Shown here: positions 1 to 12,197 of the stretch, in pieces
Numbering within the stretch: the first letter of the stretch is position 1
Layout: every line of letters starts with the position of its first letter
IMG/VR virus record: IMGVR_UViG_2778261689_000011
Coordinates: 1 to 12,197 of that record
Reading direction: 5' to 3' (one strand)
Source of the DNA: a virus
Lineage: Duplodnaviria > Heunggongvirae > Uroviricota > Caudoviricetes
DNA length: 12,197 bases
Notes under the pieces: generated by a model
What the model was told of the DNA's origin: nothing
Databases searched by the model: none
Seen by the model: the letters and a program-made list of their open reading frames with translations, nothing else
Made by a program: the position numbers and the translations under genes

Positions 1-3000
1 GTTACCAGCAGCGTTAACGGTGATGGTGTGTCCATGTGAACCAATCGCAACGGAGTGCGTATGAGCACCAATACCGACAGTATGCGCGTGTGCACCTGCG
101 CTTGCAGCAGTGCCGGACAGTGAGTGGGTATGTGCGCCAGCAGATGATGTTGCATAGTTTTGATTATGCACAACAGACAATCTTGTTGATGCACTACCAG
201 CACCGGAGTTAGCACTAGCCGTGTTCACGTTGGCTAGTGAGTGTGTGTGTGCTCCAGCCGAGTTTGTAGAGCCGCTCACACTGTGTGTATGTGCCCCGGT
301 GTTATTCGTGGATTTAGTGCCGTAATCAAACGACGATGTGGTTTTCGTCCCCAAATCTGTACTGGATGCGCTGGCGCTGTGGGTATGCGATTTAATGCCG
401 TCCTGTTCCTGAGACAATACGGCCCGACCACTGGCAGGTTTGCCCTTAATCGTCCAGCCACGCATATCAGGGATCACGCCTGACGGATAAGCGGCTGCAA
501 GTTTCGGGTAAGCAGATTTGTCAAAAGCCTGCCCCTGCATCAGGGCATAACCAGACGGAACGGTATCTGATGGCCACGGGATTGGTGCGCCGACTGGGTA
601 GCTTTCTGGTGGAAGATTTTTCGAGGTATAAACTTCTGCCCAGTCTTCCTCAAAACCATAACCGTCTCTTGAAGAACGGTAGAACAGACCACCATTTCTG
701 TAATGCGCCTTCATCTGCAGGGTCCGGCAACTTCCGACTCCGGTATAGAAGTTAACCAGAATATAGCTGTCGCCAGAGCGGGTGACATTGTAAGCGCCTG
801 ATTCGGCATTCCATGGAACGCCACCATCCGCATCGGCATATGTATCCGTTGCCCTTCTGGCAAAAGCAGCCACATGCGCGGCGGTTAAAGTAATATCTTT
901 GGAACCATCAAACTCAACACCAGAAACCCGTCTTGGCGTTTGCAGCTTTGTTGCTGTTAATGCATTACCGTTCAGACTTGCGGACAGTTTGGTTCCAATA
1001 ACCAGTTCGCCGGTTGCGTTATCAATAGCAAACGGTCTTAATGTATTCCAGCCACCATAAACATCACCTTGATTGGTAAGCAGCAGGTAAGTTTTAGCGC
1101 CATCATTACGCCATAATGCACCATACTCCCCACCTATCATTCGAATCTGATTACCACCACGCGCTACAATTTCGTCTGTGGCAAAAAGTTTTTTGCACGA
1201 CAAGTTATCGTTAACGATTAACGAATGAGACTCATAAAAACCACGCCCACTCTTAAAATCAAGGATAACGTCCGCCGCGATACATTCAGTCGCCGGATTT
1301 GTTGCCCCAAACTTATAGGTCGTATCATTAACAACGAGATCAGCACCAGGTGCGGATATTGACAGGCCATCTTCAATAAACGCAAAAACAGGGAAAGCAG
1401 CGCCATCAACATAGAACACAGAGCGCAAATCATCGCCCTTATTACTCATCATTATTGAGTGAATGGCTCGTTCATTGTTTTGATATTGCCAGAACATGCC
1501 ATAAGCATAACGCCCCCTGTCAGTCCAGCCACCAGGCATAACAAATCCGTTAAACTCGCAGTTATTCATCGGATCGCCTGCGGTTCGCGTTGCCGTGGTG
1601 ATAATGACTCTTGATGCCAGTTCGCTTACTGAGCCAGCAGAACGCATAACAACAACAGGGTAATATTTTCCAGATGTTGCACCTGCAGGAGCGTTAACCC
1701 GCACATAACGCATACCACGCTTATCAGCAAAGTCTGTTTTACTGACCGCGTTAATGTTGTTCAGGAAGCATCCCTTATCGGGTATATCAGCGCCGTTCTG
1801 GTCTTTCTGCAGACGTTTCTCTGCATTGTCATAGGCTGATTTTACTGCCTTTGGCGTTGCCGCCAGCGTTTCAGACGTACTGTTGGTCGCACTGCTGAGC
1901 TGTACTATCCCCTTTTTCGTCGTACTTGCATCCTCAAGCGCCACGGCGGATGCAATATCCTCTGCCCGTTTAGCTGCTGTCTCGGCGCGCGTTGCCGCGG
2001 ATTCCGCCGTACTTTTGCTCTGAGCTGCCGCCGTCGCACTGCCAGCAGCCTCTGTCGCCTTCGTGGATGCCGTCGTGGCGCTGCTCTTCGCTGCTGACGC
2101 TTGTCTGGTCGCCTCATCTTTTGAAGCAGACGCCGATGATGCCGATGACGCCGCCGAACTGGCTGACGATGCGGCAGCCGTTTTTGAGGATTCTGCGCTT
2201 GTTTCCGACGCTTTCGCGTTCGTTTCGGATGTCTTCGCTGCGGAAGCAGACCTCGCTGCTGCGCTGGCCTGTTCAGTGGCTTCGCCAGCCTTCGTTGTGG
2301 CTGTTGAAGCAGACGATGCGGCGCTTTCTGCCGATTTTCCGGCGGCGGTGGCACTGGCTGAGGCCTGCCCGGCACTTGTTGACGCTGCACTGGCAGACGA
2401 CGCAGCCGCTGTTTTTGAGCCTGCCGCAGCCGAGGCGCTCTGTCCCGCTGCCGTTTCAGAAGACCTGGCGTTCGTCTCGGACGTTTTTGCCGCCTTCGCG
2501 GAATTTCCTGCCGCCGTTGCCGAGGAAGCTGCACTACTGGCGCTTGATGATGCGTTCGTTTCTGATGATTTTGCCGCTTCTTTTGAGGCCGCCGCATCCC
2601 GGGCCGAGGTCGCAGCTTCTGATGCCTTCGTGGTCGCGGTGGATGCAGATGTGGCTGCTGATTGTTGTGACGCTGAAGCATTCGTTTCTGACGTTTTCGC
2701 CGCACCGGCACTGGTGGCCGCCGCGCTTTTTGAGGACTCTGCAGCGGCAGCACTTTTTGATGCTTCAGTGGCCTTTGTTGATGCCGTTCCTGCGCTGGAA
2801 GACGCTGACTGAGCCGACGACGCGGCCTGTCCGGCTGACGTGCTGGCTGCGCGTGCTGAGTCCGCAGCATCAGCCGCATGGGTTGCCGCCTCACGGGCTG
2901 ATGTGCTGGCATCACTGGCTGACTTCTTCGCGGCTGCCGTGTTCTGTGCCACCGCGGACGCGTTACGCGCCACCTCTTCCACCATCAGTTCAAAACGGCG

Positions 3001-3309
3001 CAGTGCCTCCGGACGGGCATCATCCTCCGTCATGGCACCGAGAAAATCATTCAGCGTACCGGGTTGAGAATCTTCATACACGGTAATGGTCCCGGCATGT
3101 GACGGCGGGAATCCTTCCACCAACAGAATAACGCTGTACTGACCGTACTCAACGTCCATGCTGTAACGCCCGGCTTCATCCGGATTTTCTGAGGCCAGCG
3201 TGTTCACCACCACCGTGGTGCTGTTACGTTTTGCTTTCAGCTGGATTGTGCAGTTCTGTACCGGTTTTCCTGTGCCGTCTTTCAGTACACCTGAAATCTT
3301 TACTGCCAT
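1..3309 (-). CDS. stf: Side tail fiber protein (lambda Stf / Rac StfR-like); ATG at 3307-3309; open in frame to position 1, so the C-terminus lies beyond the window (about 1103 codons present)
   Basis: Minus-strand translation from 3309 gives [20 protein letters not shown]..., matching the lambda Stf N-terminus as recalled. Spot translations at 2941-3000 ([20 protein letters not shown]), 1441-1500 ([20 protein letters not shown]) and 1-120 ([23 protein letters not shown]) are all in the same frame with no stop. Putative SD GGGGTG upstream. Absent from the ORF track only because no stop falls inside the window. Confidence 0.9.
22..385 (-). repeat. Seven HxH motifs (SHTHS, four GAHTHS, GAHAHT, GSHGHT) in the Stf C-terminal region
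   Basis: Direct translation of the minus strand over 1-390: ...KSHTHSAS...[24 protein letters not shown]...[44 protein letters not shown]. Visible on the plus strand as recurring gtgtg(t/c)gc units. Confidence 0.8.
1950..2975 (-). repeat. Ala/Ser/Thr-rich low-complexity repetitive tract (about 340 aa) inside Stf, with recurring KTSETNA / [10 protein letters not shown]-type units
   Basis: GC-rich GCN/TCN codon repetition; translation at 2101-2160 gives [20 protein letters not shown]. Several reading frames on both strands are open across this tract, producing the spurious ORFs 1905..2915(-), 1992..3086(+) and 2063..2812(+). Confidence 0.8.
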
Positions 3310-3319
3310 ATTCACCCCA

Positions 3320-3347
3320 CAAAAAAGCCCGCCTGAACCGGCGGGCT
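3320..3347 (-). terminator. Rho-independent terminator downstream of the lom remnant and directly upstream of stf
   Basis: 8-bp stem agcccgcc (3326-3333) / ggcgggct (3340-3347), loop tgaacc, followed on the minus strand by TTTTTT (complement of 3320-3325). Confidence 0.6.
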
Positions 3348-3373
3348 GTCATAACACTGTGTTACCTGGCTAA

Positions 3374-3563
3374 TCAGAACTTATAACCGACACCCACGAT
3401 GAAACCGTCAGTGCGCCAGTCGCCACTGCCGGAGCCTTCATAAGCAATATCAATGGCCACGGATTCGGTCGGGTTAAACTGCACGCCAGCTCCCCACGCC
3501 AGAGACGTGTTGCTGTGGCGACCGTCATCACTTCCGGTCAGCACGTCGTGCGTTTTCCCCTTG
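3374..3563 (-). pseudogene. lom: Lom/Ail/PagC-family outer membrane protein, C-terminal fragment of about 62 aa, interrupted by the IS5-family element
   Basis: Minus-strand translation ...KGKTHDVLTGSDDGRHSNTSLAWGAGVQFNPTESVAIDIAYEGSGSGDWRTDGFIVGVGYKF-stop, matching the Lom C-terminus as recalled. The ORF-track 153-aa ORF 3374..3835 continues into antisense IS sequence and is a hybrid artefact. Confidence 0.75.
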
Positions 3564-5538
<1,975 letters not shown>

Positions 5539-5550
5539 TTATTAAAACTC

Positions 5551-5583
5551 CTGACAACAAAAAACCCACCGCGAAGTGGGTTT
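5551..5583 (-). terminator. Rho-independent terminator between the ParB-like remnant region and the tape-measure fragment
   Basis: Stem aaacccac (5562-5569) / gtgggttt (5576-5583), loop cgcgaa, followed on the minus strand by TTTTTGTTGTT (complement of 5551-5561). Confidence 0.55.
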
Positions 5584-5703
5584 CAGGCGACATAATAGTA
5601 GATATAGCGATTACGAGGCCACGCAATGCTTTTCTCCAGGAGCATCATCGATTTAATTAAAGACACCATCACATCTCTGTAACAGAGTGTACGTAATTAA
5701 CAA

Positions 5704-5937
5704 CTACACACACTGCTCCTGAAAATACTGGTCATCCAGTGCAAAGATCACTGCTTCAAATTCATCGCGCTCAATCAATACCGGATGAGTGGCTAAATAT
5801 TCATTTATCTCTGTCAGAGATAAAGGCAAAGGCACCCCAGCCATTCCAGCATAACGTCGGGCACGGGATATTACCGAATAGGCGTACAACAACTCCTTAA
5901 GCACCGGGTCTATTTCTGGTTCCGGTATCGGTGGCAA
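5704..5937 (-). CDS. Hypothetical 77-aa ORF; possibly a third fragment of the decayed ParB-like gene rather than an independent gene
   Basis: ORF-track ORF; its first codon is TTG (complement of 5935-5937), and the first in-frame ATG is about 30 codons in. No recognisable motif. Confidence 0.25.
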   Translation of the reverse strand: MPPIPEPEIDPVLKELLYAYSVISRARRYAGMAGVPLPLSLTEINEYLATHPVLIERDEFEAVIFALDDQYFQEQCV

Positions 5938-6011
5938 CCTGAGTTTTTCTCGCTTCCATCTTGCCTTTTCCCCCCTTTCTCCCCCGAACTCCGATAACCA
6001 CCGCTGGGCAG

Positions 6012-6371
6012 CTATGGCTTTTTTATCGTATCCTGCTTCTGCTGCTCTTTACCCTGGGCGATGCTGGCTGCTTCTGCAAGGATCTGCCAGTACAACTCTG
6101 GATTCTGCTTAAGCAGCGCGATCCCTCGTTCTGCCGTATATTCCAGTGCAACCTCAACACCATTAACCAGTTCACCAACCCCTTTCCAGTCTTTCAGCAG
6201 ATAACGAGCGGCATTATCAATGAGTAAATCATCAACAGAATCCACCTCGGAAACCTTTGAAATATCAAACTCCTTCGTTCCGACGTGCAAACTGGCATCC
6301 ATTTTCTCAATGTGGCGACGGATTAATGCATTACGGGAGCGATACTGATCGTTATCGCTGCTTCTGCTCAT
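6012..6371 (-). pseudogene. YdaY-like ORF (119 aa); probable C-terminal portion of a frameshifted ParB-like nuclease-domain protein
   Basis: ATG at 6369-6371 overlaps the 3' end of the upstream ParB-domain ORF (6352..6615) by 20 nt in a different frame. Together with 5704..5937 the three ORFs tile about 900 bp. Confidence 0.55.
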
Positions 6372-6615
6372 CCGTCAGGCCAGACAGAACAATGACCGGA
6401 ACAGAATCCATTTTGAGCATTTCAGCCGCCATAACACGACCGTGACCCGCAATAATTTCGCCCTTTTCGTCAATCAGCACCGGATTAGTCCAGCCGAATT
6501 GCTTAATACTTTCTACCAGTTGTGCCACCTGCTCAGTACTGTGCGTCCTGGCGTTGTGCGCATACGGTGACAATTCTTGTAATGGGCGATAGACTATCTT
6601 TAATTTCTCGCTCAT
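6352..6615 (-). CDS. ParB-like nuclease N-terminal domain protein (87 aa, YnaK-like)
   Basis: Translation MSEKLKIVYRPLQELSPYAHNARTHSTEQVAQLVESIKQFGWTNPVLIDEKGEIIAGHGRVMAA... carries the ParB N-terminal signature (NPR-like box plus the G-x-x-R segment). ATG at 6613-6615. The ORF ends at the ParB TDEQKQR motif with no downstream half in frame. Confidence 0.7.
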   Translation of the reverse strand: MSEKLKIVYRPLQELSPYAHNARTHSTEQVAQLVESIKQFGWTNPVLIDEKGEIIAGHGRVMAAEMLKMDSVPVIVLSGLTDEQKQR

Positions 6616-6629
6616 ACAGCCTTGCTTTA

Positions 6630-6666
6630 TGAATAAAACGCACCCCAGCAGCCAGTGCTACTGGGG
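6630..6666 (-). terminator. Possible intrinsic terminator downstream of trkG
   Basis: Stem ccccag (6643-6648) / ctgggg (6661-6666) with a large 12-nt loop, followed on the minus strand by gcgTTTTATTc. Weaker than the other hairpins. Confidence 0.3.
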
Positions 6667-6752
6667 ACGGAGGTGTTGCTGGTAAAGTTAGGTATTGGAT
6701 CAATGAGTGAGTCAACATAATATTAAACTCACAATTATAAATCAGCCATATA

Positions 6753-8210
6753 TTAGGAGCGCCAAAAAAAACCTGAAAACAATATAATAACAGGATAAAT
6801 TTCAAGGCGACCAAGAATCATAGCTATGCACATTAAGCATTTTGCAATGTCATTAAGCACTCCGAATGACGATGCAGTAGCCCCAAAACCTAATCCCATA
6901 TTATTAATACATGCAGCCACTGTTGCAAATGATGTAAGAAAATCATATCCCATACCATTTAACACCAGTATAAAAAACACCGTGAAGAGAGTATAAAGAA
7001 AAAAGAAACTCCATACAGACCTCATTACACGATCTGTAACTATCTTCCCTCCTACATTTACACTCAACAACGCTCTGGGATGAGAAAGCTGATTTATCTC
7101 GTGTTTGCTTTGTTTGAAAAGTATAAGAAATCGAAGTGACTTAATTCCACCACAAGTTGAACCTATACATCCCCCAAAGAAACTTGACAACAGCAAAAAC
7201 ACTATCGTGTGCGTGGGCCAACTTGCATAATCCTGCGTAGCTAAACCATTATCAGTGAGCATGGAGCTGGCAAGAAAAAACGAATGAATAAAACTTCCAT
7301 GCAAGTCATACATACCTATATGCCAGACCTGGAAAGAGGTAACAATGATCACCCCTAAGGCTATTAACAGAAAGAAACGAAGTTCAATATCTCTGATTAA
7401 AGGTTTTATCGTTTTCCTGCTAATAACAATATACCAAAGAGTGAAGTTGAAAGCCGATAGCAGGGAAAAAGAACCAGCCACCAGCTCAACCAAATAGTTA
7501 TTAAAATATCCGATACTCTCGCTATGAGTTGAGAAACCACCAAGCGAAACTGTGGAAATCCCGTGACAAATAGCATCAAACAAAGGCATTCCTGCAAGTC
7601 TATAACAGACAATACAAGCAATACCTAATAAAGAATAAGTTATCCACAGTGTCCGTGACGTATCGGCCAGGCGGGGAGTGAGTTTGTCATCCTTAAATGG
7701 CCCCGGCATTTCTGACTGATAAAGCTTTGCACCACCAATACCCAATAATGGCAATACAGCAACCGCCAGAACAATAACTCCTAAACCACCTATAAAATTT
7801 AACTGTGACCGATAGTACAAATATGCCCGAGGTAATGAACTAACATCATCAATTACAGTTGCTCCTGTTGTTGTTATTCCAGAAACCCCTTCAAACAGAG
7901 CATCAATGAACGTTAAATTAAGTTCTGAGTCAATCCATAAAGGGAATGCACTAATAACAGAAAACAAAATCCAAAACATTACAATTATAATAAACCCATC
8001 ACGGGTACGTAATTGAATGCCAGATTTCTTAGTTGTATACCACGCTCCGCCACCAATGCAAAAAAATATAACGAAAGTTATAAAGAAAACAAACAGGCTT
8101 TTTTCTTTATAAAACAATGCTACAACCATTGGTGGCAACATTGAAAGACTATAGAGCCAAACCAGGAACCCACACATATGAGTAACAACTCTTACATGAG
8201 ATGTATTCAT
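6753..8210 (-). CDS. trkG: Trk-system potassium uptake protein TrkG (TrkH-family membrane transporter), a prophage moron
   Basis: Translation MNTSHVRVVTHMCGFLVWLYSLSMLPPMVVALFYKEK... is polytopic and hydrophobic, matching TrkG as recalled. The ORF-track start at 8228 is a TTG; the first ATG is at 8210. Markedly AT-rich compared with its neighbours. Confidence 0.9.
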   Translation of the reverse strand: MNTSHVRVVTHMCGFLVWLYSLSMLPPMVVALFYKEKSLFVFFITFVIFFCIGGGAWYTTKKSGIQLRTRDGFIIIVMFWILFSVISAFPLWIDSELNLTFIDALFEGVSGITTTGATVIDDVSSLPRAYLYYRSQLNFIGGLGVIVLAVAVLPLLGIGGAKLYQSEMPGPFKDDKLTPRLADTSRTLWITYSLLGIACIVCYRLAGMPLFDAICHGISTVSLGGFSTHSESIGYFNNYLVELVAGSFSLLSAFNFTLWYIVISRKTIKPLIRDIELRFFLLIALGVIIVTSFQVWHIGMYDLHGSFIHSFFLASSMLTDNGLATQDYASWPTHTIVFLLLSSFFGGCIGSTCGGIKSLRFLILFKQSKHEINQLSHPRALLSVNVGGKIVTDRVMRSVWSFFFLYTLFTVFFILVLNGMGYDFLTSFATVAACINNMGLGFGATASSFGVLNDIAKCLMCIAMILGRLEIYPVIILFSGFFWRS

Positions 8211-8347
8211 ATCTAAATATTCTTTCAATTATAACCACCTTGCTGCAATATTATGATTATACTGTATAAAATTTAACTCCTCTTAGATCTTACTTCACTG
8301 TTCCTTATGAAACAATCATCAAAATGAATCATATTGTAGTTAAGATT
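8211..8347 (-). promoter_or_regulatory. AT-rich intergenic region between Rz and trkG; probable autonomous trkG promoter region
   Basis: 137-bp AT-rich spacer; the minus strand contains TATAAT-like hexamers (cagTATAATcat and ggtTATAATtg) shortly upstream of the trkG ATG. No confident -35 element. Confidence 0.3.
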
Positions 8348-8812
8348 TTACTTTAAACACTGCTCGGTTATGTATTGCTGAGCACCTTCAAGTTGGGCCT
8401 GCATCATTACCAGTCGTTCCCGGAGGGTGAAATAATCCCGTTCAGCGGTGTCTGCCAGTCGGGGGGAGGCTGCATTATCCACGCCGGAGGCGGTGGTGGC
8501 TTCACGCACTGACTGACAGACTGCTTTGATGTGCAACCGACGACGACCAGCGGCAACATCATCACGCAGAGCATCATTTTCAGCTTTCGCATCAGCTAAC
8601 TCCTTCGTGTATTTTGCATCGAGCGCAGCAACATCACGCTGACGCATCTGCATCTCAGTAATTGCCGCGTTCGCCAGCTTCAGTTCTCTGGCATTTTTGT
8701 CGCGCTGTTCTTTGTAGGCGATGGCGTTATCACGGTAATGATTAACACCCCATGACAGGCAGACGACGATGCAGATAACCAGAGCGGAGATAATCGCGGT
8801 TACTCTGCTCAT
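8348..8812 (-). CDS. Rz: Rz i-spanin (inner-membrane spanin subunit)
   Basis: Translation [51 protein letters not shown]... is near-identical to lambda Rz as recalled. The ATG at 8810-8812 overlaps the R stop as ATGA. Confidence 0.9.
8407..8592 (-). CDS. Rz1: Rz1 o-spanin (outer-membrane lipoprotein), embedded in the +1 frame of Rz
   Basis: Translation [57 protein letters not shown]...: lipoprotein signal with lipobox Cys and a proline-rich mature part, lying entirely within Rz. Confidence 0.85.
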
Positions 8813-9285
8813 ACCTCAATCTCTCTGACCGTTCCGCCAGCTTCTTTGAATTTTGCAATCAGACTGTCAGCCTTATGCTCGAACTGACCATAACCAGCGC
8901 CCGGCAGTGAAGCCCATATATTGCTGCAACGGTCGATAGCCTGACGGATATCACCGCGATCAATCATCGGCAAAGAGCCACGCTCTTTAATCTGCTGCAG
9001 CGCTACAGCATCCTGACTTTCTGGAGAAAAATCTTTCAGGCCAAGTTGCTTGCGGTAGGCATCCCACCAGCGTGAAAGAAGCTGGTAACGTCCAGCGGCT
9101 GTTGATTTGAGTTTCGGATTTAGCGTGACAAGTTTGCGGGGGTGATCGGAGTAATCAGTGAACAGTTCGCCACCGACAATAACATCATAACCGTGATTTC
9201 TGGTTTTCTGCCGTCCGTTATCTGTTCCTTCTGACCATGCCACCATATCAAGGAAAGCTTTACGCTGGGAATTAAGTGTCTGCAT
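8809..9285 (-). CDS. R: Endolysin R (lambda-type lytic transglycosylase), 158 aa
   Basis: Translation [61 protein letters not shown]... is near-identical to lambda R as recalled. SD AAGGAG 6 nt upstream of the ATG at 9283-9285. Confidence 0.92.
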
Positions 9286-9288
9286 TAA

Positions 9289-9630
9289 TTACTCCTTATG
9301 GGCACCGAACTTGTTACCGATGACCCTCATTGCCGCACCACGAATAGCATCAACACCAATCAGCCCCACCCCACCACCAATGGCAACAGAAAGTGATTTA
9401 GGCCATCCGACATACTCAAGCGCGGATGCAAAGGTCAGCGTCAGAGCACCACAAAGCAGAATCTCAAGCGTTTTTCGTTTCCAGCCGCCGCCACCGCCAA
9501 AATAGGCAATGCGCAAACCAGCCATAATAATTGACATAACCACTGCACCCAGCGGCGTATCTCCACGCCACCAACTTTGTAAGAGTTCCAGTAAGTCAGG
9601 CCAGGAATGAGGGGCATTGTGCATTTTCAT
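9289..9630 (-). CDS. S: Class I holin with an N-terminal Met-Lys-Met dual-start motif (lambda S-like arrangement)
   Basis: ATG-AAA-ATG at 9630-9622 (minus strand) preceded by SD GGAGGTGA; an in-frame GTG lies 3 codons upstream (9639). Hydrophobic segments, a Gly-rich stretch and a charged C-terminus. Sits immediately upstream of R with a 3-nt gap. Confidence 0.8.
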   Translation of the reverse strand: MKMHNAPHSWPDLLELLQSWWRGDTPLGAVVMSIIMAGLRIAYFGGGGGWKRKTLEILLCGALTLTFASALEYVGWPKSLSVAIGGGVGLIGVDAIRGAAMRVIGNKFGAHKE

Positions 9631-9723
9631 AAGCCTCACCTCCGAGAGTTCGGATGGTGCTAAGTGTAAGATTCAGGCTCTCAGGCTTGCTAACAAGAAG
9701 TCGAGGATGTTTCCGGAGCCTAA

Positions 9724-9753
9724 CAACGAAAAAGCCCCGGGACATGCCGGGGT
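9724..9753 (-). terminator. Rho-independent terminator immediately upstream of the holin (downstream of the moron)
   Basis: Stem ccccgg (9735-9740) / ccgggg (9747-9752), loop gacatg, followed on the minus strand by cTTTTTcgttgtt. Confidence 0.6.
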
Positions 9754-9847
9754 CAGATGGAGTGCCAGATTAAGCTTCTGGCGGTATATACTCGTGTTTG
9801 ATATCGTTAAATCGCCAAAAGTAACAATTCAAACAAAGAGGATTTTT

Positions 9848-10009
9848 ATGTCTGAAAAAAACAAGCCACAAGATGAAAATAAACCTCAGCAACCCGTGGC
9901 ACCAAAACCAACTCCAACACAAAGTACTACAGACTTTGCTACACGTCGTGTTTTTGTTGGAGATTCTGCCGACTCAGTCATTGAACATATAAAAAAACAG
10001 CCGAGATAA
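9848..10009 (+). CDS. Hypothetical small protein (53 aa), hydrophilic and Lys/Pro/Gln-rich; convergent with the moron and overlapping its 3' end by 32 bp
   Basis: ATG at 9848 preceded by SD AAAGAGGA with a 5-nt spacer; TAA at 10007-10009. Translation MSEKNKPQDENKPQQPVAPKPTPTQSTTDFATRRVFVGDSADSVIEHIKKQPR. No family recognised; it could be non-coding or antisense. Confidence 0.3.
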   Translation: MSEKNKPQDENKPQQPVAPKPTPTQSTTDFATRRVFVGDSADSVIEHIKKQPR

Positions 10010-10547
10010 ACATCGCCGCTACCGGAGCAAGGATGGTATACATCCTTGCTTTATCGAGACTCGTGCGGATTTTCTCATTTTCCAACAGTAACTCTCTTGC
10101 TGTATCACTCAAGTCAACAAGGCGATACCTTCGTATAAGCGGCAATAACTTATCAGGTCCTAAATATCCTGCATCAGCGAATATTTTAAAGCTCGAGGGC
10201 TCCATATCCTTATATTTTTCATGATATAGATGATCAGGAGGGGCATTGATCAGGCCCCTAACCTTCACAGATAAACCAGTACATACCAAGTAAATGGCGC
10301 ACCATGTCCATAGTAATGTAAATGTGGTAATTCCGGCGGTGAGAAAATCGAAATTAGTTTTCTGTGTCAGCAATAAAAAAGATGAACCAATTCCAACAAT
10401 CTGAATGTTCAGAAGTTTGTATCCATTCTCAACATTGGTTTTGTTAGAAAGATGAATCTCTCGTATCGTCTCTTCCCCTTGTTTTTCAAGATAATCGACG
10501 AGCTCATCATCTACTCCTAAAAAATAATCTTTAGGTAGTTCTCTCAT
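9978..10547 (-). CDS. Uncharacterised membrane protein (189 aa) encoded by an AT-rich moron inserted between the Q antiterminator and the holin
   Basis: ATG at 10545-10547 with SD GGAGGT immediately upstream; 570-bp ORF in AT-rich DNA. Predicted hydrophobic helices at roughly aa 70-95 and 170-189. Terminators on both sides (10655-10685 and 9724-9753). No family recognised. Confidence 0.6.
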   Translation of the reverse strand: MRELPKDYFLGVDDELVDYLEKQGEETIREIHLSNKTNVENGYKLLNIQIVGIGSSFLLLTQKTNFDFLTAGITTFTLLWTWCAIYLVCTGLSVKVRGLINAPPDHLYHEKYKDMEPSSFKIFADAGYLGPDKLLPLIRRYRLVDLSDTARELLLENEKIRTSLDKARMYTILAPVAAMFISAVFLYVQ

Positions 10548-10654
10548 CTCACCTCCACATCCTGTACTGAAAACAATTTTACCAGAATGTCTCGATTCTA
10601 GGTATTCCGCCAGGAATCGCGCTCCAGAAATGAAACATCAGGTTCGCCAGTACC

Positions 10655-10685
10655 AGAAACAACAAAACCCGCTCAATGGCGGGTT
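10655..10685 (-). terminator. Rho-independent terminator about 85 bp downstream of the Q gene (tR'-like position)
   Basis: 7-bp stem aacccgc (10666-10672) / gcgggtt (10679-10685), loop tcaatg, followed on the minus strand by TTTTGTTGTTT. Confidence 0.6.
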
Positions 10686-10768
10686 CTGGTAAAGTTCATG
10701 CGCTTGGTTCGCCTCGCGATACAGCTTTGCGAAGCATACCGGAATTGAAGCAGTTTATGCGTAAAAAA
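10686..10768 (-). promoter_or_regulatory. Putative late promoter (pR'-like) and Q-utilisation region between the Q stop and the first terminator
   Basis: Position only: in lambdoid phages pR' and qut lie directly downstream of Q and upstream of tR'. Candidate minus-strand hexamers (TTGATT ... TTCAAT) are weak and not confidently assignable. Confidence 0.3.
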
Positions 10769-11311
10769 TCAAGCTATTTTTTGAGCAAATGATTCTCGCA
10801 TGGGAATATATAGGGCATACTCAGCAACAGCCAACCAATTAGCAATTCGCTTTTCGCATGTGCTAAAACACCACTCAGGATGTGCATCATTTAGCAATTC
10901 AGCCATTTTGCGCTTAGTCATCCCCCGTCCTTCATACCGTTGCCGGAGGACACTAATCAATCCAGGATGCTCTGCCAGCACCTCACTTATGACTCTATCA
11001 ATACATAACGCCTCTGCATCAGTACAATGCGCCAGCCAGGTCTTTTGCTTGCCATTGATCATCTCTCGCAAAAACGCTTCCAGCTCAGGTTTCTCTATTC
11101 CCGCTTTTTTCATCCTGCGCAGGGCTTCATTGACGGCTGTTTTCGTCAATTTTTTGGATGCCAGCAACTGGTTAAACATATTTCCCGTCTTACCGCCGCC
11201 AATATACGACCAGCGCCCCCACATGCGCAGTTTTCCCTGAATCCAGACACTTTCCAGCGTGGTGAGACGAAGGTGTTCCCCGCTTTTGCCTGTATTTGTT
11301 GGGTAAATCAT
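10769..11311 (-). CDS. Putative late-gene antitermination protein Q (non-lambda Q family), 180 aa
   Basis: ATG at 11309-11311 with SD AAGGAAGG, overlapping the upstream gene's stop as ATGA. Lies between the YbcO-like nin gene and the terminator/lysis cassette. N-terminal ...LRMWGRWSY... resembles the LE(K/R)WG-W motif of Q21/QuuD-type antiterminators. Family assignment from memory and position only. The ORF-track start at 11431 would overlap the upstream gene and is unlikely. Confidence 0.6.
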   Translation of the reverse strand: MIYPTNTGKSGEHLRLTTLESVWIQGKLRMWGRWSYIGGGKTGNMFNQLLASKKLTKTAVNEALRRMKKAGIEKPELEAFLREMINGKQKTWLAHCTDAEALCIDRVISEVLAEHPGLISVLRQRYEGRGMTKRKMAELLNDAHPEWCFSTCEKRIANWLAVAEYALYIPMRESFAQKIA

Positions 11312-11598
11312 AAATAACCTTCCTTTCTCCAGATTTCTTGTGTGCGAAAAACACCTTCTGCATGCATCAGGCGTAATTCTTCTTTGGTGTAATCGCTGGT
11401 TTTTACCCGCCCGTCGATTAAATCGTGGCATGAGCTACAGGCAATCGCTGCCTGCATATCGTGTGGTTTTGTCGCTGTTCCGCACGTCCCCGCCAGCCTG
11501 TAATGCGCCAGCACAGAGGTTTCGGGATTGTGATTGCAGTAGCCAGGGATTCTGATCTGGCACATCTGGCCTTTAGCCGCTTTACGTAAATTCACCAT
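11308..11598 (-). CDS. YbcO-like DUF1364 protein (putative zinc-binding nuclease of the lambdoid nin region), 96 aa
   Basis: Translation MVNLRKAAKGQMCQIRIPGYCNHNPETSVLAHYRLAGTCGTATKPHDMQAAIACSSCHDLIDGR... with the Cys pattern and CQ(I/V)RIPG motif recalled for YbcO. ATG at 11596-11598 overlaps the upstream stop as TAATG. Confidence 0.8.
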   Translation of the reverse strand: MVNLRKAAKGQMCQIRIPGYCNHNPETSVLAHYRLAGTCGTATKPHDMQAAIACSSCHDLIDGRVKTSDYTKEELRLMHAEGVFRTQEIWRKEGYL

Positions 11599-12197
11599 TA
11601 CGCAAACTCCAGTAGTTGTGCGGCCACATTTTCAACTTCCTCCTGAGAGGAGAATTTACGGAACAGAATCCAGTTCCACAGCACATTCAGAACAGATTTA
11701 TAAACCTGCTGAAACTCGGTTTCGTCCATATTCGCAAACGCGATGGATTTCGCCCTGCGCCCACGGCTACCTTCCGGATAAATATGCTCGGTGTAAAATC
11801 CGGCCTGAATGGTTACCCACTCGCGGAAAGCCTCAAACGACTTTAGCAATGCCGTATCCCGAGTTCTGCGTGTCGCAACTGTATTTAGATATTGCTCTGC
11901 GGCATCACTCAGGGCTGGTGTGTGTTCCCGACCAACTGATTCGCACAAGTAATCCACGAAACCAGACAGCAGTTCTCGTTCGCGAGGTGTGATCGCCCCA
12001 CCGACCGGAGTCCAGTAATCGAATCCCAGTTGCAGGAGTTTGAAAAAACGCTTGTGGAATGCGTAGTTACGCACACGCTTAAAGTCTGCGTGTATCCACT
12101 CACCTATTTTGATTTGATGCAGAAAATCGCAACTCTCCGGCGTCGCCGGGAGAAGTAAACCAGAAGAGGTTTGTTTGACCAGTTGTATATGCGCCAT
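11598..12197 (-). CDS. Lambdoid nin-region protein, possibly DUF1367 family; the start codon coincides with the window edge, so the 5' end may be truncated
   Basis: 199-codon ORF ending TAA at 11598-11600, tightly coupled to the downstream gene. ATG is the complement of 12195-12197 at the very end of the window. Family assignment is tentative, from gene order and recollection. Confidence 0.65.
   Translation of the reverse strand: MAHIQLVKQTSSGLLLPATPESCDFLHQIKIGEWIHADFKRVRNYAFHKRFFKLLQLGFDYWTPVGGAITPRERELLSGFVDYLCESVGREHTPALSDAAEQYLNTVATRRTRDTALLKSFEAFREWVTIQAGFYTEHIYPEGSRGRRAKSIAFANMDETEFQQVYKSVLNVLWNWILFRKFSSQEEVENVAAQLLEFA

What the first reader, a model, noticed from the sequence alone, without database searches (positions are those of the whole stretch)
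22..385. Seven HxH motifs in the tail fiber C-terminal region, suggestive of a metal-binding needle
Translation of the minus strand shows seven H-x-H units (SHTHS, four GAHTHS, GAHAHT, GSHGHT) spaced along about 120 residues near the distal end of the fiber. The T4 long tail fiber tip gp37, to which lambda-type Stf proteins are related, has a needle domain in which histidines of HxH motifs coordinate a column of iron ions. The count and spacing here suggest the same architecture.
Basis: partly seen in the sequence, partly recalled or inferred. Interest (0 to 1): 0.5.

Follow-up and report, generated by a model that had tools for sequence, protein, structure and literature searches.

The report
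Iron-needle tip of Rac prophage StfR
The seven His-x-His motifs are real and mark the metal-binding needle at the tip of StfR, the side tail fibre of the E. coli Rac prophage, which closely matches the solved phage T4 gp37 tip, so the reading is correct but already known.

Summary
The minus-strand ORF (window 3309 to 1, cut 17 codons before its stop) is stfR of the cryptic Rac prophage of E. coli, 1119/1120 identical to K-12 StfR (b1372). It carries exactly seven HxH motifs at aa 975-1094 (window 387-28). None of 100,000 shuffles of the protein reaches seven.

The last 202 residues align to the crystal structure of the T4 gp37 receptor-binding tip (PDB 2XGF) at E = 1.6e-77. All seven motifs sit opposite gp37's seven iron-coordinating HxH motifs. 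The spacing is the same (32-14-39-14-9-9 against 32-14-37-14-9-9) except across the tip. The 14 motif histidines are 93-100% conserved in 121 homologues. The stretch between motifs 3 and 4, the receptor-binding head in T4, is hypervariable.

The tail-collar domain, the C-terminal return strand and the downstream Tfa chaperone gene are all present. The tfa gene and the last 17 residues lie just outside the window.

Metal binding and trimer geometry were not tested here; the monomer AlphaFold model failed (pLDDT 49). The lambda-Stf/gp37 relationship and HxH iron sites are established in the literature, so this is already known and of low interest.

The parts
1..3309 (-). stfR, side tail fibre gene of the Rac cryptic prophage. 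1103 of 1120 codons are in the window; the last 17 codons (AENTVKNIAFNYIVRLA) and the stop lie beyond position 1.
   Evidence: ORF and start codon. (100% identical to E. coli L9 and others, annotated stfR). (1119/1120 aa identical to K-12 StfR b1372).
2908..3309 (-). N-terminal lambda-Stf attachment domain (aa 1-134), which anchors the fibre to the tail.
   Evidence: Pfam PF08400 phage_tail_N, E 1.5e-65 (that query began 9 aa downstream of the true start). PDB 9E7M/9MGH, Ur-lambda side-fibre collar, aa 1-94, E 5.7e-52.
1024..1323 (-). T4 gp34-like trimerization domain in the shaft (aa 663-762).
   Evidence: Pfam PF21446, E 3.3e-27 (+9 offset). PDB 4UXE/5NXF hits at aa 706-777.
589..876 (-). 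Mu fibre S-like domain just upstream of the collar (aa 812-907).
   Evidence: PDB 8JU3_A residues 321-415.
391..603 (-). Tail-collar domain (aa 903-973), equivalent to the first part of gp37 D10 (residues 811-881).
   Evidence: Pfam PF07484 Collar, E 1.6e-11. 59/72 identical to gp37 811-881. D10 boundaries from PMC6957217.
241..390 (-). Ascending half of the needle stem (aa 974-1023, gp37 882-931), carrying HxH motifs 1-3.
   Evidence: 39/50 identical to gp37. Pfam PF03335 phage fibre repeat, best stretch [14 protein letters not shown].
133..240 (-). Tip (head) loop between motifs 3 and 4 (aa 1024-1059). It is hypervariable and is the presumed receptor-binding end of the fibre.
   Evidence: Only 8/40 aligned columns identical to gp37 932-965. 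Almost no conserved columns among 121 homologues. The interval length varies from 35 to 56 across the family. T4 tip residues 933-959 are the receptor contacts (PMC6957217).
1..132 (-). Descending half of the needle stem (aa 1060-1103, gp37 966-1009), carrying HxH motifs 4-7.
   Evidence: 31/44 identical to gp37.
379..387 (-). HxH motif 1: H975-T-H977, opposite gp37 H883/H885.
   Evidence: His conserved 121/121 and 120/121.
283..291 (-). HxH motif 2: H1007-T-H1009, opposite gp37 H915/H917.
   Evidence: Conserved 118/121 and 118/120.
241..249 (-). HxH motif 3: H1021-T-H1023, opposite gp37 H929/H931. These two histidines are essential in T4.
   Evidence: Conserved 114/119 and 113/119. H929A and H931A abolish plaque formation (PMC6957217).
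124..132 (-). HxH motif 4: H1060-T-H1062, opposite gp37 H966/H968.
   Evidence: Conserved 117/118 and 111/117.
82..90 (-). HxH motif 5: H1074-A-H1076, opposite gp37 H980/H982.
   Evidence: Conserved 119/119 and 117/119.
55..63 (-). HxH motif 6: H1083-T-H1085, opposite gp37 H989/H991.
   Evidence: Conserved 114/118 and 114/116.
28..36 (-). HxH motif 7: H1092-G-H1094, opposite gp37 H998/H1000.
   Evidence: Conserved 110/113 and 110/113.

Best explanation
The region encodes the receptor-binding tip of StfR, the side tail fibre protein of the cryptic Rac prophage of E. coli. It is a direct homologue of the T4 gp37 tip.

Inferred from the T4 structure:
- Three chains form an intertwined trimer.
- After a tail-collar domain, each chain runs outward as a beta strand carrying HxH motifs 1-3. 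It then forms the variable head loop that contacts the receptor, and runs back as a second strand carrying motifs 4-7. Its last 17 residues return to the collar.
- At each of seven levels, the two histidines of one motif from each of the three chains (six imidazoles in all) point to the three-fold axis and bind one metal ion octahedrally. The metal is iron in T4.
- The result is a rigid six-stranded needle stapled by a column of seven ions.
- The metal sites are structural. They are needed for folding and stiffness, not for recognition. Recognition lies in the hypervariable loop between motifs 3 and 4.
- Folding needs the Tfa chaperone encoded immediately downstream.

Shown here: the homology, the one-to-one motif correspondence and spacing, the conservation pattern, the domain order and the gene context.

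Inferred only: the trimer geometry, the identity and number of bound ions, and that the protein is made. Rac has lost its other tail genes. StfR can therefore act only on a helper phage or after recombination into an infecting lambdoid phage.
For: -: phmmer E 1.6e-77 to 2XGF_A (T4 gp37 tip) over aa 902-1103, with all seven HxH aligned.
- gp37 motifs lie at 883, 915, 929, 966, 980, 989 and 998. Spacing is 32-14-37-14-9-9 against 32-14-39-14-9-9 here. Identity is 59/72 in the collar, 39/50 and 31/44 in the two stem halves, and 8/40 in the tip.
- the 14 motif His are 93-100% conserved in 121 homologues. The lone non-motif His in the region (H1048, in the tip) is kept in 4/113.
- the T4 stem residues reported as structurally critical are kept. 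G921 corresponds to G1013, G964 to G1058 and F970 to L1064.
- in 172 complete homologous C-termini the stem spacing is fixed and only the tip interval varies. Needles lengthen or shorten by coupled changes on both sides of the tip, as expected for an up-and-down hairpin.
- Pfam Collar (PF07484) and Phage_fiber repeat (PF03335) score above their cut-offs.
- tfaR lies directly downstream.
- the isolated phage Turner has a fibre whose last 230 aa are 229/230 identical, so this exact needle is present in an isolated phage.
- Literature: PMC6957217 reports seven coordinated iron atoms along the gp37 needle and that alanine substitution of H929 or H931 abolishes plaque formation. [quoted passage not shown] PMC11705849 reports that HxH motifs are conserved in coliphage lambda fibres.
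Against: - No direct evidence for metal binding or trimer geometry in this protein.
- The monomer AlphaFold2 model was uninformative (mean pLDDT 49), so the axial arrangement rests on homology alone.
- The gene sits in a defective prophage with lomR split by IS5 and only a tape-measure fragment left. Expression and assembly in this host are unproven.
- The window lacks the last 17 codons, which form part of the collar in T4.
Confidence: 0.9

Rival explanations
1. The fold is the same, but the HxH sites hold a different ion (Zn, Ni, Mn) or are partly empty. 'Iron needle' would then be wrong in chemistry although right in architecture.
For: The metal was not tested here. The middle residue of the motifs differs from T4 in several units: T or A here against S in T4 motifs 1, 3, 4 and 5. 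Lambda Stf has variants such as HQH.
Against: The coordinating His and the flanking Gly or small residues are conserved with T4. In T4 all seven sites are described as iron (PMC6957217, PMC11705849). Octahedral His6 sites of the same geometry are expected to select the same ion.
Confidence: 0.07
2. The gene is an inert relic. In this genome StfR is never made or assembled, and the motifs persist only by descent, or because the gene was recently exchanged with active phages. Under this reading there is no working needle in this host.
For: Rac here lacks tail-shaft and tip genes. lomR is split by IS5 and the tape-measure gene is a fragment. The arrangement is the same in K-12.
Against: The 1120-codon frame is fully intact and differs at only one residue between K-12 and the window's strain. 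tfaR is intact. Lambda is known to recombine with Rac stfR (PMC3945230). Phage Turner carries the same tip at 229/230. This rival concerns use in this host, not what the sequence encodes, so it is compatible with the main explanation.
Confidence: 0.2
3. The HxH units are a generic low-complexity fibre repeat (Gly/Ser/Thr/His-rich) with no metal site, and the resemblance to gp37 is compositional.
For: The region is rich in G, S, T and A. The Pfam family PF03335 is only a short 14-residue repeat model.
Against: The alignment to 2XGF is colinear over 202 residues, including the non-repetitive collar, at E 1.6e-77. The spacing is identical to the residue. His-specific conservation contrasts with a hypervariable neighbouring loop.
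Confidence: 0.01

Closest known systems
E. coli K-12 StfR (b1372), putative side tail fibre protein of cryptic prophage Rac
   Same: It is the same gene. 1119/1120 residues are identical and the C-terminal needle is identical. The neighbourhood is the same: trkG, ynaK, ydaY, ynaA, lomR::IS5, stfR, tfaR, pinR.
   Different: One substitution (Q215 here, L in K-12). This strain's Rac also keeps a holin, lysozyme and rzoD lysis cassette next to trkG.
Phage T4 long tail fibre protein gp37, receptor-binding tip (PDB 2XGF; domains D10 and D11)
   Same: Collar, then needle, then head, then needle, in the same order. Seven HxH motifs at the same spacing. About 69% identity overall and about 74-82% outside the tip. 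Both need a chaperone encoded just downstream: gp38 in T4 and Tfa in lambda-type phages, which are reported to be interchangeable (PMC9659904, citing Montag 1989).
   Different: The head loop is unrelated in sequence (8/40) and 2 residues longer, so receptor specificity is probably different. The rest of the protein is a lambda-type side fibre on a siphovirus-type prophage, not a T4 distal half-fibre.
Ur-lambda side tail fibre Stf
   Same: The same N-terminal attachment domain (9E7M, E 5.7e-52). The same collar and HxH needle type, and the same last 24 residues (NAAGNAENTVKNIAFNYIVRLA). The literature describes it as homologous to the gp37 tip and as binding OmpC (PMC12617516).
   Different: Lambda has eight HxH motifs with spacing 42-14-48-14-9-9-9. 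It has an extra 10-residue repeat on the way out, an extra 9-residue HxH unit on the way back, and a different, longer tip loop. The shaft is shorter; in lambda PaPa it is split into orf-401 and orf-314.
Stf of Escherichia phage Turner (PP925837) and other lambdoid isolates (PhiR34_1, mEp332, Kati, ev099)
   Same: Turner's last 230 residues are 229/230 identical, with the same tip. The others share about 97% DNA identity over most of the gene.
   Different: Turner's shaft is only 56-66% identical at aa ~500-800. PhiR34_1 has the same stem but a different, 12-residue-longer tip loop.

Membership tests
T4 gp37-type receptor-binding tip (collar plus HxH metal needle plus head) | Significant colinear sequence homology to the solved tip (2XGF). 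| tested here: met
   phmmer E 1.6e-77, aa 902-1103 against chain residues 27-225.
T4 gp37-type receptor-binding tip (collar plus HxH metal needle plus head) | Seven HxH motifs at the positions of the gp37 iron ligands. | tested here: met
   One-to-one alignment with gp37 883/885 through 998/1000. Spacing 32-14-39-14-9-9 against 32-14-37-14-9-9.
T4 gp37-type receptor-binding tip (collar plus HxH metal needle plus head) | Tail-collar domain immediately before the needle. | tested here: met
   Pfam PF07484, 44.4 bits against a cut-off of 24. 59/72 identical to gp37 811-881.
T4 gp37-type receptor-binding tip (collar plus HxH metal needle plus head) | Hairpin topology: a variable head loop between the ascending and descending motifs, and a C-terminal strand returning to the collar. 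| tested here: met
   A hypervariable stretch lies only between motifs 3 and 4. Length changes on the two sides of the tip are coupled. The conserved C-terminal AENTVKNIAFNYIVRLA is present in the 100%-identical genome just outside the window.
T4 gp37-type receptor-binding tip (collar plus HxH metal needle plus head) | Dedicated chaperone gene (gp38 or Tfa) directly downstream. | tested here: met
   tfaR abuts stfR in strain L9 and in K-12, outside the window.
T4 gp37-type receptor-binding tip (collar plus HxH metal needle plus head) | Homotrimer with the histidines on the three-fold axis, each level binding one iron ion octahedrally. | not testable with these tools
   Only monomer prediction is available, and it gave mean pLDDT 49 with no secondary structure in the needle. 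No metal analysis is possible.
Lambda-type side tail fibre (Stf) | N-terminal prophage tail fibre domain that forms the collar on the tail. | tested here: met
   PF08400, E 1.5e-65. 9E7M/9MGH, E 5.7e-52.
Lambda-type side tail fibre (Stf) | Position after lom and before tfa in a lambdoid late region. | tested here: met
   A lomR fragment lies upstream and tfaR downstream. The order is the same in lambda imm434 and PhiR34_1.
Pfam PF03335 Phage_fiber repeat | Score above the family gathering threshold. | tested here: met
   29.2 bits against a cut-off of 20, in three stretches. The best stretch is [14 protein letters not shown], which is HxH motif 2.

The most novel reading that the evidence does not exclude
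The StfR needle and tip may be kept intact in a tail-less prophage because it serves as a ready-made host-range cassette that infecting lambdoid phages capture by recombination. Phage Turner, with a 229/230-identical C-terminus on a divergent shaft, would be one such capture. The tip loop, which is unlike those of T4 and lambda, may recognise a receptor other than OmpC.

A side point: needle length across the family seems to change in quantised steps, with one extra metal site gained per 10-residue insertion on the ascending strand plus a 9-residue unit on the descending strand. That would make it a modular, tunable ruler.
Probability: 0.3. Interest if true: 0.3.

Novelty: already known. Interest (0 to 1): 0.08.

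Why it matters
This adds little that is new. The gene is the K-12 gene stfR. The homology between lambda-type Stf proteins and the T4 gp37 tip has been known since 1989-1992. The HxH iron needle was solved in 2010, and HxH motifs in lambda-type fibres have been discussed since.

The practical value is in annotation. The last ~220 residues of StfR can be labelled collar, needle (seven predicted metal sites) and head. The receptor-determining segment is pinned to aa 1024-1059. That is useful for anyone swapping fibre tips in lambdoid delivery vectors.

Tried and rejected
- AlphaFold2 monomer prediction of the last 210 aa with a 39-sequence alignment. It gave mean pLDDT 49, pTM 0.20 and no strands in the needle. 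This is expected for an obligate, metal-stapled, intertwined trimer. The model was judged unusable, so no fold search was run.
- Attempts to read Bartual et al. 2010 (PNAS 107:20287) by DOI and by PMC id. The paper is not held. The facts about the T4 structure are cited second-hand from PMC6957217 and PMC11705849.
- The Pfam scan used a start 9 codons downstream of the true ATG (3282 instead of 3309). Its coordinates were corrected by +9.
- Compositional or low-complexity resemblance as an explanation was considered and rejected.
- The first run of the shuffle script timed out and was rerun with a faster method.

Full report
**What is in the window**

The minus strand holds one long open frame. 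It starts at the ATG at window 3309 and is still open at position 1, so 1103 codons lie in the window.

The whole 12.2-kb window is 100% identical to several E. coli chromosomes, for example strain L9, where the gene is annotated stfR. Its neighbours there are an Ail/Lom fragment, an IS5 transposase, a tape-measure pseudogene, ydaY, ynaK and trkG. This is the layout of the cryptic prophage Rac of E. coli K-12: trkG, ynaK, ydaY, ynaA, lomR::IS5, stfR, tfaR, pinR.

The full protein has 1120 residues and is 1119/1120 identical to K-12 StfR. The 17 residues missing from the window are AENTVKNIAFNYIVRLA.

**Check of the observation**

| Motif | Residues | Window |
|---|---|---|
| 1 | 975-977 | 387-379 |
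| 2 | 1007-1009 | 291-283 |
| 3 | 1021-1023 | 249-241 |
| 4 | 1060-1062 | 132-124 |
| 5 | 1074-1076 | 90-82 |
| 6 | 1083-1085 | 63-55 |
| 7 | 1092-1094 | 36-28 |

Fourteen of the protein's 21 histidines are in these motifs. No shuffle of the protein out of 100,000 reaches seven HxH. When only the His-rich 120 residues are shuffled, 47 of 200,000 shuffles do.

**What it is**

A search of all PDB sequences with the last 250 residues hits the T4 gp37 receptor-binding tip (2XGF) at E = 1.6e-77. The match runs colinearly over residues 902-1103 against chain residues 27-225, which are gp37 811-1009. The numbering was checked against H929/H931/I933 as named in PMC6957217.

The gp37 HxH motifs start at 883, 915, 929, 966, 980, 989 and 998, and each aligns with one motif here. 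The spacings are 32-14-37-14-9-9 in T4 and 32-14-39-14-9-9 here. Only the interval that spans the tip differs.

Identity to gp37 by subdomain:
- collar: 59/72
- ascending stem: 39/50
- tip: 8/40
- descending stem: 31/44

Three T4 stem residues are described as structurally critical. They correspond to G1013 (G921), G1058 (G964) and L1064 (F970) (PMC6957217).

Pfam independently finds the Collar domain and the Phage_fiber repeat above threshold. The best repeat stretch is HxH motif 2.

**Evidence from relatives**

The protein search gave 1566 homologues at E ≤ 1e-5.

In an alignment of the top 120 proteins plus T4, the 14 motif histidines are conserved at 93-100%. The only other histidine in the region (H1048, in the tip) is kept in 4 of 113. 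The stretch between motifs 3 and 4 has almost no conserved column.

Among 172 complete C-termini, the stem spacing 32-14-…-14-9-9 is fixed and the tip interval ranges from 35 to 56. Length variants change on both sides of the tip together:
- 42 instead of 32 comes with an eighth motif, as in lambda Stf.
- 52 comes with a ninth motif.
- Five-motif forms lack one motif on each side of the tip.

This is what an antiparallel out-and-back needle predicts.

**How it most likely works**

In T4 the needle is a trimer in which the motif histidines of the three chains bind an iron atom at each level. There are seven such atoms along the needle (PMC6957217). PMC11705849, citing Bartual et al. 2010, describes the sites as paired histidines of HxH motifs in octahedral coordination. 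Alanine substitution of H929 or H931 abolishes plaque formation in T4, and the residues of the tip subdomain make the LPS and OmpC contacts (PMC6957217).

By homology, StfR should form the same seven-site needle, with the receptor-binding head made of aa 1024-1059. The polypeptide C-terminus returns to the collar. In a beta strand, the i and i+2 positions of HxH place both imidazoles on the same face, which fits inward-pointing ligands (inference).

Folding is expected to need TfaR, whose gene abuts stfR. Lambda Tfa is reported to substitute for T4 gp38 (PMC9659904, citing Montag 1989).

The trimer geometry and the bound metal are inferred, not shown. The only structure tool models a monomer, and the model was unusable (pLDDT 49).

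**Biological setting**

Rac has lost its tail-shaft and tip genes, so this locus cannot build a virion. The fibre gene and tfaR are nevertheless intact.

Lambda recombines with Rac across stf and tfa (PMC3945230). The environmental isolate phage Turner carries a fibre whose last 230 residues are 229/230 identical to StfR, while its shaft is only 56-66% identical around aa 500-800. So this exact needle and tip is present in an isolated phage and moves as a module.

The protein as a whole is a mosaic:
- aa 1-94: Ur-lambda Stf collar
- aa 440-521 and 812-907: Mu fibre S-like segments
- aa 706-777: a T4 gp34-like domain
- aa 902-1103: the gp37-type tip

**Comparison with what is known, and verdict**

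Every testable defining feature of the gp37-type tip is met. Only the trimer and metal geometry could not be tested.

The relationship between lambda-type Stf and gp37 is long established (Montag 1989 and Hendrix & Duda 1992, as cited in PMC12617516 and PMC3945230). The iron needle has been known since 2010. Conservation of HxH motifs in lambda fibres is stated in PMC11705849.

The finding is therefore a correct reading of an already known feature in a K-12 reference gene. Interest is low. The most that remains open is the receptor of this particular tip loop and whether the gene is ever expressed from Rac.

Noticed in passing
Related loci L003-L082 and proteins P0001-P0120 (homologues of window 1-630): HxH spacing across the family is 32-14-[35..56]-14-9-9. 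Needles lengthen in coupled steps: 32 to 42 to 52 residues before motif 2 go with 7, 8 and 9 motifs, and lambda Stf has 8. Five-motif forms lose one motif on each side of the tip. This suggests needle length changes by one metal site at a time.
   Followed up: partly
L085 (phage Turner PP925837) 3848-7207, compared with window 1-3309: An environmental lambdoid isolate has a fibre whose last 230 aa are 229/230 identical to StfR, but whose shaft is only 56-66% identical at aa ~500-800. This points to recent modular exchange of the tip between a free phage and Rac-type prophages.
   Followed up: partly
window 1-3309 (-): StfR is a mosaic by solved-structure hits: aa 1-94 Ur-lambda Stf collar (9E7M/9MGH), aa 440-521 and 812-907 Mu fibre S (5YVQ, 8JU3), aa 706-777 T4 gp34, and aa 902-1103 T4 gp37. 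A long Ala/Ser/Thr-rich repetitive shaft covers about aa 130-600.
   Followed up: partly
window 3374-5538: A Lom-family gene fragment (3374-3562, -) is followed by an IS5 transposase (3632-4642, +) and a truncated tape-measure pseudogene (4666-5538, -). This is the same lomR::IS5 arrangement as in K-12 Rac.
   Followed up: partly
window 8407-9630: rzoD (8407-8592), a GH24 lysozyme (8809-9285) and a lambda-family holin (9289-9630), all on the minus strand, lie next to trkG (6753-8210). This Rac variant is annotated with lysis genes although its tail genes are gone. No side-by-side comparison with K-12 Rac was made.
   Followed up: no
L002 1184-1774 and L083 9085-9675 (outside the window, beyond tfaR): The pinR serine invertase sits next to stfR-tfaR, as in the invertible fibre-tip systems of Mu, P1 and e14. 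Whether an invertible segment or an alternative tip exists here was not examined.
   Followed up: no

Follow-up and report, generated by a model that had tools for sequence, protein, structure and literature searches.

A probable deletion scar beside trkG in the late operon of Rac, a cryptic prophage of E. coli

Introduction

The 12,197-nucleotide stretch of DNA analysed here (the window, at its full length) raises the question of what became of its packaging and head genes. Reading leftwards on the minus strand, the lysis cassette is followed not by terminase, portal and capsid genes but by the potassium transporter gene trkG, three short open reading frames (ORFs) and a tape-measure fragment. 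Did trkG and its neighbours take over the place of a missing head module, or did they lie there before the module was lost? The comparisons described below indicate that the interval is, with high probability, a deletion scar within the late operon of Rac, a defective prophage.

Results

The window is the late region of Rac

Sequence comparison showed that the window is 100% identical to E. coli strain L9, and that its bases 1-8792 are about 99.9-100% identical to Rac of K-12 MG1655. The L9 prophage is flanked by ttcA/intR on one side and by pinR/ydfK on the other; integration beside ttcA, together with intR, recET and trkG, is characteristic of Rac. The window thus represents the late region of Rac, the cryptic prophage of E. 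coli. Rac of K-12 (trkG, ynaK, ydaY, ynaA/tmpR, lomR::IS5, stfR) shares with the window the parB-ydaY junction, the tape-measure/lom junction and the IS5 insertion site. The two differ in that the S, R, Rz/Rz1, Q, YbcO and DUF1367 genes, which K-12 has lost, are still intact in the L9-type variant, while 366 bp kept by K-12 (the IS5 right end and adjacent lom sequence) are gone from the window. With a coverage threshold of 80%, 9 of 5426 genomes have the L9-type variant. The lysis genes of the window are as follows.

9289-9630, minus strand: holin gene (S); Pfam Phage_holin_3_1, E 2e-27
8809-9285, minus strand: endolysin gene (R); phrog_90, E 2e-63
8348-8812, minus strand: Rz spanin gene, the final gene of the lysis cassette and upstream neighbour of trkG; Pfam Phage_lysis, E 6e-53
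8407-8592, minus strand: Rz1, embedded in Rz; E 2e-19

These Pfam and PHROG matches agree with the lysis cassette (holin, R, Rz/Rz1) named in the original prediction. Rz is 97.7% identical to lambda Rz over 8812-8423, beyond which the homology stops. K-12 matches the window no further than 8792, which means that S, R and the beginning of Rz have been lost from its Rac. A 189-aa protein encoded between Q and S had no match in PADLOC, and an Rfam scan of the whole window returned no family at threshold.

No terminase, portal or capsid gene was found among the ORFs of the window or in the annotated L9 prophage from intR to pinR, the stretch in which such genes could still have been present outside the window; more complete relatives do have them. 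Judged by this gene content, the element is a cryptic prophage predicted to be incapable of packaging DNA or building a head, as had been proposed from the window. That Rac is defective is already known, and for decades it has been a textbook example of such a prophage. The presence of trkG in Rac, its position there and its low GC content have likewise been published (PMC9898762 and a 1991 reference cited there).

trkG and parB are in their native position

Near-identical, more complete prophages have the gene order Rz-trkG-parB-glycosyltransferase-terS-terL-portal-head-tail. Window positions 6362-12197 correspond to bases 21156-15321 of ON470614 ("vB_EcoS-666R9") and positions 4604-6363 to bases 34474-32717. 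ON470614, ON470595 and an E. ruysiae locus (L007) share the Rz-trkG-parB order and 98.4-98.6% identity on the flanks of the scar. They differ from the window in keeping 11.56 kb that comprise the parB 3' end, the TAGT glycosyltransferase gene, terS, terL, portal and head genes, the major tail gene and the chaperone 5' end; head morphogenesis, scaffold, major head and tail proteins were identified in the relative among the genes deleted here. The order Rz-trkG-parB-TAGT recurs in 76 of the 80 viral loci with a full-length parB. The ON4706xx entries are PHASTER-predicted prophages rather than isolated virions, so the viability of the ancestral form is an assumption, and ON470614 itself stops inside the tail-tip genes. 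On this comparison, the ancestral order would have been Q, S-R-Rz/Rz1, trkG, parB-like gene, glycosyltransferase, terS, terL, portal, head morphogenesis, scaffold and major head, continuing with connector genes, major tail, chaperone G/GT, tape measure, tail tip, lom, stf and tfa.

The trkG region itself comprises three features.

8211-8347, minus strand: AT-rich spacer upstream of trkG, 25.5% GC; presumed trkG promoter region
6753-8210, minus strand: trkG, intact gene for a 485-aa TrkH-type K+ transporter subunit, phage cargo (moron)
6643-6666, minus strand: terminator-like hairpin 3' of trkG, on the downstream border of the insert

TrkG matches Pfam TrkH (PF02386) over its full length (E 5e-145, 484 bits against a cutoff of 27, profile positions 3-500 of 502) and is RefSeq WP_001097895.1, the identical accession in K-12. 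The gene had been described as AT-rich, and a GC comparison confirmed this: trkG has 38.1% GC and 32% GC3, against 47-52% GC in the flanking phage genes. The downstream hairpin (6666-6643) has a predicted energy of -22.5 kcal/mol (z -3.35), and none of the shuffled sequences folds as well. A consensus scan gave a promoter-like match at 8357-8328; we claim no promoter from it, because such matches in the region are no more numerous than in shuffles. In four relatives that lack trkG, homology to the window ends at 6638 or 6658, so 23-43 bp before parB starts, and the upstream edge of the insert is bracketed between 8348 and 8423. The gene thus differs in composition from its neighbours, and some close relatives lack it at this site. 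The concept of such morons reportedly goes back to Juhala et al. in 2000. Like them, trkG is a single gene of deviant GC between two late-operon genes, with a hairpin on its 3' side, and is missing in some close relatives; it differs in that its upstream boundary is a mosaic junction at the Rz 3' end and its promoter is a presumed one. We propose that trkG was a low-GC moron already lying between Rz and parB before decay set in, with an AT-rich upstream region and a downstream hairpin of its own. Transcription of trkG has been reported to be autonomous and H-NS-modulated, with partial repression by H-NS, and transport activity of TrkG is published (PMC9898762). The gene would accordingly supply the lysogen that expresses it with a working, TrkA-dependent, Na+-stimulated K+ uptake subunit. 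The closest non-Escherichia relatives of trkG that were found, in Buttiauxella (68% at the amino acid level) and Morganella (62%), have the GC content of their own flanks; they are therefore taken as chromosomal residents and were rejected as donors. No low-GC donor was identified by an exact peptide-word scan, a method that can miss relatives.

The foreign composition of trkG (38% GC), together with its location where lambda has its terminase genes, might suggest that trkG, along with parB, arrived when the head module was lost or later and took that module's place, for example as a displacing island. However, in the 76 viral loci, ON470614 and ON470595, trkG stands at this very site and is followed by intact terS, terL, portal and head genes, and the deletion ends within parB, 390 bp past the stop codon of trkG. 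We consider such a replacement very improbable. trkG and parB are in their native position and are not substitutes for a head module, so the earlier view that they occupy the packaging and head position does not hold.

A junction joins a ParB-like stub to a tail assembly chaperone gene

Downstream of trkG, the three short ORFs and their surroundings resolve into the following features.

6364-6615, minus strand: parB-like 5' part, the first 254 nt (84 codons) of a phage gene of 263 codons
6362-6363, unstranded: deletion junction, where the two sides share AA (2-nt microhomology) and 11,560 bp of ancestral prophage are missing
6012-6363, minus strand: chaperone G 3' part, 352 nt; ydaY ORF 6012-6371 starts at a parB-derived ATG
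6018-6024, minus strand: slippery heptamer A_AAA_AAG in the ydaY zero frame, two codons before the stop; predicted -1 programmed frameshift site
5704-6018, minus strand: chaperone T part, the -1 frame extension, open for 104 codons and containing ORF 5704-5937
5561-5584, minus strand: terminator-like hairpin between chaperone and tape-measure genes (scan match)

The three ORFs are contiguous on one strand, the first two overlapping by 20 nt, and it had been suggested that 6352-6615, 6012-6371 and possibly 5704-5937 are pieces of one ParB-like nuclease gene decayed by frameshifts. The first ORF is indeed ParB-like: it has the ParB N-terminal domain (PF02195, 31 bits against a gathering score of 26.3), matches phrog_620 (E 3e-43), is colinear with the ON470614 parB gene up to base 21156 and, in a PDB sequence search with the ParB part, matched only Spo0J/ParB N-domains. 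The other two ORFs have no ParB match in Pfam or PHROGs; the second matches the phrog_313 chaperone family, and the third matches phrog_1189 and, weakly, chaperones. Moreover, the 3' part of parB in the relative (bases 21157-21694) is a different sequence, and the homologues of the other two ORFs lie 11.5 kb off, beside the tape-measure gene. Alignment, PHROG profiles and the junction comparison together refute a single decayed ParB gene, to which we give next to no credence. In PADLOC, the sole match of the ParB stub was to the N-terminal, ParB-like portion of a type II methyltransferase model, which does not point to a defence system.

The junction was located from blastn break points and by comparison with both parental sides. 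On one side of it lies parB, broken at codon 85, and on the other an internal part of the chaperone gene; the ynaK ORF (6352-6615, 87 aa) extends three codons beyond it. Of the 5426 complete genomes, 348 have the same junction; where other genomes match one half only, the match breaks off exactly at the junction base. A collapsed or mis-joined contig might in principle give the appearance of a missing head module; nothing specific speaks for an assembly artefact of this kind, whose chance is negligible given that the 348 genomes were finished independently and include K-12 MG1655. A real deletion is the preferred reading. GPEC1405 was considered as a second carrier of the ydaY breakpoint and rejected, as its deletion ends 26 bp away. 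We propose that one illegitimate-recombination event with the 2-nt microhomology removed the 11,560 bp, joining parB codon 85 to nucleotide 111 of chaperone G. The ynaK chimera would then consist of 84 ParB codons plus three out-of-frame codons, and the ydaY chimera of an ATG from parB plus the last ~116 chaperone codons.

On the chaperone side, ydaY matches phrog_313, "Tail assembly chaperone" (E 7e-37); a PDB sequence search with full-length YdaY gave nothing significant. The full-length gene in ON470614 encodes 153 aa and lies between the major tail and tape-measure genes, and the G part of the window is without its first 37 codons. All 78 related viral loci, which reach down to 70% nucleotide identity, have A_AAA_AAG in frame at the homologous position; in 75 of them the -1 frame stays open over 100 codons or more. 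The predicted G-T fusion would be 222 aa long in the window, against 256 aa in the more complete relative. Extending the query to the fusion moved the end of the phrog_313 match from profile position 149 to 246 of 258 (E 1e-41), and the fusion also matches phrog_8233 (E 3e-8); Pfam Phage_TAC_18 matches the T part weakly (E 3e-4, 21.2 bits, below the cutoff of 27). Profiles and reading frames together identify ORFs 6012-6371 and 5704-5937 as the G and T parts of a lambda G/GT-type tail assembly chaperone, joined by a predicted -1 frameshift. As with lambda gpG/gpGT, the pair, in the window and in the relative, lies directly upstream of the tape-measure gene, has two overlapping frames, a heptamer just before the G stop and a T extension of about 100 codons. 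The lambda slippery heptamer is G_GGA_AAG, compared with A_AAA_AAG here, and membership in the window rests on PHROG 313/8233 and the sub-threshold TAC_18 match, with no similarity to lambda G claimed. The terminator that had been placed before the tape-measure fragment corresponds to the hairpin at 5584-5561, which at -16.1 kcal/mol (z -1.86) is only modestly more stable than shuffles; it appears to be inherited, because this stretch and its counterpart in the more complete relative are 98.6% identical.

A probable second deletion cuts the tape-measure gene

Further leftwards, the window contains the remains of three more elements.

4604-5538, minus strand: tape-measure 5' part (ynaA/tmpR), 935 nt of a 3234-nt gene; Pfam TMP_2, E 4e-17
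4508-4603, unstranded: internal lom fragment, 96 bp, matching GPEC1405 lom
3564-4507, unstranded: IS5 lacking its right end; only the left inverted repeat was found, whereas K-12 has both

The tape-measure fragment is colinear with the ON470614 gene from the start codon, and this alignment and the TMP_2 match uphold its earlier identification. A second deletion, with IS5 and the lom fragment (3564-4603) as its left edge, would have joined tape-measure nucleotide 935 to lom, which also carries IS5.

Selection for cargo is plausible for trkG

The original prediction further took the retention of certain functions (lysis genes, trkG and the tail fiber) to suggest selection for host-beneficial cargo. 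For trkG, this is consistent with a dN/dS of 0.047 against the E. albertii copy, a sign of strong purifying selection, and with genome counts: among 5426 E. coli genomes, trkG is present in 1539, the parB 3' part in 944 and terL-portal in 738, so that at least 801 trkG-positive genomes are without the Rac terL-portal block, a lower bound as the counts were not joined genome by genome. Together with the published activity of TrkG (PMC9898762), these values make selection for cargo a reasonable reading for trkG, which may have been selectively retained. The case does not extend to the lysis genes, which K-12 Rac has lost, or to the tail fibre.

A broader reading is that lysis cassette, trkG and tail fibre were all kept for the benefit of the host, that is, that the whole remnant has been domesticated. 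It draws on trkG being under purifying selection and functional (PMC9898762), on its being commoner than the parB 3' part and terL-portal, and on at least two independent deletions, those of the window and of GPEC1405, that spare it. However, K-12 Rac does without S, R and the Rz start, and non-functional tape-measure, chaperone and lom fragments persist equally. Divergence below 2% is too low for detecting constraint on genes other than trkG, and TrkG is redundant with TrkH, while its Na+ uptake can harm (PMC9898762). Domestication of the whole remnant is therefore possible but rather unlikely. Selection for cargo is plausible for trkG only; for everything else neutral persistence is equally possible, since useless tape-measure, chaperone and lom fragments have been retained too.

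Discussion

A 2026 screen reported that ynaK overexpression raised the MIC of six antibiotics (PMC12924614). The chimeric ORFs, YnaK as an 84-residue ParB N-domain stub and YdaY as a truncated chaperone with a borrowed start, might accordingly have host functions rather than being inert debris, which we regard as a long shot; if true, YnaK would be a deletion-generated mini-protein acting as a tolerance factor. Because ynaK is a ParB stub, its reported phenotypes are better read as truncated-domain effects.

The discovery value of these results is small, and their practical value lies in annotation. K-12 ynaK, a ParB stub, and ydaY, a 5'-truncated chaperone with its frameshift site preserved, would both be products of one deletion, and ORF 5704-5937 can be annotated as belonging to the predicted T part of the chaperone. 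The ordered counts (trkG 1539 > parB 3' part 944 > terL-portal 738) offer a simple quantitative picture of prophage decay around retained cargo.

Identity of the element

In a megablast of complete E. coli genomes with the full-length window as query, several strains, including L9 (NZ_CP142044), were 100% identical across all 12,197 bases. Positions 1-8792 were also ~99.9-100% identical to K-12 MG1655, C600, J53 and other laboratory strains, in which the matching genes are annotated as stfR, lom::IS5, ynaA (tape measure), ydaY, ynaK, trkG and rzoD. This stretch is the Rac prophage. The whole L9 element is bounded by ttcA/intR and pinR/ydfK, and no gene for terminase, portal or capsid is annotated between these limits. 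The packaging genes that could have spoken against a cryptic prophage are therefore not found elsewhere in it. The original observation is real and its reading as a cryptic prophage is right, but the element is already well known. The features concerned are as follows.

9289-9630, minus strand: S-family holin
8809-9285, minus strand: endolysin
8348-8812, minus strand: Rz
8407-8592, minus strand: Rz1
6753-8210: trkG, full-length TrkH-family protein (E 5e-145)
6666-6643: terminator-like hairpin (-22.5 kcal/mol, z -3.35)
6352-6615, minus strand: ynaK, ParB N-terminal domain (Pfam, PHROG)
5584-5561: terminator-like hairpin (-16.1 kcal/mol, z -1.86)

An 11,560-bp deletion removed the head module

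Ten "phage" records in GenBank share this trkG region, as do many contigs in IMG/VR. The more complete Rac-type prophage ON470614 (PHASTER-predicted, not an isolated virion) carries, in order, Q, S, R, Rz, trkG, a parB-like gene (263 aa), a TET-associated glycosyltransferase gene, a small ORF, terS, terL, portal (DUF4055), head morphogenesis protein, scaffold, major head protein, five small genes, major tail protein, YdaY (153 aa), a 61-aa ORF and the tape-measure gene. Window 6362-12197 aligned with its bases 21156-15321 and window 4604-6363 with bases 34474-32717, both blocks at 98.4-98.6% identity; at 6362/6363 the window thus lacks exactly 11,560 bp (ON470614 21157-32716). The parB parent reads GATGAGCAGAA before the crossover and AAAGG after it, the ydaY parent GGTGGCAAG and then CAGCGAT, and the window GATGAGCAGAAGCAGCGAT. 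Because AA alone is common to both parental sequences at the crossover, the sequence indicates illegitimate recombination. A probe of 300 bp with the junction at its centre was covered at ≥80% in 348 of 5426 genomes, and in other genomes the match stops at exactly the junction base.

parB is reduced to its first 84 codons, to which ynaK adds three foreign-frame codons and a stop. YnaK, which has been regarded as a ParB-like nuclease-domain protein and whose overexpression raised the MIC of six antibiotics in a 2026 screen (PMC12924614), is thus a stub of 84 residues that the deletion left from a phage protein of 263 aa. In Rac-type prophages that are more complete (L003, 20903-22619), the parB-like gene, of which the window keeps the 5' 254 nt at 6364-6615, overlaps the glycosyltransferase gene, and the pair lies directly upstream of terS. 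The glycosyltransferase matched Pfam TAGT (E 1e-34) and PHROG 842 "beta-glucosyl-HMC-alpha-glucosyltransferase", and PGAP names it "GREB1-related"; no TET/JBP gene was seen beside the pair. The pair, which seems uncharacterised, may be a DNA-modification module.

ydaY and its -1 frame resemble lambda G/GT

The proposed ParB-like gene in overlapping frames held only for ORF 6352-6615. ORF 6012-6371 (ydaY) matched PHROG 313, "tail assembly chaperone" (E 7e-37), with no match to ParB in the Pfam and PHROG scans, and ORF 5704-5937 is the -1 frame of that chaperone. The ydaY ATG and next two codons are parB-derived sequence in another frame; the remainder, ~116 codons, is the end of a 153-codon gene that stands before the tape-measure gene in ON470614. 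A_AAA_AAG lies in the ydaY zero frame (window 6024-6018), two codons before the stop, and the -1 frame after it is open for 104 codons (chance ~0.007 by the simple estimate (61/64)^104), leading straight into ORF 5704-5937. The predicted -1 fusion, of 222 aa in the window and 256 aa in the more complete relative, carries the PHROG 313 match on from position 149 of the 258-position profile to 246 and improves PHROG 8233 from E 4e-3 to 3e-8; the T part alone gave a sub-threshold match to Pfam Phage_TAC_18. The in-frame heptamer was found in 78/78 related viral loci, some at only 70% nucleotide identity, and the -1 frame was open for ≥100 codons in 75 of them. The two ORFs thus show the arrangement of lambda G/GT, with a predicted frameshift, and are not ParB debris.

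Beyond the predicted terminator, now seen as the hairpin at 5584-5561, lies the expected tape-measure fragment: ORF 4510-5538 begins with the first 311 codons of that protein, whose gene is cut at nucleotide 935; at 4603/4604 it is fused to 96 bp from the interior of lom. The lom IS5 (within window 3564-4603) has the left inverted repeat only. Compared with K-12, 366 bp are missing, namely the right 252 bp of IS5 including the right inverted repeat and 114 bp of adjacent lom, so transposase ORF 3632-4642 terminates in foreign sequence; RefSeq nevertheless annotates it as an intact IS5 transposase.

trkG lies in its native position

The trkG products of the window and K-12 share one RefSeq protein accession. 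The gene is AT-rich as predicted, at 38.1% GC (GC3 32%; upstream spacer 25.5%) versus 47-52% in neighbouring phage genes. Its low GC and Rac location are already on record, as are its partial repression by H-NS and the ability of TrkG to replace TrkH (PMC9898762). The suggestion that trkG and parB stand in place of head genes is refuted: 76/80 IMG/VR loci encoding full-length ParB have the order Rz-trkG-parB-glycosyltransferase, usually with terS and terL next, and the position of trkG is native. Four relatives lack trkG and have other lysis genes and cargo in place; their homology to the window ends at the downstream hairpin, 23-43 bp before parB starts. Lambda Rz homology ends at 8423, and the E. 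albertii copy is homologous to window 6749-8390. In its behaviour trkG is thus a moron that entered between the lysis module and the packaging module ahead of the decay.

In E. albertii NBRC 107761 (L008, 5819-7462), TrkG is 93% identical (84% nucleotide identity, 38% GC). The gene lies near copC/copD, pphA and rsmF, with only short holin-like ORF remnants upstream; having no Rz or parB neighbours, the cassette has independently moved or been stranded. In one trkG-less relative (L079, 1878-3096), two ORFs lie upstream of the lysis genes: one for a pertussis/heat-labile-toxin-like ADP-ribosyltransferase A subunit and one that is B-subunit-like, both as read from translations only.

Lysis genes, other cargo and selection

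Pfam and PHROG scans bore out the minus-strand lysis cassette. Between Q and the holin, the interval where toxin genes sit in Stx phages, a low-GC stretch (~40%) encodes a predicted 189-aa membrane protein (9978-10547, minus), with no match in Pfam or PADLOC and PHROG 11870 (function unknown) as its sole match.

Elsewhere in L9 (L001), truncated recE abuts ydaU (37389-40200), so the immunity region (racR, ydaS, ydaT, sieB, kilR, racC) is deleted. Joint loss of the repressor and toxic ydaS/ydaT fits the reported essentiality of racR (PMC5700373), and may also explain tolerance of the intact Q-S-R-Rz cassette. Between the DUF1367 and DUF977 genes (31011-35185), a cargo block resembles a candidate anti-phage defence island, with DUF1971, a SIR2-family protein, a non-canonical purine NTP pyrophosphatase, adenosine deaminase and a TetR regulator; in GPEC1405 this site holds transporters.

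Of the genomes, 1539 have full-length trkG, 944 the parB 3' part, 738 the Rac-type terL-portal block and 348 the 6362/6363 junction. The packaging block is therefore absent from at least 801 genomes with trkG, a lower bound since the two counts come from separate tallies, not genome by genome. GPEC1405 carries an independent deletion from the portal gene end into ydaY, 26 bp from the window breakpoint. Preferential retention of trkG fits these data but is not proven, because the counts are unjoined per genome and useless fragments persist too. The proposed selection for cargo is only partly supported. K-12 Rac lacks S, R and the beginning of Rz, so the lysis genes are not consistently retained. 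For trkG the proposal is plausible: dN/dS of the E. coli copy against that of E. albertii is 0.047 (dS 0.93), so trkG has been under long-term purifying selection.

Follow-up and report, generated by a model that had tools for sequence, protein, structure and literature searches.

A two-gene moron cassette encoding a predicted membrane protein between the Q and holin genes of a Rac-type Escherichia coli prophage

What occupies the interval that separates the holin gene from that of the late-gene activator Q in this lambdoid prophage, and what could such cargo do? The window, meaning the whole 12,197-nucleotide stretch of DNA that was analyzed, encodes on its minus strand a Q-type late antiterminator of the DUF1133 family (10769..11311; placed by Pfam, PHROG, and PGAP coordinates), which forms the upstream border of the interval, and a lambda-family holin (9289..9630; Pfam Phage_holin_3_1, E = 1.9e-27, and PGAP), which forms the downstream border. 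The Q gene matched DUF1133 with an E value of 2.8e-109 and belongs to PHROG 753, "anti-termination protein Q-like," while its match to Phage_antitermQ was weak. A first-pass annotation of this DNA had described the interval as a moron made of one AT-rich membrane protein gene bracketed by two intrinsic terminators. Every feature it listed was found at its coordinates or a few bases off, but the cargo is more than one gene, as a second conserved gene is present in the same interval in convergent orientation (9848..10009, plus strand). The segment from about 9839 to 10652 is an autonomous two-gene moron of a Rac-type lambdoid prophage of E. coli, located in a variable slot between tR' and the holin, downstream of Q. 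Its two genes face each other; one encodes a membrane protein with three predicted helices, and the other encodes a partner of 53 residues.

The borders of this transferable segment, which contains a promoter-like element, the 189-aa gene, and the convergent 53-aa gene (9839..10652; GC, 0.403), were set by homology breakpoints against a prophage carrying other cargo (L018). Homology to that prophage ends at 9838 on the holin side and restarts at 10653 on the Q side, and homology with two further loci (L020 and L021) stops at 10654 and 10664. Comparing the Q-to-holin interval across related prophages, as had been proposed in the earlier annotation, revealed cargo that is variable rather than uniformly present, being found in 225 of the 2,213 E. 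coli genomes that match this Q/holin region. Some close relatives have it at this position and others lack it; in other Rac-type prophages the same slot holds an ORF6N gene, TolA-C genes, tRNAs, or TerB plus an esterase. Base composition also sets the cargo apart. GC in the 189-aa gene is 0.389 (GC3, 0.36) versus 0.471 in Q, 0.512 in the holin, and 0.491 in the endolysin, which agrees with the claim of clearly lower GC than in neighboring genes (0.47 to 0.52).

Both terminators are present, at 10655..10688 and 9725..9752 on the minus strand, within a few bases of the earlier calls (10655 to 10685 and 9724 to 9753). The tR'-like terminator, detected by a terminator scan and by folding, consists of a hairpin at 10688-10663 followed by a U run to 10655, with a folding energy of -18 kcal/mol (z = -3.7) that none of 200 shuffled sequences equaled. 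It lies within a portable 130-bp unit (10653-10782) that is common to prophages with other cargo and is 93% identical in L018. The second terminator, found in the same way directly upstream of the holin ribosome-binding site, is a hairpin at 9752-9735 followed by UUUUU, and is weak by itself (-12 kcal/mol, z = -1.2); a hairpin and T run occur at this position in most divergent loci. This terminator provides the factor-independent stop downstream of the cargo that is typical of morons, and it too lies within a segment common to L018. Because relatives with other cargo share both terminators, these elements are part of the phage frame and not of the cargo, so the picture of two terminators bracketing a moron holds for their presence and position but not for their belonging to the inserted unit. 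In phi80, a similar pair of annotated terminators flanks an interval free of genes.

A candidate promoter travels with the large gene. The hexamer TAAAAT at 10576..10581 (minus strand), preceded by TGG as in extended -10 elements, was recognized from its conserved position: 35 of 42 distinct upstream regions, tail-located copies included, have TAAAAT or TAAGAT at 26 to 48 nt before the ATG, compared with an average of 2.1 and at most 7 in shuffled controls and 0 to 2 in windows farther upstream. Seven of the 42 regions do not have the hexamer, and no -35 element was recognizable with the TAAAAT of the 189-aa gene. The element moves with the gene, also in copies at a second moron site described below, and a terminator lies upstream of the gene in nearly all contexts. 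This conservation of position suggests that the 189-aa gene may have a promoter of its own. The possibility that TAAAAT is pR' itself was ruled out, as it is present in two loci with different Q families (L003 and L004) and absent from prophages that have the same Q and other cargo.

Varying cargo at the slot, sharp homology breakpoints, low GC, the position-conserved -10-like element, and terminators upstream and downstream together identify the segment as a moron. The first-pass interpretation therefore stands for the variable slot, the distinct composition, the -10-like element, and the terminator after the gene, while the terminators had to be reassigned to the phage frame and the unit redefined as two genes.

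The larger gene (9978..10547, minus strand) encodes a 189-aa protein annotated by PGAP as a hypothetical protein (WP_001208722.1) and begins 4 nt after a GGAGG Shine-Dalgarno sequence read directly from the DNA (10552..10556, minus strand), in line with the strong ribosome-binding site noted earlier. Where two or three transmembrane helices had been expected, AlphaFold2 and hydropathy both predicted three. The model (pLDDT 82) has long helices at residues 14-62, 68-92, and 134-188, with hydrophobic stretches at approximately 45-62, 70-94, and 169-188, and would be consistent with a cytoplasmic N terminus and an external C terminus. The N-terminal 44 residues have a net charge of -5, and the loop at 95-168 contains 14 lysines and arginines. 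The AlphaFold2 model, hydropathy, and absence of domain matches point to a small inner membrane protein that is predicted to lack a catalytic domain. The gene is under purifying selection (dN/dS, 0.10), and 104 homologous clusters, nearly all of 189 aa, were found across the Enterobacterales.

The earlier statement that this protein belongs to no recognized family was borne out by profile and structure searches. The only relative was PHROG 11870, which matches over the full length (E = 6e-108) and is annotated as "unknown"; Pfam, NCBIfam, PADLOC, PDB, and BFVD provided no relative and no described family. Neither cassette protein was matched by any PADLOC-DB v2 family at E values up to 10, a sequence-profile search of the PDB gave no E value under 0.09, and a Pfam scan of 24 distant family members returned only noise (E > 0.005), with matches to membrane families such as 8xMP, PycTM, and SLATT_3. 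Literature searches for "8xMP" gave nothing informative for the family, and searches by accession and PHROG number found no papers on the cassette proteins.

The convergent gene (9848..10009, plus strand; PGAP WP_240763414.1, PHROG 14506) shares 32 nt with the 3' end of the 189-aa gene and encodes a hydrophilic 53-aa protein that is rich in proline, glutamine, and lysine, has a net charge of +2, and ends in the motif F-x3-R-x2-V-G-D-S-A. Selection acts on it as a protein: dN/dS is 0.25 in frame versus 1.0 to 1.7 in four of the five other frames; the low value for one antisense frame (0.35) simply reflects the true frame, as expected. The small ORF was found in all 45 distinct intact loci of 189-aa homologs (45/45), a co-occurrence of the kind seen in toxin-antitoxin pairs. 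Viewed from the other side, the small-protein family, with about 70 clusters and the same taxonomic spread as the large protein, is always convergent to a partner of 189 to 211 aa and adjoins the large gene in both genomic contexts checked. Among very distant homologs (20 to 35% identity, on short contigs), a convergent small ORF was called in two (L105 and L107), with the motif unrecognizable. Within the Enterobacterales, the 45/45 co-occurrence, the neighborhood of the small family, and purifying selection on both genes together indicate obligate pairing.

Conservation extends beyond the coding sequences. An approximately 30-nt ultraconserved noncoding core (9797-9826) lies within a hairpin at 9791..9840 on the minus strand that covers the Shine-Dalgarno sequence of the 53-aa gene along with the region upstream of that gene. 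In alignment A3, which was used along with a single-sequence fold, 80.5% of cells pair, compared with 34 to 50% when partners are slid, and eight pairs covary, having changed on both sides. Because many of its G-U pairs would become A-C on the opposite strand, the hairpin was assigned to the late-strand RNA. A second predicted hairpin (GCCAGA...UCUGGC; 9764..9782, minus strand) lies just upstream of the terminator, and by eye its arms appear to covary across loci (GCCAGT/ACTGGC and GCCGCC/GGCGGC). Rfam returned no family at the gathering threshold in the whole window and only chance-level matches between 9600 and 10800, and inspection by eye of the core as a sigma-E, sigma-54, sigma-28, or sigma-32 promoter gave no good fit. 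A third gene, in which the core would encode YFWRFNDI within a hydrophobic late-strand peptide antisense to the small ORF, was rejected for want of a consistent ORF; in many loci this frame has a stop 3 to 4 codons upstream without a start codon.

The association of the cargo with the Q-to-holin interval, as originally described, is correct as to a variable slot but is not exclusive. About 80% of cassette loci are directly upstream of a holin, and other copies are found at a second site, between the tail assembly chaperone gene (Phage_TAC_1 or DUF6246) and the tape-measure gene (TMP_3), where HK97 has the exclusion moron gp15. The cassette is present in about 4% of complete E. coli genomes and is also carried by Klebsiella, Citrobacter, Serratia, Yersinia, Proteus, Providencia, Morganella, Pantoea, and Salmonella, in a prophage context at every locus examined. 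The large gene is broken or short in L015 to L017 and in clusters P0033, P0084, and P0097; in L015, the disrupted large gene is accompanied by an intact small gene. Phage records named "vB_EcoS" also carry the cassette; these reportedly come from a study that located phages in genomes of E. coli from clinical isolates, and they were left out as evidence of phage activity.

Of special interest is what the pair might do for the prophage. An anti-phage role such as exclusion or abortive infection, which the first-pass annotation had put forward, is our best guess and a plausible one. The explanation we favor overall, tentatively and at somewhat less than an even chance, combines moron identity with an anti-phage membrane protein that is expressed in the lysogen and has a small-protein partner. 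According to this explanation, the lysogen would produce the membrane protein from a weak promoter belonging to the gene itself, using the TAAAAT -10 element just past tR', and the protein would insert in the inner membrane so that its two soluble segments face the cytoplasm. There it could counter superinfecting phages by keeping their genomes from entering or, once uncontrolled, by damaging the membrane, as in abortive infection. The small, basic, and probably disordered protein would be its obligate partner; in the simplest case, it would inhibit or regulate the membrane protein by binding to the acidic N-terminal helix, and charge complementarity suggests such binding.

The gene arrangement suggests how the pair might be controlled. 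The 53-aa gene lies between tR' and the holin and runs against the direction of late transcription, the latter being a feature also of the opposite-strand member in Tai/Ati-type arrangements, and a terminator scan found no plus-strand terminator in the 189-aa gene. The two transcripts would be fully antisense, with the large-gene mRNA crossing the entire small gene before reaching its terminator, so the expression of one gene is expected to antagonize that of the other. Antisense coupling is suggested both by the missing plus-strand terminator and by the covarying late-strand hairpin over the 5' region of the small gene. Q-driven late transcription would then shut off the small gene while boosting the large one, tying the state of the module to the lytic switch of the prophage, like the phi80 tai/ati noncontiguous operon. 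A more detailed proposal, which we consider unlikely to hold in full, is a two-component membrane defense in which a pore-forming or entry-blocking three-helix protein is restrained by the disordered small protein and switched by antisense transcription and the late-strand hairpin. The prophage's own Q-dependent late transcription would flip this switch, giving defense in the lysogen and self-immunity at induction. The absence of a PADLOC match and of likeness to known exclusion proteins speaks against a defense role. Known toxin-antitoxin pairs are mostly codirectional, and the convergence of the present pair likewise counts against the favored explanation.

Several of the same observations can be read in other ways. 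The late orientation directly upstream of the holin in most loci, where the Q proteins represent at least three families and the holins several, is what would be expected of a late or lytic function for the phage, such as an antiholin-like timer, a holin or spanin accessory, or a membrane action during virion production, with expression mainly through Q readthrough of tR'. Two loci (L006 and L009) in which the gene follows tR' without a -10-like element, and would there be readable only from pR', are also consistent with this idea. However, related prophages that have this Q and holin mostly do without the cassette (carriers, 225 of 2,213), some copies are far from lysis genes, between tail chaperone and tape-measure genes, and a conserved terminator stands between the cassette and the holin. 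No holin or lysis family in Pfam or PHROG matched, giving no sign of membership among holins or antiholins, and a late function leaves the obligate, antisense-oriented partner unexplained. We regard it as quite improbable. A selfish addiction module that stabilizes the prophage, with the membrane protein as stable toxin, the small protein or an antisense transcript as labile antidote, and any phage defense as a side effect, would account for the presence of a small gene beside every intact large gene, for the antisense overlap and ultraconserved regulatory region, and for broken or short large genes (L015 to L017, P0033, P0084, and P0097), L015 keeping its small gene intact. This is an unlikely alternative, as toxicity of the membrane protein is only hypothetical and the broken copies are too few to show asymmetric decay. 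Moreover, purifying selection on the small protein makes a purely RNA antitoxin unlikely, the convergent layout is atypical of type II systems, the small protein is hydrophilic, unlike type I toxins, and known toxin-antitoxin and defense HMMs were unmatched.

Prophage cargo can also act on the host in ways unrelated to phages, as does stx, which is known host-directed cargo in the Q-to-holin slot of O157 prophages. The slot in O157 prophages also carries tRNAs and esterases, and moron architecture combined with low GC recalls trkG, encoded in the same prophage as Rac cargo. Lysogenic conversion that changes envelope stress, ion homeostasis, or colonization would fit these precedents. Such a role appears to us to have a rather small probability, considering that the protein has no transporter, enzyme, or signaling domain and its predicted fold is a simple three-helix hairpin, that the family was limited to prophage contexts in all loci examined, and that an antisense-coupled partner suggests tight control, as is commoner for harmful effectors.

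Should the cassette protect lysogens, a compact new family would join the few membrane-acting exclusion and abortive-infection proteins. If its proposed control is correct, it would also give a second, independent example of an accessory function that a prophage couples, via an opposite-strand gene, to late transcription of its own. Strict pairing, defined cargo borders, and the covarying hairpin make the cassette easily testable on a clone of about 1.1 kb.

Known phage systems share parts of this arrangement. The morons of HK97 and HK022 are, like the cassette, extra genes found in only some relatives, with distinct composition, a promoter-like element before them, and an intrinsic terminator after them. 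HK97 gp22 ("moron") and gp23 ("reverse moron") likewise overlap in convergent orientation; unlike them, the cassette genes are an obligate pair across the Enterobacterales and have an ultraconserved noncoding hairpin, and family-profile hmmsearch detected no sequence similarity to gp22 or gp23. HK97 gp15 is described as a superinfection exclusion moron (Cumby et al. 2012, as cited in PMC11364771). It is a small membrane protein encoded at the chaperone/tape-measure site that some cassette copies also use, but it is a single gene product of 62 aa with one hydrophobic segment. SieA of P22 and SieB of P22, lambda, and Rac are, like the large cassette protein, membrane proteins of 160 to 190 aa, and are expressed from the prophage by their own promoters. 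Their genome positions differ from that of the cassette, and the self-protection product of SieB, Esc, is an in-frame internal product, whereas the cassette partner is a separate convergent gene. In hmmsearch with the family profile, SieA and SieB of P22, Rac SieB, and HK97 gp15 all gave bit scores of 1 or less, and the cassette resembles none of them in sequence or fold.

A further parallel in organization is the phi80 taiA/atiA pair, a defense/counterdefense system that is embedded in a Q-controlled late operon and is down-regulated by Q expression (PMC11364771). The cassette resembles it in pairing two genes of opposite orientation within a late operon under Q control; in phi80, expression of the opposite-strand gene is lowered by late transcription, an arrangement termed a "noncontiguous operon" (PMC11364771). 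The cassette proteins gave negative bit scores against TaiA and AtiA and had no fold similarity to them, and TaiA is a soluble protein of 204 aa, while the large cassette protein is a predicted membrane protein. The tai and ati genes are divergent, overlap at their 5' ends, and lie upstream of packaging genes, whereas the cassette genes are convergent. Of the two cassette genes, it is the small one that runs antisense, and the late-oriented large gene has a putative promoter of its own as well.

The interval between the Q-type antiterminator gene and the holin gene is occupied by a genuine accessory cassette. It is of a known kind, the moron, and its two proteins form an uncharacterized pair. 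The window represents a Rac-type lambdoid prophage of E. coli, and many strains have chromosomal prophages that match its cassette interval at 100% identity. According to the PGAP annotation of one such strain, combined with Pfam and PHROG scans, the minus (late) strand carries, in order, a DUF1367 (NinB-like) gene, a DUF1364/YbcO gene, the DUF1133 Q-type antiterminator (10769-11311), a lambda-family holin (9289-9630), a GH24 endolysin, Rz with Rz1, and trkG, with two PGAP "hypothetical proteins" between antiterminator and holin.

The larger of these two genes (9978-10547, minus strand) encodes 189 amino acids, as the first-pass annotation had it, behind a GGAGG ribosome-binding site 4 nt ahead of its ATG. 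The strong ribosome-binding site, low GC content, and two or three transmembrane helices proposed there are confirmed. GC content is 0.389 (GC3, 0.36) versus 0.47 to 0.52 for Q, holin, endolysin, and Rz. A confident AlphaFold2 model from a 41-sequence alignment (pLDDT 82) contains three long helices (residues 14-62, 68-92, and 134-188), and hydropathy and charge distribution place hydrophobic parts at ~45-62, 70-94, and 169-188. This same distribution suggests that the N-terminus, acidic with a net charge of −5, and a basic segment (95-168, with 14 Lys and Arg residues) are both cytoplasmic. The gene is under selection, with a dN/dS of 0.10.

No family had been recognized for this protein from sequence, and searches of Pfam, NCBIfam, and PADLOC likewise returned zero matches; the sole PHROG match was PHROG 11870, of unknown function. 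Homologs formed 104 clusters at 90% identity across Enterobacterales, nearly all exactly 189 amino acids long and all unnamed, and a full profile search reached ~100 clusters at 50% identity (160 to 200 amino acids). Common to the latter is a layout of an N-terminal Y-F-x-D-x-D-D-E-x-L motif, a small-residue G-x-G-S-S stretch inside the first membrane helix, and P-x2-L-Y and R-R-x-R-L motifs. Distant members matched Pfam at noise level only, and the family HMM scored at most 1 bit against P22 SieA, P22 SieB, Rac SieB, HK97 gp15, phi80 TaiA, and phi80 AtiA.

The second gene, a 53-amino-acid ORF on the plus strand (9848-10009; PHROG 14506) with an AAGAGGA ribosome-binding site, is convergent to the large gene and overlaps it by 32 nt in the window. 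Among 101 loci gathered from genomes and IMG/VR, which yielded 45 distinct intact 189-amino-acid proteins, the small ORF was present beside all 45, with overlaps of 20 to 32 nt. The N-terminal part of its product is rich in Pro, Gln, and Lys; the protein also has a conserved F-x3-R-x2-V-G-D-S-A motif and, after it, a lysine-rich tail. In the portion that does not overlap the large gene, dN/dS was 0.25 in frame, whereas four alternative frames gave 1.0 to 1.7 and the fifth, the mirror antisense frame, gave 0.35. Selection acts on both genes. When the small protein was used for a profile search, ~70 unnamed clusters with the taxonomic spread of the large gene emerged, and homologs faced a 189- to 211-amino-acid homolog of the large protein in both contexts examined.

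Comparison of the Q-to-holin interval across related prophages, a check proposed in the first-pass annotation, showed that the cargo varies. The whole interval was present in only 225 of 2213 E. coli genomes matching the Q-to-holin region, and same-Q-family prophages instead carried ORF6N plus a pair of small genes, genes encoding TolA C-terminal domains, tRNA genes, or a set comprising tRNAs, TerB, DUF3927, and an esterase. Pairwise homology breakpoints at 9838 and 10653 delimit the mobile cargo to ~9839-10652. The moron reading largely holds, as accessory cargo in a variable slot, but with two genes instead of one and without its bracketing terminators. Both predicted hairpins were recovered by a terminator scan, at 10688-10663 plus a U run (−18 kcal/mol, z = −3.7) and at 9752-9735 plus UUUUU (−12 kcal/mol, z = −1.2, unremarkable taken alone); a hairpin with a T run recurs at the second position in most divergent loci. 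A locus with different cargo, L018, shares both 10653-10782, the tR' unit, and 9289-9838, which spans the holin, the second terminator, and the sequence up to the small-gene start, at 93 to 98% identity. In phage phi80 (L117:3990-4430), two annotated terminators, separated by ~260 nt of gene-free DNA, lie between pR' and the holin, which looks like an empty version of the occupied slot. The two terminators are thus best read as the phage frame that receives cargo, not as part of the moron. The 130-bp unit at 10653-10782, which contains the tR'-like terminator and presumably also pR', is portable. Its L018 copy sits on the downstream side of the inserted ORF6N gene, not adjoining Q, and in two further loci, L020 and L021, homology to the window stops right after it.

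Of 42 distinct regions upstream of the large gene, tail-located copies included, 35 had TAAAAT (or TAAGAT) 26 to 48 nt before the ATG, compared with a mean of 2.1 (maximum, 7) in shuffles and 0 to 2 in windows further upstream. The window version is TGG-TAAAAT (10576-10584), and a terminator hairpin precedes the element in nearly every context. Its conservation points to a putative promoter of the large gene. An identity as pR' was ruled out because the element accompanies different Q families and is absent from same-Q prophages with other cargo.

Between the small-gene start and the downstream terminator lies a ~30-nt core (9797-9826; late strand, GGTTACTTTTGGCGATTTAACGATATCAAA) that is nearly invariant among loci whose proteins are only ~50% identical. 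It is noncoding on the late strand and matched zero Rfam families. Its geometry would suit a small-gene promoter (TTGATA, 17 to 18 nt, a weak −10, ribosome-binding site, and ATG), but the spacer is conserved too. As late-strand RNA, the core folds into a hairpin (9791-9840). In an alignment of 25 distinct sequences, 80.5% of cells are paired, versus 34 to 50% with slid partners, a contrast inflated by deriving the structure from one of the tested sequences. Eight pairs vary on both sides (at one of them, 12 sequences have CG, 7 have UA, and 3 have UG), and the many G-U pairs would be A-C mismatches on the opposite strand. Support for the late-strand hairpin is good but not conclusive. In L018 the core precedes a different antisense gene, and in tail-located copies the upstream region differs. 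In five IMG/VR prophages (L056 to L060), the core downstream of the cassette is followed by what appears by eye to be a tRNA gene start, replacing the window's hairpin plus terminator.

Elsewhere in the window, trkG (6753-8228), a potassium transporter gene typical of Rac, directly follows the lysis cassette with a GC content of 0.378, as low as that of the moron. An IS5 transposase gene (3632-4642) breaks up the tail region, where a 342-amino-acid ORF (4510-5538) extending into the IS5 end resembles by eye a tape-measure fragment and a 153-amino-acid ORF (3374-3835) looks lom-like; the prophage appears defective. A 795-bp ParB/Srx-like gene, intact in the close relative L001 (E. coli AR_0369), appears split into two overlapping ORFs in the window (6352-6615 and 6012-6371), suggesting a frameshift. 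From 1905 to 3086, GC content is ~0.60 to 0.64 and several frames are open on both strands (ORFs of 336, 364, and 249 amino acids). Most of these ORFs must be spurious, and the stretch could be a repetitive side-tail-fiber region of the Rac type. This prophage type has a second cargo site, between the NinB-like gene and replication genes, where L001 carries the anti-phage genes iteA and iteS (14974-18367).

Prophages of Serratia, Pantoea, Morganella, Klebsiella, Trabulsiella, and Yersinia carry the pair between Q-type antiterminator and lysis genes; these flanks represent several holin families and at least three families of Q (Phage_antitermQ, lambda-type Antiterm, and DUF1133). In one subgroup, E. 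coli prophages included, it lies with other small morons between a tail assembly chaperone (Phage_TAC_1 or DUF6246) and the tape-measure gene (TMP_3), the site of the HK97 gp15 moron. That the pair occupies two classical sites for morons favors an autonomous cassette over a dedicated lysis function. The anatomy of the cassette, its gene pairing, selection on both genes, and its mobility are shown. A role in the lytic phase, an addiction module, and host-directed lysogenic conversion are rival explanations for the pair. Our preferred hypothesis, in line with the first-pass annotation, is a function in defense: the membrane protein would be produced in the lysogen and would act at the inner membrane on incoming phages, while the small basic protein, presumably interacting with it, and the antisense overlap would form a regulator coupling the state of the membrane protein to the prophage's own late transcription.

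The large-gene mRNA has to cross the entire small gene before reaching its terminator, and the scan found no plus-strand terminator inside the large gene, making the two transcripts antisense partners. In phi80, an opposite-strand defense gene lies inside the Q-controlled late operon, and its expression falls when Q is expressed (PMC11364771), an arrangement comparable to this antisense layout. In HK97, the convergent genes gp22 and gp23 carry the labels "moron" and "reverse moron."

Follow-up and report, generated by a model that had tools for sequence, protein, structure and literature searches.

A short reading frame that runs against the late genes of a lambdoid prophage, and whose 3' end lies within the coding sequence of the opposite strand, raises two questions, i.e., whether it is a gene at all and, if it is, what it has to do with its neighbor. 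We addressed both for the frame at positions 9848-10009 of a 12,197-nt stretch of DNA (positions 1 to 12,197 of IMG/VR record IMGVR_UViG_2778261689_000011; the window), which is a Rac-like lambdoid prophage of Escherichia coli with its late region on the minus strand.

Results

The reading frame and its setting

The features of the locus are collected in Table 1. A first-pass annotation had described a 53-codon ORF with a Shine-Dalgarno (SD) sequence 5 nt before its start codon and a 32-nt overlap with a minus-strand membrane-protein gene, and all of these coordinates were confirmed. It had also placed the ORF in an otherwise strictly unidirectional operon. This is correct for the stretch from the Q-like gene to the lysis genes, in which everything except the small ORF is on the minus strand, but not for the window as a whole, where an IS transposase ORF occupies the plus strand at 3632-4642. 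As the window contains 79 ORFs of at least 40 aa, a frame of 53 codons is not significant by itself, and the comparison with other loci decides. The small ORF is already annotated by NCBI PGAP as the hypothetical protein WP_240763414.1, and its product matches the phrog_14506 profile (E = 2.4e-31), which represents a PHROG family of unknown function; no match was obtained in Pfam, NCBIfam or PADLOC.

Table 1. Features of the small gene, its partner and their surroundings in the window.
Feature	Position	Strand	Description
Small ORF	9848-10009	+	ATG 9848-9850, TAA 10007-10009; 53 codons, MSEKNKPQDENKPQQPVAPKPTPTQSTTDFATRRVFVGDSADSVIEHIKKQPR
SD sequence	9835-9842	+	AAAGAGGA, then 5 nt (TTTTT), then ATG
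3' overlap of the two coding sequences	9978-10009		32 nt; Phe/Leu-rich end of TM3 encoded opposite the Lys-rich tail of the small protein
Portable element, near-invariant	9796-9833	+	TCTGATATCGTTAAATCGCCAAAAGTAACC (9796-9825) and following nucleotides; about 35-40 nt 5' of the start codon
Predicted extended -10 promoter	9799-9807	+	TGATATCGT (TG-a-TATCGT); conserved motif TGnTATnGT
Second conserved hairpin	9764-9782		GCCAGA-TTAAGCT-TCTGGC; between terminator and promoter element; compensatory variants GCCAGT/ACTGGC, GCCGC/GCGGC
Stem-loop, small-gene transcript	10024-10052	+	12 bp, 5-nt loop, 14 nt after the small-gene stop
Partner gene, 189-aa inner-membrane protein	9978-10547	-	phrog_11870 match, E = 6e-108; family of unknown function
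Predicted promoter of the 189-aa gene	10576-10585	-	-10 TAAAAT (10581-10576), TGG before it, about 30 nt before ATG
Rho-independent terminator of the 189-aa transcription unit	9735-9752	-	CCCCGG-CATGTC-CCGGGG, then CTTTTTCGTT
tR'-like terminator	10663-10688	-	follows the Q-like DUF1133 gene; bounds the AT-rich cassette on the Q side
Minus-strand order, part 1		-	DUF1367, YbcO/DUF1364, DUF1133 Q-like antiterminator (10769-11311/11431), tR'-like terminator (10688-10663)
Minus-strand order, part 2		-	189-aa ORF (9978-10547), terminator (9752-9735), lambda-S-type holin, GH24 endolysin, Rz, trkG

Conservation and coding capacity of the small gene

Loci were gathered via the 189-aa protein, which is much better conserved than the small protein. 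In about 57 of the 58 intact loci that were distinct in sequence, the 189-aa gene was accompanied by a homologous convergent ORF (46-58 aa, overlap of 20-42 nt); this count overstates the number of independent observations because the loci are phylogenetically related. By source, a convergent homologue was present in 15 of the 17 first loci, with all 40 unique partner proteins from IMG/VR, and in three of three further loci. The IMG/VR set comprised 80 loci that encode 40 distinct 189-aa proteins (50-100% identity), all with a convergent family member overlapping by 20-35 nt. Every full-length locus in the species-representative genomes (Trabulsiella and Serratia, two each, and Yersinia) likewise had a convergent ORF, of 47-52 aa and with its 3' end 20-32 nt within the 189-aa gene, and exact protein look-up added convergent ORFs in Morganella, Pantoea, Proteus, Klebsiella, Citrobacter koseri, Salmonella bongori and more E. 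coli types. The convergent pair was thus found in Escherichia, Klebsiella, Leclercia, Trabulsiella, Serratia, Yersinia, Morganella, Proteus, Pantoea, Citrobacter and S. bongori. One Leclercia genome keeps the small ORF beside a frameshifted 189-aa gene, and the convergent ORF was still there in a metagenomic locus whose partner is only 42% identical. A word-indexed protein search returned near-identical copies only, plus relatives in Leclercia (~90% identity) and another Escherichia species (66%). Comparison of these loci shows the small gene to be a near-obligate partner of the convergent gene, which encodes three transmembrane (TM) segments.

Outside the overlap of the two coding sequences, the dN/dS of the small frame was 0.05-0.25 (Nei-Gojobori). 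Pooled pN/pS was 0.26 in this frame (pS 0.66, pN 0.17), as opposed to about 1.5 in the other two sense frames. Substitutions clustered at the third positions of the small frame, and between genera dS was saturated with the peptide motif kept. The antisense frame that has its wobble positions in common with the small frame gave a pN/pS of 0.33, which is expected, and contains stop codons; no other frame was consistently open across the aligned loci. The ATG was present in every aligned locus, the position of the stop was also conserved, and a GGAG-like SD at the same spacing was found in most of 13 further aligned loci. A 71-aa version beginning at GTG 9794 was rejected, as the upstream stretch is kept as nucleotides and holds other frames and stops in other genera.

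In the family alignment, a low-complexity P/Q/K-rich N-terminus is followed by a DF(S/T)xxRxxVGDSA(D/E) block and a basic C-terminal tail. The earlier description of the peptide as hydrophilic and Pro/Lys/Gln-rich was accurate, and its lack of a recognizable motif holds for the databases but not for the family, which has a conserved motif of its own. A PDB profile search aligned VFVGDSAD with the GDS block of SGNH hydrolases at an insignificant E = 0.15, a coincidence of short motifs. By AF2 the small protein is predicted to be mostly disordered (pLDDT 62), with two short helices. Intact copies differ in length by in-frame indels in the PT repeat, and four shorter or longer matches are frameshifted or truncated variants. 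The A7 run at 9991-9997, inside the coding overlap, is a recurrent frameshift site, and 1-nt indel variants in the overlap alter the C-termini of both proteins.

A profile search of 1.84 billion representatives yielded 17 matches to the small family, of which 15 were short stand-alone proteins or fragments (29-71 aa, mostly 46-52). The other two, proteins of 1296 and 1649 aa that aligned in repeated short Pro-rich stretches, are read as low-complexity matches. No family member inside a larger protein and no domain fusion was found in the profile searches, and every copy with an examined DNA context adjoins the 189-aa gene.

Taken together, the comparison of loci shows that 9848-10009 is a genuine protein-coding gene. 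The test proposed in the first-pass annotation, i.e., conservation and dN/dS across homologous loci, found the frame to be under purifying selection. Rather than being broken where the minus-strand gene is kept, the frame was intact in essentially every locus, down to 42% partner identity. This conservation supports the suggestion that the small gene is real and has a functional connection with the membrane-protein moron.

The membrane protein and its transcription unit

The 189-aa protein falls into 104 clusters across Enterobacterales, nearly all of exactly 189 aa. Its AF2 model is confident (pLDDT 82.7) and consists of three long helices (residues 14-62, 68-92 and 134-188), the hydrophobic parts of which form three TM segments, leaving about 120 soluble residues. 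Both soluble segments (residues 1-44 and 94-169) are probably cytoplasmic, judging by our own reading of the distribution of basic residues rather than a computed topology. Searches of Pfam, NCBIfam, PADLOC and structures gave no family or specific fold match for this protein, and neither protein of the pair proved homologous to known membrane exclusion or defense proteins in Pfam-A, PADLOC 2.0, BFVD or the PDB.

Among 5426 complete E. coli genomes, the 189-aa gene was present in 238 and full length in 224 of these, so that the frequent pseudogenization that would be a sign of toxicity was not seen among the carriers. The small-ORF region was found in 269 of the same genomes, with a query coverage of at least 80% in 230.

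The GACATTCAGGTAAAAT sequence upstream of the 189-aa gene is kept in nine loci, including a copy in a tail operon (L019), and is missing in a Salmonella lineage (L017). At the other end, hairpins homologous to the Rho-independent terminator, with a long U tract, were found in most loci. With the terminator at this position, the 3' UTR of the partner would be about 240 nt long and would include all of the small gene.

A stem-loop of the small-gene RNA within the partner's codons

Across loci, a stem-loop lies 13-25 nt past the stop codon of the small gene. It sits in the codons L-D-K-A-R-M-Y-T-I-L-A-P of the 189-aa gene, within the last 25 codons of the partner. When compared with synonymous recodings of the same peptide in 38 unique variants, it was far more stable, with a median z of -3.4 and values below -2 in 34. 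For 37 of the 38 variants, stability favored the small-gene strand (median difference -5.5 kcal/mol), and the same number had at one stem position a G.U pair, which would be an A.C mismatch on the other strand. Compensatory changes, A-U vs. G-C or C-G vs. U-A, were observed at stem pairs 6/30, 8/28 and 9/27. In the Salmonella lineage without the small ORF, the peptide motif is kept and the hairpin is gone. This loss, together with the strand bias, identifies the hairpin as a feature of the small-gene RNA.

Most copies have no clear U tract. The stem-loop could be a terminator-like 3' end, a stabilizer of the 3' end or an antisense recognition hairpin, the first of these being perhaps not the case given the scarcity of U tracts. 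Rfam returned no family on either strand of 9400-10900. The antisense-RNA role raised in the first-pass annotation appears plausible from the sequence comparison, with a conserved small-strand stem-loop in the partner's coding sequence and a small gene that lies within the partner's inferred 3' UTR.

A putative portable promoter element upstream of the small gene

The portable element is far better conserved than the coding sequence, being near-invariant across genera in which synonymous sites are saturated, and the upstream region includes the invariant stretch TTAAATCGCCAAAAGTAAC. The TGnTATnGT motif was invariant in 11 loci found independently via the partner protein. The S. bongori locus keeps only the extended -10 motif (TGATATGGT), the rest of the element being different, and in the most divergent copy (L015) a canonical promoter, TTGTAT-17-TATTAT, takes the place of the element. 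A generic promoter scan missed the extended -10 at 9799-9807, where there is no -35. Transcription of the small gene probably starts near 9814, which would give a 5' UTR of about 34 nt.

The core of the element was present in at least 119 IMG/VR contigs, and an SD and ATG followed within about 110 nt in about 100 of those listed; 19 of the 119 listed contigs had no ORF by the criteria used. Among the contigs listed, the cargo behind the element was a member of the small-ORF family in about 60. Other cargo included YmfI-like proteins, a DUF2441 protein, a zinc-ribbon protein followed by PD-T4-10-like genes, and others. In one locus (L003) the same element precedes a YmfI-like ORF in the same phage backbone. 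One cargo behind the element resembles the PD-T4-10 A/B anti-phage system.

From these sequence comparisons, the element has the look of a portable promoter with its 5' UTR, at the service of a slot in which accessory genes are oriented against the late genes. We do not favor an alternative in which the element and the two hairpins form a small RNA of the late strand. The distance between the element and the start codon is constant for many different cargo genes of the plus strand, and no conserved promoter for such an RNA is seen on the side of the variable cargo.

Mobility of the cassette

The pair occurs in three different prophage positions. It lies behind four types of Q antiterminator (DUF1133-type, Phage_antitermQ-type, lambda-Q-type and other) and before several holin families; it is found in the tail operon just upstream of the tape-measure gene (L019); and it is found in the early/immunity region beside YdaS/YdaT and HigB genes (L221). 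GC content is 0.37-0.41 across 9800-10700, vs. 0.48-0.52 in the flanks on the lysis and Q sides. The locus with the YmfI-like ORF has the same holin (WP_000781775.1) and DUF1133 Q-like backbone with unrelated cargo at the cassette site, and its homology to the window stops near 9840. An inverted repeat flanking the cassette (CTGGCGGTATA/TATTCCGCCAG) is only 11 nt long and likely due to chance.

The cassette shows the sequence-level hallmarks of a moron as defined previously (PMC3594210), i.e., a GC content that deviates from that of its flanks and insertion between genes that in related phages are neighbors or have other cargo between them. As for transcription signals of its own, the cassette has the terminator at 9752-9735 and conserved -10 elements predicted for both genes. 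Comparison of loci shows the pair to be a compact AT-rich moron that moves as a unit between Enterobacterales prophages and between positions within them. There are two exceptions. The Salmonella lineage (L017) has a full-length, 192-aa membrane protein with an altered C-terminus and is without the small ORF, the stem-loop and the TAAAAT promoter, and the Leclercia genome has the small ORF beside the frameshifted partner gene.

Discussion

A tentative model of the pair

The pair is probably an uncharacterized two-gene unit whose parts control each other through overlapping RNAs. The best explanation, which we put forward tentatively and rate as slightly short of an even chance, is that of a self-contained moron in which the small gene is a two-level negative controller, or antidote, of a membrane effector. 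Each gene would have its own promoter, i.e., the extended -10 TGATATCGT in front of the small gene and the -10 TAAAAT in front of the membrane gene. Transcription of the former would begin near 9814 and stop at the stem-loop (10024-10052) or shortly behind it, and that of the latter would continue to the terminator at 9752-9735. The small mRNA, of about 240 nt, would then be complementary over its whole length to the 3' end and 3' UTR of the mRNA for the membrane protein. At the RNA level, convergent transcription and sense-antisense pairing, the latter nucleated at the hairpin, would lead to interference and to cleavage of the duplex ahead of the stop codon in the partner mRNA. At the protein level, the small protein (53 aa, predicted to be disordered, and probably labile) would attach to the cytoplasmic helices of the membrane protein. 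Lysogens would keep the effector restrained. It would be set free when expression of the small gene collapses or is overridden by strong read-through on the late strand, e.g., when another phage infects or the prophage is induced, and exclusion at the membrane or abortive infection would follow.

The antidote or defense role of the pair is putative, and the defense part of this reading draws on context, i.e., the moron hallmarks and the PD-T4-10-like cargo behind the same promoter element. A bolder form, which we regard as unlikely, is a hybrid toxin-antidote/abortive-infection module of Gram-negative prophages, in which one transcript would be both the mRNA of a labile antidote of ~50 aa and a cis-antisense RNA, with a plug-in promoter and a hotspot of defense cargo oriented against the late genes. 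Two observations weigh on any toxin-based reading. The persistence of the membrane gene in the Salmonella lineage, where the small ORF is missing, is evidence against an indispensable antitoxin, and the full-length gene in 224 of 238 E. coli carriers speaks against frequent inactivation of the kind expected from toxicity. Both make a model of cooperating partners a serious rival.

Alternative explanations

In the cooperative model, which we judge to be somewhat unlikely, the small protein of the linked pair would be a positive partner (an adaptor, sensor or assembly factor) of a two-component machine for exclusion or modulation of lysis, and the overlap and the hairpin would only terminate or stabilize the small mRNA and keep the genes inseparable. 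Near-universal co-occurrence with purifying selection on both genes speaks for such a model; persistence of the membrane gene without the small ORF in Salmonella and its rare inactivation in E. coli are easier to explain if the membrane protein is not toxic alone, and the pair usually adjoins the lysis cassette. Convergent overlapping transcription would be costly, however, for genes that need to be co-expressed, the strand specificity of the hairpin and its site in the partner's coding sequence suggest cross-talk at the RNA level, and the pair also occurs far from lysis genes, in the tail operon of L019 and the early region of L221.

The remaining alternatives detach the small protein either from function or from its neighbor. 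That the locus makes only an antisense RNA, like a type I antitoxin or OOP, and that its frame is conserved as a by-product because the RNA or the 3' UTR of the partner is constrained, is improbable. The whole small gene is complementary to the 3' region of the partner, a conserved hairpin is typical of antisense RNAs, and the low pN/pS (0.33) also of the antisense frame sharing wobble positions fits such constraint. Yet an RNA would not keep a frame of 47-58 codons over partners of 42-100% identity, and RNA constraint alone leaves the third-position bias (pS 0.66 vs. pN 0.17), the peptide motif kept at saturated dS, indels in multiples of three, the conserved ATG (every aligned locus), GGAG-like SD (most loci) and stop position, and the stops in the antisense frames without explanation. 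It is highly improbable that the small gene is real and independent of the 189-aa gene, as the first cargo of an anti-late promoter with an accidental overlap. This would agree with the presence of the same element before a variety of unrelated cargo ORFs (at least 119 viral contigs), but the pair and its overlap persist where the element is absent or different (L019, L015 and L221), profile searches showed no fusion, every small-family copy examined in context adjoins the 189-aa gene, and the hairpin is made from the partner's codons. As to a chance ORF or over-annotation devoid of function, the abundance of short ORFs in the window and the want of a database family of known function would be in keeping with it, but it is refuted by the conservation of the frame and by dN/dS values well below 1 across genera, and its probability is practically nil.

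Relation to known systems

By analogy, the pair most resembles the 3'-overlapping type I toxin-antitoxin systems or OOP-cII. The former are represented by txpA/RatA, bsrG/SR4 and yonT/SR6 of Bacillus subtilis prophages (PMC5848175, PMC3531482). Here, too, a prophage carries a membrane-protein gene and a short convergent transcript that would overlap it at the 3' ends, as judged from the hairpin and the terminator. The stable 3' stem-loop on the antisense partner is a further likeness, and degradation of the mRNA dependent on the duplex may be expected by analogy. Unlike type I toxins, which are hydrophobic peptides usually of less than 60 aa, the partner has 189 aa, three TM helices and about 120 soluble residues, and the host is Gram-negative; a protein of 189 aa is far larger than known type I toxins. 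Type I antitoxins are untranslated RNAs, whereas the putative antisense transcript encodes a protein under purifying selection (dN/dS 0.05-0.25). Type II toxin-antitoxin systems are defined by a co-directional bicistronic operon, usually with overlapping genes, and a DNA-binding antitoxin. Here the genes are convergent and the small protein is predicted to be mostly disordered, with no DNA-binding domain found in the domain search.

The OOP RNA of lambda is a non-coding RNA of 77 nt from the early region that lowers cII by antisense pairing and RNase III cleavage. The present locus resembles it in that a short convergent transcript of a lambdoid phage would run over the 3' end of a protein-coding gene; it differs in that there is no sequence similarity and that OOP/cII is without a membrane protein. 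Dual-function RNAs such as SgrS/SgrT, SR1/SR1P and RNAIII/delta-haemolysin both encode a small protein and base pair, the known examples acting in trans on unlinked targets. As with these, one short transcript would combine the coding of a small protein with base pairing, and that a functional small protein is encoded is supported by evolutionary evidence, i.e., purifying selection across genera. The pairing partner would, in contrast to known examples, be the convergent neighbor, and the perfect complementarity between the small mRNA and its partner follows from the gene geometry. For dual-function RNAs, see also PMC7430163.

As an AT-rich insertion in the late operon with a predicted promoter and terminator of its own and an inner-membrane protein, the cassette is like the morons that encode the inner-membrane exclusion proteins HK97 gp15 and P22 SieA (PMC3594210, PMC10883804), and the L019 copy occupies the same general slot as HK97 gene 15, the archetypal moron (PMC3594210). 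There is no sequence or fold similarity to either protein, and both are single genes without a convergent small partner. As with RexA/RexB of lambda, a prophage carries a two-component set of a polytopic membrane protein and a cytoplasmic partner, the latter predicted in the present case. RexA (279 aa) and RexB are encoded co-directionally in the immunity operon, and no homology between them and the pair was detected.

Implications

The annotation of the ORF by PGAP and the PHROG families of both proteins were already known, and a literature search found no mention of the accessions, the PHROG identifiers or the peptide strings. Three features appear to be undescribed so far, i.e., the conserved pairing of the convergent genes, the embedding of a hairpin in the coding sequence of the opposite strand, and the portable promoter. 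Whatever its function, the small ORF deserves annotation as a gene, and precise transcript boundaries are predicted for the locus. As the mark of a cargo hotspot in lambdoid prophages, the promoter element could guide searches for further accessory and defense genes.

The cassette is carried by about 4% of complete E. coli genomes and occurs in many enteric genera. If the proposed model is true, this widespread cassette, so far without a name, could be defined as a two-gene system with an unusual control logic, in which control at the protein level is coupled to control by antisense RNA and enforced by an overlap of the 3' coding sequences. It would also provide a clean case of an RNA structure selected inside the coding sequence of the opposite strand. 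Should the hybrid module be true, the locus would be its founding example, with the recognition hairpin embedded in the codons of a large effector that has three TM segments. Under the proposed model, the 189-aa protein would represent a new family of membrane effectors among the exclusion and defense functions carried by prophages.

An upstream element shared by unrelated accessory genes

The core of the near-invariant element lying upstream of the small ORF, TGRTATYGTTAAATCGCC, was present in at least 119 IMG/VR contigs, and the part of the element that does not vary is TTAAATCGCCAAAAGTAAC. In approximately 100 of these contigs (at least 119), a Shine-Dalgarno sequence and an ATG were located no more than about 110 nt downstream. 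The ORFs opened in this way were many and mutually unrelated, and were oriented opposite to the late genes. The element resembles a portable promoter plus 5' UTR, marking a hotspot of accessory genes. Another possible reading is that the element and the hairpin lying between it and the late-strand terminator jointly make up the 3' portion of an sRNA transcribed from the late strand. This hairpin shows compensatory variants in other genera; no Rfam family was matched at the hairpin/element region.

Features of the window considered here
Feature	Position	Strand	Context
Near-invariant element, core TGRTATYGTTAAATCGCC	9796-9833	+	IMG/VR contigs L021-L139
A7 run	9991-9997		Inside small ORF/189-aa gene overlap; variants in L020, L220
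Hairpin GCCAGA/TCTGGC	9764-9782		Between late-strand terminator (9735-9752) and promoter element
IS (DDE transposase) ORF	3632-4642	+	Adjoins tape-measure fragment
Tape-measure fragment	4510-5538	-	Beside IS ORF
trkG	6753-8228	-	Straight after Rz gene

Variation in the convergent gene pair

One-nucleotide indels in the A7 run were recurrent, being found in several E. coli genomes, and alter both C-termini together, such that the small protein becomes 80 aa and its partner 190 or 208 aa in length. The run may be either a hotspot of mutation or a switch. In a Salmonella enterica locus (L017, 4001-4579), the membrane protein occurs as a variant of 192 aa whose C-terminus has been replaced. The small ORF, the hairpin within the partner gene and the TAAAAT promoter are all missing from this locus, and the next ORF downstream is unrelated and co-directional. 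A homologue of the 189-aa protein (53% identity), annotated with two hypothetical genes, also occurs in PP818812.1, a record named 'Actinobacillus phage vB_Apl-pPE4', which additionally shares approximately 110 nt with this E. coli prophage region at 96% identity. Actinobacillus is a surprising host for a cassette of enterobacterial type.

State of the prophage and cargo of related loci

The IS ORF beside the tape-measure fragment, together with trkG following Rz, is a Rac-type arrangement, suggesting that the window represents a degraded prophage. The trkG stretch is very AT-rich (GC approximately 0.33). In the otherwise matching prophage of E. coli AR_0369 (L001, 8974-12367), the anti-phage genes iteS/iteA are annotated immediately upstream of a DUF1367 gene, past the right end of the window-homologous region.

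On the same phage backbone, locus L003 (2589-3083) carries different cargo in the same layout: downstream of the conserved element, a YmfI-like 92-aa ORF is convergent with a 76-aa ORF, which it overlaps by 15 nt, and an ORF6N/anti-repressor-like gene follows the pair. In the IMG/VR contig L032, the element precedes a zinc-ribbon 67-aa ORF and two further genes, whose matches to the anti-phage proteins of PD-T4-10 are weak (A, E = 1e-4; B, E = 9e-8). These matches suggest that defence systems are carried in the slot behind the element.
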